64,000 bases of DNA from an uncultured Actinomycetota bacterium. GTDB taxonomy: Bacteria > Actinomycetota > Actinomycetes > JAFAQI01. The notes under the pieces were generated by a model. The model did no database searches and was not told where the DNA came from. It saw nothing but the letters and a program-made list of their open reading frames with translations. Position numbers and translations under genes: made by a program. Where the stretch lies: the NCBI GenBank assembly GCA_963770565.1, contig CAVYQE010000011.1, forward strand, positions 128,001-192,000, in the 5' to 3' direction. This document shows positions 1-64,000 of this stretch, one piece after another; positions within the stretch are counted from its first letter, which is position 1, and each line of letters opens with the position of its first letter.

Positions 1-2
1 TG

Positions 3-371
3 CAGCTGCTCGAGCACTGCCAGGACGTCGGCGAGGACCGCCGGCGCGGGCGCACGTACCTCCCGCAGGACGACCTCGACGCGTTCCGGGTGACCGGAGC
101 CGACCTCGATGCGGCCGTCACCTCGGTGGCCGTGCGCGACGTGGTCCGGCACGAGGTGGCCCGGGCGGTCACCCTGCTCGCCAGCGGCGGGCCGCTCGTC
201 CGCCGGCTGCACGGCGCCGGCAAGGTCGCGGTCGCGGGCTATGTGGCCGGCGGGCTGGCCACCGCAGACGCATTGCGCCGGGCCGACTACGACGTGCTGG
301 CAACTGCCGTGTCGCCCCGGCGGATCGACACCGCCCGGCACGCGATCCGACTGCTGGCCGGCCGGTCATGA
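3..371 (+). CDS. hpnC: Squalene synthase HpnC, 3' part (start lies outside the window)
   Basis: The frame from base 3 reads [25 protein letters not shown] (QDxxED..GRxYLP motif) and is in frame with ORF 90..371. Its stop overlaps the hpnD start. Confidence 0.85.
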
Positions 372-1225
372 CGGCGACGATCGACGCGGCGTACTCGATC
401 TGCGAGGACACCACCCGGACGCAGGCGCGCAACTTCCACTACGGCATCAGGTTGCTGCCGCGCGACAAGCGCCAGGCGTTGTGCGCGGTCTACGCGCTCG
501 CCCGGCGGGTGGACGACATCGGTGACGGCGGTCTTCCGGCCGAGCAGAAGCGGCAACAGCTCGGCGAGCTGCGGACCGCGATCGCCGCACTGTCGGACTC
601 CGCCGACCCGGTGCTCGTGGCCGTTCGCGACGCGGCCCAGCGGCTGCCGATCCCGGTCGCGGCGTTCGACGAGCTGATCGACGGTGTCGAGATGGATGTC
701 GCCGGCCGCCGGTTCGCCACCTTCGACGAGCTGGTCCTCTACTGCCGCTGCGTGGCGGGCTCGATCGGCCGGCTGTGTGTCGGCGTGTTCGGTGCCTCCG
801 ACCCGCAGCTGGCGCCCGGCTACGCCGACCAGCTCGGCATCGCCCTGCAGCAGACCAACATCCTTCGTGACATCCGGGAGGACCTTCTCAACGGGCGGAT
901 CTACCTGCCCACCGAGGACCTCGACCGGTTCGGAGTCGAGCTGCGGGTCGATGCCGACGGTGCGCTGGCCGACGACGGCGGTCTGTCGGCCCTGATCCGG
1001 GCGGCGGCCGATCGCGCCCGGCTCTGGTACGACGACGGGCTGCGGTTGGTCCCGTTGCTCGACCGGCGCAGCGCCGCGTCGGCACTGGCGATGTCGGGCA
1101 TCTATCGCCGGTTGCTCGATCAGATCTCGGCCCAACCGGCGCTCGTCCGCGACCGGCGGCTGTCGCTGTCCGGCTGGCAGAAGGCGGCCGTTGCCGCCCG
1201 AGCACTCGCCGGGCGGGCCTCATGA
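368..1225 (+). CDS. hpnD: Presqualene diphosphate synthase HpnD
   Basis: [22 protein letters not shown] and [21 protein letters not shown] motifs; lies between hpnC and hpnE. Confidence 0.9.
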
Positions 1226-2619
1226 CCGGGTCGGTCGGGCGCACCCCGAGCGCGGTGGTGGCGGGTGGTGGCCTGGCCGGGATCAGCGCGGCCCTGCAGC
1301 TCGCCGACACCGGATGGCGGGTCACCCTGGTCGAGGCGAAGCCCCGGCTGGGCGGGTTGACCGCGTCGTTCCGGCGCGGCGAGCTTGATGTCGACACCGG
1401 CCAGCACGTCTTCCTGCGCTGTTGCACGTCGTACCGCGGGTTGCTCGATCGACTCGGAGTGGCCGGCCTGACCACGTTGCAGCCCCGCCTCGACATACCG
1501 GTCGTACGGGCCGCCGACGGACGGCGGGCGCGGTTGGGCCGCGGTCGGTTGCCGGTCGTGGCCGGCCTGCCGCTTCACCTCGCCGGGTCGCTGCTCGGCT
1601 ACTCGGCGATGCCGCTGCCGGCCCGGCTCGCGACCGCGCGAGCCGCGCTGGCGCTGCGGTCGGTCGACCCGGCGGCTGAGGCGACCGACGACCGGTCGTT
1701 CGGCGACTGGCTCTCGGCGCACGGTCAGCCGCCCGCGGCGATCGCGGCGTTGTGGGACCTGGTCGGCGTCGCGACCCTGAACGCGTGCTCCGACGAGGCC
1801 TCGCTCGCCCTCGCTGCCACCGTGTTCCAGCTCGGCCTGCTCACCGACGCCGGCGCGGCCGACATCGGGTGGTCCGACGTGCCGTTGCAGCAGCTCCACG
1901 GCGAGTCCGCGCTGCGCTCGCTCGCGGCGGTCAGCGCGGATGTCCGGCTGCGGACGAAGGTCGAGTCGATCGAACCGGCCGGGCCGGGATGGTCGGTGCG
2001 GACCTCGGACGGCGACCACGACGCCGATGCGGTGGTCGTCGCGCTCCCGCCGGCGCAGACCGAACGGGTCATCCCCGAAGACTCGCTCCGGCTCGCGCCG
2101 GGCTGGGCAGCTGCGCTGGGCTCGACCCCGATCGTCAACGTGCACGCCGTCTTCGACCGGCCGGTCATGGACGAGGTGTTCCTCGCCTGTGTCGCCTCGC
2201 CGCTGCAGTGGGTGTTCGACCGGACCTCGCCGTCCGGGCTGACGAGCGGCCAGTACGTCGCGGCGTCGCTGTCGGCCGCCGACGATGTCGCTGACCTGCC
2301 GGCGGAGCAGATCCGCGCCCGCCTGCTGCCGGAGTTCGAGCGGGTGCTGCCGCGCGCCACCAGCGCCGTGCTGGTCGACTTCTTCGTCACCCGCGAGCCG
2401 CACGCGACGTTCCGGCAGGCGCCGGGCAGCGCTCGCTGGCGGCCGCCGACTGCGACCCGCCACCGCGGCCTGGTGCTCGCGGGCGCGCACACGTCGACCG
2501 GCTGGCCGGCGACGATGGAAGGCGCGGTCCGAAGCGCGGAGGCGGCGGTGGCCGCGCTCGCGGCGCTCGCGCCGTCCGGCGCCGGCCGGTCGGCGCGGCA
2601 GGGGGTGGCGGCGGCATGA
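1222..2619 (+). CDS. hpnE: Hydroxysqualene dehydroxylase HpnE (FAD-dependent)
   Basis: GGGLAG Rossmann motif, [12 protein letters not shown]-terminal [13 protein letters not shown]; hpnCDE synteny. Confidence 0.9.
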
Positions 2620-3629
2620 CGATCGCCATGCCCGCGACCCTCAACCGCAGCCGGGACCTCGTCGAACCCGCGCTGCGCGCAGCGATCACTCGGCTCGATG
2701 ACACCAGCCGGCAGGTGGCGGCGTACCACCTCGGGTGGGTCGACGCGGACGGTGCCCCGGCCGCGAGCGGTGGGAAGGCGGTTCGTCCCGCGCTTGCGCT
2801 GCTGTCGGCGCGCGCGGTCGGTGGCGCGCCCGAGGTCGCGGTGCCCGGAGCGGTCGCGGTCGAGCTGGTGCACAACTTCTCCTTGTTGCACGACGACCTG
2901 ATGGACCAAGACGCGCAGCGCAGGCACCGCAAGACGGTGTGGGCGGTGTGGGGGCCGTCGACCGCCATCCTGGTCGGCGACGCCATGCTCTCGCTCGCCT
3001 ACCAGGTGCTCGCTGATGCCGGCGACGACTCGTCGGTGGCCGCCGCCGCGATGCTCGGAACCGCCACCCAGGGTCTGATCGCGGGCCAGGTGGAGGACCT
3101 CGCCTTCGAGCGCCGGCCCACGGTGACGGTCGAGGAGTGCGTCGCGATGGCGGCCGGCAAGACCGGCGCGCTGCTCGGTTGCTCGGCGGCAATCGGTGCG
3201 GTGCTGGCCGGCGCGCCCCAGCCGGCGGTCGCCTCGCTCCAGCACTTCGGCGAGCAGCTGGGCCTCGCTTTCCAGTTGGTCGACGACCTGCTCGGGATCT
3301 GGGGCGAGGCCGCGGTGACCGGGAAGCCGGTCGGCAGTGACCTACGGGCCCGCAAGAAGTCGTTGCCGATCGCGTTCGCCCTCGAGTCGGGCACCACGGC
3401 CGGCCAACAGCTCGGGCAGTGGCTGGCCGCCGGCGGCCCCGACTCCGATGAGTCGGTGCAGCGCGCGGCGGCGTTGGTCGAGGCCGCGGGCGGCCGGGCC
3501 TGGGCGCAGCAGGAAGCCCAGCGCCGGCTCGAGCTTGCCGCCGGAGCCCTCGACCTGGCCGACCTCGACCCGGCCGCTCGAGCCGAGCTGGTGGCGCTCG
3601 GCCGCTTCATCGTGAGGCGGGACAGCTGA
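2616..3629 (+). CDS. Polyprenyl (FPP/GGPP) diphosphate synthase
   Basis: GGKAVRP, HNFSLLHDDLMD..RRHR, GQVEDL, KTGALL and FQLVDDLLG motifs. Confidence 0.9.
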   Translation: MTIAMPATLNRSRDLVEPALRAAITRLDDTSRQVAAYHLGWVDADGAPAASGGKAVRPALALLSARAVGGAPEVAVPGAVAVELVHNFSLLHDDLMDQDAQRRHRKTVWAVWGPSTAILVGDAMLSLAYQVLADAGDDSSVAAAAMLGTATQGLIAGQVEDLAFERRPTVTVEECVAMAAGKTGALLGCSAAIGAVLAGAPQPAVASLQHFGEQLGLAFQLVDDLLGIWGEAAVTGKPVGSDLRARKKSLPIAFALESGTTAGQQLGQWLAAGGPDSDESVQRAAALVEAAGGRAWAQQEAQRRLELAAGALDLADLDPAARAELVALGRFIVRRDS

Positions 3630-5560
3630 TGACTCTCACCAGCGACGACCGGATCGAGCTGCGGGATGCGGACGCATCGGCCGCCGCGCACGCCCTGGAT
3701 CGAGCCGTCGAACACCTGCGCTCGCTGCAGGACGCGGCCGGCTGGTGGAAGGGCGAGCTCGAAACCAACGTCACGATGGATGCCGAGGATCTGCTCCTGC
3801 GGGAGTTTCTCGGGATCCGCGGTGCGGTCGACACCGAACACGCGGCCCGATGGATCCGGTCGCAACAGCGCTCCGACGGCAGCTGGGCCAACTACTTCGC
3901 CGGACCCGGCGACCTCTCGACCACGATCGAGGCGTACGTCGCCCTGCGGCTGGCCGGCGACGCGGTCGGGTCGCCCCATCTGCAGGCGGCGCTCGGCTTC
4001 ATCCACTCGGGCGGCGGGCTCGAGTCGGCCCGGGTGTTCACCAAGCTGTGGCTGGCCTTGTTCGGCGTCTGGTCGTGGGACGACGTACCGAACCTGCCGC
4101 CGGAGATCGTCTACCTGCCCAAGTGGTTCCCGTTCAACCTCTACGACTGGGGTTGCTGGGCGCGGCAGACGATCGTGCCTCTGACGATCGTCGCGACCCT
4201 GCGGCCGGTGCGTCCGTTGCCGTTCGGCTTAGACGAGCTGCGGACCGGGCGGCCGCCGGCCCCGTTTGCACCCTGGCTGAGCTGGCCCGGCGCGTTCCAG
4301 CGACTGGACCGGGTCCTGCATGCCTACGGCCGCCGCCCGATTGCCGTGCTGCGCCGGGCGGCGATGCGGCGCGGCACCGAGTGGATCCTCGCCCGCCAGG
4401 AGGCCGACGGCTCGTGGGGCGGGATCCAGCCCCCGTGGGTCTACTCGATCCTCGCGCTGCACTTGATGGGTTACCCGCTCGACCACCCCGCGGTCGCGGC
4501 CGGCATCGGCGGCCTCGAGGGTTTCATCATCCGGGAGAAGGCCGTGCACGGGCCGATCCGCCGGCTGGAGGCCTGCCAGTCCCCGGTGTGGGACACCGGC
4601 CTGGCCGTGACCGCCCTGCTCGACGCCGGCGTGGCCGCCGACGACGACGCGGTGGTGCGCGCGGCCGACTGGCTGCTGGCCGAGGAGATCCGGGTCCGCG
4701 GCGACTGGTCGGTCCGGCGGCCCGAGGTCGAGCCTGGCGGGTGGGCGTTCGAGTTCGCCAACGACGGCTACCCCGACACCGACGACACCGCCGAGGTGGT
4801 TCTCGGACTACGGCGAGTTGCCCACCCCGACCCGGCGGGGTCACGGGCCGCGGTCGACCGGGCCGTGCACTGGCTGGTCGGCATGCAGTGCCGCGATGGC
4901 GGCTGGGGGGCCTTCGATGCCGACAACACCAGGGAACTGGCGTACAAGCTGCCGTTCTGCGACTTCGGTGCGGTCATCGACCCGCCGTCCGCCGATGTGA
5001 CCGCCCATGTCGTGGAGATGCTGGCCGCCTGCGGTCTGGCCGGTTCGGACGCATGCCAGCGCGGCGTTCGGTGGTTGTTCGATGCCCAGGAGACCGATGG
5101 CTCATGGTTCGGTCGGTGGGGTGCCAACTATGTGTACGGGACCGGCGCGGCCGTGCCGGCGCTCGTCGCGGCCGGCGTGTCGCCGACGGATCTGCGGATC
5201 GCCCGCGCGGTTCGCTGGCTGGAGGCGCACCAAGGCGCGGACGGCGGGTGGGGCGAGGACATGCGTTCCTACCGCGACCCGGCGTGGATCGGCCGCGGCG
5301 AGTCGACCCCGTCGCAAACCGCGTGGGCGTTGCTCGCCTTGATCGCGGCCGGCAAGGCCGGGTCGGCTGCGGCCGGGCGCGGCGTCGGGTGGCTGGTCGA
5401 GCACCAGCGCGCCGACGGAACGTGGGACGAGCCGTACTTCACCGGCACCGGGTTCCCCGGCGACTTCTTCATCAACTACCACCTGTACCGGCTGGTCTTC
5501 CCGGTGAGCGCACTCGGCCGGTTCTGCGCCGCGACGACCGACGGAGGTGACCGTGGCTGA
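3629..5560 (+). CDS. shc: Squalene-hopene cyclase
   Basis: Catalytic DTDDTAEV (DXDD), several QxxDGxW repeats, WFGRWG and FTGTGFPGDF. Confidence 0.96.
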   Translation: MTLTSDDRIELRDADASAAAHALDRAVEHLRSLQDAAGWWKGELETNVTMDAEDLLLREFLGIRGAVDTEHAARWIRSQQRSDGSWANYFAGPGDLSTTIEAYVALRLAGDAVGSPHLQAALGFIHSGGGLESARVFTKLWLALFGVWSWDDVPNLPPEIVYLPKWFPFNLYDWGCWARQTIVPLTIVATLRPVRPLPFGLDELRTGRPPAPFAPWLSWPGAFQRLDRVLHAYGRRPIAVLRRAAMRRGTEWILARQEADGSWGGIQPPWVYSILALHLMGYPLDHPAVAAGIGGLEGFIIREKAVHGPIRRLEACQSPVWDTGLAVTALLDAGVAADDDAVVRAADWLLAEEIRVRGDWSVRRPEVEPGGWAFEFANDGYPDTDDTAEVVLGLRRVAHPDPAGSRAAVDRAVHWLVGMQCRDGGWGAFDADNTRELAYKLPFCDFGAVIDPPSADVTAHVVEMLAACGLAGSDACQRGVRWLFDAQETDGSWFGRWGANYVYGTGAAVPALVAAGVSPTDLRIARAVRWLEAHQGADGGWGEDMRSYRDPAWIGRGESTPSQTAWALLALIAAGKAGSAAAGRGVGWLVEHQRADGTWDEPYFTGTGFPGDFFINYHLYRLVFPVSALGRFCAATTDGGDRG

Positions 5561-7043
5561 GCACGAGCCGGTGATCTGCACCCCGTTGCGGGTGGAGCAG
5601 GCCGCGGTCCGCGCCGGTCGGCCCGGTGCGCGGGTCGTGCGGACCGGGATGGGCTCGCGCCGCACCCGCCGCCGGCAGTCGCGGTTCGCCGGCGAGGGTC
5701 CGCTCGGCGTGCTCGGCGTCGCCGGCGGGCTGGCGCCGCAGGTCCGACCGGGCGACGTCGTGGTTGCCTCGGAGGTGCGGTCCGGCCCGCAGGTCGTGCG
5801 CTGCCCGTCCGCACCGCTGCTCGCCGGCGCCCTGCGCCGGGCCGGGCTGACCGTGCACGTCGGCCCGATCGTCTCCGGCGGGTTGGTCGGCAAGCGCGGC
5901 CGGGCCGCGCTCGCCGCGACCGGTGCACTGGCGGTCGACATGGAGTCCGCGCAGATCACCGCGCTGGCCGCCGGGCGTGCGGTCGCCGTCGTACGGGCGA
6001 TCAGTGACACCGCCGATGCGCCGCTGCTCCGCCCGGGCACCGTGCCGCGGGGGATCGAGGCGTTGCGGGCCCTGCGTACGGCCGCCCCGATCGTGGCTCG
6101 GTGGGCCGCGGTCGTTGACGACCGCGACGTGTTGCTCGCCTCGCCGCGCTCGTTCTGCGCCGGCGTCGAGCGCGCGATCGACATCGTCAAGCGAGCGATC
6201 GAACGCTTCGGTGCTCCGGTCTACGTCCGCCGTCAGGTCGTGCACAACGCGCACGTGGTCGCCGAGCTCGAGCGGATGGGCGCGGTCTTCGTGCACGAGC
6301 TCGACGAGGTGCCGGTCGGTGCGCGGGCGGTGCTGGCCGCTCATGGCGTTGCGCCCGAGGTTCGCGTGCAGGCGGCCGACCGCGAGCTCGCCGTCGTCGA
6401 TGCGACCTGCCCGTTGGTCGCGAAGGTGCACCAGGAAGTACGCCGTTACGCCGCGCGCGACCAGACGGTTCTGCTGATCGGCCACGCCGATCACGAGGAG
6501 GTCGTCGGTACCCTCGGCGAGGCGCCGGACCGGGTTCGGGTCGTCGCCGACGAGGCCGAGGCACGAGCGGTGCAGGTCGCCGACCCGGACCGGGTCGCCT
6601 ACGTGATGCAGACCACGCTTGCCGTCGACGAGAGCGACCACATCGCGTCCGTGCTGCGGTCCCGGTTCCCGGCGCTGCAGGCGCCGCGCCAGGACGACAT
6701 CTGCTACGCCACGAGCAACCGGCAACAGGCGTTGCGCGACATCGCGAGCGACTGCGACCTCGTCCTGGTGGTCGGATCGGTCAATTCGTCGAACTCGCAG
6801 CGCTTGGTCGAGGTCGCTCGTCGCGCCGGCGCCGCGGCGTACCTCGTCGATGACGCGGGCGACGTCGACCTGGAGTGGCTGGCGGGCGCCAAGCAGATCG
6901 GAATCACCGCGGGTGCGTCGGCACCGCCGCGGCTGGTCGACGATCTGGTCGATGCGCTCGGCGGGATGGGCAAGGTGAGCGTCACCGAACGACGCAGTGT
7001 CGAAGAAGACGTACGTTTCGCACTACCTAAGGAAGTGAGCTGA
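5547..7043 (+). CDS. ispH: Fusion of an HpnG-like nucleoside phosphorylase domain (N-terminal) and 4-hydroxy-3-methylbut-2-enyl diphosphate reductase IspH (C-terminal)
   Basis: N-terminal GVAGGL..PGDVVVA, AVDMESA and VRAISD. C-terminal PRSFCAGVERAI, DATCPLVAKVH, QTT, DICYAT, SSNS and GITAGASAP. One open frame. Confidence 0.88.
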   Translation: MTVAEHEPVICTPLRVEQAAVRAGRPGARVVRTGMGSRRTRRRQSRFAGEGPLGVLGVAGGLAPQVRPGDVVVASEVRSGPQVVRCPSAPLLAGALRRAGLTVHVGPIVSGGLVGKRGRAALAATGALAVDMESAQITALAAGRAVAVVRAISDTADAPLLRPGTVPRGIEALRALRTAAPIVARWAAVVDDRDVLLASPRSFCAGVERAIDIVKRAIERFGAPVYVRRQVVHNAHVVAELERMGAVFVHELDEVPVGARAVLAAHGVAPEVRVQAADRELAVVDATCPLVAKVHQEVRRYAARDQTVLLIGHADHEEVVGTLGEAPDRVRVVADEAEARAVQVADPDRVAYVMQTTLAVDESDHIASVLRSRFPALQAPRQDDICYATSNRQQALRDIASDCDLVLVVGSVNSSNSQRLVEVARRAGAAAYLVDDAGDVDLEWLAGAKQIGITAGASAPPRLVDDLVDALGGMGKVSVTERRSVEEDVRFALPKEVS

Positions 7044-7045
7044 CG

Positions 7046-8050
7046 ATGGCAATGCCCATGCGTCAGAGCCTGCGGCTCGGCAAGTACCTCGCCAAGCAGA
7101 AGCTGGCTCATCGGGAGCGATTCCCGCTGGTGATGGAGCTCGAGCCATTGTTCGCGTGCAACCTCAAGTGCGCCGGCTGCGGCAAGATCCAGAAGCCGCA
7201 CACCGTGTTGAAGCAGCGGATGTCCGTCGAGCAGGCGGTCGGCGCGGTCGAGGAGTGCGGCGCGCCGATCGTGTCGATCGCCGGTGGTGAGCCGCTGATG
7301 CACCCGCAGATCGACGAGATCGTTCGCGCGCTGCTCGACCGCGGCAAGATCGTGCTGCTGTGCACCAACGCGGTGCTGATGCCCAAGCATCTGCATCGGT
7401 TCACCCCGCACCGGGACTTCTCGTGGATGGTGCACATCGACGGCCTGCGCGAGCGGCACGACGAGTCGGTGTGCAAGGACGGCGTGTTTGACCAGGCGGT
7501 CGAGGCGATCAAGCTGGCGCAGGCGGCCGGGTTCACGGTGATGACGAACACCACCTTCTTCACCACCGATACGCCGAGCGACGTGATCGACGTGCTCGAC
7601 TACCTGAACGACGAGCTCAAGGTCGACAACATGCAGATCTCTCCGGGATATGCATATTCCGCGGCGCCGGACCAGGAGCACTTCCTCGGGGTCGAGCAGA
7701 CCCGGGCGTTGTTCAGCGCGGCCTTCGCCGACGGCCGGCGCAAGAAATGGCGGCTGAACCACTCGCCGCTGTTCCTCGACTTCATCGAGGGCAAGCGTGA
7801 CTTCGAGTGCACGCCGTGGGGGATCCCGTCGTACTCGTTGCTGGGCTGGCAGAAGCCCTGCTACCTGCTCGACGACGGCTACGCCAGCAGCTGGCAGGAG
7901 TATCTCGACACCACGGACTTCAAGGCCTACGGCCGCGGGAACGACGATCGCTGTGCAAACTGCATGGCGCACTGCGGCTATGAGCCGTCCGCAGTGCTCG
8001 CCACGATGGGGTCGCTGAAGGAGTCGTTGCGCGCGGCGGTCGGCTCCTAG
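7046..8050 (+). CDS. hpnH: Adenosylhopane synthase HpnH (radical SAM)
   Basis: LEPLFACNLKCAGCGKIQ (CxxxCxxC), CTPWG, PCYL and CANCMAHCGYEP. Confidence 0.93.
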   Translation: MAMPMRQSLRLGKYLAKQKLAHRERFPLVMELEPLFACNLKCAGCGKIQKPHTVLKQRMSVEQAVGAVEECGAPIVSIAGGEPLMHPQIDEIVRALLDRGKIVLLCTNAVLMPKHLHRFTPHRDFSWMVHIDGLRERHDESVCKDGVFDQAVEAIKLAQAAGFTVMTNTTFFTTDTPSDVIDVLDYLNDELKVDNMQISPGYAYSAAPDQEHFLGVEQTRALFSAAFADGRRKKWRLNHSPLFLDFIEGKRDFECTPWGIPSYSLLGWQKPCYLLDDGYASSWQEYLDTTDFKAYGRGNDDRCANCMAHCGYEPSAVLATMGSLKESLRAAVGS

Positions 8051-8085
8051 CTCCACCGGCCCCGGATCCGGGCGAGGCAGCGGAC

Positions 8086-8376
8086 TTAGGCGCCGTCGAT
8101 GCTTAGCCGTAGCCCGACGGTGTCGCCGAGCTCCAGGTCCTCCGCCTTGCGGACCCACGCCTTGACCGGCACCAGGTAGCGGCCGTCCTTCGGGAAGAGC
8201 GAGGTCTGCCACCTCGTCGCACCGACCGAGGCGGTAACGGGGATGCATCCCCAGCCGTACGTCACCATCTTGGCGACCGTCTCGATCTCCGCGGACTCTT
8301 CGTCGGGAACAACGACGAAGTGCCACGGCGCCGGCCCTCGCCAGAACACCAGTTCTCCGCCGAACTCGAGGTTCAC
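8086..8376 (-). CDS. DUF1905-like small protein
   Basis: WRGPAPWHFV, YGWGCIPV and TSLFPKDGRYLVPVKA are typical of this family. Confidence 0.8.
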   Translation of the reverse strand: MNLEFGGELVFWRGPAPWHFVVVPDEESAEIETVAKMVTYGWGCIPVTASVGATRWQTSLFPKDGRYLVPVKAWVRKAEDLELGDTVGLRLSIDGA

Positions 8377-8493
8377 CGGCTCACCCTAGAACCGCCGATG
8401 AGCAGCCCGAAAGCGCCGTTCCCGATCGATTTGTGAGTTGTCAGCAGTACTGGGCCACCACCAGATCCGGCTCCCAAACCGAACGGTGCTGCG

Positions 8494-8862
8494 TCAGTCC
8501 CAGCAGAGGCAGAACGGGTGGCCGGCCGGATCGAGGTACACCCGGAATTGGTCGCCATCCGCTTCGCCTGGCTGGATCAGGTGTTTCGTTGCGCCGAGCG
8601 CCAGCAGCTCAGGCTCGACCGCGTCGACATCATCGACGGTCAGGTCGAGGTGGAACTGTTGCGGCCGCTCGCCGGTCGGCCACGTCGGCGCTGCGAACTC
8701 CTCCGCCAGTTGGAATGCCACGCGAAGCCTGTCCACGGTGAGAACCACCCAGTCGTCCTCGGCGAACGTGATGTCCCCGCCGACGACGTCTTGGTAGAAC
8801 TCGGCAAGTGTCCGAGGATCGGGGCAGTCGAGGACCACGGAGCGCATCCGGGCAAGTGGCAT
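8494..8862 (-). CDS. VOC/glyoxalase family protein
   Basis: VVLDCPDP..LAEFY, QQFHLDL and VYLDPAGHPFCL. Confidence 0.88.
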   Translation of the reverse strand: MPLARMRSVVLDCPDPRTLAEFYQDVVGGDITFAEDDWVVLTVDRLRVAFQLAEEFAAPTWPTGERPQQFHLDLTVDDVDAVEPELLALGATKHLIQPGEADGDQFRVYLDPAGHPFCLCWD

Positions 8863-9250
8863 GGTCCGCAGCCTTCCACGAGCGGCACGGTCGGCACCAC
8901 CGCCTTACTAACGGTTCGTGAAGCGGTAGCCACCGCCCCCGGTACCTAGCGCTGCACGAACCGATCAGTGCTGGCGAGATGCGGCAGGCGGTGATCCAGA
9001 CCGTGACGGTCACGCACCCGTTGCGGGTCCCTCGCGCACAGCGGTATCGACGTGGCGAGCTGTCTGCCGAGGGCGGCTATCACGACGCCTTTGATTACGG
9101 TGCGCTCCACCGGGTTCTGCTTGATCCGCTGGGTCCGGGCGGAGATCGAGGTTCCAGCCCCAGCGGCCCGCTGTGGGAAGTCCGGCCACACTGAGCCAGG
9201 CAACTCTTCCAGTTGCGGGACGCGCTGTGCCGGTTGTGATGTGACGCGGC

Positions 9251-10624
9251 CTAGCGGCCGAGCGCCTGCTTGGCCAGGGTCCGGCCGAAGTCGACGGCGA
9301 GGCCGTTCGGGCGCATCGCGTCGGCCATCACCGCGTCGAAAGCGGTGAGGAAGGTCTCGACCTCCTCGTCGCCGATCATCAACGGTGGCAACAGCTTGAT
9401 GACCGCCATGTGGTCGCCCGCGACCTGGGTCAGGATCCGGTGCCGGTTGTACAGCGGTACGACGACGAGCTGCGCGAACAGGCCCTTGCGTGCGGTGTTG
9501 AGCATCGTCCAGACTCCGCGCGCCGCCAGCGACGACGGCCGGCCGAACTCGATGCCGACCATCAGCCCCCGGCCGCGGATGTCGCGGATCAGGTCACTGC
9601 GAGCGGCGATCGTGCGCAGGCCGTCGGTCAGCTCCTGCCCGCGGCGCTCGGCGTTCGCCATCAGGTCCTCGTCGTCAAGCACGGCGAGGGTGGCGAGCCC
9701 GGCGGTCATCGCGAGCGCGTTGCCGGCGAACGTCGACGCATGCACGAAGACCCGGTCGAGCGAGGAGTAGACCTTCTCGAAGATTCCCTTGCGGGCGAGC
9801 GTCGCGCCGATCGGCACGTAGCCACCCGACAACGCCTTCGCGACCGTGATGATGTCGGGGGACACGTCGTCGAAGTGGTGCGCGAAGAACTTCCCGGTCC
9901 GGCCGATCCCGGTCTGCACCTCGTCGGCGATGAGCAGCGCGCCGTTGGCGTGCAGCATTCGCTGCGCCTCGGCGAGGTAGCCGGGCGGCGCCACGTTGAC
10001 GCCCTTGCCCTGGATCGGCTCGACCAGCAGCGCCGCGATGTCGCCCGCGCGCAGCTCGCGCTCGATCGCGTCGAGGTCGCCGAACTCGATCCGGGTGTCC
10101 GGCAGCAGCGGTGCGAAGCCCTGCCGGAACTCGTCCGCGCCGTTCACCGACAGCGCGCCGGCGGTCAGCCCGTGATAGGCGTGGTCGCAGTAGAGGATCC
10201 GCGGCTTGCCAGTGGCGCAGCGGGCGAACTTCAGCGCCGCCTCCACCGCTTCGCTGCCGCTGTTGCAGAAGTAGACCCGGTCCATTCCCGGTGCGCGCGC
10301 CAGCAGCTGCTCGGCGAGCAGGCCCGGCAGCAACGGGAGGTCGAACTGCACCATGTCCGCGAGGTCGGCATCGAGGACGTCCTGCAGCGCACGTCGCACG
10401 ACCGGGTGGTTGCGGCCGAGCGCGAAGACGCCGAAGCCGGACAGGAAGTCGAGATAGCGGTTGCCGTCGGCGTCGTCGTACCAGGCGCCGTTCGCGGTGG
10501 TGAGGACGCGGTCGAAGCCGATCGCGCCGAGCATTCGCGGCACCTGGGCGTTGACGTGCGCGGTGTGCAGGGCGGCGTTCTCGCCGCGCCGCGCCTCGAT
10601 CAGTGCCCGGATGTCGAAGCCCAC
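9251..10624 (-). CDS. hpnO: Class III aminotransferase, probably aminobacteriohopanetriol synthase HpnO
   Basis: YLDFLSGFGVFALGRNHP, NSGSEAVEAALK, DEVQTGIGRTG and AKALSGG; adjacent to the hpn cluster. Confidence 0.8.
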   Translation of the reverse strand: MGFDIRALIEARRGENAALHTAHVNAQVPRMLGAIGFDRVLTTANGAWYDDADGNRYLDFLSGFGVFALGRNHPVVRRALQDVLDADLADMVQFDLPLLPGLLAEQLLARAPGMDRVYFCNSGSEAVEAALKFARCATGKPRILYCDHAYHGLTAGALSVNGADEFRQGFAPLLPDTRIEFGDLDAIERELRAGDIAALLVEPIQGKGVNVAPPGYLAEAQRMLHANGALLIADEVQTGIGRTGKFFAHHFDDVSPDIITVAKALSGGYVPIGATLARKGIFEKVYSSLDRVFVHASTFAGNALAMTAGLATLAVLDDEDLMANAERRGQELTDGLRTIAARSDLIRDIRGRGLMVGIEFGRPSSLAARGVWTMLNTARKGLFAQLVVVPLYNRHRILTQVAGDHMAVIKLLPPLMIGDEEVETFLTAFDAVMADAMRPNGLAVDFGRTLAKQALGR

Positions 10625-10678
10625 CCGCTCAATTTAGAGCAGTACGCCCGCGCTGGCCGCCGAGCCGGGGTGGTGCGG

Positions 10679-11431
10679 TCAACCGAGCCGGCGCGACAGG
10701 GGCCGGTAGAGCCAGGGCAGGTGCCGCCGAGCCTGGGTGGCGATGTCGAGCCAGGCCGGCACGGTACGACGAGCCGCGCCGCTCTCCAGCACCCCCACGA
10801 TCGCGGCGGCGATCCGCTCGGGCGGGATCGGGCGTGGCCACCGACGGTCGTAGGGGCGGCTTCGCTGCTCGTGGAACCGGGTGCGAACGACACCCGGCCG
10901 AACGGTGGACACGACCACCCCGGTGCCGCGAATCTCCTCGCGCAGAGAGTCGGCGAAGGACTCCAGTGCCGTCTTCGACAGTGAGTAAATGGCCTCGGTC
11001 GGGACCGGAAGGGTGCCGGCGATCGATGTCGTGAACACCAATGCGCCGCTGCGCTGATGGAGCAGCAGCGGCAGCGCCGCCCGGGCGAGCAGCATTGGTG
11101 CGCGCAGGTTTACCGCGATGAGATCGTCGATCGCCTCGACCGGCATCGTGGCGAAGTCGCCGACGTATCCGATGCCGGCATTGGCGATCACCGCGTCGAT
11201 CCGCCCGAAGGCCTCGAGGGTGGCCTCGATGACCTGATTTGGGTGGGACGAATCGGTCACATCGGCCACTACGGCGATTCCGTCGGTCTGATTCGCGACC
11301 TCCCGGACGGCCTCGGCGTCACGGTCGACCGCGGCGACCCGGGCCCCGCGCGCGGCCAGTGCGACGGCGGTCGCGCGCCCGATTCCATGGCCGGCGCCGG
11401 TCACGACGACCGCCGCGCGGCCTACATCCAT
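10679..11431 (-). CDS. Short-chain dehydrogenase/reductase
   Basis: TGAGHGIG, NAG and YSLSK. Start taken as the ATG at 11431 (MDVGRAAVVVTG). Confidence 0.85.
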   Translation of the reverse strand: MDVGRAAVVVTGAGHGIGRATAVALAARGARVAAVDRDAEAVREVANQTDGIAVVADVTDSSHPNQVIEATLEAFGRIDAVIANAGIGYVGDFATMPVEAIDDLIAVNLRAPMLLARAALPLLLHQRSGALVFTTSIAGTLPVPTEAIYSLSKTALESFADSLREEIRGTGVVVSTVRPGVVRTRFHEQRSRPYDRRWPRPIPPERIAAAIVGVLESGAARRTVPAWLDIATQARRHLPWLYRPLSRRLG

Positions 11432-11461
11432 CGGCCTATCGAAGCATGGTCCGAAGCCACT

Positions 11462-11482
11462 TTTCGTTACCGTTTCGTTACC
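11462..11482. promoter_or_regulatory. Direct repeat TTTCGTTACC x2 with 11-bp period (GTTAC-N6-GTTAC); candidate site for an OmpR-family regulator
   Basis: Seen directly in the divergent intergenic region. The spacing matches winged-helix response regulator sites (GlnR/MtrA-like). Confidence 0.45.
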
Positions 11483-11610
11483 TATTCGGCCGTCCAGGTG
11501 ACCCAAGGGGCCACCGAAGGACCTTTTCAGGGTCGTTTCGCGTCCAGCGAGATTTCCCGCCTTGTTGCATCCAGGCGCCGTCGGGCGCACGAAAAGGGAG
11601 AAGGATTTCG

Positions 11611-12297
11611 ATGTCGCAGCCCACCACACGGCGTCGCCGGCGCTCAGTTGTGCTCGCCGGTCTGCTGGGAACCGCCGTGTTCTCGGTGACCGCGGGCCTG
11701 TCGCTCGGCGGTTTCAGTGCCGGTATCACCAACCCCACCAACAGCTACTCCAGCGGCACCGTGGTGCTGAAGGAAGCTGCCGGGGCTACCAGCTGCTACT
11801 CGACCGGGGCCGGCACCACCGTCACCGCGTCGAACACCGCAAACTGCACGACCATCGACGACTTCGGCGGTGCGGTCAACCAGGGTCCTGGCTCGGCCGC
11901 GACCACCCAGGTCCTGAACCTGACCAACGTCGGCACGATCAACGGCGCGACCTTCGCGGTCAACCCGTCGGCGTGCGCAGCATCAGCGGCGAGCAACACC
12001 ACGCCGTACGCGGGCGGTGACACTGCCGGCTTCTGCGGCAAGGTCGACGTCACGATCCAGAACGACACGACCGGTACGCCGTCCTGCGTGTACCCGGCCG
12101 GTGCCGGTGCATGCCCGGCGCTGTCGTCCACGAACACCCTGGCCACTCTCGGTGCGTCGCCGTCGCTCTCGCTCGGTGCACTCGCCGCGGGCGCCACGGA
12201 CAAGTTCACCGTCAAGACCCAGATCGACAGCGGTGCGACCAACTCCGACCAGGGGTTGACCGCTTCGCTGCCCATGACCTGGGCGCTCAACCAGTAA
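11611..12297 (+). CDS. Secreted TasA/pilin-like protein with a SipW-class signal peptide
   Basis: RBS GGAGAAGG. Basic N-region (RRRRR), hydrophobic stretch, then GGFSAGITNPTNSYSSGTVVL (F..N...GT pattern). Paired cysteines; Ser/Thr/Gly/Ala-rich. Confidence 0.75.
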   Translation: MSQPTTRRRRRSVVLAGLLGTAVFSVTAGLSLGGFSAGITNPTNSYSSGTVVLKEAAGATSCYSTGAGTTVTASNTANCTTIDDFGGAVNQGPGSAATTQVLNLTNVGTINGATFAVNPSACAASAASNTTPYAGGDTAGFCGKVDVTIQNDTTGTPSCVYPAGAGACPALSSTNTLATLGASPSLSLGALAAGATDKFTVKTQIDSGATNSDQGLTASLPMTWALNQ

Positions 12298-12315
12298 GCG
12301 CGCATCCACGAGCCT

Positions 12316-12353
12316 GACTCCCGGGACTTCCCTGCAGGGAGGTCCCGGGAGTC
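12316..12353 (+). terminator. Strong intercistronic hairpin (terminator or mRNA stabiliser)
   Basis: GACTCCCGGGAC-TTCCCTGCAGGGAG-GTCCCGGGAGTC, a near-perfect 38-nt palindrome just after the stop. No U-tract. Confidence 0.6.
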
Positions 12354-12421
12354 GGCCACTCGTAGTCACCACCGCAGCACCCGGACGATCTGCCCAGTCG
12401 CCCAACCTGAATCGAGGATTC

Positions 12422-14485
12422 GTGACATCGCGTAGGCAGTCACGTGAGCGTCGCCGGCGAGCCAGCCTCGCCGGCCTCGTCGCGACCGCCGGAGTGGTGG
12501 CAGCACTGGTCGCGCAAGGGACGACGGCCGGCTTCACCAGCGGGATGAGCAGCAAGGGCACGTTCTCCTCCGGTACCGCGATCCTTGCCGACACCGTCGG
12601 CGCCACCACCTGCACCTCGTCGTCGGCGACGGTCTCGTCCGGCAACTCGACCAACTGCACGACCAACCCGCTGCCGAGCGGAACCTTGCCGGCCGGTACG
12701 ACGTCGCTGACGTCAACGCTCAGCGCCCCCGGCACCTTGATGAGCTCGGTCAAGGCCAACGGCCTGACCTGTGGAGTGCAGCAGGTCCGCGACGCCTCGT
12801 CGGGCGGGGCCGACACCGGCATCGTCCGCAACACGGTCACCAACGCAAGTGCTGGCCCGCTGGGCGGCACCGCGCTGGCCTTCACGCAGTCGACCTCGGC
12901 CTACGTGTCGACGGTCAAGTCCTACGCCAACCCGCAGACCTTCAGCATCGTCGCGTGGTTCAAGTACGCCGCAGGTGGGACCGGGACGATCATCGGCTTC
13001 ACCGACAACTCGATCAGTTCGGGCCAGTCGGTCTCGGACCGCCTGCTCTGGGTGAGCGGCGGGAAGCTCTACTGGGGCGTCAAGCCGGCTGGCACGATGA
13101 ACGAAGTCAGTGCCACCGTGTCGGCCGGGGCCTGGCACCTCGCGGTCGCCGAGATCGGGTCCAGCGGCCAGCGGCTCTACATCGACGGTGCGCTCGCGGC
13201 GTCGACCGCGGGGGTCACCGCGGCCGGTGCCTACACCGGCTACTGGCACCTCGGCTGGGGCAGCGAGACCGGATGGGCCAACGCACCGGCGAACGCGTTC
13301 TGGCCGGGCTCGCTGGCCGACGTCGCCGTCGTCTCGGCACAGCTCAGCGCCGCCCAGATCACCACGTTGTGGGGGCTGGCCACCAACACCGCCGAGCAGA
13401 CCCAGATCAACTCGCTCGCGCCGACCGCGTTCTGGCCGCTCGACGACCCGAGCACCTCGCTCTACAGCGGGAGCGTGCCGGGCACCGGCTTGCCGCCCTT
13501 CGCCGACGCGAGCGGCAATGGCAACACCGGGCAGGGCAACGGGACGATCACCACCGGCGTCACCGGTCCGCTGGGCGGCACGGCAGCGTCGTTCGACGGC
13601 AGTACGGCGTGGATGTCGACGACGACCCAGTACAGCGACCCGCACCCGCTGACGATCACTGCGTGGTTCAAGACCTCGATCGCGTCCGGAACGATCATCG
13701 AGTTCGCTGACATCCAGAACGGCCTGAGCGGCTTCACCACGTGGGACCGCCACATCTGGGTCGACCCGGCCGGGCACCTGGTCTGGGGCGTCTGGCCGAA
13801 CCAGGAGGAGCAGGTCACCTCGCCCGGCTCCTACGCCGACGGCAACTGGCACCAGGTCGCGGCCTCGGTCGGACCGGCCGGTCTCCTGCTGTACGTCGAC
13901 GGCTCGCTGGTCGCGTCGAACGCGGCGGTGACCGTGCCGCAGGTGTTCAACGGCTACTGGCGCCTCGGCGACGGCAATGAGAACAACGTCTGGACGGACG
14001 CGCCGCCCAATGTGCTCTGGCAGGGCAGCCTCGCCCAGGTCGCGGTCTACCCCGCGCAGCTCACTGCCGCGCAGATCTCCGCGCTCACCACGCCGTCCAC
14101 GGCGACGACCTACGAGAACGCGGTCCTGGCGCTGAACCCGACCTCATTCTGGGAGCTCAGCGACACCACCCCCTCGGTTTCGCCGTGCGGGCAGGTCGAC
14201 CTGACCATCCAGACGACGACCGGCGCGACCGTTGCCTGTGCCCTGCCGGCCGGCGCCGGGGCGTGCCCGGCACCTAGCTCGGCCGCGACGCTGGCATCCT
14301 GGGGCGCTGCACCGCTGACCGGCCTGACCGCAGGCGGCAGCCAGACCTTGAAGATGACCCTGGCACCGGGTACGTCGACGGTGGCGCTGAGCGGCGTCCA
14401 TATCAGCGGCACGATGTCGTTCTCTGCCACCGGCGCGGGCTTCACTGCGGTGCTCAACCACAACTACGGTCCGGTGACGCTGTGA
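12422..14485 (+). CDS. Secreted protein with a SipW-class signal peptide and two LamG/concanavalin-like domains
   Basis: GTTAGFTS..GTFSSGT signal region. Two internal repeats (GPLGGTA..F..., FSIVAWFK/LTITAWFK, WHLAV/WHQVA, LYIDG/LYVDG, GYW). Confidence 0.8.
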   Translation: MTSRRQSRERRRRASLAGLVATAGVVAALVAQGTTAGFTSGMSSKGTFSSGTAILADTVGATTCTSSSATVSSGNSTNCTTNPLPSGTLPAGTTSLTSTLSAPGTLMSSVKANGLTCGVQQVRDASSGGADTGIVRNTVTNASAGPLGGTALAFTQSTSAYVSTVKSYANPQTFSIVAWFKYAAGGTGTIIGFTDNSISSGQSVSDRLLWVSGGKLYWGVKPAGTMNEVSATVSAGAWHLAVAEIGSSGQRLYIDGALAASTAGVTAAGAYTGYWHLGWGSETGWANAPANAFWPGSLADVAVVSAQLSAAQITTLWGLATNTAEQTQINSLAPTAFWPLDDPSTSLYSGSVPGTGLPPFADASGNGNTGQGNGTITTGVTGPLGGTAASFDGSTAWMSTTTQYSDPHPLTITAWFKTSIASGTIIEFADIQNGLSGFTTWDRHIWVDPAGHLVWGVWPNQEEQVTSPGSYADGNWHQVAASVGPAGLLLYVDGSLVASNAAVTVPQVFNGYWRLGDGNENNVWTDAPPNVLWQGSLAQVAVYPAQLTAAQISALTTPSTATTYENAVLALNPTSFWELSDTTPSVSPCGQVDLTIQTTTGATVACALPAGAGACPAPSSAATLASWGAAPLTGLTAGGSQTLKMTLAPGTSTVALSGVHISGTMSFSATGAGFTAVLNHNYGPVTL

Positions 14486-15450
14486 CCGACGTGCTGACCG
14501 ACGAGCCGACGACGCCGGACGACGAAGCGGGCGAGACCCAGGTGCCGCCGCGGTCAAACCGGTCGGCCCTGTCCCGGTCGCTCTGGTACGGAACGATCGT
14601 GGTGCTGGCGGCCTTTCTTCTGGCCTGCGGGATCTGGACGCTGACCGGTGGACGGACCTACGTAGTGACGACACCGAGCATGAGCCCGGGAGTGCCGGTC
14701 GGATCGCTCGTCCTGGTCCGGCCCGACCCGCCCGGCGGGCCGCACGTCGGCCAGATCATCGCCTTCCATCCGCCGAACGAGCCGAAGACGACGTACACGC
14801 ACCGGGTCATCGCGGTCAACGCGGACGGCACCTACTCGACCAAGGGCGACCTTGACTCGACTCCGGACGCCTGGGTGCTCAAGCGCAGCCAGATCATCGG
14901 CGTCGCGACCCACCACTTCAAGGGTCTCGGCTGGGTGGTGCGGGCTCTGCCCTGGCTGGCCCTCGGCGCTGTTCTGCTGATGGCGATCGTGATGTTCCTG
15001 CCGCGTTCGCGACGACGGATCGCCTCGTTCGTCGGCGGCACGATCGTGGTGTCGGTGCCGATTCTCGTGTTGCATCCGTTGGTGCGCGGGGTCTTCGCGG
15101 GCTCGGGCCTGATCAGCGGACGAATCCACGCGCTGGTCGTCAACACCGGGCTGTTGCCCTTGCGCTTCACGATGAAGGGCTCCCCGTCGGCGCATACCGC
15201 CGCCGGCTACCCGGCGAGGCTGGTCGCCAAGCCACCACCGCACCATGGCTTCCTCACGATCACCGGCGCGGTCGACCTGTCGGTCTGGGGCTGGGTGGTC
15301 CTGATCCTGGTTTGCCTGGCACCACTGTTGATCGCGCTCGCGGTGCCGACGAGCTTCTGGACCGGCCCGGCCGAGGACTCCGACGACGATGCAGCCTCGG
15401 ATGAGGCAGAGTCGGCGGACGAGGTTGCGGTCAGCCCGTCGCCGGCCTGA
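14482..15450 (+). CDS. Signal peptidase I, SipW-type (S26), with extra C-terminal transmembrane helices
   Basis: VTTPSMSP (catalytic Ser), YTHRVI (His) and TKGD; translationally coupled to the upstream gene. Confidence 0.82.
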   Translation: MTDVLTDEPTTPDDEAGETQVPPRSNRSALSRSLWYGTIVVLAAFLLACGIWTLTGGRTYVVTTPSMSPGVPVGSLVLVRPDPPGGPHVGQIIAFHPPNEPKTTYTHRVIAVNADGTYSTKGDLDSTPDAWVLKRSQIIGVATHHFKGLGWVVRALPWLALGAVLLMAIVMFLPRSRRRIASFVGGTIVVSVPILVLHPLVRGVFAGSGLISGRIHALVVNTGLLPLRFTMKGSPSAHTAAGYPARLVAKPPPHHGFLTITGAVDLSVWGWVVLILVCLAPLLIALAVPTSFWTGPAEDSDDDAASDEAESADEVAVSPSPA

Positions 15451-15467
15451 CGTTTCCCGGGCGGTCG

Positions 15468-16835
15468 CTATCCGCCGGGCGGAAGGCTGATCGTGAAGCA
15501 CGCCCCGCCTTCAGGGGCATGGCCGGCCGTGGCGCCGCCACCGAGCCTGGTCGCCAGCGCCCCGACCAGAGCAAGACCGAGCCCGGTCCCGACCCGGCGG
15601 ACCCCGCGGTATCGCTCATAGAGCACCGACCGGTCGAAGGCCACCGGGAGGTCCTCGTCGTGCAAGCCGGGTCCGCCGTCGCGCACCTCGACCTGCACCG
15701 CGGCCGGGCCGCGGCGGAGCGCGAGGACGATCGGCTGCCCGGTCGGCGTCACTCGTAGCGCGTTCTCGGTCAGGCCGTCGATCAGCTGCCGCACCCTGGT
15801 CGGGTCGGTTCGCACCAGGACCGCTTCCGCCGGCGACTCGACCCGGAGCTCCACGCCGACCTGCTCGCAGCGCCGGTGCCAGACTTCGGCGGCGCCGAGG
15901 ACGACCGTTCGCAGGTCGAGGTCGACCGGATCGATCCGGAAGTCGTGCGCGCCGAGCCGGGCGAGATCGAGCAGGTCGGCGACCAGCCGGTCGAGCCGCT
16001 CGGCCTCGGCCAGGATCGTCGCGCCGGCCGGCCGGACGTCATCGCCGGTGCTGACGCCGTCCGCGAGCGCTTCGGAGAACCCGCGGATCGCCGTGAGCGG
16101 CGTACGAAGCTCGTGCGAGACCGACAGCAGGAACTCGCGTTCGCGTTGCTCGCTGGTCCGCAGTGCACTGCCGAGCGTGTTGAGCGCATCGGTGACCGCG
16201 GCGACTTCCTGCGGTCCCTCGGGCGTGATGTGGACCGAGCGGTCGCCGGCCGCGATCTGCATCGCACCGGCCGCGGTCGCATGCAGCGGGCGAGCAACGC
16301 GCCGGGCCAGCAGGACGCCGGCCAGCGCCCCGCCGATCAGGCCGGCGAGCAGCGCGAGCAGCTCCGCGTGCCGGATGTCGCGTGCGGTCGCGGAGGGCAG
16401 CCCGGTCGGCTGGGCGAGCACGATCGCGCCACCGGCTTGCAGCGGGCGGCCCTCGACCACGAGCCGCTGACCGTCGATCGTGCGGCGCCCCGAGATCGCC
16501 TGTCCGGACCGCAGCGTCGACAGGTCGGCGCTCGACACCGTGAGGTCGCCCCGGCTCTGCCCCGCGGCGGAGATCAACTCGATCTGGATCGCGCCGCCCG
16601 ACGTCGAACGGTTGGCCAGCGCGGTCAGCACCCGGACGTCACCGGCCCGACTCGGCGCGAGGCCGGCGACCAGGTTGGCGTCCCTGGCCAGCCGGTTGTC
16701 CTCGGCGCGGGTGATCGCGGCCCGGACCAGGCTGACCGACACCACGGTCGCGAGCGCGACGGCCACGAAGGCGACGGCCGTCGTGACGAGCCCGATGTGG
16801 ACCGCCAGGCTGCGCTGCTTGCGAGCCGGGCTCAT
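15468..16835 (-). CDS. HAMP-domain sensor histidine kinase
   Basis: Two TM helices, HAMP domain, SHELRTPL, ENALR, DGGPG and GTGLGL. The ATG at 16835 overlaps the response regulator stop. Confidence 0.92.
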   Translation of the reverse strand: MSPARKQRSLAVHIGLVTTAVAFVAVALATVVSVSLVRAAITRAEDNRLARDANLVAGLAPSRAGDVRVLTALANRSTSGGAIQIELISAAGQSRGDLTVSSADLSTLRSGQAISGRRTIDGQRLVVEGRPLQAGGAIVLAQPTGLPSATARDIRHAELLALLAGLIGGALAGVLLARRVARPLHATAAGAMQIAAGDRSVHITPEGPQEVAAVTDALNTLGSALRTSEQREREFLLSVSHELRTPLTAIRGFSEALADGVSTGDDVRPAGATILAEAERLDRLVADLLDLARLGAHDFRIDPVDLDLRTVVLGAAEVWHRRCEQVGVELRVESPAEAVLVRTDPTRVRQLIDGLTENALRVTPTGQPIVLALRRGPAAVQVEVRDGGPGLHDEDLPVAFDRSVLYERYRGVRRVGTGLGLALVGALATRLGGGATAGHAPEGGACFTISLPPGG

Positions 16836-17515
16836 CCGCCGGCGGCGTACCCGACGCCGCGCACCGTGCGGATCGGACTGGCCGGCCCGAGCTTGGCCCG
16901 AAGCTGCGCGACGTGGACATCGACGGTGCGGGTGCCGGCCGCAGCCTGGTAGCCCCACACGTGCGCCAGCAGCTGTTCGCGGTCGTAGACCTGTCCGGGT
17001 CGGCGGAGCAGAAAGGCCAGCAGCGCGAACTCGGTCGCGGTCAGCTCGACCGGTTCGCCGGCAACCGACGCCAGGTGGCGATCGAGATCGAGGGTCACCT
17101 CGCCGACCTGCAGCGACCGCACCGCGGCCGGTGCTGACCGCCGAAGGATCGCCTTGACCCGGGCCACCAGCTCGCGCGGCGAGAACGGCTTGGTGAGGTA
17201 GTCGTCGGCACCGAGCTCGAGGCCGATCAGCCGGTCGACCTCGTCGCCGCGGGCGGTGACGATCAACACCGGGGTCCAGTCGTCGGCGGCCCGCAACGCG
17301 CGACAGACCGCCAGGCCGTCCATGGTGGGCAGACCGATGTCCAGGACGAGGGCGACCGGGTGCAGGCGCCGCGCCGTATCCAGGACCGCCTGTCCGTCGG
17401 ACTCGACGTGCACCCCGAACCCCTCGCGGGACAGGTAGAGCCGCTCGAGATCGGCGATCGGGGTCTCGTCCTCGCCGACCAGGACGAGACCCCGGCTGGC
17501 GGCGCCCTCGCTCAT
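16832..17515 (-). CDS. OmpR/PhoB-family response regulator
   Basis: LDIGLP, GADDYLTKPFSPREL, RTVDVHVAQLRAKL and TVRGVGY. Confidence 0.95.
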   Translation of the reverse strand: MSEGAASRGLVLVGEDETPIADLERLYLSREGFGVHVESDGQAVLDTARRLHPVALVLDIGLPTMDGLAVCRALRAADDWTPVLIVTARGDEVDRLIGLELGADDYLTKPFSPRELVARVKAILRRSAPAAVRSLQVGEVTLDLDRHLASVAGEPVELTATEFALLAFLLRRPGQVYDREQLLAHVWGYQAAAGTRTVDVHVAQLRAKLGPASPIRTVRGVGYAAGG

Positions 17516-17550
17516 TACGTCACCGTAAGCGGCGGGAGCGGCCAGGACCG

Positions 17551-18009
17551 TCAGCCGGCGCCGGACGCGCCTCGGACGCCGCGGATGGACCGCGCGGTGA
17601 GCGTCCCGCTGTGGTCGAGTGCGACGACCCAGACGTGGTCGCCGGTTGCGAGATCCGATGCCTTCAGCGCCTTGCCGTACGACCGGATCTTGGTCGCCGA
17701 GGTGAGGACGTAGTCATCGGTCACGCCGTCGCTGCTGCGCACCGTGAGTGCGGTCGGGGTCACCGAGGTGATCCGGCCCTGCTGGAGATCGACCGTGACG
17801 GTCCCTTTGCGGGCCTTCAGGACGAACTCGCCGTGCAGCATCCGTCGCAGGATGGGATGGTGCCGCGCGGCCGTCGCCGACGCCGCGCTCGCGCTTGTCG
17901 GTTGCTTGGTGGAGGCGGAGTCGGCGTACGCGACGCCGGCGACGCCGGACCCGATGACGGCAAGTGCAGCCACCGAGGCGGCTGCCCGAAGTCGACTCGT
18001 CATGAGCAT
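17551..18009 (-). CDS. Secreted protein with OB-fold-like repeat (DUF5666-like), first gene of the two-component operon
   Basis: Signal peptide ending AYA-D; HGEFV..V..QQGRITSV...LTVRSSDG; RBS GAGGA. Confidence 0.65.
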   Translation of the reverse strand: MLMTSRLRAAASVAALAVIGSGVAGVAYADSASTKQPTSASAASATAARHHPILRRMLHGEFVLKARKGTVTVDLQQGRITSVTPTALTVRSSDGVTDDYVLTSATKIRSYGKALKASDLATGDHVWVVALDHSGTLTARSIRGVRGASGAG

Positions 18010-18116
18010 TTCCTCTCGATCGGTGATGTCAGGATCGAGAGAACCGCACCCGCGTGCGGCGACCGTTCGGCGAATGTTCGGATCGGGTAAAGGTGGTCAG
18101 GATCCGGCCGGGCGCG

Positions 18117-18893
18117 CTAGAGGCCGCCCGCGACCCGGAGCACCGCGCCGGTCACGTACGACGCCTCGTCGCTGAGCAGCCAGGCGATCGCCTGGGCGAT
18201 CTCGAGCGGCTCGCCGGTGCGCTGCAGCGGAGCCTGTGCAGCGACCCGGTCCGGGCGACCCGGGTTGCCGGCGGCAGCATGGATCGCGGTGCGAACCGTC
18301 CCGGGCGCGACCGCGTTGACCCGGATGCCCTCCGCACCGACCTCCTTGGCCAGGCCCATCGTGAAGGCATCGACGCCGGCCTTCGCCGCGGCGTAGTGGA
18401 CGTACTCGTGCGGTGACCCGATCGTCGCGGCCGCGGATGAGATGTTGACGATGGCTCCGCCGCGCCCGCCCCGGCGGGTCGACATCGACTGGACGGCGCG
18501 ACGGGCGCAGAGGATGACCGCGAGCAGGTTCACCTCGACGACCTGTTGGACGATCTCCGGCGCGGTGTCGGCGAGGTCGCCGACGTGGGCGAGTGTCCCG
18601 GCGTTGTTGACCAGGCCGGTGACCGGGCCGAGCCGCTCCTCGGCCTCGGCGAACAGCCGCTCGACGTCGGCGGCCCGGCTGACGTCGGCCTTGACCGCGA
18701 TCGCCCGGACCGGGGTCGCGAGGATGGCATCGACAGTGGCCAGCGCAGCCAGATCGTCGTTGAGATAGCCCACCACCACGTCGTGGCCGGCCTTGGCCAG
18801 GTGGTGGGCGGTGGCCGCCCCGATGCCACGGCCGCCACCGGTGACGATCGTGACCCGCTGGGTGTCCTCGGTCGTCACCGCCCCATCATCCAC
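18117..18893 (-). CDS. Short-chain dehydrogenase/reductase
   Basis: TGGGRGIG, NNAG, YAAAK and SYVTGAVLRVAGG. Confidence 0.92.
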   Translation of the reverse strand: MDDGAVTTEDTQRVTIVTGGGRGIGAATAHHLAKAGHDVVVGYLNDDLAALATVDAILATPVRAIAVKADVSRAADVERLFAEAEERLGPVTGLVNNAGTLAHVGDLADTAPEIVQQVVEVNLLAVILCARRAVQSMSTRRGGRGGAIVNISSAAATIGSPHEYVHYAAAKAGVDAFTMGLAKEVGAEGIRVNAVAPGTVRTAIHAAAGNPGRPDRVAAQAPLQRTGEPLEIAQAIAWLLSDEASYVTGAVLRVAGGL

Positions 18894-18930
18894 CGCGACC
18901 CGAGTGAACGGCGCTCAGGTCCGGCGCCGG

Positions 18931-19272
18931 TCAGGCAGTCAGCGAGTCGTCGGCGGGTCGGCGGATGACGCGCTGGTCGGGCTCGGTCGCCAGTCGGGCC
19001 ATCACGCCGTACGACGCTCCCACCGCACTGAGCCGGCCGGCCGGCGAAGCGGACCGGGTGGCGTCCTCGGAGCGGAGCAGGATCAGCCCTTCGTCGGCGA
19101 GTGACTTCGCGGCGCGGCGCAGGCTCTCGACCCGGGACCGGGTCGGTGCGTCACCAGCGATGGCGATCAGCGGCACGTAAGCACCGTGCTCGCCGCGGGC
19201 GAGCGCGTCCTCCTCGAACCGAAGCAGGAACTCCAGCACCTGTAGCTGGATCCGCCCGTGTCCGCGGCTCAT
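18931..19272 (-). CDS. Hypothetical protein, possibly winged-helix-like
   Basis: 113-aa ORF. SRVESLRRAAKSLADEGLI resembles a wHTH recognition helix plus wing. Confidence 0.5.
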   Translation of the reverse strand: MSRGHGRIQLQVLEFLLRFEEDALARGEHGAYVPLIAIAGDAPTRSRVESLRRAAKSLADEGLILLRSEDATRSASPAGRLSAVGASYGVMARLATEPDQRVIRRPADDSLTA

Positions 19273-19498
19273 CGCGGTTGACCCGGCGGCCGGTCGTGCC
19301 GACTGATCGGGAGTGGGGGGCGGCGTCGCAGGGCGCGGCCGGTGCGCTCGCTCACCGGTTCGGCCCAGTCAATCCTGCGCAGTAGTGCAGGACCGCGCCA
19401 GGTTGGGGAGAAAGGCCCAAAGTGCGCTCTTCGTAGAAAAGCGCCACTCTTTCCGCCGGCATCCCACGTCCTTCGCTTGACTGGCCACCGGAGAATAC

Positions 19499-19517
19499 CT
19501 TGACTCATCGAGTCAAG
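19499..19517. promoter_or_regulatory. Perfect palindrome CTTGACTC-ATC-GAGTCAAG, candidate operator
   Basis: 8-bp arms with a 3-nt spacer in an A-rich intergenic region about 80 nt upstream of the peptide gene. An extra CTTGACT half-site lies at 19476. Confidence 0.6.
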
Positions 19518-19595
19518 TCATTGTCAACACTCGGAAAAACAGAGCCAACACCCGCAAGAAACAGACACCAACACTCAGAAATTCGGAGGGTAATC

Positions 19596-19772
19596 ATGGC
19601 CAAGGCAACCCGCATCGCGATCACGCTGCTGTCGTGCGTCTCACTGTCGATCCTCGGTACCGCCGGTGCCGCGTCGGCCCACCCCCGGCACGCCGGCCCG
19701 ACCAAGGTTGCGGTGCACGTGCACAAGACCACGCACCGCATGCACTCCAACAAAGACGACTGGTGCTGCTAA
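19596..19772 (+). CDS. 58-aa secreted peptide precursor ending KDDWCC (candidate signalling propeptide)
   Basis: RBS GGAGGG 5 nt before the ATG. Sec signal MAKATRIAITLLSCVSLSILGTAGAASA|, then a His/Lys-rich linker and DDWCC-stop. Confidence 0.75.
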   Translation: MAKATRIAITLLSCVSLSILGTAGAASAHPRHAGPTKVAVHVHKTTHRMHSNKDDWCC

Positions 19773-19797
19773 GCCCCGGTCACCGCTAGGCGCGGTC

Positions 19798-21156
19798 TCA
19801 GCCGGTGCGAGTGAACATCGCGTGGCTGACCGGCGCTTCGCTGTGCAGGCCGAAGGCCGCGGCGGCGCTGCGGTAGGCGTCCCGCGCGCCTTCGGCGTCG
19901 CCGGCCTCGTCGAACCGTGAGCCGAGCTCGAACCAGAGCGCGGCCGCGGTTCGATCGGCGCCGGCTGCAGTCAGGGCGGCGACCGCGTTGCGGTAGTGCC
20001 GGCCGGCCTCGGACTGGTCGCCGCGTTGCTGGTCGATGCTGCCCAGCAGCGACTCGACCTCCGCCTGGACGAACGGGCTCTGGCCGGCGAGTAGGCCCAG
20101 CGCCTGAGTCGCGAGCGCTTCGCTGCCGTCGAGATCGCCGGCGAGCAACTGGCTGCGGGCAAGCAGAATGTCGCAGCGGGCGATGTCGACGACGCTGCCG
20201 TCGACGTCGCCCAGGTCGCGACGCGCCTTCCGGACGTGGAGCTCGGCCTGGGCCGGGTCGGGCGGGCTCTGGCGCAGGAGGAGCTGTCCGAACTGCCGGC
20301 GCAGCCGGGCCAGGCTGCGCAGGTCGTCGGTGTCGCCGAGCAGGGTCAACGCCCGGTCGGCGAGCCGGATCGCTTCGTCGAGGTCACCTCCGCGCGATGC
20401 GAGGATGCTCGCGTTCCAGTACGCCGAGGCGCGGGCCGTCGGCGACGCGAGCTTCTCGGCCGCCACGATCGTGGCGCGACACAGCTGACGGGCGTAGGTC
20501 TCGTCGCCGCGCTCGAAGTAGGCACCCACCAGGCTGACCGCGAGCCGGATCGCGTCCTCGGTGCCGTCGAGCCCGAGCTCCTCGGTGTGGCGGAGCGCGA
20601 CCTCTCCGACATCGATGCTCCGGGACAGGTCGCCGGCCTCGCGGTAGCAGCGGCACAGCGCGATCACCGCGGGCAGCCACAGCCGCTGGCGGCGGTCGGC
20701 CACGATCTGCTCGAGCAGTTCGGCCGCCGCGTCGAGCCGGCCGAGCGCTTCGAGGCTTCGCGCGTGGATCCATTCCGCCTCGCGCCGCAACGGTCCGAGC
20801 TCGTGCGCGGAGTCGATCAGGAGCTTGCGGACTTGGACCTCGGCGTCGTCCGCCTCACCGGAGTTGAGCGCGAGCTCGGCGTAGCGCAAGGCGAGCCGGA
20901 CCTCTTCGGCGTACTGCGGTTCGACCCCGGTGACCAGGTAGTCGATGGTGGTGCCGAGTCGCTCCGCGAGCAGCTGTGCCACCCGGGGTTCGGGCCGGCG
21001 CTGGCCGGCCTCGATCCGGGACACGTACGCGCCGGAGATCTCCGAACCGGCGAGGGCCTCTTGGGTCATGCCTCGGGCCACCCGGGTCGCGCGGACGCGC
21101 TGACCCAGCTTGGCCAGGTCGACTGAAGCCAGATGTGCCTCTGGTGCGTCGTTCAT
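19798..21156 (-). CDS. XRE-family HTH plus TPR-repeat transcriptional regulator (RRNPP/NprR-like architecture)
   Basis: LGQRVRATRVARGMTQEALAG..SGAYVSRIEAGQRRP HTH, followed by about 370 aa of TPR-like helical repeats. Confidence 0.85.
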   Translation of the reverse strand: MNDAPEAHLASVDLAKLGQRVRATRVARGMTQEALAGSEISGAYVSRIEAGQRRPEPRVAQLLAERLGTTIDYLVTGVEPQYAEEVRLALRYAELALNSGEADDAEVQVRKLLIDSAHELGPLRREAEWIHARSLEALGRLDAAAELLEQIVADRRQRLWLPAVIALCRCYREAGDLSRSIDVGEVALRHTEELGLDGTEDAIRLAVSLVGAYFERGDETYARQLCRATIVAAEKLASPTARASAYWNASILASRGGDLDEAIRLADRALTLLGDTDDLRSLARLRRQFGQLLLRQSPPDPAQAELHVRKARRDLGDVDGSVVDIARCDILLARSQLLAGDLDGSEALATQALGLLAGQSPFVQAEVESLLGSIDQQRGDQSEAGRHYRNAVAALTAAGADRTAAALWFELGSRFDEAGDAEGARDAYRSAAAAFGLHSEAPVSHAMFTRTG

Positions 21157-21438
21157 CCTGATCGCCGCCTACCTCACTCCGTGCACGATGGATGGTCGCA
21201 TCGCGCCCCCGCGTAGACCGCGATCCAGAGCAGTACGCCGGACCCGGCCGTGGACCTTGTGGGCATCGTGACCGTACACGATGCGACGGCTTTACTTGAG
21301 GACTTCACAAAAGTTGACTGGACGTGGAGTGTCGTCACCGTTTGGGGCGGTTCAGGCGATTTGTTCCGCCTAGATCGGCCGTTTCCGGGGAATGCTTCGT
21401 CAAGCAGCCCGGGGCGATCTGCTGGCCTTGGCCCGGTC

Positions 21439-21951
21439 CTAAGGGGTGTCCGGCGGGTCGGTCAGCCGCATCGACGGCCGGCCCGGCTCGCCGAACTCGT
21501 CCATGAACTCGTTGAGCACCGACCACGCCCAGGTGTCGGTGCGGCGCCAGGTCAGGCGAAGGGTCTCGATGTCCTTCCACCCACGCACGATCCGAGCGTT
21601 GTCGGGGTTGCGGTCGTCCTCCTTGATCGCCATCCAGCGGCCATCGGCGAGCCGGAACACCTTGAAGACCAGCTCGTGGTCGGAGGCTTCGGCCTCGCCG
21701 TACTGGGCCCGAAGCGCCGAGGCGACCTCGCCCAGCCGCGGCGGGATCTCCCGCTCGGCGGCGGTGAGATCGGCGATGTAGGCGTCGATCGCGCGGACGT
21801 AGCGACGGGCTGCGTCGGCCTGGACGACCGCGGACATCGAGGCGCTCGTGCTGGCATCGTGCCAGCCGGCCTCGGCAGCGATGTATTCCGCGACGACGTC
21901 CGAAGCTTGCGCCACATCGGCAGTGTCCTCCGGAATCGCTCCCGCCGACAT
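21439..21951 (-). CDS. Hypothetical protein
   Basis: 170-aa acidic ORF with protein-like composition; no family recognised. Confidence 0.55.
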   Translation of the reverse strand: MSAGAIPEDTADVAQASDVVAEYIAAEAGWHDASTSASMSAVVQADAARRYVRAIDAYIADLTAAEREIPPRLGEVASALRAQYGEAEASDHELVFKVFRLADGRWMAIKEDDRNPDNARIVRGWKDIETLRLTWRRTDTWAWSVLNEFMDEFGEPGRPSMRLTDPPDTP

Positions 21952-21986
21952 GGTTTGACTCGCCGGAACTGCGCGGGCTGGGACGG

Positions 21987-23648
21987 TCAGGCCAGCGCAC
22001 CGATCGAGCTGTGCACCGACCTGATCGCGCTGGCACCCTCGCCGACCGCGGCAGCGACCCGCTTCATCGACGCGTGCCGCACGTCCCCGACCGCGAAGAC
22101 GCCCGGCACGCTCGTCTCGAACGGCAGCGGACGGCGACCGAGCAGCGACCAGGTAGACCCGAGCAACCCGTCGTCGAGCTGCTCATCGGTCAGGACGAAG
22201 CCGTCCGCGTCAAGCGCAAGCGCGTCGAGCCAGCCGGTCGCCGGCTCGGCGCCGATGAAGCAGAACAAGCCCCGACATGGGATGTCCTCCGAGGTGGCGG
22301 CCACCCGGTCGGCGAGCGTGATCGACTCCAGACTCCGGTCGCCGCCGACGCCGACGACTTCGGTGTTGGGCCGGACTGTGATCGCGGGCTCTGATCGGAT
22401 CCGGTCGACGAGGTAGCGCGACATGCTCTTGTCGAGCGCCGAGCCGCGCAGCACCAGCGTGACCGGGCTGCCGTGCTCGGCGAGATAGATCGCGGCCTGA
22501 CCGGCCGAGTTCGCCCCACCGATCACGCAGACCGGTTGCGCCGCGCACTCCCGGACCTCGAGGTCGGTGGCGGCGTAGTAGATCCCGGCGCCCTCGAGCC
22601 GCTGCCAGCCGCTGAGCGGGAGCTTGCGATAGCTGGCGCCGGTTGCGATGACGACGGATCGGGTCGGTACGTCCGTCCCGTCCGACAGCGTGAGCCGAAG
22701 CCGGTCGCCGTCGGTGTCCATCGCCACCGCCCGGCACGGTGTGGCGACGTGCGCGCCGAACTTCTGCGCCTGCACCAGCCCGAGCCCCATCAGGTCTTCG
22801 CCGGACAGCCCGTAGGGAAACCCAAGGTAGTTCTCGATCCGCGAGCTGGCCGCAGCCTGGCCACCGACCGAGGTGGCGTCGAGCAACATCGTGGTGAGAC
22901 CTTCGGACGCGCCGTACACCGCCGCGGCCAGGCCGGCCGGCCCGGCGCCGACGACCACGACATCGAACACCGCGCCGTCGATCGGTCGATAGGCCAGGCC
23001 GAGCAGCTCGGCGACCTTGCCTGCGGAGGCGCGCGTGGTCGTGCCGGTCGCGGTGATGACGACCGGGAGGTCGGTGTTCTTGGCTTTGATCGTCTCGGCG
23101 AACGCCCTGCCGTCGGGTTCGTCGATGTCCATCCACACATGCGGGATCCGCTGTCGCGCGGCCCAGGTGTGCAGCGCGTTGCTCTCGGCGCACAGCCGGC
23201 TGCCGAGCATCTCGATACCGCGCGCGCCGGCACCGGTCAGCAGCATGTCCCGCCGGGCCATGAACGCCCGCAGCACGACATCGGAGAGCTCGCCGTCCTC
23301 GTCCATGAGCTGCCGGAAGCCGGCGGGGGTCAGCCGGCGGATCTCCCCGGGCACCCGCACCCGGGCGGTGAGATACACCGCCTGCCCGGTCAGCAGATTG
23401 AGCTCGCCCAGGAACCGGCCCGGGCCGTGCTGCGCGACGACTTCGGCCGGTGCGTCAGGGGTGTCCGGACGGATGATGTCGACCTCACCCGATTCGATGA
23501 AGATGAAGTCGTAGGTCGCGTCCCCGGCGGTGAACAGTAGGTCGCCGACCGCGACCGGTTCGGCCGGGGCCCGGGCCCGCAGCCGGGTCAACTGGTCGTG
23601 GGTCAGCACTGGTTGTGCCGGCGTACCGACGTTCTCGCTGGTCATCAT
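21987..23648 (-). CDS. Cyclic-nucleotide-binding domain plus thioredoxin-reductase-like FAD oxidoreductase
   Basis: cNMP motif GRFLGELNLL; GAGPAGLAAAVYGASEG, IENYLGFP, GGANSAGQAA, GDVRH and AVGEG. Confidence 0.88.
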   Translation of the reverse strand: MMTSENVGTPAQPVLTHDQLTRLRARAPAEPVAVGDLLFTAGDATYDFIFIESGEVDIIRPDTPDAPAEVVAQHGPGRFLGELNLLTGQAVYLTARVRVPGEIRRLTPAGFRQLMDEDGELSDVVLRAFMARRDMLLTGAGARGIEMLGSRLCAESNALHTWAARQRIPHVWMDIDEPDGRAFAETIKAKNTDLPVVITATGTTTRASAGKVAELLGLAYRPIDGAVFDVVVVGAGPAGLAAAVYGASEGLTTMLLDATSVGGQAAASSRIENYLGFPYGLSGEDLMGLGLVQAQKFGAHVATPCRAVAMDTDGDRLRLTLSDGTDVPTRSVVIATGASYRKLPLSGWQRLEGAGIYYAATDLEVRECAAQPVCVIGGANSAGQAAIYLAEHGSPVTLVLRGSALDKSMSRYLVDRIRSEPAITVRPNTEVVGVGGDRSLESITLADRVAATSEDIPCRGLFCFIGAEPATGWLDALALDADGFVLTDEQLDDGLLGSTWSLLGRRPLPFETSVPGVFAVGDVRHASMKRVAAAVGEGASAIRSVHSSIGALA

Positions 23649-23655
23649 GTCGGCC

Positions 23656-24033
23656 TCAGTGCAGCAACTGCTGCCAGTCGGCGGGCACCCGGCCGGCCGG
23701 ACCCGGCGTCGGCTGCTCGGTCGGATGGTGTTGTGGGTCAGCGAGCGAGGGGCCGTAGAAGCCGTCCTCGGTGCTGAAGTTCCAGAACCAGTCCTCGCCC
23801 GGTTCGAAAGAACGCATCACCGCATGGCCGGTCTCGGCCGCGTGCTTGCGCGCGTGCTGGGACGGCGAGGAGTCGCAGCAGCCGATCCGGCCGCACTTCG
23901 CGCACCTGCGCAGGTGTAGCCACCAGCCGCCGGCGGCGTCGCAGTCGGCGCATCCGGCTCCGCTCGGTGGCACGGATGGGTCGATCAATTCGTCGGTGGG
24001 TGTGGTGGGGTCGTGGGAATCCGACGGTGCCAT
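23656..24033 (-). CDS. UBP-type zinc finger protein
   Basis: CADC..W.HLRRCAKCGRIGCCDSSPSQHARKH and SFEPGEDWFW. Confidence 0.88.
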   Translation of the reverse strand: MAPSDSHDPTTPTDELIDPSVPPSGAGCADCDAAGGWWLHLRRCAKCGRIGCCDSSPSQHARKHAAETGHAVMRSFEPGEDWFWNFSTEDGFYGPSLADPQHHPTEQPTPGPAGRVPADWQQLLH

Positions 24034-24140
24034 CGTGATCGCCTCCTCGGTTCGGGCCTCCTCGAGGTTCCTTCCGGCAGTATGTCGTGTTGACGAGATC
24101 ACCACATCCCGCCGGTTGCGCTTCGGCGGAAGGAGGACCG

Positions 24141-24548
24141 ATGACGATCATCGCGGTGACCCGGCTCCGGCTGCGCGATGTCTCAGTGCAGGATGCCTTC
24201 TTCAATGCCGCGCTTGCTTCGCTGGAGCAGGCCAAGACCGCCGACGGCGTGGCAGGCACCGACGCGTTCGCCGACGCCGGCAACGTCTGGTGGACGGTCA
24301 CTGCTTGGCGCGACCGCGCCGCGATGGCGTCCTTCGTCGGCTCCGAGCCGCACGCGTCGATCCTCGGCCACCTCGACGAGTGGTGCGACGAGGCGTCGTT
24401 CGTCGACTGGGAACAGGACGGCACCGAGCTGCCGGACTGGCACACCAGCTACGAACGGCTGGTCGCGGACGGGACGTCGTCGCCGCTAACGCATGGCACC
24501 GCCGCGAATGCGACCCGCGACTTCCCGACGCCGGTCGCCGGCGACTGA
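24141..24548 (+). CDS. ABM/DUF3291-like dimeric alpha-beta barrel protein
   Basis: RBS AGGAGG; VTRLRLR...WTVTAW.D...M..F....PH pattern. Confidence 0.7.
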   Translation: MTIIAVTRLRLRDVSVQDAFFNAALASLEQAKTADGVAGTDAFADAGNVWWTVTAWRDRAAMASFVGSEPHASILGHLDEWCDEASFVDWEQDGTELPDWHTSYERLVADGTSSPLTHGTAANATRDFPTPVAGD

Positions 24549-24550
24549 CT

Positions 24551-24637
24551 GTGCCAAGCAATGTCACATCACCCTGCCCTTTGTGGGGGTGATGTCACAT
24601 TGCCCCCCATTTCATGGGGGGCAATGTGACATTGCTT
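24551..24637. repeat. Palindromic intergenic repeat element, copy 1 (REP/MITE-like)
   Basis: Terminal inverted repeats AAGCAATGTCACAT/ATGTGACATTGCTT and three ATGT(C/G)ACAT cores 31-32 nt apart. A related copy lies at 55150. Confidence 0.85.
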
Positions 24638-24675
24638 CTGAAGGGCGCGGCGGCATGCGGCGTAGTTTCTTCGGT

Positions 24676-25080
24676 ATGGCTCACGACGGTGACAAGGACG
24701 CGGCGGTCGGACTGGCCGACCCGGTCGTCGCCGAGGAGCTGCAGCGTCGCCGCAGCGAGCTGGTCGCCCAGCTCGCCCGGCTCAATGCCCCCCGCGAGCC
24801 GGGGATGGCCGCGATCGGGTTCGGCAAGCGGGCCGGAGACTTCACCGCGATCGCGACCGAGCAGGAGGAGCGTGCGGTCACGGCGGAGCAGCTCGACCAC
24901 CAGCTCGGGGTCGTGGACCGCGCGATCGCCAAGCTCGCCGAGGGCACCTACGGCCGTTGCGACGACTGCGGTGACGCGATCGGTGCGGCCCGGCTCGAGG
25001 CGCTTCCGACCGCCGTACGGTGCCTGAGTTGTCAGGCCGGCAGTGCTCGCTCGTCCCGCTCCGCGCGTGGACGGCGTTGA
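24676..25080 (+). CDS. TraR/DksA C4-type zinc finger protein
   Basis: Coiled coil followed by GTYGRCDDCG..I...RLEALP....CLSC. Confidence 0.85.
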   Translation: MAHDGDKDAAVGLADPVVAEELQRRRSELVAQLARLNAPREPGMAAIGFGKRAGDFTAIATEQEERAVTAEQLDHQLGVVDRAIAKLAEGTYGRCDDCGDAIGAARLEALPTAVRCLSCQAGSARSSRSARGRR

Positions 25081-25090
25081 GCCGGCGGGA

Positions 25091-26464
25091 TCAGCACTCG
25101 ATCACGTTGACGGCGAGTCCGCCGCGCGCGGTCTCCTTATATTTCACGTTCATGTCGGCGCCGGTCTCGCGCATCGTCTTGATCACCCCGTCCAGGCTCA
25201 CCACGTGAGACCCGTCGCCGCGCATGGCCATTCGGGCCGCGTTGATCGCCTTGACCGCGCCGATCGCATTGCGTTCGATGCACGGGATCTGCACCAGCCC
25301 GCCGACCGGGTCGCAGGTGAGCCCGAGGTTGTGCTCCATCGCGATCTCGGCGGCGTTCTCCACCTGACGCGGCGAGCCGCCGCTGACGGCGGCGAGGGCG
25401 CCGGCCGCCATCGACGCGGCTGACCCGACCTCGCCCTGGCAGCCGACCTCGGCACCGGAGATCGACGCGGTCTGCTTGTAGATCATGCCGATCGCACCGG
25501 CGGTGAGCAGGAACCGTACGACGCCGTCGTCGTCGGCGCCGGGCACGAAGTGGGTGTAGTAGTGCAGTACGGCGGGGATGATGCCGGCCGCGCCATTGGT
25601 GGGAGCCGTGACCACCCGGCCGCCGGAGGCGTTCTGCTCGTTGACCGCGAGCGCGAACAGGTTGACCCAGTCCATCGCCCGCATCGGATCGGTCGAGTCC
25701 AGCTCGGCCGACAACGCCCGGGCCAGGTCCGGCGCCCGCCGTCGTACCTTCAGCCCGCCCGGCAGAACCCCTTCATTCGCGATGCCTGCGGCGACGCACT
25801 CCTGCATGACGCCCCACAACCGGAGCAGGCCTTCGCGGACCTCGGCGCCGCTGCGCCAGTGCTCCTCGTTCTCCATTAGCAGGTCGTCGATCGACCGGCC
25901 GGTGGCCTCGCAGAGTGCGATCAGATCGGCGGCGGTCTCGAACGGGTGGGGGAGCACGGTCGTGTCGACCACGATCCGGTCACCGGCTGCGGCCGTCTCA
26001 TCGAGCACGAAGCCGCCGCCGACCGAGTAGTACGTGCCCAGCCGCAGCGAGGTCCCGGCGCCGTCGAAGGCCTCGAAGGTCATTCCATTGGGATGCAGCG
26101 GCAGTGATTGCCGGCGGTGCATGACCAGGTCGCGGTCCTCGTCGAACTCGATCACCTGCTTGCCCATCAGGGCCAGCGACCCGCTCCGCCGTACTTCGGC
26201 CACGATGCCGTCGCAGGCGGCCGGATCCACGTCCTCGGGCGTCTCACCGAGCAGCCCCAGCACCACCGCCCGCGGGCTGCCATGGCCGTGACCGGTCGCG
26301 CCGAGCGAGCCGAACAGCTCGACGTGGACCCGGCTGGTGCGATCGGCAAGACCGCTCTCGACCAGTCCCGCGGCGAAGGTCCGGGCCGCTCGCATCGGCC
26401 CCACGGTGTGCGAGCTCGACGGCCCGATGCCCACGCTGAAGAGGTCGAAGACGCTCAGCGCCAT
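25091..26464 (-). CDS. sdaA: L-serine ammonia-lyase (Fe-S, single chain)
   Basis: [30 protein letters not shown] and [19 protein letters not shown]. Confidence 0.95.
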
Positions 26465-26633
26465 GTCGCCCTCCCGGTCTGCGGTCGCCGCTGGTGGCGA
26501 TCATGCTCTAGTTCACCTCATGCCGGCGGACTTGGTCCGATTGACGACCTATTCCCCGCGTGGTTGATTGCATGTTCAGTCAGCCGCTCCCGGGCTTCCG
26601 GGCGGCTGACCGGTCGGCACCGGGAGGATCGCG

Positions 26634-28217
26634 ATGGCTCGTCGCCGCGGCGTCGCGACGACGATCGCCGTGCTGGCGATGGTGGCCGCCGGGCTCGGGT
26701 CATCGGCCGTGGTTGGGCAGGCCGCCCCACGGCTCCAGATCCCGGCCGCCGCGCCCGACCGAGGCCGGGTGGCGTCGGCGCCGCCCGGCACGAACCTGCT
26801 CGTCAACGCCGGCGCCGAGGTCGGGGCGGCCTCCAAGCAGGGCTGGGCGACGGTCACGATCCCGGGCTGGCGAGTGGTGCGCGGGCTGCCGACCGTGGTC
26901 CGGTACGGCAACCACGGGTTCCCGGCACCCGCGGCGCCGGGCCCCGGTCATCGAGGTCGACAGATGTTCGTCGGCGGAGCGGGCGGCACGGCCGTGCTGA
27001 CCCAATCGGTGTCGCTGGTCGGTGCCGCGGGCCGGCCGCTCCCGGCCGGTGCGCGGTTCCGCCTGACCGGCTGGCTCGGTGGCTCGGCCACCAGCCACGC
27101 GGTTGCCGACGTGCGGTTCCTCACGTCCACCCATCGTGTCCTCGCGACGGAGCGGGTGCAGCCGGCGCGTCCGGTGCCGCGAACCGTCCACGCTTTGGCG
27201 CGCAAGGCCGTCACCGGCCCGATCCCGGCCGGCGCGCGGATCGCCCGGATCGAGATCCGACTCGACACCTCGGTGAAGAACGCGGACGGCTACTACGCCC
27301 CGCTGGTCGGCTACAACCACGCGCTGGCCGACAACCTTCGGTTCACCGTCTCGACCCGGGCGCGGCGGCCGCAGCCACTCGCCCCTCCGGTCGCGCACGT
27401 CCCGGCGTACGACCATGTGTTCCTCTACTACTTCGAGAACCAGGACTACGACTCGATCATCGGCAACACGAAGCAGGCGCCGTTCTTCAACAGCCTGTTG
27501 CCGAAGGGCAGCCTGCTGGCCCACACGTTTGCCGAGGAGCATCCCTCCGACGGCAACTACCTCGCGATCGCCGGCGGGAGCACGTTCGGAATCCCGCTCG
27601 ACGACCCGCTCGAGGAGAACCCGCGCTACACCATCGACCGGCGCAACCTCGGCGACCTGCTCGTCGGTGCACACGAGACCTGGAAGGACTACGCGCAGGG
27701 GGCCAACGGACCATGTGACGACACCGTCCACGGGGCTTACTGGAACGACGACCCGGAGTTCATGTACTTCCGGGATGTGCGGACCCGCCCGCAGTACTGT
27801 GCGGCTCACCTCGTCCCGCTCGAGGAGCTGAGCAACGACCTGAGAAGCGCGGCGACGACGCCGCGCTTCTCCTGGGTCGAGCCCAACGACTGCACCGACA
27901 TGGAGGGCTGTGGGATCGCGTCCGGTGACCGTTTCCTGCGGCAGACCCTGGGCCAGATCATGGCCGCGCCGGCCTGGACCACCCAGCGCTCGCTCGTGAT
28001 CATCACCTTCGACGAGGACGCCTACGACCACGAACACCCGGCGCAACGGGTCGCGACGGTCGTGCTCGGCTCGGCGGGCGTGCGAGCCGGCTTCGTGTCG
28101 AGGACGCGCTACACGCACTACAGCCTGCTGCGCACGATCGAGGCAGCGCTCGGGCTGGGAACGCTGACCGCCAATGACCGCTACGCACAACCCCTGAACG
28201 ATGTCTTCGCGCGATAA
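26634..28217 (+). CDS. Secreted phosphoesterase (acid phosphatase/PLC family) with an N-terminal beta-sandwich domain
   Basis: Signal peptide; DHVFLYYFENQDYD, HPSDGNY, IITFDED and YTHYSLLRTIE. Confidence 0.8.
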   Translation: MARRRGVATTIAVLAMVAAGLGSSAVVGQAAPRLQIPAAAPDRGRVASAPPGTNLLVNAGAEVGAASKQGWATVTIPGWRVVRGLPTVVRYGNHGFPAPAAPGPGHRGRQMFVGGAGGTAVLTQSVSLVGAAGRPLPAGARFRLTGWLGGSATSHAVADVRFLTSTHRVLATERVQPARPVPRTVHALARKAVTGPIPAGARIARIEIRLDTSVKNADGYYAPLVGYNHALADNLRFTVSTRARRPQPLAPPVAHVPAYDHVFLYYFENQDYDSIIGNTKQAPFFNSLLPKGSLLAHTFAEEHPSDGNYLAIAGGSTFGIPLDDPLEENPRYTIDRRNLGDLLVGAHETWKDYAQGANGPCDDTVHGAYWNDDPEFMYFRDVRTRPQYCAAHLVPLEELSNDLRSAATTPRFSWVEPNDCTDMEGCGIASGDRFLRQTLGQIMAAPAWTTQRSLVIITFDEDAYDHEHPAQRVATVVLGSAGVRAGFVSRTRYTHYSLLRTIEAALGLGTLTANDRYAQPLNDVFAR

Positions 28218-29361
28218 CCGGGCGGCGCGCGCGGCCGCAACCATCGCGGCGGCGGCGCTGGCCGTCGCCTGGCCGGCTGGATCGGCGCTCGCCGCCCGAG
28301 CGCCCGACGTCGCTCGGACGCCGGCGGCCGGTTCGGTCGCGTGGGTGGTGAGCGCGAAGTCGGCGACGGTGACTCCGGTGGCCCTGGCGATGCACCGGGC
28401 CGGCAAGGCGGTGAAGGTCGGCCGCGGTCCGTCCGGGATCGTGATCAGCCCGGACGGGCGCACTGCGTATGTCTTGTGCTCGGGCGCGCGCACCGTCACG
28501 CCGATCGACACCGTCGCCCGGCGCGCCCGAGCGCCGATCCCGATCGGCTCGGGTGCGGGTGACAGTGCCCATCCCGGCGGGATCGCCATCACCCCTGACG
28601 GCTCGACCGTGTACGCCGTCGACCCGGGGGGCGACGCGGTGACGCCGATCGACACGGCAACCGATGTTGCCGGCGCCGCGATCCCGGTCGGCCGGCATCC
28701 GTTGCAGATCGCGATCACCCCGAACGGTCACACCGCGTACGTCCTGAACTGGGAGGGACGCTCGGTCACGCCGATCGACACCAGCACCAACGTGCCCGGG
28801 CCGGCGATCCACGTCGGCAGCTATCCGTTCGCGATCGCAATCACCCCCGACGGCAAGACGGCGTACGTCGCGAACTACGGCTCTGACACGGTCACTCCCA
28901 TCACGACCGCGACCAACATCGCAGGTGCGGCGATTCACGTCGGTATCGCTCCCGACGCGATCGCGATCACCCCCAACGGCAAGACCGCGTACGTCGTGGA
29001 CGGTGACTCCAACGCGGTGACTCCGATCACTGTCGCGACCGACAAGGCTGGACCGCGGATCAAGGTCGGCAACGCACCGGAGGGGATCGCGATCTCGGCG
29101 TCCGGTGCCACGGCGTACGTGGTCAACAACATCTACGGCAGCGTCACCGCGATCGCCACTGCGCACAACCGGCGGATCGCCACCATCTCGGCTGGCACGT
29201 ATCCCTACCCGACCGCGATTGCGCTCGCGCCGACCGGGCACCTCGCGGTGACCGTGGACACCTACTCGGGTCGGTTGTCGTTGCTCGACCTCGGCAAGCG
29301 ACGGCTGGTCGCGCGGGTCGCGGTGGGAGCGACACCGGTGGCAGTCGCGTTCGGGCGCTAG
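28201..29361 (+). CDS. Secreted YncE/YVTN beta-propeller protein
   Basis: Signal peptide; roughly 42-aa repeats of VG..P..IAITP(D/N)G.TAYV. Confidence 0.88.
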   Translation: MSSRDNRAARAAATIAAAALAVAWPAGSALAARAPDVARTPAAGSVAWVVSAKSATVTPVALAMHRAGKAVKVGRGPSGIVISPDGRTAYVLCSGARTVTPIDTVARRARAPIPIGSGAGDSAHPGGIAITPDGSTVYAVDPGGDAVTPIDTATDVAGAAIPVGRHPLQIAITPNGHTAYVLNWEGRSVTPIDTSTNVPGPAIHVGSYPFAIAITPDGKTAYVANYGSDTVTPITTATNIAGAAIHVGIAPDAIAITPNGKTAYVVDGDSNAVTPITVATDKAGPRIKVGNAPEGIAISASGATAYVVNNIYGSVTAIATAHNRRIATISAGTYPYPTAIALAPTGHLAVTVDTYSGRLSLLDLGKRRLVARVAVGATPVAVAFGR

Positions 29362-29453
29362 ATGCACCGGGTCCGGGGTTTGCCGGACAGTTGGAGGGAC
29401 GAGGTCTTATGCTCGCCCAAGCAATCGGGGGTGGCGCGAAGGGAGCGTCTGGG

Positions 29454-30353
29454 ATGAGACGCACTGCAACCGTTGTGTTGGTTGGCCTCGCGACGCTGGG
29501 CGCAACGGCCGTTGCCGGTCCGGCGACGGCGCATCCGGCTGCCAAGCCGCAACCGAAGCCGACCGGTACGATCTTCTTCTTCCGCGAGAATGCGGGCCAG
29601 GACGGCCAGAACGCCTACTCGATGACCGCCACCGGGAAGAAGGTGCACAAGGTGCCGCACATCGGCGCGGACTTCCCGGCGCTGCCGGCGCCGAAGGCGC
29701 ACGAGATCGTTACGACGGTGCAGCCCGCGCAGTTCGTGCGCTCCATCGGTGTCTCCACCTATGCCGGCAAGGTCAAGCACGTCTACAAGTCCAAGACCCT
29801 CACACAGGTAGCGTCCGTGTCGCCGAACGGGAAGTACCTCGGCGCCGAGATCATCCACGGCGCAGGAGCCGCGTTCGCGATTACCACGATCAAGGGTAAG
29901 AACCCGAAGATCCTCTTCAGCTGGACCAACGTCCCGCCGAACGTGGCCGAAAGCTGGAACCCGACCAGCACGCAGGTCGCCGTGGTCGACACCAATCCGA
30001 ACACGAACAAGTCGACCCTGAAGATCTACAACCTGAAGGGCAAGGTCGTGCGCACCCTGCTCACCGGGGCTTCGCTCAGCGGGGGTTTGAGCTGGTCGGC
30101 CTCCGGCGTGTTGGCCTACACGACCGGCCACGAGATCGCGGAGATCAGGGCGACCGGGGGCAACCAGCACCTGCTCATCGATCTGGGGGCGAATTATCCC
30201 TACGGGGTCTCGTACTCGCCCAATGGTGCCTTCCTTGCCTACGGCGTCGATGTCGTGTCGACGCCCGACACGTTCCAGGTATGGCGCGCGACCGCGGCCG
30301 GCGGATCGCGGGTGGAGATCAACGGCAAGGGGTCGCAGCCGCACTGGGGCTGA
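29454..30353 (+). CDS. Secreted TolB/PD40-like beta-propeller protein
   Basis: Signal peptide ending ATA-H; SPNGKYL, SWNP, SWS and YSPNG repeats; ends PHWG. Confidence 0.65.
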   Translation: MRRTATVVLVGLATLGATAVAGPATAHPAAKPQPKPTGTIFFFRENAGQDGQNAYSMTATGKKVHKVPHIGADFPALPAPKAHEIVTTVQPAQFVRSIGVSTYAGKVKHVYKSKTLTQVASVSPNGKYLGAEIIHGAGAAFAITTIKGKNPKILFSWTNVPPNVAESWNPTSTQVAVVDTNPNTNKSTLKIYNLKGKVVRTLLTGASLSGGLSWSASGVLAYTTGHEIAEIRATGGNQHLLIDLGANYPYGVSYSPNGAFLAYGVDVVSTPDTFQVWRATAAGGSRVEINGKGSQPHWG

Positions 30354-30447
30354 GCCTGCGTGGTTCGGATGAGAATTCGACTGTGGGGCAAGTATTCTCA
30401 GTCGCTTAATTGAGTAGTCTCATTCGAAACCGGCGCTCGGAGCGTTG

Positions 30448-31998
30448 ATGGCGACCTTTACGTTCACACAGCTTGCGCCGGCGTCCTTCCTCGACCGCTC
30501 GGCTGCGGTCTTTCGCGATCGGGTTGCGGTGGTCGACGGCAGCCGCCGGCTGACCTACGCCGAGCTGGGAGACCGGTCACACCGGCTGGCCGGCGCGTTG
30601 GCCGGGCTCGGGGTGCGCGCGGGCGACCGCGTGGCCGCATTGTGTGCGAACAGTCACGTCATGCTGGAGCTGCATCACGGCGTGCCGTTCGCGGGCGCGG
30701 TGTTCGTGCCGATGAACGTCCGGCTGTCCGAGGACGAGCACGCCTACATCGTTGAGCACTCCGGCAGCGAGGTTCTCGTTGTGACGGCGGGCTTTGCCGA
30801 GCGGGCGGCCGCACTGGCCGTCCGCAACCCTCGGCTTCGGGTGGTGGTCGCCGGCGACGAGTACGAAGCACTGCTGTCGGCGGCGGAGCCACTGACCGTG
30901 CCGCTGGAGGATGAGCGGTCGCTGCTGGCGATCAACTACACGAGCGGCACGACCGGTCGCCCGAAGGGGGTGATGTACCACCATCGGGGCGCTTATCTTC
31001 AGGCCCTGGCGACGGCGTTCCACGCGCGTTTGACGCCGGCCAGCCGATACCTGTGGACCCTGCCGATGTTTCACTGCGACGGCTGGTGCTTCACCTGGGC
31101 CGTCACTGCGGCCGGTGCGACCCATGTGTGCCTCGGTGCTTTCGACGGCGACGTCGCCTGGCGACTGATTCGCGGCGAGGGGGTCACGCACCTCAGCGGG
31201 GCGCCGGCGGTGTTGACGATGATGGCCGCCGCCGCCGAAGCCGGTCCTGGCGCGCCGACCCCGGTGCGGGTCGACACCGGGGGCGCGCCGCCCTCGCCGA
31301 CCCTGCTGGCCCGGATGGCGGCGTTGAACTTCGACGTCACCCATCTGTACGGCCTGACCGAGACGTTCGGCCCGATCTGCCTGAACGACTGGCATCCGGA
31401 ATGGGACCGCCTCGACGTGGACGCGCAGGCCCGGCTCAAGGCCCGGCAAGGGGTCGGCAATGTGATCGCCGATCGGCTTCGCGTGGTGACTCCGGCCGGT
31501 GAGGACGTCGTACCTGACGGGTCGACGGCCGGCGAGATCGTCTGCCGTGGAAATGACGTGATGCTGGGCTACTACCGCGACGACGAGGCGACCGCGGCGG
31601 CCGAGCTCGATGGCTGGTTCCGCACCGGAGACCTCGCGGTCGTGCATCCGGACGGCTATATCGAGATCACCGACCGCAGCAAGGACATCATCATCTCGGG
31701 CGGCGAGAACATCTCCTCGGTCGAGGTGGAGCGCGTCCTCGACGCGCACGCGGCCGTGCTCGAGTCCGCGGTTGTCGGGCGACCGCACGAACTATGGGGC
31801 GAGACCCCGGTGGCGTTCGTCACCCTGCGGTCCGGCGCCACCGCGACGGAGCAGGACATCATCAGTCATGTGCGCGACCGGCTGGCCCACTTCAAGGCAC
31901 CAAAGCAGATCGTGTTCACGGAACTGCCGAAGACCTCCACCGGCAAGATCCAGAAGAGCCTCCTTCGTGACCGCCTGAGGCAGGAATCACACCCCTGA
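30448..31998 (+). CDS. Acyl-CoA synthetase (AMP-binding enzyme)
   Basis: YTSGTTGRPKG, YGLTE, FRTGD, SGGENISSVEVE and PKTSTGKIQK. Confidence 0.93.
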   Translation: MATFTFTQLAPASFLDRSAAVFRDRVAVVDGSRRLTYAELGDRSHRLAGALAGLGVRAGDRVAALCANSHVMLELHHGVPFAGAVFVPMNVRLSEDEHAYIVEHSGSEVLVVTAGFAERAAALAVRNPRLRVVVAGDEYEALLSAAEPLTVPLEDERSLLAINYTSGTTGRPKGVMYHHRGAYLQALATAFHARLTPASRYLWTLPMFHCDGWCFTWAVTAAGATHVCLGAFDGDVAWRLIRGEGVTHLSGAPAVLTMMAAAAEAGPGAPTPVRVDTGGAPPSPTLLARMAALNFDVTHLYGLTETFGPICLNDWHPEWDRLDVDAQARLKARQGVGNVIADRLRVVTPAGEDVVPDGSTAGEIVCRGNDVMLGYYRDDEATAAAELDGWFRTGDLAVVHPDGYIEITDRSKDIIISGGENISSVEVERVLDAHAAVLESAVVGRPHELWGETPVAFVTLRSGATATEQDIISHVRDRLAHFKAPKQIVFTELPKTSTGKIQKSLLRDRLRQESHP

Positions 31999-32127
31999 CC
32001 TGTTGCGGCGGTGAGAAGATAGCGGCCGAGATCGGCCGCCTAACTCCAAGCCTGGCCCGACCGGAGCTGACGCAAGTGAACAGGTAGGCACCTAGATTCG
32101 CAGGCAGAAGATTGGTCTGGGTTGTGT

Positions 32128-32260
32128 GACAACCGGATGACGGTCTCGGTCCGTTGAGACGTATGGGGATGACGAGGCCAGATGAGGCGGAGTTTCGCGC
32201 CGACGTCGCGTCGCGTCAGGCCATGCTTCGGCGCACTGCGTTCCTGATGTGTGGCGCTGG
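32128..32260 (+). pseudogene. Remnant of a SigE-family ECF sigma factor gene with an ECF-type promoter
   Basis: MTRPDEAEFRADVASRQAMLRRTAFLMCG, after which similarity is lost. GACAAC-N18-CGTT lies just upstream. Confidence 0.55.
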
Positions 32261-32379
32261 AGCTGCGCGACCGCGAACACGTCCTGTCGCGTCAAAGTGC
32301 TTCGGGCGTGACAACGAGGGTTGCGATTCTGCTGCCGCTTGCTCGAGCGGACCGGAGGATTCTCGTTGCCGACGAACCG

Positions 32380-32577
32380 AGCCGCGAGGGTCTTGTCGTT
32401 CCACTTCTGCTGACGCCGCCTGGCCAGATGCTCGCTGAGCGACGCCAAGACATCTGCTTTCATAACGTGGCGATCGCGGTCCGCGACGAGGAACTCGCGG
32501 AAGTAGTTGAGCGCATCGGCTGACTCTGCATGCCACTCCTCGGTATCGGCCTCGACGTGTGGCGGCGGCGGAAGCAT
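32380..32577 (-). pseudogene. Fragment resembling the C-terminus of a phage/plasmid P4/D5 primase
   Basis: PPHVEADTEEWHAESADALNYFREFL resembles the PxxVxxxTxxYxxxxDxxxxFxxE pattern. No ATPase part is present. Confidence 0.45.
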
Positions 32578-32657
32578 CTTGCGACCGCGTTTGTGCCAGG
32601 CGACCGCAGCACAAGCATCACAAGATAGGCGGCGGCGGAGCGTCGGGGCCGGCTTAG

Positions 32658-32966
32658 GTGACCATCGGGATGGCCGGCGGCGCCGAGGTGATCACCAACA
32701 GCACCGGTTTCACGCTGTATGCCCTGAGCAACTCGACGGAGAAGTCGACGTACTGGTGCACCGCGTCATGCCTGGGCACATCGAAGCCCCTGCTCACCAA
32801 GGGTGCGCCGACGGTCGCCGGGGATGCGATGAGCTCGTTGCTCGGCTCGGTCTCGCGAGCCGGAATCGGCGACCAGGTCACCTACAACGGCTATCCCGTC
32901 TACGCGTACGCCGGTGACTCGTCGGCGAGTCAGGACAACGGCGAAAGCCCGCCGGCCCCCTATTAG
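32658..32966 (+). pseudogene. Truncated Yx(FWY)xxD-repeat lipoprotein (COG4315-like)
   Basis: GFTLYAL..C...C and QVTYNGYPVYAYAGD. Lacks a signal peptide or lipobox. Confidence 0.6.
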
Positions 32967-33155
32967 CCGAACTCCGCCCAGCGCTGGTAGGACCTCACTC
33001 CCGCAGGCGCATTCAACAGACGCTGGCGGCCTCGGGTCCTTGACGAGGAGAGCGTCCGGACCCCCTCCTCGACGCTCTTCTCGTCAAGAATCGGGGCAGT
33101 GCCGTCGTTGCTGCATCGGCCTGACGTCCGGGAGGGGCACGGGTAGCCTGCGCCT

Positions 33156-35270
33156 GTGCGCAAGGTCCTCATCGCCGTTCTGGCCTGCCTCGCGACCGTC
33201 GGACTGAGCCCGGTCGCCGCGCACTCCACACCCCGCAGTGCGCCCAAGCATGCGCTCTCGGTGTCAGGGAACGGCGTCGCGATGTATCCGGCGTTCAGCC
33301 CGTCGGTGCGCCGCTACGCGATCACGACGACCGACAAAACCGCCGGAGCGGTCCGGGTGACTGCGGAGACAACGGCCCGGTCCGGATCGGTATGGATCGA
33401 CGGTCAGCCCGCGGCGGGCGGCACGAAGAGGCTGTCCGGACTGAGTTCGGGTGACGAGATCTCCGTCTTCATCAAGGACTCGTCCGGGACCGCGGTCTAC
33501 TCGCTGATCTACCTGCCGCCCGGCTTCCCGACTCTCGATGTGGTGACGAAGCAGCCCGGTATCGCGCCCGGCTACGTGTTCCTGACGCTGTCCGACTTCA
33601 CCGGAACCACACCCGGCTACGACACGATCGTCGACCGGAACGGCGTACCGATATATGTGCAACAGGAGTCCAGCGTGCCGCTGGACTTCAAGCGACAGTC
33701 CAACGGCGACTACTCCGTCGGGCTCCCGACGACCTTGGCCGGCCGCACCGGCGTGCAAATCATCGACTACAACGACCAGTTCGAACAGGTCGCCGCCTAC
33801 TCAACCGTGAACGGTCTGGTGAACACGGACGGGCACGACTCGATCGTGCTGCCCAACGGCGACCGGTGGTTGCTCGCCACCGAGCCGAACTCCGACACCA
33901 AGAACCTCGACGCAGTCATCCAGGAGCAGAGCCCGACCGGTCAGGTCCTGTTCCAGTGGAGCACCGCGGACCACGTCGACCCGGCGCTCGACAGCGTGCA
34001 GAACGGGCCCGACTACGCGCACATCAACTCGATCTGGCTGATGAAGAACGGAGACATCCTGGCGTCGTTCCGCCACCTGAGCCAGGTCATGGAGATCGCG
34101 ACGCACGCGCACGGTGGGTACCAGCCGGGCGACATCGTCTGGTCGCTCGGTGGCAAGCGTCCGACGCTCCAGACGGTCGGCGATCCGCACGGCGGTCCCT
34201 GCGCTCAGCACGCCGCGAGCCAGCTGCCCAACGGCGACATCCTGATGTACGACGACGGCTCCGAGTCGATCAATGGGTCTCCGCTGCTGTGCGTCAACCC
34301 CCACGACCGCACTGGCCCGTCGATCGCACGCCCACAGACCCGCATCGTCGAGTACTCGATCAATCAGACGGACCACACCGCGACAAAGGTATGGTCGTTC
34401 CAGATCGACAACCGCGACACAGTGTTCGCCGGGTCGGCACAGCGGCTGTCGAACGGCGACACGATGATCGGCTGGGCCTCCAACACCCAGGCCCTGGCGA
34501 CCGAGGTCACGCCGTCCAAGAAGGTGGTCTGGGAGCTAAAGGACACCGCCGGGTTGTTCAGCTACCGATCGCTGAAGTTCGCCGCGCCTGACAAGATTGC
34601 GCCTGCCGTCGACCTGACCACGCCGGCCAAGGACGCGACGTACACCTACGGCGAGAAGGTCCACAGCGAGTTCATCTGCACGGACCGCGGAGGATCGAGC
34701 TTGCACTCGTGCGCGGGCTCGACGCGGGAAGGCGCGTCGCTGGACACCTCGGCGTCAGGCACGCACACGTTCACGGTCAGGGCGAAGGACGGCGCTGGCA
34801 ACACGACGACGGTCAAGCGGACCTACCACGTGGTCGGCTCGCCGTACCGTCCAGACGCCCTGATCAGGACCGCGAGTGGCCACTACGTCGGCGCAAAGAT
34901 CTATGACGCGCTCGGCATGCAGACGATCCGACAGTCGATCTCTTCCGCGACCGGCTCGGCGACCGCAGTTGTCAGGCTTCGCAATCGTGGTGCGAAAACG
35001 GACCGGCTGACGGTGCGGGGGAGTGCGGGCACGTCGACGTTCCACGTGCGCTACTTCGAGGGGCACCGGGACGTCACGACGTCGGTGGTCGCCGGGACCT
35101 TCCGGACGCCGGCTCTTGCAGCCGGTGCCGCGCTGTCGTTGCGGCTCGAGATCACGCGGACGACCCGCTCCAGGGCCGGCAACCACCACAGGTTCGCGAT
35201 CTCGGCGACCTCGACCCACGACAGCGGCATGAACGACGCCGTTGCGACTGTCGTTCGCGCACAGCACTGA
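33156..35270 (+). CDS. Secreted aryl-sulfate sulfotransferase-like protein with accessory beta-sandwich domains
   Basis: Signal peptide; PAFSPSVRRYAI cadherin-like start; DGHD, DYAHINSI, SFRHLS, AQHAA, GSAQRLSNG and YRS. Confidence 0.8.
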   Translation: MRKVLIAVLACLATVGLSPVAAHSTPRSAPKHALSVSGNGVAMYPAFSPSVRRYAITTTDKTAGAVRVTAETTARSGSVWIDGQPAAGGTKRLSGLSSGDEISVFIKDSSGTAVYSLIYLPPGFPTLDVVTKQPGIAPGYVFLTLSDFTGTTPGYDTIVDRNGVPIYVQQESSVPLDFKRQSNGDYSVGLPTTLAGRTGVQIIDYNDQFEQVAAYSTVNGLVNTDGHDSIVLPNGDRWLLATEPNSDTKNLDAVIQEQSPTGQVLFQWSTADHVDPALDSVQNGPDYAHINSIWLMKNGDILASFRHLSQVMEIATHAHGGYQPGDIVWSLGGKRPTLQTVGDPHGGPCAQHAASQLPNGDILMYDDGSESINGSPLLCVNPHDRTGPSIARPQTRIVEYSINQTDHTATKVWSFQIDNRDTVFAGSAQRLSNGDTMIGWASNTQALATEVTPSKKVVWELKDTAGLFSYRSLKFAAPDKIAPAVDLTTPAKDATYTYGEKVHSEFICTDRGGSSLHSCAGSTREGASLDTSASGTHTFTVRAKDGAGNTTTVKRTYHVVGSPYRPDALIRTASGHYVGAKIYDALGMQTIRQSISSATGSATAVVRLRNRGAKTDRLTVRGSAGTSTFHVRYFEGHRDVTTSVVAGTFRTPALAAGAALSLRLEITRTTRSRAGNHHRFAISATSTHDSGMNDAVATVVRAQH

Positions 35271-35383
35271 CCGGGCCGCGCCTGGCCCACCCGCTCAGAT
35301 GCGGGCGCCCACCGGCAGCGTGACCTCAGCTCGGGTCCTGCGCTTAGCGTCGAGCGGCTCAGAGGGTGCGTAAGCAGCACCTC

Positions 35384-35500
35384 GCCGGGGACCAACGCGG
35401 CGAGCAACGCGTGCAGTCGACCGACCGCTTGGGTCCGCAGCGCGGTCATGTCCTGCTGACGATCGGCGAGCAACCGCACTACCATCACGTGGTCCTCAGT
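35384..35500 (-). mobile_element. IS110-family transposase fragment
   Basis: EDHVMVVRLLADRQQDMTALRTQAVGRLHALLAALVPG matches the IS110 coiled-coil segment. The rest of the gene is absent. Confidence 0.6.
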
Positions 35501-35847
35501 GTCGGGAACCCGCCAACCGAGCACGGCCGTGAGGGGCGGTCAGTGATCGCGAAGACCCACTCGTGGAACCCGTCGACGAGCGGAATCTGCCGATCGACGA
35601 CCAGGGACACGCCGCTCGACGTGGATGCCGACACGGGCGACGGTGAAGCGAGCGAGGAAGGTGTTCGCCCGGTCGGCCGCACGACTCGAGCTAGAACCCG
35701 GGTCGCAGCCCGCTAGCCCGACAACGAGGACGGCGCCGACGACCAAACCCACCCTCATGGAAGTAAGACGCCGCCACAGGAGGTGCGGTTGGCGCACCCC
35801 GAGTCGATGACAACCCGGCGCCGGTAGCAGTACTTCGGTTCGGTCGA

Positions 35848-36123
35848 TCAGGGTGCCTGGTGATTGCGCGCTGCCCTCGGCGGGGCGAGCCCACGCGCTC
35901 GACGTGACGCACGGTCGACGAGGAACAGAACTCCAAAGACGATCACAGCCACGACAAGCGCGACAACGAGTCCCTCCGCCCAGTGGTGAGTGGTGTGCGC
36001 GGTCAGCGGCTCGCTGTTTGAGGACCTGATGGGCGAACTGTAGTCACCATTGAAGGGATGCCGTGCAGCAACGAAGCCGCACGCCAGACCCATGACTATC
36101 GCGGCGACACCCCGGACTGCCAC
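35848..36123 (-). CDS. Small two-TM hypothetical protein
   Basis: Two hydrophobic segments; no family recognised. Confidence 0.4.
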   Translation of the reverse strand: MAVRGVAAIVMGLACGFVAARHPFNGDYSSPIRSSNSEPLTAHTTHHWAEGLVVALVVAVIVFGVLFLVDRASRRARGLAPPRAARNHQAP

Positions 36124-36557
36124 GCGACGCGATTAAGCCACGTCCGGACGATACGCCGCGACAGAGGCCGGACCAACGCGCTGACCCGGACCGAACGGCA
36201 CGTACGCGCGCTTCCCTGATCTTCGTGTTCGCGACCACTTCTACGGCGTGTCGAGCGAAAACCGGTAACGAAGGCGAAGATTAGCGGCGGACGGAACGGT
36301 AGCCGGTTCTGTTCGGTCGCGATGGGCAGTTCCGCGGGTTGGCGCGGTGCGGTGGGTTGTTGCCCGTGGCAGCGGCGACTACTTGAGTCGCCTTGACGTG
36401 CACCTGCGGATCGCAGTTCGGCGTCTGATGGTCAGGGCTGACGGCACCTTCCTCGTCCATGCAGAGGCAAAAAGTGGCGCCGATTGGATGTCGAGATCCG
36501 CTGACCACGGCTGAAGGTCTCGATACCGTCAGATCGGTACTGCCCGCTGAAAAAGGA

Positions 36558-36998
36558 ATGAGGGGTCCTGACGTGAATGCCCGGATGATCGTGCCCGTGA
36601 CCGGTGTCGTTGTCACGACCACTCTGGCGACGCTCGCCGGGCCGGCATCTGGGTCCGTCCCAGCGGGCCGTCCGGCTGGGTCGCACCCGTTGCGAGTCAA
36701 GGTCGAGTCGCTCTACCGGCCCTGCCACAAGAATTGGCTGGTCGGCACGTTCAAGGTGTCTGGTCTTCACAAGGGTCAGGATCAGATCGATGCCACCACC
36801 GCATCATCCGCAGTGCTGCTCCATACCTTTACCGCCCGTAAGTCGACGGTCACGCTGAGGAAGATCGCGCTGAAATACCAGTTCCCGAAGGGCGAACCGA
36901 CCCCGAGCGGGAACCTGAACGTCTACGTCGTTCAGGTCAAGGGCAGGCGTCAACCGAGCGCTGTCGTGCCGGTGACGGTGACCGGCTGCAAGAAGTAG
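36558..36998 (+). CDS. Secreted hypothetical protein
   Basis: Signal-like N-terminus and a basic beta-rich domain with a Cys pair. Start uncertain (36558 or 36573). Confidence 0.55.
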   Translation: MRGPDVNARMIVPVTGVVVTTTLATLAGPASGSVPAGRPAGSHPLRVKVESLYRPCHKNWLVGTFKVSGLHKGQDQIDATTASSAVLLHTFTARKSTVTLRKIALKYQFPKGEPTPSGNLNVYVVQVKGRRQPSAVVPVTVTGCKK

Positions 36999-37107
36999 CC
37001 CGAGTCACCAACATCCAGCACCGGCAGCGCGACCCGTTGACCAGGCTTTCGGCACCGCCCGGGCCCCCCGCTTGTTCGTGCCGGTCGGCGGCTCGTAGAT
37101 TACGGCG

Positions 37108-38646
37108 GTGCCGTCCGGTGATGAGTTCGACTGGCATCCCGAGCCGGATCTCATCGACTTCCACGATCCCGCCAGCCGCGTGGCGCTGGAACAGCTCGGC
37201 GACGACACCTGGTCGGTCGCGATGGACTACCTGTATGACCACGCGTTCGTCCGCCCGGTCGGGCCGCTGACCTATCCCGAGCTCCGCCAGGCCTACTTCG
37301 GGGCGAGCGGGTTGCCGGGTCCGGCGCCGGCCGAGCCGTCGACCGCAGCCGAGGTTCTGCAGGACATCCGCGACCGGATGCTGCCCTACGCCTACAACGC
37401 CCATCACCTGCGGTCGTTCAGCTACTTCACCACCCCGCCACTTCCGATCTCTGCGGCCGGCGACGCGCTCGCGGCCTGGCTGCACCAGAGCGTCGATGTC
37501 TTTCACGCCGGGCCGATCGGCACCCTGGTCGAGGAGGAGGTCGCGACCTGGCTTCGTGACCTGGTCGGGGTCGGGTCGGACGGCTGGGCCGTGCTCACCT
37601 CCGGCGGCGTGATGGCCAACCTGATGGCGATGACGGTGATGCGCGACATCGCACTCACCGAACGGCTCCGCGCGGCCGCGCCGCCGCGCGGCGGGCAGCT
37701 CGAAGGGGTCCGGGTCTACTGCTCGGACCAGGCGCACTTCTCGATCCGACGGGCGCTCGACCTGCTCGGCTTTCCGGTCGAGACATTGCGGGTCATCGAG
37801 AGTGACGACGGCTTCCGGCTGCCGCCGGCCGCGGTTGCCGACGCGGTCACGGCGGACCGCGCGGCTGGCTTGCTCCCGCTCGGGCTGTGCGCGGTCAGCG
37901 GCACGACCAACACCGGCACGGTCGACCCGGTGCCCGACCTCGCCGACCTCGCTGATCGCGAAAAGCTGTGGTTCCACGTCGATGCGGCGTACGGCGGGGC
38001 GGCGTTGCTGTCCGCTCGCGACGCCGGCCGGGTCCCGGGGTTGGATCGCGCCGACTCGGTGACGATCGATCCGCACAAGTGGTTCTTCCAGGCCTATGAC
38101 ATCGGTGCGCTCGTCGTGCGCCGGCGCGAGGACCTGCATCGGACTTTCGTGCGGCGGCCCGAGTATTACCGCTCGACCCGGCCGCAGGACGAGGCAATCA
38201 GCTGGATGGAGTTCTCGGTCGAGGGAACAAGGCGGTTCCGCGCACTGAAGTTGTGGATGTCGTGGCGGCACCTCGGCGGCCGCGGATTGGGTCGCCTGGT
38301 CGAACGGACGAACGACCTCGCCGCGGCGCTGAGCGCAATGCTCCGCGACAGCGACGACTTCGAGCTGGTGGTGGATCAGCCCGACCTGTCGATCGTGTGC
38401 TTCCGGCACCGGCCGGCCGGCGTCGACGATCCGGTCGCGGTCGACGCGCACCAGGACGCGCTCCAACGGGCGTTGGAGGAGTCCGGTCAGGCCTGGGTGT
38501 CGACGACCCGGCTGCGGGGGCGGACCTGGTTGCGCGCAGGCGTGGTCAACCACATGTCGACGACCGAGGATCTCGCCGCGCTGCTCGGCTCACTTCGCAC
38601 GCTGGCTGCGCACGCGGACGAGGGTCCGTCGGCTACGTCACCTTGA
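37108..38646 (+). CDS. Group II PLP-dependent decarboxylase
   Basis: TSGGVMAN, AHFSI, GTTNTGTVD, HVDAAYGG and DSVTIDPHKW. Confidence 0.9.
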   Translation: MPSGDEFDWHPEPDLIDFHDPASRVALEQLGDDTWSVAMDYLYDHAFVRPVGPLTYPELRQAYFGASGLPGPAPAEPSTAAEVLQDIRDRMLPYAYNAHHLRSFSYFTTPPLPISAAGDALAAWLHQSVDVFHAGPIGTLVEEEVATWLRDLVGVGSDGWAVLTSGGVMANLMAMTVMRDIALTERLRAAAPPRGGQLEGVRVYCSDQAHFSIRRALDLLGFPVETLRVIESDDGFRLPPAAVADAVTADRAAGLLPLGLCAVSGTTNTGTVDPVPDLADLADREKLWFHVDAAYGGAALLSARDAGRVPGLDRADSVTIDPHKWFFQAYDIGALVVRRREDLHRTFVRRPEYYRSTRPQDEAISWMEFSVEGTRRFRALKLWMSWRHLGGRGLGRLVERTNDLAAALSAMLRDSDDFELVVDQPDLSIVCFRHRPAGVDDPVAVDAHQDALQRALEESGQAWVSTTRLRGRTWLRAGVVNHMSTTEDLAALLGSLRTLAAHADEGPSATSP

Positions 38647-40381
38647 CGTGCAGCCTGGTCTTCGCGCTGCGCCCGTAGTTGTCCTTGACCGTCAGGGTGA
38701 TCGTCCGGCTGCCCTTCTTGGCGTAGGTGTGTGACGGTGCCGCGCCGGTCGAGGTGGTCCCGTCGCCCCAGTTCCAGGAGTACGACGAGATCGAGCCGCC
38801 CGGGAAGGGATCGGTCGAGGAGTGCGCGCTGAACGAGGCGGCGTGACCGTGCTTGATCGCGCCGGCATGCTTGATCGTCGCGGTCGGCGACATCGGGGTG
38901 AAGACGGTCGTGCCCTTCGGAGTGCCGACGCCGGCGACGCCGTCATAACCGGGTTGCGCGTAGCACTGAGCCCGGTGGGCGAGCACCGCTGATCCGCTCG
39001 CCCCGAACCCGCAGTCCACGGTCCCGTCGCCAAGCGCGTTCGGGTTGTTGCTCCAGTAGTCGAAGCAACCCGCCGGGTTCTCGATCCCGCAGAATCCGGT
39101 GCCTCCGACGGTCACGTCGTAGGTGTGCGCGGTGTGGTCGCTGGCAAAGTGGCCGTACAGCGAGAGCGACGGATACGCGACCCCCTTGGGGCCGCCGGCG
39201 AGGGCCCACATCGCGGCGATCACTGGCGACGCGAGCGACGTACCGCCGATCGTGGACCACGAACCGGTCCCGGCCGGGTAGGTCTCGAAGATGTCGTAGC
39301 CGGTGAACGGGTCGGCGACCGCGGCGATATCGACCGCCGAACGCATGCCGGCGGCGCAGCCCAGCGAGCCGTATCCGGACACGTGTGACTGCCACGGTTT
39401 GGCCGACGAAATGGTGCTGCATCCGCTGCCGGCCGCACCGAGGTCGAACCCGGCGAAGTTGGCGAACGCGTCGGCCGGCCCGTTGGTGTTCCAGACCTGC
39501 TCCGATGCCCGGGAGCCGTTCGGGTTGAGGTAGAGCGACGTGCCACCGACCCCGACGACCGTGGGGTAGACCGCCGGCGCGTTCGGTCCGGTCGACGGCG
39601 CGGTGCTGTCGTTGATCACGTCCCAGTCGTACCAGCCGTCGTCGCCGCTCGACGCCACGATCGCCACGCCTGGATGGTTGTAGGCGGCCTGAACGGTGGG
39701 GGTGTCGTTCACCGGGTTCTCGGCCGCGCCGTAGGAGTTCGATACCACCGTGGCGCCCATCGTCACGGCTCGATTCACGCCGGTCGCCAGATCCGCGAAG
39801 GAGTTCGAGTTCGTCTCCACCAGCAGGATCTTGCATTTGTGGCACAGCCCGCGGACGGCCTGGACGTCGAGCGTGATCTCACCGGCCCAGTCGCCGTCGG
39901 CGGTCGGCAGGGTCGCGCCACCGTCCTGGTTCACCACCCGGAACGAGCTCGCGGTCTCGGCCGGAATCCCGTAGTGGGAGTCGAAGGAAGCGAGGTCGGT
40001 GCCGACCGACGGGTCGTCGAAGGCGTCGACGATGCCGACCGTCACGCCGCTCGCCGCACTGGAGGCGACCGAGAGACCGTAGGCCGCGGCCAGCTGCGCC
40101 GGGCTGTAGCCCCCGGTCGGGCCGGCTCCGGGCGATGAGCGCCGCATTGCCCGCGGGGTGTTCGCCGCCACGGCGGCGGAGCTCGTACGGACCAGCCTGA
40201 TCCCGTCGCAGGCCGCGGTGCCCGGCGTGGGCGTGCCGCACATCCGCTCGGGCACCCACACCGTTCCGCCTGGAGCGGTCGCGGCGGCCGCCTGAGGGGC
40301 GACCAATGCTCCGGCCGCAACCGCCGCGATCCCGGCGACGCGAACGAGCTGGCGCCGCGTCGTACGTCGTGCTTCGGCCAT
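38633..40381 (-). CDS. Secreted S53 (sedolisin-like) serine peptidase with a C-terminal PKD domain
   Basis: EITLD (ExxxD), SNSYG, SSGDDG and GGTSLASP; PKD motif YSWNWGDG..SHTY. Possible Tat motif TRRQLV. Confidence 0.88.
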   Translation of the reverse strand: MAEARRTTRRQLVRVAGIAAVAAGALVAPQAAAATAPGGTVWVPERMCGTPTPGTAACDGIRLVRTSSAAVAANTPRAMRRSSPGAGPTGGYSPAQLAAAYGLSVASSAASGVTVGIVDAFDDPSVGTDLASFDSHYGIPAETASSFRVVNQDGGATLPTADGDWAGEITLDVQAVRGLCHKCKILLVETNSNSFADLATGVNRAVTMGATVVSNSYGAAENPVNDTPTVQAAYNHPGVAIVASSGDDGWYDWDVINDSTAPSTGPNAPAVYPTVVGVGGTSLYLNPNGSRASEQVWNTNGPADAFANFAGFDLGAAGSGCSTISSAKPWQSHVSGYGSLGCAAGMRSAVDIAAVADPFTGYDIFETYPAGTGSWSTIGGTSLASPVIAAMWALAGGPKGVAYPSLSLYGHFASDHTAHTYDVTVGGTGFCGIENPAGCFDYWSNNPNALGDGTVDCGFGASGSAVLAHRAQCYAQPGYDGVAGVGTPKGTTVFTPMSPTATIKHAGAIKHGHAASFSAHSSTDPFPGGSISSYSWNWGDGTTSTGAAPSHTYAKKGSRTITLTVKDNYGRSAKTRLHVKVT

Positions 40382-40570
40382 GGTTGAACGCCCCCTTGTG
40401 CTGGTTTCCCAGCGATCCGATCCGAGCCGGTCCCTCCGGCTCACCTTAGAGGCTCCGGGGAGGCGATTTGCTGACGTTTGGAGGATCCGTCCGGGACCTT
40501 CGACCTATCGATGCCAGCGGCCGCGGTGTCGATGGACACGCGAGGACCGGGCGAGGGAGGGCGAGCACGG

Positions 40571-41734
40571 ATGGCGACATCGAGTCAGACCGTGCTGCCG
40601 GCGCCGCGGCGCGGCCGCCATCCGGCCGTGCATCCGGCCGTGCATCCGGCCGTGCATCGCGCGGTGCATCCAGCGGTGTGGCCGGCGGTCGCGGTCGGCG
40701 TCTTCGCGATCTGGATCGCGACCTCGCTCGGCGGCGCCGAGGTCACCCGGTACGTCGACGACCTGGCGACCGCAGCGGCCGCCGGCACGGCCGCGGTGCT
40801 CTGCCTGAGCGCCGCGCGGCGTCACCACGGGCGCAACCGCACCTTCTGGGCGTTGCTCGGCGCAGCCGCGGTGTCCTGGACCTTTGCTGAAGGTGCCTGG
40901 GCGGTCTACGACCTCGTCATCGGCGGGCCGGTACCGATCCCGTCGTACGCCGACATCGGATACTTGGGAGCGATCCCGCTGACCCTGGCCGCGCTCATCA
41001 TGCATCCCGCGAGCCATGGCAGCCGTCCGGCCCGGGCTCGCGCGTTCCTCGACGGGTCGATCCTCGCGACCGCCCTGCTGTTCTTGAGCTGGTCGTTCGT
41101 CTTGCACGACGTGTGGGCAAACAACGACTTGAGCACGTTGGGCGGGATCGTCACCCTGACCTATCCGTTCGGTGACGTGATCATCGTGTTCCTGCTGATC
41201 CGAGCGCTGCGCTGGCTCGAGGGCCGGGACCGGGTCGCGGTGGCCTGGATCCTGCTCGGACTGCTGGCGATCTCGTTCTCGGACAGCGGCTACACCTACC
41301 TCACGGTCATCCACAATTACCGGTCCGGGAACCTGATCGATATCGGGTGGCTCGCCGGATATCTCGGCATCGCACTCGGTGGCTGGTACGGCAGCCGGTC
41401 GAGTTGGGTCCGGCGCCGTCCGCCGTCGCAGGCGGGCCAGTCGCTCTCCGTGCTGATGCCGTTCCTCCCGCTCATGCTCGCGCTCGGCGTGCTCACCGTC
41501 CGAGCGCGGATCGATGACTCGATCGACCGCACGTCGCTGGTCCTGGCATTCGTCATGATCGGGTCCGTGCTGATCCGCCAGGCGATGCTGTTGGTCGACC
41601 GAGGACCGCAGCCGGCCCCCGAACCGCCGGGCAACGAAGACAGCGCCGCGGACCCCGCGCCGGTTGAGGTCGCGGACCCCACGCCGGTTGGCAAGGCCTC
41701 GGACTTGACCGCCATGGGTCGCGGGTCACGATGA
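40571..41734 (+). CDS. Multi-pass membrane protein resembling a sensor input module, with no output domain
   Basis: About 9 TM helices; PSYADIGYL, LDG.I, LTYPFGDV and DIGWLAGY. Confidence 0.7.
   Translation: MATSSQTVLPAPRRGRHPAVHPAVHPAVHRAVHPAVWPAVAVGVFAIWIATSLGGAEVTRYVDDLATAAAAGTAAVLCLSAARRHHGRNRTFWALLGAAAVSWTFAEGAWAVYDLVIGGPVPIPSYADIGYLGAIPLTLAALIMHPASHGSRPARARAFLDGSILATALLFLSWSFVLHDVWANNDLSTLGGIVTLTYPFGDVIIVFLLIRALRWLEGRDRVAVAWILLGLLAISFSDSGYTYLTVIHNYRSGNLIDIGWLAGYLGIALGGWYGSRSSWVRRRPPSQAGQSLSVLMPFLPLMLALGVLTVRARIDDSIDRTSLVLAFVMIGSVLIRQAMLLVDRGPQPAPEPPGNEDSAADPAPVEVADPTPVGKASDLTAMGRGSR
40619..40690 (+). repeat. In-frame 12-bp tandem repeat CATCCGGCCGTG (HPAV), 3 exact and 3 degenerate copies
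   Basis: Read directly from the sequence. Confidence 0.9.
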
Positions 41735-41931
41735 CGCGAACCGCCCGGTGGGTGCCCAACTCGACCGATGACAGGATGGTCGGGATCCAGGTGCGGCTGG
41801 CCCGAAACGCCAAGAGCGAGCAGTTCGAGCGGGCCCGCCGGGCCGCGAATCGGATCTCGTCGATCCTCGGGATCGCCGCGTCGGTGGTATCGATGTACGA
41901 CCTGTTGCTGCTCACTCGAGTGGGTCACTGA
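41731..41931 (+). CDS. Small hypothetical protein
   Basis: ATGA overlap with the upstream gene; C-terminal hydrophobic stretch. Confidence 0.45.
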   Translation: MTRTARWVPNSTDDRMVGIQVRLARNAKSEQFERARRAANRISSILGIAASVVSMYDLLLLTRVGH

Positions 41932-41959
41932 CCGACCAGGCCCGGCTTAGGCTCGCCTC

Positions 41960-42394
41960 GTGACCACCGTCTCGGGACTCGACTCGTCGGATCGCGCGGA
42001 CTGGGAGATCCTCTTTCGCGCCTACATCGACTTCTACGGCCGAACCGAGCCTCAGGAGATGTACGACCGGGCGTGGGCGGAGTTCATGGCCGGGGAACGC
42101 ATGCACGCCCTCGGCGCGAGGGCCGACGGCCGGCTGGTCGGCATCACCCACTTCCTGGTGCACGCCAGCACCTCGGGCCCCGACGTCTGCTATCTCCAGG
42201 ACCTGTTCACCGTGGCCGACGTCCGTGGCCGGGGGGTCGGCCGGGCCCTGATCGAGGCGGTCGCGGCTTGGGCCCGAGAGCAAGACTGTTCGAGGGTCTA
42301 CTGGGCCACCCAGGAGTCGAACGTCACCGCGCGGCAGCTCTACGACCGGGTCGCGGAGTTCCAGGGATTCATCATCTATCGAATGCCGCTGTGA
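41960..42394 (+). CDS. GNAT N-acetyltransferase
   Basis: CYLQDLF...RGRGVGRALI and VYWATQESN.TARQLYD. Confidence 0.9.
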   Translation: MTTVSGLDSSDRADWEILFRAYIDFYGRTEPQEMYDRAWAEFMAGERMHALGARADGRLVGITHFLVHASTSGPDVCYLQDLFTVADVRGRGVGRALIEAVAAWAREQDCSRVYWATQESNVTARQLYDRVAEFQGFIIYRMPL

Positions 42395-42403
42395 GCTCGT
42401 GGA

Positions 42404-43759
42404 TCAGGTCTGATCAGGCGCGATCTCACTGATCGGGTCGGGGGAGATCCGGCCGCCGGTGAGATGGTGCTCGGCCGCCGCCTCGGTCGACGGCGGTGCG
42501 CCGCTCTCGGGATGCTCAGCCCGCCAGCGTCGTACGTCGTAGGACCAGAACCCCGGCAGCGCCGCGGTGAGCGCGGCCACCGAGACGATGCACAGGATCC
42601 CGCCGGAGACCCCGGAGCCTCGGGTGCCGACCAGGCTGACCGCGAGACCCGACTCGACGCCGGCCAGCGAAGGGCCCGAGCTGTAGGAGATCAGCTCGAT
42701 GCTGGCCAGCCGCCCGCGAAGTGAGTCGGGGATGGTGATGTTCCAGATCAACGCCCGGAAGGTGCCCGAGATCATGTCCGCGCCGCCGGCGATCGCGAGC
42801 GACGGCAGCGCGAGCCAGAGCGTCGGCGCTGCCGCGAAGCCGGCGATTCCCGCGCCCCACACCATTGCCGCCACCATCACTGCTCGGCCGTGGTGGTGGA
42901 CGCGTTTGGTCCAGCCGCTCGTGAGGCTGGCCAGCAAGGATCCGAGCGCCGGAGTGGCGTAGAGCACGCCGAGCACGGCCGGACCGCCGAGGCGGGTCGC
43001 GAACGCCGGGAAGAGCGCGAGCGGCATGCCGAAGAACATCGCGGCCATGTCGACCAGGTAGGTGCCGAGTAGCTCCTGGCGGCTGCGGGCGTAGCGCAGG
43101 CCCTCGGCGACCCGCGCCAGGCTCGGCCGTTCCGCGTCCGGCGGCGGCGGCATCGCGGTCATCCGGGCGAGCGCGGTCAGGCTCACCACGAAGGTGGCGA
43201 GGTCGACCCCGTACGCCGCACCGAGGCCCGCAATCGCGATCACTACTCCGCCGAGCGCCGGCCCGGCGAGGGTTGCCGTCGTACTCATCAGGCTCTCGAT
43301 CGCCTGCGTCGCGGGCAGGTCGTTAGTCCCGACGATTCGGGGCACCATCGAGTCGAGGCTCGGTCGCTGCAGCGCGTCCGCGCCCGCCAGGGCGAAGGCC
43401 AGCGCGAAGACCGCGAGCAGGCTCGGATGCGGGACGACCGCGTTGACCAGCAGGCCGGCGCTGGTCACCATCAGCAGGGCCTCGCTGATCCGGACCATCC
43501 GGCGACGGTCGACGGCATCGGCGAGGGCGCCGGCGATGAACGCGACCCCGACGATCGCGACGATCTCGACCAGCCCGATCACCCCGACCATGAGCGACGA
43601 GCGGGTGATCTTGTAGACCTGGTACGGCACCGCGACGCTGGTCACCATGGAGCCGAGGAACGAGACGTTCTGCCCGATCAGCAGGAGCCTCAGCTCCCGG
43701 TAGCGGCGCAACGGCGTGGTGTCGATCGCGAGCGCCCGCAACCACCCCGACGCCGCCAT
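42404..43759 (-). CDS. MFS transporter (EntS-like)
   Basis: GALADAVDRRR, 12-TM pattern and PDSLRGR. Confidence 0.9.
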   Translation of the reverse strand: MAASGWLRALAIDTTPLRRYRELRLLLIGQNVSFLGSMVTSVAVPYQVYKITRSSLMVGVIGLVEIVAIVGVAFIAGALADAVDRRRMVRISEALLMVTSAGLLVNAVVPHPSLLAVFALAFALAGADALQRPSLDSMVPRIVGTNDLPATQAIESLMSTTATLAGPALGGVVIAIAGLGAAYGVDLATFVVSLTALARMTAMPPPPDAERPSLARVAEGLRYARSRQELLGTYLVDMAAMFFGMPLALFPAFATRLGGPAVLGVLYATPALGSLLASLTSGWTKRVHHHGRAVMVAAMVWGAGIAGFAAAPTLWLALPSLAIAGGADMISGTFRALIWNITIPDSLRGRLASIELISYSSGPSLAGVESGLAVSLVGTRGSGVSGGILCIVSVAALTAALPGFWSYDVRRWRAEHPESGAPPSTEAAAEHHLTGGRISPDPISEIAPDQT

Positions 43760-43798
43760 GCCGGCTAGCCCATCACGCCGGATGTCGCGACCGCGTAT

Positions 43799-44221
43799 TC
43801 ATTTCCGGTTGTCGTCGAGCTCCTGGAAGAGGGTGAGCTGCAGACCGGCCGGCGCTTCGAGTCGCGCGTTCAGCGAACGCCACGGCGTCTCGGTGGGCTC
43901 GGCCAGGACCGATGCGCCGGACCGGGCGAGCCGGCGGGTGTGTGCTTCGGCGTCGTCGACCTCGAACGCGATCCGGATGTCGCGGCTGACCTGCCGCCCG
44001 ACTTCGACCTCGTCGATCATCCGGACCTGCGCCTGATTGGCGATCTCGAGGGTGGCGCGACCGGCGTCCAGGATCATCACCCGCGCGTCCCCGTCCCCCT
44101 CGTACGCCGCCTCCTCGGCCAGCCCTAAGGCGTCTCGGTAGAACGCGACCGCTGTGTCGAAGTCGTCGACCCGGACGACCACCCGAAGTTGCCGGACCGG
44201 TGCCGCCGGGTGAGCGGCCAT
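43799..44221 (-). CDS. VOC/glyoxalase family protein
   Basis: AVAFYRDALGL, RIAFEVDD and PTETPWRSLNARL. Confidence 0.85.
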   Translation of the reverse strand: MAAHPAAPVRQLRVVVRVDDFDTAVAFYRDALGLAEEAAYEGDGDARVMILDAGRATLEIANQAQVRMIDEVEVGRQVSRDIRIAFEVDDAEAHTRRLARSGASVLAEPTETPWRSLNARLEAPAGLQLTLFQELDDNRK

Positions 44222-44287
44222 GTGATCGTCAGGATGTCCCGAGCTCATCGATCATCGTTGCCGACCGGCCGCGACCCGCACAACTGA

Positions 44288-44440
44288 CTACGACTTCAGC
44301 GGGGTGCCCACTCCGCCGGTGCACGGGCCGCCGTACTCCGGGGTGTACTTGGCGTTGCTGCGGAACGCGTTGACGAACTGCTGGAGGCGCGGGTCGGTGG
44401 CTGAGGTGACCCGCAGCTGGAAGCCCCACGAGCTGATCAT
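44288..44440 (-). pseudogene. C-terminal fragment of a DUF3105-like gene (not in the ORF track)
   Basis: My translation: MISSWGFQLRVTSATDPRLQQFVNAFRSNAKYTPEYGGPCTGGVGTPLKS*. An in-frame stop lies about 7 codons upstream. Confidence 0.6.
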
Positions 44441-44586
44441 GAGGCGCCATGACATCCGACGCTATCCAACCGGTCGTCGCGGCCGGGGACGGGGCTTGAT
44501 GCGGTCGATGGATCAGGGGTCGCGCTCGTTTTCGGGCATGATGAGCGCTTGCAGCAGTCATCGGTCGGAGCAAGGCGGTTGCCTGA

Positions 44587-45459
44587 GTGGATTTCCTATA
44601 TGCGGCGTCCTGGGACGAGGCGCTCGCCGCCAAGGCCGACCGTCCTGACTCGGTGCCGATCGCGGGCGGCACCGACCTGATGGTGGAGCTCAACTTCGAC
44701 CGGCGCCGTCCGGACGCCCTCCTCGACCTCAACGGCGTACCGGAACTGCGCGAGTGGGAGCTGGTGGACCATGTTGTGCGGATCGGTGCCGGGGTCCCGT
44801 TCACCCGGATCATCACCGAGATCGGCCCGCTCGCCCCGGGGCTGGCGATCGCGTCCCGGACGGTCGGCTCGCCACAGATCCGCAACCGCGGCACGCTGGG
44901 TGGCCAGCTCGGCACGGCGTCGCCCGCCGGCGATGCCCTGCCGCCGCTGGTCAGCGTCGATGCGCTGGTGGAAGTCGCCTCGGTGCGCGGCGACCGGACC
45001 GTGCCGGTGCGCGAGTTCTTCACCGGCCCCAAGCGCAACGTGCTCGAGTCCGACGAGCTGGTGCGGGCGTTGCGCGTCCCGGTCGCCGACGGGCCGCAGC
45101 AGTTCGCCAAGGTCGGCACCCGCAACGCGATGGTCATTTCGGTGTGCGGGTTTGCCCTTTCGCTCCATCCGATGAGCGGGTTGGTCGGCACGTGCATCGG
45201 CTCGGCCGGCCCGACCGTGCTCCGTGCGCTGGAGGCAGAGCAGTTCCTGCAGGGCGAGCTTGCGGATGGCGGGCTGTGGGAGTCGCGGGCGGGGTTGAAC
45301 GAGCGGCTGGTCGCCCGCTTCGGTGAGCTGGCCGCCCAAAGTGCGCGGCCGATCGACGACGTGCGCGGTACGGCGAGGTACCGGCGGCACGCGGTAGGGG
45401 TGATGGCCAGGCGGACGTTGGGGTGGGCCTGGGCGGAATACCAGGATGCCGCCGCATGA
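44587..45459 (+). CDS. Xanthine dehydrogenase family FAD-binding subunit
   Basis: IAGGTDL, SPQIRNRGTLGG and PIDDVRGTARYR. Confidence 0.9.
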   Translation: MDFLYAASWDEALAAKADRPDSVPIAGGTDLMVELNFDRRRPDALLDLNGVPELREWELVDHVVRIGAGVPFTRIITEIGPLAPGLAIASRTVGSPQIRNRGTLGGQLGTASPAGDALPPLVSVDALVEVASVRGDRTVPVREFFTGPKRNVLESDELVRALRVPVADGPQQFAKVGTRNAMVISVCGFALSLHPMSGLVGTCIGSAGPTVLRALEAEQFLQGELADGGLWESRAGLNERLVARFGELAAQSARPIDDVRGTARYRRHAVGVMARRTLGWAWAEYQDAAA

Positions 45460-45938
45460 GGATCACGTTCGAGGTGAATGGAACCACGCAGCACGCGGAT
45501 GACGTGTGGCCGGGAGAGAGCCTGCTGTACGTGTTGCGCGAACGGCTCGGTCTGCCCGGGACCAAGAACGCGTGCGAGCAGGGCGAGTGCGGATCGTGCT
45601 CGGTCTATCTCGACGGCACGCTTGTGTGCGCCTGCCTGGTGGCCGCGCCGCAGGTGCAGGGCCGCGCGGTGCGCACGGTCGAGAGCTTTGCCGGCCCCGA
45701 CCGCCTCGACCCGGTCCAGCAGGCGTTCGTCGATGCGGGCGCCGTGCAGTGCGGGTTCTGCACGCCGGGTCTGATCCTCGCGACCGACGACCTGCTCGCC
45801 CGCAACCCGCAGCCGGCGGATGCCGAGATTCGCGAAGCACTCGCCGGCAACCTGTGCCGCTGCACGGGCTACGAGAAGATCCTGGACGCCGTCCGCCTGG
45901 CGTCGGCTCGGCGATCTGCGGCAGGTGGGCGGCCGTGA
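45456..45938 (+). CDS. Xanthine dehydrogenase family 2Fe-2S subunit
   Basis: CEQGECGSC..C, QCGFCTPG and GNLCRCTGY. Confidence 0.93.
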   Translation: MRITFEVNGTTQHADDVWPGESLLYVLRERLGLPGTKNACEQGECGSCSVYLDGTLVCACLVAAPQVQGRAVRTVESFAGPDRLDPVQQAFVDAGAVQCGFCTPGLILATDDLLARNPQPADAEIREALAGNLCRCTGYEKILDAVRLASARRSAAGGRP

Positions 45939-48319
45939 CCTCGACCGTTGCCCGGCGGTCGGCGCCGACCCTGCCGACCCGCCCGCCGAGTTCCGACCCG
46001 GACGGGGCACCGGCCCGCGGTGGCGTCGGCGAGAGCGTGCTTCGCCCGGACGGAGTCCCCAAGGTCACCGGCGACTTCGCCTACTCCTCAGACCTGTGGA
46101 TGGACGACATGTTGTGGGGCGCGACGTTGCGCAGCCCACACCCGCGGGCGCGGATCCGCAGCGTCAACATCGGGCCAGCCCTCGCGCTGGCCGGCGTCAC
46201 CGCGGTCCTGACTCACGAGGACGTGCCGGGCGCCAAGACCTACGGCCTGGAGATCGCCGACCAGCCGGTGCTGGCGATCGACCAGGTGCGTTATGCCGGT
46301 GAGGCGGTCGCGATCGTCGCCGCCGACCATCCCGAGACTGCTCGGCGAGCGGTCGCGCGGATCGAGGTCGACTACGAAGTACTCGAGCCGGTCAGCGACA
46401 TGACCGCGGCGATGGGGCCGGACTCGCCGCTCGTGCACGACGTACCGACTCAGGAGGAATATCCCGGCGTCGGGAACATCCTGCGGGAGATCCGGATCCA
46501 GCGCGGCGACGCGAACGCGTCGGCCGATGTGACCGTCGTCGGTGAGTACGAAGTCGGCATGCAGGACCAGGCCTTCCTCGGGCCCGAGTCGGGACTGGCC
46601 GTGCCGGCTGAGGACGGCGGGGTTGATCTGTTCATCGCCACCCAGTGGTTGCACGTCGACCAGCGACAGGTGGCCGACGCGCTCGGCCTGCCGCTGGAGA
46701 AGGTGCGGTTGTCACTCGCGGGAGTCGGCGGTGCATTCGGCGCACGCGAGGACGTCTCGATGCAGATCCACGCCTGCCTGCTGGCGCTGCACACCAACCG
46801 GCCGGTCAAGATGGTCTACTCCCGCGAGGAGTCCTTCTACGGTCACGTCCACCGGCACCCGGCGAAGATGCGTTACGAACATGGTGCGAACCGCGACGGC
46901 AAGCTGGTCTACGTCAAGGCGCACATCCTGCTCGACGGCGGCGCGTACGCCTCGAGCTCCCCGGCGGTGGTGAGCAACGCGGCGAGCTTCGCGGTCGGTC
47001 CGTATGAGTGCGGCAACGTCGTGATCGACGGTGCCGTGCTCTACACGAACAACCCACCGTGCGGCGCGATGCGCGGGTTCGGCGCCGTACAGGTGTGCTT
47101 CGGGCACGAGTCGCAGATGGACAAGCTCGCGGCCGCACTGAGAATGGATCCGATCGAGCTCCGGATCCGCAACGCGATGCACGAGGGGTCGCTGATGCCG
47201 ACCGGGCAGGTGATCGAGGGCGCCGCGCCGGTTGCCGAGATCCTCCGCCTGGTCCGCGAGTCGCCGCTGCCGCCGGACGCCGACTGCACCGAAGTGGACC
47301 TGCGGACTATGCCGGGCGGCGTGGCGAACACCACGCACGGCGAGGGCGTGCACCGAGGTGTCGGCTATGCGGTCGGCTTCAAGAACGTCGGGTACTCCGA
47401 AGGTTTCGACGACTTCTCCACCGCTCGGGTGCGGCTGCAGCTGGTCGGCGGCGAGGTGAGCGCAACCGTTCACACCGCGGCCGCCGAGGTCGGGCAAGGA
47501 CTCGTGACGGTCATGGCGCAGATCGCCCGGACCGAGCTCGGCGTCGAGCGGGTCATCAACCATCCGGCCGACACCTCGGTCGGCACGGCTGGCTCGACCT
47601 CCGCTTCGCGTCAGACCTACTGCACCGGCGGTGCGGTCAAGCTGGCCTGCGAGGCGGTGCGCGAGCAGGTGCTGGCGATGGCGTCGAGCAAGCTCGGCCT
47701 GGCGGTCGACGGCGCGACGCTGCAGGGCGGTGACGTCGTCGCGGCTGACGGTCGGTCGCTCGCACCGGTCTCCGCCGTCCTCGGCGAGGACGTCGTCGAG
47801 CAGACCCGGGAGTTCCACCATCGGCCCACCGTTGCGCTCAGTCGCGAACCCGGTGCGGATGGCACGGTCGGGCAGGGCGACGCGCACCTGCAGTTCGCGT
47901 TTGCCGCGCATCGTGTCGTCGCCGATGTTGATGTCGAGCTCGGGCTGGTGCGGCTGGTCGAAGTGACGACCGCCCAGGACGTCGGCAAGGCGCTCAACCC
48001 GCTCTCCGTCGTCGGCCAGATCCAGGGCGGTACGACGCAAGGCATCGGGCTTGCGCTGATGGAGGAGATCCAGGTCCGCGACGGCCTGATCCGCAACCCG
48101 TCGTTCACCGACTACCTGATCCCGACCATCCTCGACACCCCGCCGATGCAGGTCCATGTGCTCGAGCTCGGCGACCCGACCGCGCCGTACGGGTTGCGGG
48201 GGGTCGGCGAGCCGCCGACGATTTCGTCCACTCCGGCGGTCGTGTCGGCCCTGCGCGCGGCCACCGGCCGGCCGCTCACCCGGGTCCCGGTGCAACCCGA
48301 GCACATCACGGGCACCTGA
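45935..48319 (+). CDS. pucD: Xanthine dehydrogenase molybdopterin-binding subunit
   Basis: GGAFGARED, AMRGFG, AEVGQG, GQIQGG and GVGEPP. The GTG start overlaps the previous stop. Confidence 0.88.
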   Translation: MTSTVARRSAPTLPTRPPSSDPDGAPARGGVGESVLRPDGVPKVTGDFAYSSDLWMDDMLWGATLRSPHPRARIRSVNIGPALALAGVTAVLTHEDVPGAKTYGLEIADQPVLAIDQVRYAGEAVAIVAADHPETARRAVARIEVDYEVLEPVSDMTAAMGPDSPLVHDVPTQEEYPGVGNILREIRIQRGDANASADVTVVGEYEVGMQDQAFLGPESGLAVPAEDGGVDLFIATQWLHVDQRQVADALGLPLEKVRLSLAGVGGAFGAREDVSMQIHACLLALHTNRPVKMVYSREESFYGHVHRHPAKMRYEHGANRDGKLVYVKAHILLDGGAYASSSPAVVSNAASFAVGPYECGNVVIDGAVLYTNNPPCGAMRGFGAVQVCFGHESQMDKLAAALRMDPIELRIRNAMHEGSLMPTGQVIEGAAPVAEILRLVRESPLPPDADCTEVDLRTMPGGVANTTHGEGVHRGVGYAVGFKNVGYSEGFDDFSTARVRLQLVGGEVSATVHTAAAEVGQGLVTVMAQIARTELGVERVINHPADTSVGTAGSTSASRQTYCTGGAVKLACEAVREQVLAMASSKLGLAVDGATLQGGDVVAADGRSLAPVSAVLGEDVVEQTREFHHRPTVALSREPGADGTVGQGDAHLQFAFAAHRVVADVDVELGLVRLVEVTTAQDVGKALNPLSVVGQIQGGTTQGIGLALMEEIQVRDGLIRNPSFTDYLIPTILDTPPMQVHVLELGDPTAPYGLRGVGEPPTISSTPAVVSALRAATGRPLTRVPVQPEHITGT

Positions 48320-48322
48320 GCG

Positions 48323-49561
48323 ATGAGCCTCGATGCCAGCGCCTATCGGCGTCTCGATGCCTCGCTCGAGGCGGTGGACGCGCAGCTGCTGGCCGCCTAT
48401 CCGGGTGACCGCGGCACCCGCCAGCCGGTGCACACCGTCTACGTCCCGGCCGACCGAGTCAGCGCCGGACTGCCGTGGGAGTGGGGTGCCCTGGCTTCGG
48501 CCGCGCTCGACGAGCATCTCCCGGACCCGGCGGCACTCGCCGACCTGCTCGCGGTCGGACCAGGTCTGGCCGCCGAGGTGCTGCCCCGGGTGCGGGCAAA
48601 GCTTGCCACCGAGCCGATCGAGGACCTGCGAGTCGACTTCGAGGACGGCTACGGACCTCGCCCGGACGCCGAGGAGGACGGCGCCGCGAGCACCGCGGCC
48701 GAAGCGCTGGCCGGAACCGACCTGCCGTTCTGCGGGATTCGCTTCAAGAGCCTCGAGCCGGCGACCCGGCGGCGCGGGATCCACACGATCGACCTCTTCC
48801 TAGGCGCGCTGCTCGGCAGCTCGCCGCTGCCGGCCGGCTTCGTCGTCACGCTGCCGAAGGTCACGCATGTCGGTCAGGTGCAGGCATTCGCCGAGGTGTG
48901 TACGGCGCTGGAGGAGGAGCACGGGCTGGCGCCGGGTGCGCTGCGGTTCGAGATCCAGATCGAGACGCCGCAGGCGATTCTCGCGGCCGACGGCACCGCC
49001 GCAGTCGCTCGGATGGTGCACTCGGGCGCCGGCCGGGTGGTCGGCCTGCATTACGGCACGTACGACTACAGCGCGGCGTGCGGGGTGGCCGCGCCGTACC
49101 AGAGCTTGGATCATGCGGTCGCCGACCACGCGAAGGCGGTCATGCAGCTTGCCGCGGCCGGCACCGGCGTGCGCCTCAGCGATGGCTCGACCAACGTGCT
49201 TCCGGTCGGCGATGCGGCCGACATCCGGTCGGCCTGGCGAGTCCATGCCGGCCTCGTCAGGCGTTCGCTGGAGCGGGCCTTCTACCAGGGCTGGGACCTG
49301 CATCCGCTGCAGCTGGTGAGCCGGTACGCCGCGACGTACGCCTTCTACCGGGACGGCATGCCGGTTGCGTGTGACCGGCTGCGGGCCTATCTCGAGCGGG
49401 CCGAGCACGGTGTGCTCGACGAACCGGCGACCGCGCAAGGCATGGCCGCGCTGCTGGTGCGCGGCGTGCAGTGCGGTGCGCTCGACGAGGCCGAAGTGAC
49501 CGAGCGTGCCGGGGTCGGCGTGAGCGAACTTGACGGCTTGTATCGGCGGCAGGTCCGTTGA
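48323..49561 (+). CDS. Citrate-lyase-beta/HpcH aldolase-fold protein of unknown function (DUF6986-like)
   Basis: RVDFEDGYG, TLPKV, QIETP, HYGTYDY, DGSTN and GWDLHP.Q. Confidence 0.75.
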   Translation: MSLDASAYRRLDASLEAVDAQLLAAYPGDRGTRQPVHTVYVPADRVSAGLPWEWGALASAALDEHLPDPAALADLLAVGPGLAAEVLPRVRAKLATEPIEDLRVDFEDGYGPRPDAEEDGAASTAAEALAGTDLPFCGIRFKSLEPATRRRGIHTIDLFLGALLGSSPLPAGFVVTLPKVTHVGQVQAFAEVCTALEEEHGLAPGALRFEIQIETPQAILAADGTAAVARMVHSGAGRVVGLHYGTYDYSAACGVAAPYQSLDHAVADHAKAVMQLAAAGTGVRLSDGSTNVLPVGDAADIRSAWRVHAGLVRRSLERAFYQGWDLHPLQLVSRYAATYAFYRDGMPVACDRLRAYLERAEHGVLDEPATAQGMAALLVRGVQCGALDEAEVTERAGVGVSELDGLYRRQVR

Positions 49562-49586
49562 CGCGGTCGTCGCAAAGGCTGGGCCC

Positions 49587-50915
49587 GTGAGCCTCGACCT
49601 GCTGGTCCGGGCTCGGCACGCGGTGCTGCCGGACGGCGACCGTGCGTGCAGCCTCGGGGTGCGCGAAGGGCGGATCGTCTCGATCGGGTCGCTGGCCGAC
49701 GCGAGCGCGGCCGCGCAGGTCATCGAGCTGGCTGATGACGAGGTGCTGCTCCCCGGTTTGGTCGACACCCACGTGCACGTCAACGAGCCAGGCCGGACCG
49801 ACTGGGAGGGTTTCGCCTCGGCGACCGCAGCCGCGGCGGCAGGCGGCATCACGACGATCGTCGACATGCCGCTCAACAGCATTCCGCCGACCTGCGACGT
49901 CGCGTCGCTCACCGTGAAGCGCGAGGTTGCGGCCGGCCAGTGTGCGATCGACGTCGGCTTCTGGGGCGGTGCGATCCCGGGAAACCTGGCCGCGCTCCGC
50001 CCGATGTACGACGCCGGGGTGTTCGGGTTCAAGTGTTTCCTGCTGCCGAGCGGGGTCGAGGAGTTCCCACCGCTCGATGACGCCGGGCTGCAGGGCACGA
50101 TGGGCGAGATCGCCTCGTTCGGAAGCCTGCTGATCGTGCACGCCGAGGACGCCGGCATCGTCATCGATGCGCCGCACGACCGCCGCTATGACAGGTTCCT
50201 CGAGTCGCGTCCGGCGGAGGCTGAGAACCGCGCCATCGCCCGGGTGATCGAGCTGTCGCGGACCACCGGCTGCCCGGTCCACGTGTTGCACCTGTCCAGT
50301 GCGGGCGCGCTGCCGATGATCGCTGCGGCCCGGGCGAGCGGGGTCCGGCTGACGGTCGAGACCTGCCCGCACTACCTCTGCTTCGAGTCGGGCGCGATTG
50401 CCGACGGCGCGACACAGTTCAAGTGCTGCCCGCCGATCCGGGACGAGGCGAATCGTGACGCACTCTGGCAGGGGCTGCGGGCGGGCGTGATCGACTGCAT
50501 CGTGTCCGACCACTCGCCGTGCACCGCGGATCTGAAGCGCTTGGACACGGGCGACTTCGGCGCGGCGTGGGGTGGGATCGCGTCAGTCCAGCTCGGCCTG
50601 CCGGCGGTGTGGACCGAGGCGCGCACGCGCGGGTTCGCGGTCGCGGATGTCGTCGGGTGGATGGCGCTGCGCCCGGCCGAGCTGGTCGGGTTGGCGGCCA
50701 AGGGAGCGCTCACGGTTGGGTCTGACGCGGACTTCTCTGTCTTCGCGCCGGATGCGGAGTTCGTGGTGGATGCCGGCCGGCTCGAGCACAAGAACCCGAT
50801 CACCCCGTACGCCGGCCGCACGCTGTCCGGGGTGGTTCGCTCGACCTGGCTGCGCGGCGCGTGTATCAACAGTGACAGCCCCGCGGGTCGCCTGCTGAGC
50901 CGAGGAGAGGCATGA
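49587..50915 (+). CDS. allB: Allantoinase
   Basis: PGLVDTHVHVNEPGRTDWEGF, DMPLNSIP, ETCPHYL, FKCCPPIR and SDHSP. Confidence 0.93.
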   Translation: MSLDLLVRARHAVLPDGDRACSLGVREGRIVSIGSLADASAAAQVIELADDEVLLPGLVDTHVHVNEPGRTDWEGFASATAAAAAGGITTIVDMPLNSIPPTCDVASLTVKREVAAGQCAIDVGFWGGAIPGNLAALRPMYDAGVFGFKCFLLPSGVEEFPPLDDAGLQGTMGEIASFGSLLIVHAEDAGIVIDAPHDRRYDRFLESRPAEAENRAIARVIELSRTTGCPVHVLHLSSAGALPMIAAARASGVRLTVETCPHYLCFESGAIADGATQFKCCPPIRDEANRDALWQGLRAGVIDCIVSDHSPCTADLKRLDTGDFGAAWGGIASVQLGLPAVWTEARTRGFAVADVVGWMALRPAELVGLAAKGALTVGSDADFSVFAPDAEFVVDAGRLEHKNPITPYAGRTLSGVVRSTWLRGACINSDSPAGRLLSRGEA

Positions 50916-52051
50916 GCCCAGACGAAGTCGCGCCACCTTACCCACGCGTGCTCCCCGATCTCGCCTCACGGGCACTCGGTGGCAGCGTGATAGATGCCAA
51001 CGACGAGTTCTTCGCCGATCGGGAGAACCTGATCACGCCGGAGCTGCCCACCTTCCACCCGCACACGTTCGGCCGCAAAGGCCAGATCATGGACGGCTGG
51101 GAGACCCGCCGGCGGCGTGCGGTGGGCAGCGACTACGCGATCGTCCGGCTCGGGTGCGCCGGCCTCATCCGGCGAATCGTCGTCGACACCTCTTTCTTTA
51201 CCGGTAACTACCCGCCCGAGGTGTCGATCGATGGGTGCGGGATGGAGGGCTATCCGGCGCCCGCCGCGGTCGCCTCGGCGGACTGGACGTCGATCGTGGC
51301 GCGCAGCCCGATCGCCGGCGACACCGTGAACGAGTTCGAGGTAGCGGCGTCGGAGCGCTTCACGCATGTCCGGCTGACGATCTTCCCGGACGGTGGAGTT
51401 GCGCGCCTTCGGGTGTACGGCGAGATCGTGCCCGACCCGCGGGTGGTGCCGGCCACGTTCGACCTCGCGGCGATCGAGGTCGGTGGGTGGGTCACCGGAT
51501 GCAGCAATCTGTTCTATTCGTCGCCGAACAACCTGATCATGCCCGGCCTGGCCCGATCGATGGGCGACGGGTGGGAGACCTCGCGCCGCCGCGACGACGG
51601 CAACGACTGGGTCGAGGTGCAACTCGGGTGCGCCGGCCGGATCGAGCTCGCCGAGCTCGACACCTCGTGCTTCATCGGCAACGCGCCGGGCTGGGCCAGC
51701 CTCAGCGCCGGCGCGAATTGCGTGTTGCTGGAGCGTGCGGCCCTGACGCCGGACACCCGACACCGGTTCCCGCTGAGCACCGACGCCTTGGTCGAGCAGG
51801 TGCGGATGGATATCTATCCCGACGGCGGGATGGCCCGGCTTCGGCTCTTCGGGACACCGGAGGCGCCGGCGCGCACCGCGCTCGCGCAACGGTTCGTGGC
51901 GAGCCTGCCCGAGCCGCATCTCGTCGATGTTCTGGTTGCGGCCGGAGTGCATCGAGATGAGGCACAACGCATGGCCGGGGCGCGGCCGATCGTGGTGGCC
52001 GAGCTCCCTGACACGGTCCGGAACCGGCTCGCCGGGATCCGCGGCGCGTAA
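50912..52051 (+). CDS. alc: Allantoicase
   Basis: Duplicated DGWET.RRR and PDGG.ARLR motifs. Confidence 0.93.
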   Translation: MSPDEVAPPYPRVLPDLASRALGGSVIDANDEFFADRENLITPELPTFHPHTFGRKGQIMDGWETRRRRAVGSDYAIVRLGCAGLIRRIVVDTSFFTGNYPPEVSIDGCGMEGYPAPAAVASADWTSIVARSPIAGDTVNEFEVAASERFTHVRLTIFPDGGVARLRVYGEIVPDPRVVPATFDLAAIEVGGWVTGCSNLFYSSPNNLIMPGLARSMGDGWETSRRRDDGNDWVEVQLGCAGRIELAELDTSCFIGNAPGWASLSAGANCVLLERAALTPDTRHRFPLSTDALVEQVRMDIYPDGGMARLRLFGTPEAPARTALAQRFVASLPEPHLVDVLVAAGVHRDEAQRMAGARPIVVAELPDTVRNRLAGIRGA

Positions 52052-52566
52052 TGGCCGACAGCTGGCTGGCCACTCTCAACGACGGCGCCGATGACGAACA
52101 GGTGGCCACGGCGCTGGCTGCATGCTGCAGCTCGCAGCGGTGGGTCGAGCGGGTCCTCGCCGGGCGTCCGTACCCGGATGAGGAGGCCTTGCTGGCGAGC
52201 TCGGATGCCGCGATCGCGTCGCTTGACGACGCCGCGCTCGCCGAGGCGCTCGCCGGGCATCCCCGGATCGGTGCGGCGCCGGCCGGTGCAGCTCATGACT
52301 GGTCGCGACGGGAGCAGTCCGGCGTCAGCTCTGCGCCGGCCGCCGTACTCGAAGACATCGCGGCGGCCAATGCCGACTACGAGCGACGGTTCGGGCAGGT
52401 CTACCTGGTCTGCGCGACCGGGAAGTCCGCCGACGAGCTGCTGGCGATCTGTCGATCACGGCTGGCGAACGATCCGGTCACGGAGGAGGGCGTCGTGCGG
52501 GCCGAGCTGGCCAAGATCACCCGGATCCGGCTGGGCCGGCTGTTGCGCCCTTACGATGCACCGTGA
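52051..52566 (+). CDS. uraD: OHCU decarboxylase
   Basis: HPRIG, SRREQ, N..YE.RFG and ELAKI..IRL. Confidence 0.9.
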   Translation: MADSWLATLNDGADDEQVATALAACCSSQRWVERVLAGRPYPDEEALLASSDAAIASLDDAALAEALAGHPRIGAAPAGAAHDWSRREQSGVSSAPAAVLEDIAAANADYERRFGQVYLVCATGKSADELLAICRSRLANDPVTEEGVVRAELAKITRIRLGRLLRPYDAP

Positions 52567-52889
52567 GCGTTTCCACCCACGTCCTCGACAGTGTGACCGG
52601 CCGCCCAGCGGCCGGCGTTTCCGTCCTCCTCGAGCGGGGCGTCGAGCACGACTGGGAGCAGGTCGGTGCCGACACCACCGACGAGGGCGGCCGGATCGGC
52701 GCGTTCGGCGAGGTGTCGGCCGGCGTACACCGGATCACCTTCGACACCGGCGCCTACTACGCGGCGCTCGGGGTCGAGACGTTCTACCCGCAGGTCACCG
52801 TCGTCTTCGAGGTGACCGACGCCGGGCGGCATCACCACGTGCCATTGCTGCTGAGCCCGTTCGCCTACTCGACCTATCTTGGGAGCTAG
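52563..52889 (+). CDS. uraH: 5-hydroxyisourate hydrolase
   Basis: STHVLD...GRPA and HVPLLLSPFAYSTY(L)GS. Confidence 0.92.
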   Translation: MSVSTHVLDSVTGRPAAGVSVLLERGVEHDWEQVGADTTDEGGRIGAFGEVSAGVHRITFDTGAYYAALGVETFYPQVTVVFEVTDAGRHHHVPLLLSPFAYSTYLGS

Positions 52890-52895
52890 CCATCC

Positions 52896-53792
52896 ATGGC
52901 CGTGACGTTCGGGGACAACCAGTACGGCAAGGCGGAGGTCCGCTTGGTGCGGGTCACCCGCGAGGGCGACCGGCACGACCTCAAGGACGTCAATGTCTCC
53001 ACCGCGTTGCGTGGTGACTTCGCGGCGGCGCATCTGCACGGCGACAACTCGCACGTGGTCGCTACCGATACGCAGAAGAACACGGTCTTCGCCTTTGCGC
53101 AGCAGTTCGGTGTGGGCGCCATCGAGGACTTCGCGCTCCGGCTCGGGAGGCATTTCGTGGACTCCTTCGACTGGGTGACCGGCGCCAAGGTCACGATCGA
53201 GGAATACAACTGGGACCGGATCGCCGTCGACGGCGTGCCGCACGAGCACTCCTTCTCGCGCGCGGATGCCGGCACCCGCACCACGGTCGCGACCATCGAG
53301 GGCTCGGCCGCCTGGGTGGTGTCAGGGATTTCGAACCTCGTGGTCCTGAAGACGACCGGTTCGGAGTTCACCGGGTTCCCGCGGGACCGCTACACCACTC
53401 TTCCCGAGGACCGTGACCGGATCCTCGCCACCGCGATCACGGCCCGGTGGCGCTATGCGGCCGTCGACGGCATCGACTGGGACATCAGCTTCTCCGAGGT
53501 GCAGCGAACCCTGTTGGCGTCGTTCGCCCGCAAGCAGAGCCTCGCCCTGCAGCAGTCGCTGTACTGCATGGGGGAGCAGGTGCTGCTCGCCCGCCCGGAG
53601 GTAGCCGAGATCAAGATGTCGATGCCCAACAAACACCACTTCCTCGTCGACCTTGCGCCGTTCGACCTGCCCAACGAGCGCGAGGTGTATTACGCGGCGG
53701 ACCGTCCGTACGGTCTGATCGAAGGCACCGTTGCGCGCGACGACGCACCCGAGCCAGGCCTGGCCTGGCAGAGCATCCCGGGCTTCTGCTGA
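52896..53792 (+). CDS. pucL: Urate oxidase (uricase)
   Basis: YGKAEVR, TDTQKNT, LKTTGSEF, PNKHH and PYGLIEG. Confidence 0.93.
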   Translation: MAVTFGDNQYGKAEVRLVRVTREGDRHDLKDVNVSTALRGDFAAAHLHGDNSHVVATDTQKNTVFAFAQQFGVGAIEDFALRLGRHFVDSFDWVTGAKVTIEEYNWDRIAVDGVPHEHSFSRADAGTRTTVATIEGSAAWVVSGISNLVVLKTTGSEFTGFPRDRYTTLPEDRDRILATAITARWRYAAVDGIDWDISFSEVQRTLLASFARKQSLALQQSLYCMGEQVLLARPEVAEIKMSMPNKHHFLVDLAPFDLPNEREVYYAADRPYGLIEGTVARDDAPEPGLAWQSIPGFC

Positions 53793-55144
53793 TGGCCAGC
53801 GTCGTCATCGACGGGTGTGCCGTCGCCACCGTGGATGCCGCCGGCACCGAGTACGACAGCGGCTACGTCGTCGTCACCGACGGGCGGATCGCCGCGGTCG
53901 GCGGCGGCCCGGCGCCCGATGTCGCCGATGCCCGGCGCGTCGATGGAACGGGCTGCCTGGCAACGCCCGGTCTGGTCAACACCCATCACCACCTCTACCA
54001 ACGGCTGACCCGCGGGCGGGCCCAGGACAACACGCTGTTCGAGTGGCTGGTCGCGCTGTATCCGATCTGGGGCCAGCTCGACGCGGAGCTCGAGTACGCC
54101 GCGGCCGCCGCCGGACTCGCCACCCTTGCGCTGTCCGGTTGCACCACGTCCACCGATCATCACTACGTCTTTCCGCACGCAGGCGGCGATGTGCTCGGTG
54201 CGGAGATCGAGGCGGCCGCCCGGATCGGGCTCCGATTCCATCCCTGCCGTGGCTCGATGGACCTCGGTCAGTCACAGGGCGGCTTACCGCCCGACCATGT
54301 CGTCGAGGACCGCGACGCGATCCTGGCTGCCTGTGAGGACGCGGTCCACCGCCATCACGACCCGGCGTTCGACTCGATGGTGCGGATCGCGCTCGCGCCG
54401 TGCTCGCCGTTCTCGGTGACCGGGGAGCTGATGCGAGAGTCGGCCGAGCTGGCCCGTCGGCTCGGAGTGCGGATGCACACCCACCTGGCCGAGACGAGCG
54501 ATGAAGACGACTTCTGCAACGAGAACTTCGGTTGCCGTCCGGTCGAGTACATCGAGTCGCTCGGTTGGCTGGGTGACGACGTCTGGCTGGCGCACTGCGT
54601 GCATCTCAACGAACCCGACATCGCCAAGCTGGCCGCGACGGGGACCGGCACCGCGCACTGCCCGAGTTCGAACGGCCGGCTCGGCGCGGGCATCGCTCCG
54701 GTGCCTGAATTGCTGGGCGCCGGCGCACCGGTCGGACTCGGGGTCGATGGTCCGGCGTCGAACGAACACGGTGGTCTCGCCGGTGAACTGCGCCAAGCGA
54801 TGCTTGCCGCACGTGCGCGACGCGGCCCGACCGCGCTGACCGCACGTCAGTCGCTGGCAATCGGCACCGCTGGTGGCGCGCGCTGCCTCGGGCGCCAGGA
54901 CGAGATCGGTTCGCTGGAGCCCGGCAAGCTCGGCGACGTCGCGCTCTGGCGTCTCGACGGGCTCGGACACGCTGATATCGCCGACCCGGTATGTGCGCTG
55001 GTCTTCGGGCCACCCGCGCCGTTGGAATTGCTGCTCGTCGGTGGCAACCCGGTCGTCGACGGCGGCGAGCTGCGGACCGCGGACGTCCGGACCCTCGCGC
55101 ACGAGTCCGGGGCGGCCGCGCGGGAGCTTGCTCGCCGGGTCTAG
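53792..55144 (+). CDS. 8-oxoguanine deaminase-like amidohydrolase
   Basis: PGLVNTHHHLYQ, DHHY, APCSPFSV, HTHLAET and GVDG.ASNE. Confidence 0.88.
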   Translation: MASVVIDGCAVATVDAAGTEYDSGYVVVTDGRIAAVGGGPAPDVADARRVDGTGCLATPGLVNTHHHLYQRLTRGRAQDNTLFEWLVALYPIWGQLDAELEYAAAAAGLATLALSGCTTSTDHHYVFPHAGGDVLGAEIEAAARIGLRFHPCRGSMDLGQSQGGLPPDHVVEDRDAILAACEDAVHRHHDPAFDSMVRIALAPCSPFSVTGELMRESAELARRLGVRMHTHLAETSDEDDFCNENFGCRPVEYIESLGWLGDDVWLAHCVHLNEPDIAKLAATGTGTAHCPSSNGRLGAGIAPVPELLGAGAPVGLGVDGPASNEHGGLAGELRQAMLAARARRGPTALTARQSLAIGTAGGARCLGRQDEIGSLEPGKLGDVALWRLDGLGHADIADPVCALVFGPPAPLELLLVGGNPVVDGGELRTADVRTLAHESGAAARELARRV

Positions 55145-55149
55145 TGCCC

Positions 55150-55237
55150 GTGCCAAGCAATGTCACATTGCCCCCACCTTTGTGGGGGCAATGTGACAGC
55201 ACCCCCCGGATTGGCTGGGCAATGTGACATTGCTTGG
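55150..55237. repeat. Palindromic intergenic repeat element, copy 2
   Basis: 21-bp terminal inverted repeats CCAAGCAATGTCACATTGCCC and three ATGT(C/G)ACA cores 31 nt apart. Confidence 0.85.
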
Positions 55238-55358
55238 GGGCACCAGCCTCTGGCCGATGTGCGCCAGGGACCTTCGGCACTGGACCGCAGGTTTGGTGAG
55301 GTCCAGGATGCGGTAAGAGCGACAGCTCCGGAGCACGCGAGCAGTCAGGAGTTCCTGA

Positions 55359-56000
55359 GTGACCGGATCGGTGCCCGATGTGGGCTACGCCGTACGAATG
55401 CAGGTCGATGTACCCGAGGCGCCGCTCAACCGGCTCACCACCGCGTTTCGGATCGTCGTGGCGATCCCCATTCTGATCGTTCTCTCGCTCGTGAACAGCG
55501 CCTCGATGTCGTGGAGCAACAATGGCCAGAGCCACGGACTGGCCGCGGTCGGCGGACTGCTGTTCTTTGGCCCGCTGGTGATGATTCTCTTCCGGCAGAA
55601 GTACCCACGCTGGTGGTTCGACTGGAACGTCGCACTTCTGCGCTTCATCAACCGCGTCGGCATCTACATGCTGTTGCTGCGCGATGAGTACCCCTCGACC
55701 GATGCCGAGCAGGCGCTTCATCTCGACATTGACTACCCCGACGTGCCCAACGACCTGAACCGCTGGCTGCCGCTGGTGAAGTGGTTCCTCGCCATTCCCC
55801 ACTACGTCGTGCTCTTTTTCTTGACGATCGGGGTCGTCGTTGCGGTCATCATCGCGTGGTTCGCGATCCTGTTCACCGGTCGGTATCCGGCCGGGCTCTT
55901 CGACTTCGTCGTCGGGGTGATGCGCTGGCACAACCGTGTCATCGGCTACGCATACATTCTCGTCACCGACCGCTACCCGCCGTTCAGTCTCAGCGCGTGA
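55359..56000 (+). CDS. DUF4389-like membrane protein
   Basis: Duplicated LNR..., ILF..KYP/RYP and DEYP/DRYPPF motifs. Confidence 0.82.
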   Translation: MTGSVPDVGYAVRMQVDVPEAPLNRLTTAFRIVVAIPILIVLSLVNSASMSWSNNGQSHGLAAVGGLLFFGPLVMILFRQKYPRWWFDWNVALLRFINRVGIYMLLLRDEYPSTDAEQALHLDIDYPDVPNDLNRWLPLVKWFLAIPHYVVLFFLTIGVVVAVIIAWFAILFTGRYPAGLFDFVVGVMRWHNRVIGYAYILVTDRYPPFSLSA

Positions 56001-56022
56001 CTGTGATCGAGGAGTTGGCCTG

Positions 56023-56226
56023 ATGGCGAGAGACACCGCCGGCCGGAACAGGCGGGCCGCCAGAAACAGCGGGGCCGGCGGGATCTGGTTCCTCGGCTTC
56101 ATCGGCGCGCTCGTGTACTACCTGCACTACCACTCCGGCACCTTCTGGCTGGTCGTTCTCGCGTTCCTGAAGGCGTTCGTCTGGCCGGCGTTCCTCGTCT
56201 ACCACCTGCTGCAGCTGCACGGGTAG
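56023..56226 (+). CDS. Small membrane protein
   Basis: RBS GAGGAG; GGIWFLGFIGALVYY...LKAFVWPAFLVY. Confidence 0.7.
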   Translation: MARDTAGRNRRAARNSGAGGIWFLGFIGALVYYLHYHSGTFWLVVLAFLKAFVWPAFLVYHLLQLHG

Positions 56227-56246
56227 ACGAGATCGAACGGGCCTCG

Positions 56247-56903
56247 ATGCGTTTCCGGGACCGCGTCGATGCGGGTCAGCGGCTCGCTCAAGTGCTGATC
56301 CCGTGGCGCGACGAGTCGCCCGTCGTCCTGGGTCTGCCGCGCGGAGGTGTCCCCGTCGCCGCCGAGGTCGCCCGCGGGCTCGATGCCCCGCTGGACGTGC
56401 TCGTGGTGCGCAAGCTCGGCCTGCCCGTGCAGCCGGAACTAGCGATGGGGGCGATCGGTGAGGGCGGGGTGCGAGTCATCAACGAGACGGTCGTCTACCG
56501 GGCGGGCGTGTCCGATGCCGAACTGGCCCGGGTGGAAGGCATCGAGCAGGTCGAGCTGGATCGGCAGGCCAGTCGCTTTCGTGGCGACCGTCCGCCGGTG
56601 CCGCTGGCCGGCCGCACTGCATTGATCGTCGACGACGGGATCGCGACCGGGTCGACCGCTCTGGTGGCCGTTCAGGTGGCGCGAGCGTTCGGGGCGGCGC
56701 GGGTCGTGGTGGCGGCACCGGTCGCTGCGCCGAGCTCGGTCCGGGACATTCGCTCGATCGCCGACGATGTCGTATGCCTCGAAACCCCGATCGCATTCGC
56801 GGCGGTCGGACAGTGGTACGACGACTTCCGGCCGACCACCGACGACGACGTGATCCGGTGTCTTCGGTCCGCCCGGGTGGACGGGCCCTCAACCGCTCAG
56901 TAA
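56247..56903 (+). CDS. Phosphoribosyltransferase family protein
   Basis: FRDRVDAG, LPRGGVPV, IVDDGIATG and AVGQWY.DF. Confidence 0.9.
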   Translation: MRFRDRVDAGQRLAQVLIPWRDESPVVLGLPRGGVPVAAEVARGLDAPLDVLVVRKLGLPVQPELAMGAIGEGGVRVINETVVYRAGVSDAELARVEGIEQVELDRQASRFRGDRPPVPLAGRTALIVDDGIATGSTALVAVQVARAFGAARVVVAAPVAAPSSVRDIRSIADDVVCLETPIAFAAVGQWYDDFRPTTDDDVIRCLRSARVDGPSTAQ

Positions 56904-57653
56904 TGCCCCGGCGTCGGCGATCTGGCCGGGCAGGCCCAGCACGTCGAGGATCTTCCACGTCGTGGCGGTAGCGGCGGAGAGGACTGGCCGGTTGAGTTCG
57001 GTCTCGACCGTTGCGATGCTGGCGAGCGACGGCATCTGGACGCAGGCCGAAAGGATGACCACGTCGGCGCGTGCAAGGTCGAGCTGGCGGGCGAGCCCGG
57101 GGAGTTGCGACGGGGGGAGCTGGGCGACCTTCAGGTTGTCATCGACGCCGAGACTGATCGAGTCGCACACGTCGATGCCCGCGCTGTTCAAGCCGGCGAG
57201 CACGGCATCAGTGAGGGCCGGCAGGTACGGCGTGACCACGGCCACGGTTCGGGCCCCGAGGTGCTTGACCGCCTCGACGAGTGCGCCCGCGCTGGAGATG
57301 ACCGGAGTCTCGCGGTCATCGGTGCGGGCCGCCAGCCGCAGGTCCGCTTCGATCGCCCGGTAACCACGGGAGTCGATCATCGTTGCGACCAGGCAGGCGT
57401 ATGCGATGACATCGCAGGCGGCATCTGCGAGCGCCGCCGCCGCGTCGGCGCCCTGAGCGTTCATCGCGGCGAGCTCGGCCGGCTCCACCCGCTTCATCCG
57501 CACCCGCGACGAGTGGAAGGTGAAGCGTTCAGGCTTCGCCTGCTCGCGGCGATGCAGCATCGCGGGTATCTCGGTCTCCATCGTGACGTTTGAGCTCGGC
57601 ACGATCAGACCGACCCGAATCGCCTGAGTGGCAGGGTCGTCCGGGGTGCTCAC
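56889..57653 (-). CDS. Maleate cis-trans isomerase (Asp/Glu racemase family, NicE-like)
   Basis: IVPSSNVTMETE, YACLVA and SACVQMPS (two catalytic Cys). Confidence 0.85.
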   Translation of the reverse strand: MSTPDDPATQAIRVGLIVPSSNVTMETEIPAMLHRREQAKPERFTFHSSRVRMKRVEPAELAAMNAQGADAAAALADAACDVIAYACLVATMIDSRGYRAIEADLRLAARTDDRETPVISSAGALVEAVKHLGARTVAVVTPYLPALTDAVLAGLNSAGIDVCDSISLGVDDNLKVAQLPPSQLPGLARQLDLARADVVILSACVQMPSLASIATVETELNRPVLSAATATTWKILDVLGLPGQIADAGALLSG

Positions 57654-57654
57654 C

Positions 57655-58308
57655 TCAGCTCGTACGGCGGCCGGTGCCCGCCAGCCCTGAGCCGACCGCG
57701 TCGCCGGGCTCGACGGACTCGAGATCGTCCAACGAGACCATCGCGGCCTTCAGCAGGGGGACGGCGAGGCGGCTCGCCTCAGGCACCCTGATCCGATCGA
57801 CCATGTACTGATGTTTGGCCCGGGCCTGACCGATCCCGCACTCGCCGGTGATCACCCACGACCTGACCACGTCCTGCAGCGTCTCGAGGAACGACAGCGA
57901 GTCGGCGGCCTGCAGGAGATCCGCGCCCTCGAGGCCGCCGAACTCGTGCAGGGTGATGAGCCGGCGCAGCTCGGCGCGCGACAGCCCGTCCGCGGCGTCG
58001 CTGTTCTCGTGCACCCAGACCCCGACGACCTCGGCGGACCGGCGGCCGTGCGCGTAGAGATAGTCAGGGTCGTCCCAGCGTCCGGTCGCACGGTCGAACA
58101 CCGGTCCGCCCGGAAACATTCGCTCGATGTCGTGGGTGACTGCGGCCAGCCTGAGCTCGAGCGAGGCGTCCGGATCGAGCCGGACCACCCAGTCCCGGGC
58201 GCGTTCGAGGTGCAGCGCCTGGCTGAACGGCGCGATCCACGCAATCGCTCGCCGCTCGATTTCAGTGCTCGCGTCTATCCGCGGCGCCTCGTCACTGATG
58301 TCGGTCAA
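57655..58308 (-). CDS. HD-domain protein (DUF4202-like)
   Basis: H...LAAVTHDIER...H...HE...ADSLSFLE. Confidence 0.7.
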   Translation of the reverse strand: MTDISDEAPRIDASTEIERRAIAWIAPFSQALHLERARDWVVRLDPDASLELRLAAVTHDIERMFPGGPVFDRATGRWDDPDYLYAHGRRSAEVVGVWVHENSDAADGLSRAELRRLITLHEFGGLEGADLLQAADSLSFLETLQDVVRSWVITGECGIGQARAKHQYMVDRIRVPEASRLAVPLLKAAMVSLDDLESVEPGDAVGSGLAGTGRRTS

Positions 58309-58341
58309 CTCGCACTCCCTCCCGACGTGCTGGTCGCGGGC

Positions 58342-59172
58342 TCACGCGGGGGCCCCTGCTGTGATCGCCGCGATGAAGTTCTCGATCTCGGTCGTGGTGT
58401 CGTCGAGGTTGTCCCACGGAACCATGTGCCCGCAGCCCGCCACCGACCGCACGGTGGCCCTTGGGTTGACGCGTCCCAGCGTCTCCGCGTCCGTTTCGGT
58501 CACCACCGGACTCTTGTCGCCGTACAGAAGGAGTGCAGGCGGCTCCACCTCGCTCCAGACCGGCTCGAATGCTTCGAGGTGGAACCATGAATAGCTCTCC
58601 ACGACCCCGACCTCGTCGCACGACCCCAGCCACTCGGCCCGCGATCGGATCTGCTCGTCGCTCCACGTCGGGTAGTGGTGCCGGGCCTGCTCTTCACCAT
58701 GGCCCATCCGAGCGCCCTGGATCCCCCCGACAAAGACATCCAGGGCGGTCGGATATGGCCGCCGGCCAGGGCCGGACATTGGCGGATCGATGGCGACGAC
58801 CCCCGACCCGCTGCCCGGAAACCGGGCCCGGGCGGCCGCCACGACGCGCGCGCCGAGCGAGTGCCCGATCAGCACCGCGCGCTCGAGTCCGGCCGTCTCG
58901 ACGAGGGCGAGGACATCGTTCGCGTAGTCGCCCGCGCGATGTGTACCCGGGCCGGAACGCTCGGACAGCCCGCGCCCTCTCATGTCGAGCACATAGACGT
59001 CGCCGACCACCGGCGAGTGGCTGAGCCGCTCGGCCGCGAAGGCGAACGCACCGGCCGGCGTCGTGATGCCTGGAACGACGACGACCGGTGGTCCGCCAGC
59101 GCTGCCCGGATGCCGGACCGCATGCATCCGCAGACCTGCGGAGGAGAAGAAGATGTGGTCCGTTGCGGTCAC
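58342..59172 (-). CDS. Alpha/beta hydrolase, N-formylmaleamate deformylase (NicD-like)
   Basis: PGITTPA, DMRGRGLS, GHSLGAR, DPPMSGPGRRPYP and GHMVPWD. GTG start at 59172. Confidence 0.8.
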   Translation of the reverse strand: MTATDHIFFSSAGLRMHAVRHPGSAGGPPVVVVPGITTPAGAFAFAAERLSHSPVVGDVYVLDMRGRGLSERSGPGTHRAGDYANDVLALVETAGLERAVLIGHSLGARVVAAARARFPGSGSGVVAIDPPMSGPGRRPYPTALDVFVGGIQGARMGHGEEQARHHYPTWSDEQIRSRAEWLGSCDEVGVVESYSWFHLEAFEPVWSEVEPPALLLYGDKSPVVTETDAETLGRVNPRATVRSVAGCGHMVPWDNLDDTTTEIENFIAAITAGAPA

Positions 59173-60656
59173 GAGGTCGCGGTCACTTCCGACATCGGCT
59201 CGACTCCCGCGCTCACCTGGTTCTTCATCAACATGGTGAGAATCACGTAGACGATGCCGCCTCCGAGCGCCGCCATCAGCCAGGAAAGGTCGACACCCTT
59301 GACCGAACTCTCCAGTGGACCGGTGAACAGCGTGGTGGTGGAGAACAGCAGGCCGAACCCGGCGCCGACCAGCCAGGCGATCGCCGCCGCGGGGTTGAGG
59401 CCGGCGGTGTACCAGTACCGGCCGCGTGCTCCCGGAATCGCGAACGCGTGCAGGTCGGTGGGCGCGTACTCGCCCTTGTTCATCACGTAGTGGATCCCGA
59501 CGATGACCAGCCACGGGGTTGCGCTGACCACCATGATCGTCACGAATGACTCGACGTTCGTGATGAAGTTCGACGCGACCACCAGCAGGTAGGTCAGGCC
59601 GAGGGCCAGAGCGCTCAGCGCCACCGCGATGTGCCAGCGCTGGAACCGGAGGAAGAACGGCCAGGAGCCGACGTCGAGGGCCGCGTTATAGACCGACATC
59701 GCCGCGCTCTGGATGTTGGACGCGAGACCGAGGACGAGCAACATCGGGAGGACGAACCAGCCCGGTGCCGCGGCCGTGATGCCACCGACGAAGTTGAACG
59801 CGTCGCCGGGGAACGAGGTCGCCGCAAACGCCGCCGCCAGCATCGCCAACCAGCATCCGAAGAAGATCCCGGCGAAGCCGTACGCGCCGACCACCTTCGA
59901 GGGGGCCTTTGACGGGATGTAGCGCGCATAGTCACCGACGAACGGGCCCCAGGAGATCGGCAACGAGGCCGCCGTCGTCGTCCCGAGGAACCAGGTCGGC
60001 CAGAAGGTGCCCAGCAGGTAGTCCTTGCCGTGGATGACATGGAACTTCGAGGCAAAGACGGCTACCAGGAGGATTCCGGCCAGGATCGCCACGCCGGTCA
60101 CGGCCCGGTCGCTTCGCTCCAGGGTCCGGTGGCCCAGGATGCCGGCGCCACAGGTCGCGAGGATGACCGCGAGCAACGCGATGGACAGCGCGCCGAGACC
60201 GGTTGACGTGCCCCACCAACGGTTGGCGGTGTAAATCAGTGACTGGGCCGCGGTGTAGACCAGGATCACGAAGAAGCCCATCGCGATGACCCAGGTGATG
60301 CCCGAGCCGATCAGTCGACCGCGTACGCCGAACGCGGCGCCACTCGTGACCTGAACGTTCGTTCCGGTCTTCGGGCACGCCGGGGTGACCGCCAGGAACA
60401 CCAGTGAGCCGACCACTGAGCCGACCGTGATCGCCCAGAACGCGGCCCACCAGCCGAGCCCGAACGCGATCGGCAGCGCGCCGAACAGCATGTTGCCGTA
60501 CCCGAACTGCGGGCCGAAGAACACCGTGAACAGCTCCCACGGTTTGGACTTGCGTTCGACCTCGGGGATCATGTCGATCCCCCGGGTTTCGATCGCGCCG
60601 AAGTCGTCGCGGGCCTGCCCTGCGGCTACGGCGGCGCCTGCCTCGAGATTGGTCAT
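59169..60656 (-). CDS. NCS1 purine/cytosine permease family transporter
   Basis: IETRGID.IP..ER, FGVRG and SWGPFVGDYARY. ATG at 60656 with RBS GGAGG. Confidence 0.88.
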   Translation of the reverse strand: MTNLEAGAAVAAGQARDDFGAIETRGIDMIPEVERKSKPWELFTVFFGPQFGYGNMLFGALPIAFGLGWWAAFWAITVGSVVGSLVFLAVTPACPKTGTNVQVTSGAAFGVRGRLIGSGITWVIAMGFFVILVYTAAQSLIYTANRWWGTSTGLGALSIALLAVILATCGAGILGHRTLERSDRAVTGVAILAGILLVAVFASKFHVIHGKDYLLGTFWPTWFLGTTTAASLPISWGPFVGDYARYIPSKAPSKVVGAYGFAGIFFGCWLAMLAAAFAATSFPGDAFNFVGGITAAAPGWFVLPMLLVLGLASNIQSAAMSVYNAALDVGSWPFFLRFQRWHIAVALSALALGLTYLLVVASNFITNVESFVTIMVVSATPWLVIVGIHYVMNKGEYAPTDLHAFAIPGARGRYWYTAGLNPAAAIAWLVGAGFGLLFSTTTLFTGPLESSVKGVDLSWLMAALGGGIVYVILTMLMKNQVSAGVEPMSEVTATS

Positions 60657-60723
60657 GTCCCCTCCAGGTTCACGAGCGGTGATGGAGCGATGTGGGTTTG
60701 TCGCTGTTGCTGGTGACCTTGCA

Positions 60724-61764
60724 TTAGCTGCGCGGGCGCATTTCTGCGACGACGATGTCGCCGCGATCGACGATCTGGCGATCGTCGAGGGACAGTGAAT
60801 AACCGTGCAATGGAATGTCGACGTGGCAGGGCGAGGCGTTCGTGCCGCCGAGCTCCTGGTTCGGCCCGGTGGCAAAGAGCACGTTGCCGTAGAAGGAGCG
60901 GCCCTCCTGGCCGATTCCGCGGGTGTCCATCATCGGCGCGGACCAGCGGGCCTTCTCGTTCAGACCCCAGCCGATGTGGGAGATCGCATAGCCGTCCGGG
61001 TCGTTGAACTGATCCATGTAGTCGCGCAGGAGGTCGGCGTCGAGCTCGCCGGAGAAGTCGACGATGCGACCCTTCTCCACCTGCAGCCGGATCGGCGTAC
61101 GGATGTGCGATTTGAACGGGTAGATGATCGTGCCCGGCGCGAGCACCATGGTCCCGTCCACGCCGTCGTCGTGCGCGCCGGTGAAGATGAACCCCGACGG
61201 CCAGTGGTCCCAGCGACCCGGCTCGTCGGTGTAGCCGTACTCGGTGATGGTCGGGTACTTCCCGAGTCGATAGACCAGGTCCGTGCCGTTCTCGTGCTGG
61301 ACCCGCAGGCTCTGCGCGGAGGCGAGCAGGTCGCCGGCGAACTCCACCCGCTCGCGGAGCTCGGTGGTCGGCAGCAACCGGGAGAGAACGTCGATCGGCT
61401 CGACGGCGAGCAGGATCCGGGTGCCCGAGGCCTGGATCTCCAGCTGTTCGGTCGAGAACAACATGAAGACCAGGTCGATGACGATGTCGGCTTCCTTCAG
61501 CGCCGCCATCGCCGCCGGATGGTCGGTGAGCGGGGTGGTCCCGACCGACCAGCCGCCGCCGCCGCTCTTGCCGCGGGTGGCCGGCACCCGGACGTGGTAC
61601 GGCGCGGCCCCGAGCTCCTTCGCGGCCTGCATGAAGGCACCGGCATGGCCCATCAGCTCATCCGGTGCGTCCGAGCTGAGGATCGCGACCGCTTCACCTT
61701 CGTGGACGCCGCACAGGCGCAGCTCCTCCCGGCACACGTTGACGAAGTCATAGTTCATGGTCAC
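60724..61764 (-). CDS. nicX: 2,5-dihydroxypyridine 5,6-dioxygenase (NicX-like)
   Basis: PGRWDHWPSG, ISHIGWGLN, GNVLFATGPN and CHVDIP (His/His/Asp iron ligands); clustered with NicD- and NicE-like genes. Confidence 0.8.
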   Translation of the reverse strand: MTMNYDFVNVCREELRLCGVHEGEAVAILSSDAPDELMGHAGAFMQAAKELGAAPYHVRVPATRGKSGGGGWSVGTTPLTDHPAAMAALKEADIVIDLVFMLFSTEQLEIQASGTRILLAVEPIDVLSRLLPTTELRERVEFAGDLLASAQSLRVQHENGTDLVYRLGKYPTITEYGYTDEPGRWDHWPSGFIFTGAHDDGVDGTMVLAPGTIIYPFKSHIRTPIRLQVEKGRIVDFSGELDADLLRDYMDQFNDPDGYAISHIGWGLNEKARWSAPMMDTRGIGQEGRSFYGNVLFATGPNQELGGTNASPCHVDIPLHGYSLSLDDRQIVDRGDIVVAEMRPRS

Positions 61765-61770
61765 TCCTTG

Positions 61771-63084
61771 TCACAGAGCCTGGTCGGTCAGCGCGGCCTC
61801 GAGCGAGGCAAGCGCACGGAGGAAGTACGGGTCGTCGATCCGCGTTCCGATCACCTGGACACCCACCGGGAGCCCATCGTCACGCCGAAAAGAGGGAAGG
61901 TTGGTCGCGGGTGCACCCAGCAGGGTCCAGGGTCGGCACATCACCGGGTCGCCGGTGAAGTCCAGACCGACCGGGGCGACACCGAGTGCACTCGGCGCCA
62001 GCAACACATCGGTTGTCGACGCGAGCGACGCCAGCACCTCGGCCGCGGCGGCGGTGGTGGCGAGCGCGTCGGAGTAGACCTCGGCCGGGCAGCCGTCGCC
62101 GCGCTTGACCACCGCACGCGCACTGTCCGATATCCGGTCGACGTCCGCGCCGAGCTGGGCCCGAAGGTTGAGCGCGACTTCGACCGCCATCATCGTGTTG
62201 TGAACGTCCGGGAGGTTCTCCCACCCGGCCGGCATAGCCAGTTCGCTGACCGCCCAACCCGCTCGGTCGAGCCGGTCGGCAACGTGTCGAATCGCGACCG
62301 CGACCTCGGGCTCACAACCCCCCCAAGCATCGGTCGCAAGGATGCCGACCCGAAGCGACGCCCGGTCCGAATGATCGATTGCCTGCTGGTCGGGCAGCTT
62401 CGAGCCGCGGATGCCGTAGTAGGTCAGTGCCAGGTCGGCTGCGGTCCGCGCAAAGATGCCCACCGTGTCGAATGACTCGGCGAGCAGCCAGATCCCGGCC
62501 GTCGATGTCCAGCCCCTGGTCGGCTTGAACCCATAGACGCCGCAGTAGGCGGCCGGCCGGACTACCGAGCCCGCGGTCTGTGTGCCGAACGCAACCGGCA
62601 CCATCCCGGCCGCGACCGCGGCGGCCGAGCCGCTCGACGAGCCGCCCGGTGTCCGGGTCAGGTCGAGCGGGTTGCGGGTGCGGGTCGGGTTGAACATCGC
62701 GAACTCGGTCGACTCGGTCTTGCCGAGTACGAGCGCCCCCGCCCGCCGGCAAGCGGACACCAGGTCGGAGTCGCTGGCCGGCTGGTGGTCGACGAACAGT
62801 GGCGAGCCGTATCCGGTCGGCAGGTCAGCGGTGTCGATGACGTCCTTCATCCCGACGAGCAGGCCGCCGAGCGGCTTCGCCTCACCCGCGTCGAGGTCGT
62901 CGGCCTGGCGGCGCACCGCGGCGGGGTCGATGATGCGGAAGGCGCCGATGTCGCCGTCCAGCTCCGCAACCGTCGCCAGCGCCTCGTCGGCCACCGCGCG
63001 GATGGTCAGCTCGCCCGCCGCGACCGCAGCAACGGCGGCGGTCCCCGTCATGGTCGGTGCGGGCGACACCGCGGGCTGAGTCAC
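61771..63084 (-). CDS. Amidase-signature family amidase
   Basis: GMKD, TPGGSSSGSAAAVAAG and GTQTAGSVVRPA. Confidence 0.88.
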   Translation of the reverse strand: MTQPAVSPAPTMTGTAAVAAVAAGELTIRAVADEALATVAELDGDIGAFRIIDPAAVRRQADDLDAGEAKPLGGLLVGMKDVIDTADLPTGYGSPLFVDHQPASDSDLVSACRRAGALVLGKTESTEFAMFNPTRTRNPLDLTRTPGGSSSGSAAAVAAGMVPVAFGTQTAGSVVRPAAYCGVYGFKPTRGWTSTAGIWLLAESFDTVGIFARTAADLALTYYGIRGSKLPDQQAIDHSDRASLRVGILATDAWGGCEPEVAVAIRHVADRLDRAGWAVSELAMPAGWENLPDVHNTMMAVEVALNLRAQLGADVDRISDSARAVVKRGDGCPAEVYSDALATTAAAAEVLASLASTTDVLLAPSALGVAPVGLDFTGDPVMCRPWTLLGAPATNLPSFRRDDGLPVGVQVIGTRIDDPYFLRALASLEAALTDQAL

Positions 63085-64000
63085 TGCCCTGGCCCCGATC
63101 CGTGATGACGCGACAGCCGTCCCAGGACGAGATCGATCGGGCTCTTGTCCGCGGCGCCGGCCGACCCGGCGCCAGCCGGCGCGGCGTCTACGGTGATGGG
63201 CCGGACCTGCAGCGCGAACAACGCAACCTCGTCCGGCTCGGTCCCGGTGCTGCCGATCGCCCACTCGATGTCGAGCCCGCGACCCAGCGCCGCCTCGAGA
63301 TCGGACGCCATCGAGAGCAGCGCGGCAATCTCGGCGTCGCTGATCGACCAGGCCTGCTGACGCTCGGGCTCCACCGGCCGGGTGTAGACCGACGCGCCAT
63401 CCTCGGCCAGCAGGTGTTCGACGACCTTGGTGCCGAGCCGCCGGTCGTGAACCTGACCGGTGATCTTGTTGAGCTCGAACAGGTCGGGGACCACCTCGCC
63501 GCCCACCACCGCCTCGCCGAGGCCATGGCTCGACTCGATGACGACGAGCGAGCGGTCGCCAGTGCGGGGGTGCTGCGTGAACATCACTCCGGACGCCCTG
63601 GCATGCACCAGCTCTTGAACGATGACGGCAACTGCGTGCTCATCGGCATCAGTGAGCCGGTCGCGGCGGTAGGAGTCCACGTGCGCGCTGGTCGCCGTGA
63701 TCCAGCACAGCTCGATCTGCTCGATCACGCTCTCGGTGCCGCGGGCGCCGAGATACGTGCGGAACTGACCGGCAAAGCTCGCGTCCCGGGAGTCCTCCGC
63801 GGTCGCGCTCGACCGCACCGCTACGGTGACCGTCGCCTGGCGTTCCGCGCAGAGCGCGTCGTACCCGTCCGCAAGTGCCTGGCGAACCTCATCGCGCAGG
63901 GTGCCGACGCGCCCGGCATCCGCGCCCGCGACGAAGTCGGCAAAGGCGTCGCACGTGACGACGAAGGACGCCGGCACCCGCTGACCGGCCCGCAGCAGCG
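63081..64000 (-). CDS. Stand-alone PEP synthase/PPDK nucleotide-binding domain protein (5' end outside the window)
   Basis: AVRSSATAED..ASFAGQ, VIVQELV, SGVMFT, GLGEAVVGG, DIEWA and LQVRPIT. The protein ends with no His-swivel domain. Confidence 0.85.
   Translation of the reverse strand, partial: LLRAGQRVPASFVVTCDAFADFVAGADAGRVGTLRDEVRQALADGYDALCAERQATVTVAVRSSATAEDSRDASFAGQFRTYLGARGTESVIEQIELCWITATSAHVDSYRRDRLTDADEHAVAVIVQELVHARASGVMFTQHPRTGDRSLVVIESSHGLGEAVVGGEVVPDLFELNKITGQVHDRRLGTKVVEHLLAEDGASVYTRPVEPERQQAWSISDAEIAALLSMASDLEAALGRGLDIEWAIGSTGTEPDEVALFALQVRPITVDAAPAGAGSAGAADKSPIDLVLGRLSRHHGSGPGQ

Follow-up and report, generated by a model that had tools for sequence, protein, structure and literature searches.

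A two-gene cassette of the RRNPP type, in which a secreted pro-peptide and an XRE-type HTH-TPR regulator would serve as signal and receptor according to a logic resembling that of PlcR-PapR, is probably encoded in the window, i.e., the whole 64,000-nucleotide stretch of DNA from an uncultured Actinomycetota bacterium that was analyzed here (GCA_963770565.1, contig CAVYQE010000011.1, positions 128,001 to 192,000). Secretion, processing, import, and binding of the peptide are inferred. An actinobacterial peptide-receptor system had been proposed for this locus in an initial annotation, and this interpretation is supported by the present analysis, with evidence that is exclusively computational. 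Among the features of RRNPP systems, a TPR-type sensor, an XRE-type HTH domain, an adjacent small pro-peptide gene, and a pairing of both genes that is kept among homologues can all be found, while a peptide groove co-evolving with its ligand is seen in silico only, the independent contrasts being too few for significance.

All the features that had initially been described for the two genes are present in the sequence (Table 1). The 58-aa ORF is preceded by a strong ribosome-binding site, and its product starts with a Sec-like signal in which K3 and R6 precede a hydrophobic core; cleavage is placed before H29 by inference, on the basis of the A-x-A rule. The 30-aa mature part contains six His and terminates in KDDWCC, and 25 bp separate the stop codon of the peptide from that of the convergent regulator gene (19798-19800). 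Regarding other export routes, a lipoprotein signal was rejected, a conserved lipobox Cys being absent and an additional Cys being found in just 6 of 67 peptides; so was a Tat signal, no twin-arginine consensus being seen by eye. No family in Pfam or NCBIfam was matched by the window peptide at E up to 1, and three Nocardioides peptides gave only chance-level matches against the same two collections. The DNA of the peptide gene is conserved at three other places (G001, G003, and G004).

Table 1. Coordinates of the candidate cassette within the window, by position.
Feature	Position	Strand	Remarks
Upstream direct copy of the half-site, CTTGACT	19476..19482	+	Conserved in 4/4 same-genus genomes
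Perfect 8-3-8 palindrome CTTGACTC-atc-GAGTCAAG	19499..19517	.	Candidate operator; regulator binding inferred
Further half-site, GTCAA	19523..19527	+	Just 3' of the palindrome
Ribosome-binding site GGAGGG	19585..19590	+	5 nt 5' of the peptide ATG
Peptide ORF, 58 aa	19596..19772	+	ATG at 19596, TAA at 19770-19772
Signal-peptide-like N-terminus, residues 1-28	19596..19679	+	Ends in AASA; export inferred
Predicted 30-aa pro-peptide after signal cleavage	19680..19769	+	His-rich middle genus-specific
Hexapeptide KDDWCC, residues 53-58	19752..19769	+	Proposed ligand part; Cys-Cys-COOH invariant in family
XRE-type HTH + TPR regulator, 452 aa	19798..21156	-	Proposed peptide receptor
TPR superhelix, residues 80-440	19837..20919	-	Contains predicted peptide groove
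W247-N248 of AYWNAS motif	20413..20418	-	Predicted to hold peptide W56 and C57
E215	20512..20514	-	Specificity residue co-varying with peptide -3; predicted W56 contact
R169-C170-Y171-R172 of CRCYRExGD motif	20641..20652	-	R169 near C58, R172 near W56 (predicted)
HTH DNA-binding domain, residues 17-74	20935..21108	-	HTH_3 and HTH_31

The assignment of the convergent protein as an HTH plus TPR regulator agrees with its Pfam matches, namely HTH_3 (E 1e-10, residues 22-74), HTH_31 (E 3.2e-9), and the repeat families TPR_MalT, TPR_12, and TPR_2. Its AlphaFold2 model (mean pLDDT 92.1, pTM 0.82) is all-helical, with paired helices between residues 80 and 434, and neither a signal peptide nor a membrane segment was seen in its sequence. 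The motif YVSRIE[AS]GQRRP of the HTH is near-invariant in the family. The Asn that had been pointed out in a TPR helix is N248, located in SAYWNAS (residues 244-250). It is kept in 78 of 83 regulators, together with W247 (82/83), R169 (80/83), and R172 (78/83), and C170, adjacent to R169, is near-invariant in the family.

Homologues of the regulator were collected from one-per-species genomes (372 relatives) and from metagenome contigs (357 relatives), the best 80 of each being taken, and ORFs were filtered for a K/R n-region, a hydrophobic core, and a -CC followed by a stop codon. The proposal that signal-peptide ORFs would flank homologous regulators was clearly borne out in both sets. In 67 of the 80 genome loci (best 80 of 372), a signal-type -CC ORF of 38-58 aa lies at most 600 bp from the regulator, and the peptide is found in 55 of the 58 evaluable metagenome loci, i.e., those from the best 80 of 357 with at least 250 nt downstream. 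The peptide ORF is convergent with and immediately downstream of the regulator in 65 of the 67 cases, and no further signal-type -CC ORF was found elsewhere in the 80 genome loci. Peptides in divergent position end in -GCC in Nonomuraea (L235) and in -ECC in G028 (L015). The 13 genome loci without a match consist of one ending in -CCL, three frameshifted relics, and nine with nothing, so that a regulator without peptide gene occurs in 9 of the 80 genome loci and in 3 of the 58 evaluable metagenome loci. Regulators of peptide-bearing loci can be as distant as 33-36% identity. In contrast to this conserved pairing, no conserved neighbor or output gene was found around the 80 genome loci (best 80 of 372), the commonest flanking family being present in 21 of them; the frames surveyed ran from stop to stop with a minimum of 90 aa, and the resulting clusters are inflated by off-frame ORFs. 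Since no further neighbor is conserved, the unit is therefore taken to be two genes.

With regards the peptide itself, the conserved element of the expected W-C-C-like tail is the terminal Cys-Cys, the Trp at position -3 being merely the commonest residue there (60 of 122 distinct pairs). In an alignment of 69 peptides, whose mean column identity is 27%, the common constraint falls on the tail and not on the body, because C57 and C58 are the only invariant positions (69/69).

A fit between this tail and the regulator is suggested by structure prediction. The receptor-peptide complex obtained a score of 0.80, vs 0.10 for the best of three controls. Of 80 solved complexes, 58 attain the mark applied to this score, as do 2 of 110 mismatched pairs; these counts are only rough here since the author's own alignments were used as input. 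Contacts agree between runs to at least 56%, and the pLDDT of the peptide is low (43-46). The confident interface comprises only peptide residues 53-58, lying within the TPR groove and facing W247/N248, R169, R172, and E215. The least expected error (0.6-0.8 Å) is predicted for the contacts of W247/N248, which places the Asn singled out in the initial annotation among the most confident modeled contacts with the tail. Such a prediction measures likeness, not binding, and its pass may echo the memory that the model has of solved RRNPP-peptide complexes.

Independently of the structural model, co-variation between position -3 of the peptide and the groove was analyzed over 122 distinct receptor-peptide pairs. 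The column of E215 ranks first of 434 in mutual information with position -3: Glu is found there in 58 of 60 receptors paired with a -3 Trp and in 9 of 10 paired with a -3 Tyr, vs 7 of 52 for all other -3 residues, and a -3 Asp or Glu is accompanied by His or Arg at 215 in 4/4. Residue 211 is Leu, Phe, or Met in 10/10 when position -3 is Gly, vs Ala, Gly, or Ser in 60/60 when it is Trp, and a -3 His goes along with N248E in 4 of 5 pairs. Placed on the tree, the association of Trp/Tyr with E215 gave 6 independent contrasts, of which an average of 4.0 went the same way, 0.1 went the opposite way, and 1.9 showed no change (median p of the sign test 0.125); that of Gly with a bulky residue 211 gave 4 contrasts, all in the same direction (4/4, p 0.125), and that of Asp/Glu with a basic residue 215 corresponds to one event only. 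The tree-based test of co-evolution can hence be regarded as suggestive only, independent contrasts being too few for significance. Paralogous pairs within one MAG also differ in their tails (...ETWCC in L056, ...SDWCC in L064). Specificity appears to rest on peptide position -3 plus one or two groove residues, 215 and 211.

Upstream of the peptide gene, a perfect palindrome ends 79 nt before the ATG. Its core, TTGACT-N5-AGTCAA, occurs in one copy without mismatch in the 4.43-Mb genome, and no copy was found there at one mismatch. In the alignment of peptide-upstream regions, the palindrome is retained in three other same-genus genomes and its flanks diverge. A single operator shared family-wide could be rejected, as perfect palindromes differ from clade to clade. 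Across the family, the enrichment in inverted repeats is modest (mean best arm 6.75/8 vs 6.21 in shuffles), and the corresponding Wilcoxon p of 4e-12 is inflated by the relatedness of the loci. The regions preceding the peptide genes are enriched in TTGAC/TTGCC words (TTGACA, for example, occurs in 67 of 112 such regions vs 9.4 expected), although these words could alternatively be -35 promoter boxes. As seen, the circuit regulates only itself, with no conserved output gene and a perfect operator solely at the peptide gene.

This arrangement also fits a dedicated regulator that simply controls its target, the peptide acting outside the cell by itself (in thiol or metal binding, redox chemistry, or as an antimicrobial) and the TPR domain sensing something else. 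The combination of a His-rich mature part with two Cys, which resembles a metal binder, can be counted in the same direction for the genus of the window. However, the His-rich middle is limited to that genus and absent from the rest of the family, and a regulator with nothing but a target leaves unexplained why residues 215, 211, and 248 undergo changes complementary to position -3 and why E215 heads the ranking of 434 columns. The complex model, which puts the tail in the groove, also speaks against it, within the roughness of its benchmark counts. Overall, this explanation is considered unlikely without being negligible.

Tail-groove fit is all that the co-variation and the complex model can indicate, and neither implies that the peptide leaves the cell. 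The small protein might accordingly remain unexported, or be exported only in part, and act as an anti- or co-regulator within the producing cell, without any cell-to-cell signaling, the more so as the export signal has neither a predictor nor secretion data behind it. Against this, a K/R-containing n-region is followed in all 124 homologous peptides by some 15-20 residues of hydrophobic core and then by a c-region with small residues, and the segment from core to tail varies freely in length and sequence. Such a conserved N-terminus with a free middle is what a cleaved export signal with a spacer looks like, and a folded cytoplasmic partner should conserve more than two residues. An intracellular role is thus given only a slim chance.

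The invariant Cys-Cys hints at a shared chemistry, and the peptide could in principle be a RiPP precursor whose tail is modified by enzymes encoded elsewhere, with the regulator controlling the pathway. The regulator does have weak NCBIfam matches to FxSxx_TPR (30.5 bits, cut-off 300) and HaaT (24.6, cut-off 1125), which are TPR-only and reflect generic TPR similarity. Considering, in addition, that no modifying enzyme, protease, or transporter is conserved near the pair in the 80 genome loci (best 80 of 372), and that the N-terminus resembles a Sec signal and not a RiPP leader, this origin is very unlikely. Lastly, small size and the abundance of spurious ORFs in high-GC DNA might suggest that the frame is not a gene at all, a view that the comparison of loci virtually refutes: RefSeq Nocardioides genomes have these peptides annotated as hypothetical proteins, only 5 ORFs pass the filter on both strands of the 4.43-Mb window genome (4 of them resembling off-frame Arg/Ser-rich junk), and, because of this low background, about 0.1 passes would be expected near regulators vs the 67 observed, so that on sequence grounds the recurrence of an invariant -CC followed by a stop in both sets of loci is far beyond chance.

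If the peptide and the regulator form a signal-receptor pair, as preferred here, the following cycle can be inferred. The 58-aa product would be exported by the Sec pathway with loss of its 28-aa signal peptide, and extracellular trimming of the pro-peptide would leave a short fragment with the native x-x-x-W-C-C-COOH; the sole hint of such a short mature form is the limitation of the confident interface to the last six residues. The fragment would then be taken up, probably via an Opp-type permease. Import is possible: 8 SBP_bac_5 (OppA-type) genes above cut-off are present in the genome, which is permissive only, since 11 of 14 control genomes have them too. Once in the cytoplasm, the tail is predicted to lie in the concave groove of the TPR domain, with its terminal carboxylate near R169 and the two Cys in a tight pocket made up of the conserved small residues A243, S244, and A269 plus W247/N248, while residue -3 would be read by E215 and G211, a model prediction that has support from co-variation. 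Binding would alter how the HTH dimer acts on inverted repeats of the TTGAC type. The circuit would be auto-regulating, because the only perfect operator copy adjoins the peptide gene.

The chemistry of the tail deserves attention in this cycle. Two free thiols outside the cell are expected to oxidize readily. It can be hypothesized, as a doubtful possibility, that the invariant Cys-Cys constitutes a chemical gate, the signal being read in one thiol state only, whether the reduced dithiol, a vicinal disulfide, a disulfide-linked dimer, or a metal-bound form. Under this hypothesis, the receptor residue C170 might take part in recognition by forming a mixed disulfide or sharing a metal ion, and, if true, peptide quorum sensing in these soil actinomycetes would be coupled to the extracellular redox state or to metal availability. 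To our knowledge, such thiol-gated ligand recognition is not known for any RRNPP receptor.

Among solved structures, the best natural match to a profile of 83 homologues is PlcR (2qfc, E 6.8e-14), with residues 6-189 of the regulator aligned to residues 3-189 of PlcR, i.e., the HTH, the linker, and the first repeats; a strong similarity in the HTH contrasts with a weak one in the repeats. The PlcR:PapR7:DNA entry 3u3w is found by Foldseek with an E of 3.6e-7. Fold search (Foldseek, VIA-align) was nonetheless discarded as a test for RRNPP membership, as LGN/Pins, APC, and MalT score equally or higher. In both PlcR-PapR and the present pair, an N-terminal XRE-type HTH is followed by a TPR domain, and a small neighboring gene encodes a Sec-type pro-peptide whose extreme C-terminus is the ligand (proposed in the present case). 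The signal derived from PapR is its C-terminal heptapeptide, and the PlcR box, a palindrome preceding the peptide gene, is the operator through which auto-regulation arises. A palindrome is likewise located upstream of the peptide gene here, from which auto-regulation is inferred. Unlike PlcR-PapR, which belongs to the Bacillus cereus group and hence to Bacillota, the present cassette is found in Actinomycetota, its receptor has more repeats and some 160 additional residues (452 vs 293 aa), and its genes are mostly convergent and not co-directional. We know of no described RRNPP peptide with an invariant Cys-Cys-COOH.

AimR-AimP and Rgg-SHP/ComR-XIP share with the present pair the organization as two genes, one for a receptor with an HTH and a repeat domain and one for a short pro-peptide, the use of a C-terminal fragment as signal (proposed here), and a specificity that diversifies among close relatives, as in ETWCC vs SDWCC. 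Only the HTH of ComR matches the family profile (E 6e-9 to 1e-7). In contrast to arbitrium (AimR-AimP), no phage context was seen within the window. Export of SHP and XIP does not involve a Sec signal, whereas the Cys-Cys peptides have a classical Sec-type one. Rap-Phr of Bacillus (also found as a Rap with its peptide in phage phi105) differs in that Rap has no HTH, and neither Rap nor NprR is detectably matched in sequence in the profile search list of solved structures.

Within its own phylum, the cassette can be compared with γ-butyrolactone/ArpA-type signaling, the textbook form of actinobacterial quorum sensing. In both, the cytoplasmic receptor is a DNA-binding regulator (cell-cell signaling being only proposed here), while the signal in the present case is a gene-encoded peptide and the receptor is of the HTH-TPR and not of the TetR type. 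The accessible part of PMC10075063 bears out the initial statement that RRNPP systems have been described in Firmicutes, and in the portions available of this source and of a second paper they are treated as a speciality of Firmicutes, their phages, and plasmids (PMC10075063, PMC4748050). The actinobacterial signals given in those portions are small molecules, a peptide-TPR system not being among them (PMC10075063, PMC4748050). No actinobacterial RRNPP-like system was found in the literature searched, most subscription journals and supplementary tables lying outside its scope.

Carriers of the family include Frankiaceae-like MAGs, Nocardioides/Marmoricola, and at least Nonomuraea, and the system is present in soil metagenomes (X1, X4). 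Some carriers are cultured, non-pathogenic Nocardioides strains, such as those of N. jensenii, N. islandensis, N. agariphilus, N. soli, and N. immobilis. In a plasmid collection, 58 records contain homologues (about 35-38% identity), 52 of them from Streptomyces, and in a phage collection one scaffold named 'UNVERIFIED Bacteriophage sp.' carries a homologue with 43% identity that is truncated where the contig stops and is uninformative. Four of these mobile-collection matches were examined (plasmid H2, H12, and H9, and the phage scaffold H1), and a -CC peptide was found only in that of Nonomuraea (H9). As for expression, a 160-nt contig from a soil RNA library covers 19524-19683 with one mismatch. 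Contigs of this library fall on 8 of 30 bins, the uncovered parts being uninformative. This is a weak hint of transcription of the peptide region, as the contig may be carried-over DNA, without a silent control stretch.

The usual teaching on Actinobacteria is that they signal through butyrolactones and other small molecules (PMC10075063, PMC4748050). If the peptide-receptor reading is true, an RRNPP-like mechanism reaches a second phylum via a large family (372 genome and 357 metagenome-contig relatives), and signals could be found by a simple rule, namely a signal peptide, a variable spacer, and an x-Cys-Cys-COOH adjoining an HTH-TPR gene. The location of specificity at position -3 and at 215/211 makes pherotype switching directly testable. 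In another actinobacterial genus, a distant HTH-TPR regulator is adjoined by a peptide with two to four copies of GNWPDPM, which looks unrelated and suggests that the phenomenon is wider than the Cys-Cys family.

The initial annotation had described a 58-aa ORF with a ribosome site, a signal-like start, six His and a DDWCC end, separated by 25 bp from a 452-aa HTH and TPR protein with an Asn in its repeats, and all of these features were found as described. The peptide N-terminus has a basic n-region (K3, R6), then a hydrophobic core and ...AASA, after which 30 residues, including the six His, lead to the C-terminus KDDWCC. The 25 bp run from stop to stop. The regulator harbors an HTH_3 domain at residues 22-74 (E 1e-10), several TPR families are also matched, and N248 is the Asn within the SAYWNAS motif. 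The G+C content of the 196 nt located 5' of the peptide gene is 52.6%, against 69.6% window-wide. Conservation of the two flanking ORFs beside the cassette (peptide and regulator genes) was looked for in other clades and not found. The six-His middle of the pro-peptide (19680-19751) is common only to three genomes of the same genus and absent from the remaining family; it may confer an added metal-binding property on the peptide of this genus.

Features of the peptide-regulator locus (window positions)
Feature	Position	Strand	Remark
Peptide ORF, 58 aa	19596-19772	+	ATG at 19596, TAA at 19770
Ribosome site GGAGGG	5 nt 5' of peptide ATG	+	Sequence inspection
Regulator gene, 452 aa	19798-21156	-	Convergent to peptide gene; HTH_3 and TPR matches
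Flanking ORF, 113 aa	18931-19272	-	No Pfam/NCBIfam family
Flanking ORF, 170 aa	21439-21951	-	No Pfam/NCBIfam family
Perfect 8-3-8 palindrome CTTGACTC-atc-GAGTCAAG	19499-19517		Candidate operator, ~80 nt 5' of peptide ATG
Additional CTTGACT	19476-19482		
Additional GTCAA	19523-19527		

The regulator was searched in 40 related genomes, followed by a six-frame scan of the DNA flanking the 16 best loci. Small signal-like ORFs with a -CC end adjoin regulators of 95% down to 33% identity, with the tails -DDWCC, -DAWCC, -GTWCC, -NHWCC, -HTWCC, -DFHCC, -VPGCC, and -ACECC; most are convergent downstream, some being divergent or co-directional upstream. Scanning one genome per species gave 372 regulator relatives, the best 80 of which come from MAGs labelled Frankiaceae or 'Mycobacteriales' and from numerous Nocardioides and Marmoricola, cultured type strains among them. 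A signal-type ORF of 38-58 aa ending in -CC can be found at most 600 bp from the regulator in 67 of these best 80 loci, convergent downstream in 65 of the 67, and the same filter applied to the remainder of those 80 loci gave zero further ORFs. The 13 loci without a passing ORF comprise one with a -RWCCL end, three frameshifted relics (signal peptide in one frame, -xCC tail in another), and nine with nothing. The peptide genes that appear frameshifted (loci L083, L098, and L044/L006) reflect either MAG assembly errors or decay. With a Nocardioides-type regulator as query, a peptide was found in 55 of the 58 evaluable loci (250 nt or more available downstream) among the best 80 of 357 metagenome relatives; contig ends truncate the other 22, two of which still show a peptide. 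The scan proposed in the initial annotation, for signal-peptide ORFs with a conserved W-C-C-like tail beside regulator homologues, is answered positively by these counts. Over the whole 4.43-Mb genome of the window, the filter retains only the window ORF and four others, which look like off-frame junk. Since no other family of neighboring genes exceeds 21 of the 80 loci, the conserved unit is the two-gene pair. Across 69 aligned peptides, no residue other than the two terminal Cys is invariant. No Pfam or NCBIfam model matched in searches with the window peptide and three Nocardioides peptides, and RefSeq annotates such peptides as 'hypothetical protein.'

The predicted structure of the regulator (pLDDT 92.1, pTM 0.82) displays the HTH followed by a long series of helical hairpins. 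For the complex, the TPR part (residues 78-445, 83-row alignment) was combined with the 30-residue pro-peptide (69-row alignment), the alignments being left unpaired. The resulting model places the KDDWCC tail in the TPR groove and scores 0.80 (runs of 0.80, 0.82, and 0.78), the highest of three controls reaching 0.10; contact agreement between runs is at least 56% and the partner pLDDT at least 43. Of 80 solved complexes, 58 attain the mark applied to this score, as do 2 of 110 mismatched pairs, rates that are only rough with self-made alignments. The confident predicted interface is limited to peptide residues 53-58 (KDDWCC), where W56 would contact N248, W247, G211, V210, S208, I251, E215, and R172, C57 would contact W247, N248, V207, S208, A243, S244, A269, S281, and L285, and C58 would contact S208, S244, V207, I165, R204, and R169. 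Groove residues are conserved among the 83 regulators (R169 in 80, R172 in 78, W247 in 82, N248 in 78, and A269 in 83). Because solved complexes of RRNPP receptors (the class including PlcR-PapR, NprR-NprX, Rgg-SHP, and AimR-AimP) with peptides exist, the pass is possibly recall, and the prediction shows likeness, not binding.

Natural variation at peptide position -3, the residue just before the Cys-Cys, offers an independent check across 122 distinct pairs of receptor and peptide. Glu215 of the regulator accompanies Trp at -3 in 58 of 60 pairs and Tyr in 9 of 10, against only 7 of 52 for any other residue. Asp or Glu at -3 is associated with His or Arg at 215 (4/4), Gly with Leu, Phe, or Met at 211 (10/10), Trp with Ala, Gly, or Ser at 211 (60/60), and His with N248E (4/5). 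In chemical terms the substitutions complement one another: a hydrogen-bond donor is matched by a carboxylate and an acid by a base, or a cavity is filled. E215 ranks first of 434 alignment columns in mutual information with -3 (1.52 bits), its entropy being below that of the next-ranked columns. On a tree made with contact columns left out, the six independent contrasts for Trp/Tyr and E215 average 4.0 concordant, 0.1 discordant, and 1.9 without change, and all four contrasts for Gly and bulky 211 agree in direction; sign tests on independent contrasts yield p near 0.125, a phylogenetic caveat on the co-variation. R327 (20176-20178, minus strand; ARCD motif, beside C328) ranks first in mutual information with peptide positions -4 and -6 and second with -5. 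It lies outside the confident predicted interface and may contact the peptide portion upstream of the tail.

The comparative pairing test, the controlled complex prediction, and the complementary co-variation at a predicted contact together support an RRNPP-like interpretation and, with it, the peptide-receptor pair originally claimed. The mechanism considered most likely, with reasonable though incomplete confidence, is a cycle in which the peptide would be exported, trimmed, taken up, and bound in the regulator groove, with auto-regulation of the peptide gene. As evidence for import, the eight OppA-type binding proteins encoded in the genome are permissive only. The main rival, a regulator dedicated to an extracellular Cys-Cys peptide, is rather improbable. 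The locus is present in soil metagenomes, and in a soil RNA library a 160-nt contig spans 19524-19683 (leader and first 88 nt of the ORF) with one mismatch. The regulator gene is partly covered by two further contigs of that library; carried-over DNA remains possible as their common source.

The core of the palindrome, TTGACT-N5-AGTCAA, occurs once in the genome, without any 1-mismatch copy. The block persists amid diverged flanking sequence in the three other genomes available for the genus, and one AGTCAA is conserved 5' of the regulator gene (GGCAA in one genome). In other clades, words of the TTGAC/TTGCC type form different repeats, inverted or direct. Such words are strongly enriched, TTGACA being found in 67 of 112 distinct upstream regions (9.4 expected) and CTTGAC in 64 (9.8 expected). 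Since these enriched words may instead represent -35 boxes and the loci share ancestry, the palindrome, for which there are no binding data, is only a candidate operator of the regulator, and the auto-regulatory loop at the peptide gene is only an inference.

Functionally viewed, the cassette has the RRNPP architecture. Among solved structures, PlcR (2qfc) is the best natural match of the 83-regulator profile (E 6.8e-14), ahead of ComR, SinR, ClgR, and other XRE HTH domains; the match is one stretch over HTH, linker, and first repeats, its posterior being high within the HTH and low beyond. As fold comparison also brings up LGN/Pins (25-26), APC subunits, and MalT (21.9), the fold alone is not decisive. 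Judged by sequence likeness, RRNPP membership by descent via PlcR is plausible but not proven. That such systems are described from Firmicutes, as the initial annotation stated, agrees with the accessible passages of PMC10075063, which assign peptide systems to Firmicutes and give small molecules as the typical signals of Actinomycetota. Neither an actinobacterial RRNPP-type system nor a signaling peptide terminated by Cys-Cys was found described in the literature searched, most subscription journals lying outside its scope, or in the accessible passages of PMC10075063, PMC4748050, and PMC13419125.

Two pairs with differing tails can be found in some single genomes, e.g., L056 and L064 of one MAG. 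In the related genomes G012 and G021, the copy nearest to the regulator of the window (59% identity; L005/L043 and L009/L046) has no nearby peptide gene, that of G021 being also broken by a frameshift or stop, and a second copy (L122, L123; 45-46% identity) is accompanied by a 68-aa peptide whose long spacer is rich in Thr and Gly and which ends in ...ADHSWCC. The peptide-less copy may be an orphan receptor listening to the peptide of its paralogue. In L085 (Nocardioides sp. YIM 152315), the peptide just 3' of the regulator ends in ...RWCCL, one residue beyond Cys-Cys, and His replaces Arg at regulator residue 169, predicted near the C-terminal carboxylate, as the sole such case in 83; this coincidence is one anecdote only. 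The metagenome locus L198 has two tandem peptide genes downstream of one regulator, both ending in ...ARNVWCC and differing by one spacer residue.

Nonomuraea, with a -GCC peptide, and linear plasmids of Streptomyces carry regulator homologues of about 36% identity; Streptomyces accounts for 52 of the 58 homologue-bearing plasmid records. On plasmid pADI95-16a of Streptomyces sp. ADI95-16 (386514-387021), an HTH-TPR homologue (38% identity) has two annotated hypothetical proteins of about 70 aa behind it in the same orientation, one with a signal-like N-terminus and neither ending in Cys-Cys; this is the only Streptomyces plasmid locus with small neighbors among those examined. A 43%-identical homologue interrupted by the contig end is present in MT836207.1 ('UNVERIFIED: Bacteriophage sp.', human faecal sample), and this actinobacterial-type gene in a phage-labelled record may reflect either mis-binning of the contig or a genuine mobile copy. 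A different HTH-TPR and peptide pair was observed in another actinobacterial genus, g18 (L016/L207 at G029:C12, ~419759-421018, and L208-L231). Its regulator, 25% identical to that of the window, is present in all 25 genomes of the genus and in none of 16 from other families (E <= 1e-20), and is adjoined by a signal-peptide ORF of 70-95 aa in 24 of the 25 loci, a contig edge truncating the other. This ORF has two to four tandem copies of [IVT]G[NI]WPDP[MAV], the final one forming the extreme C-terminus, and no Cys; it looks like a multi-copy pheromone precursor.
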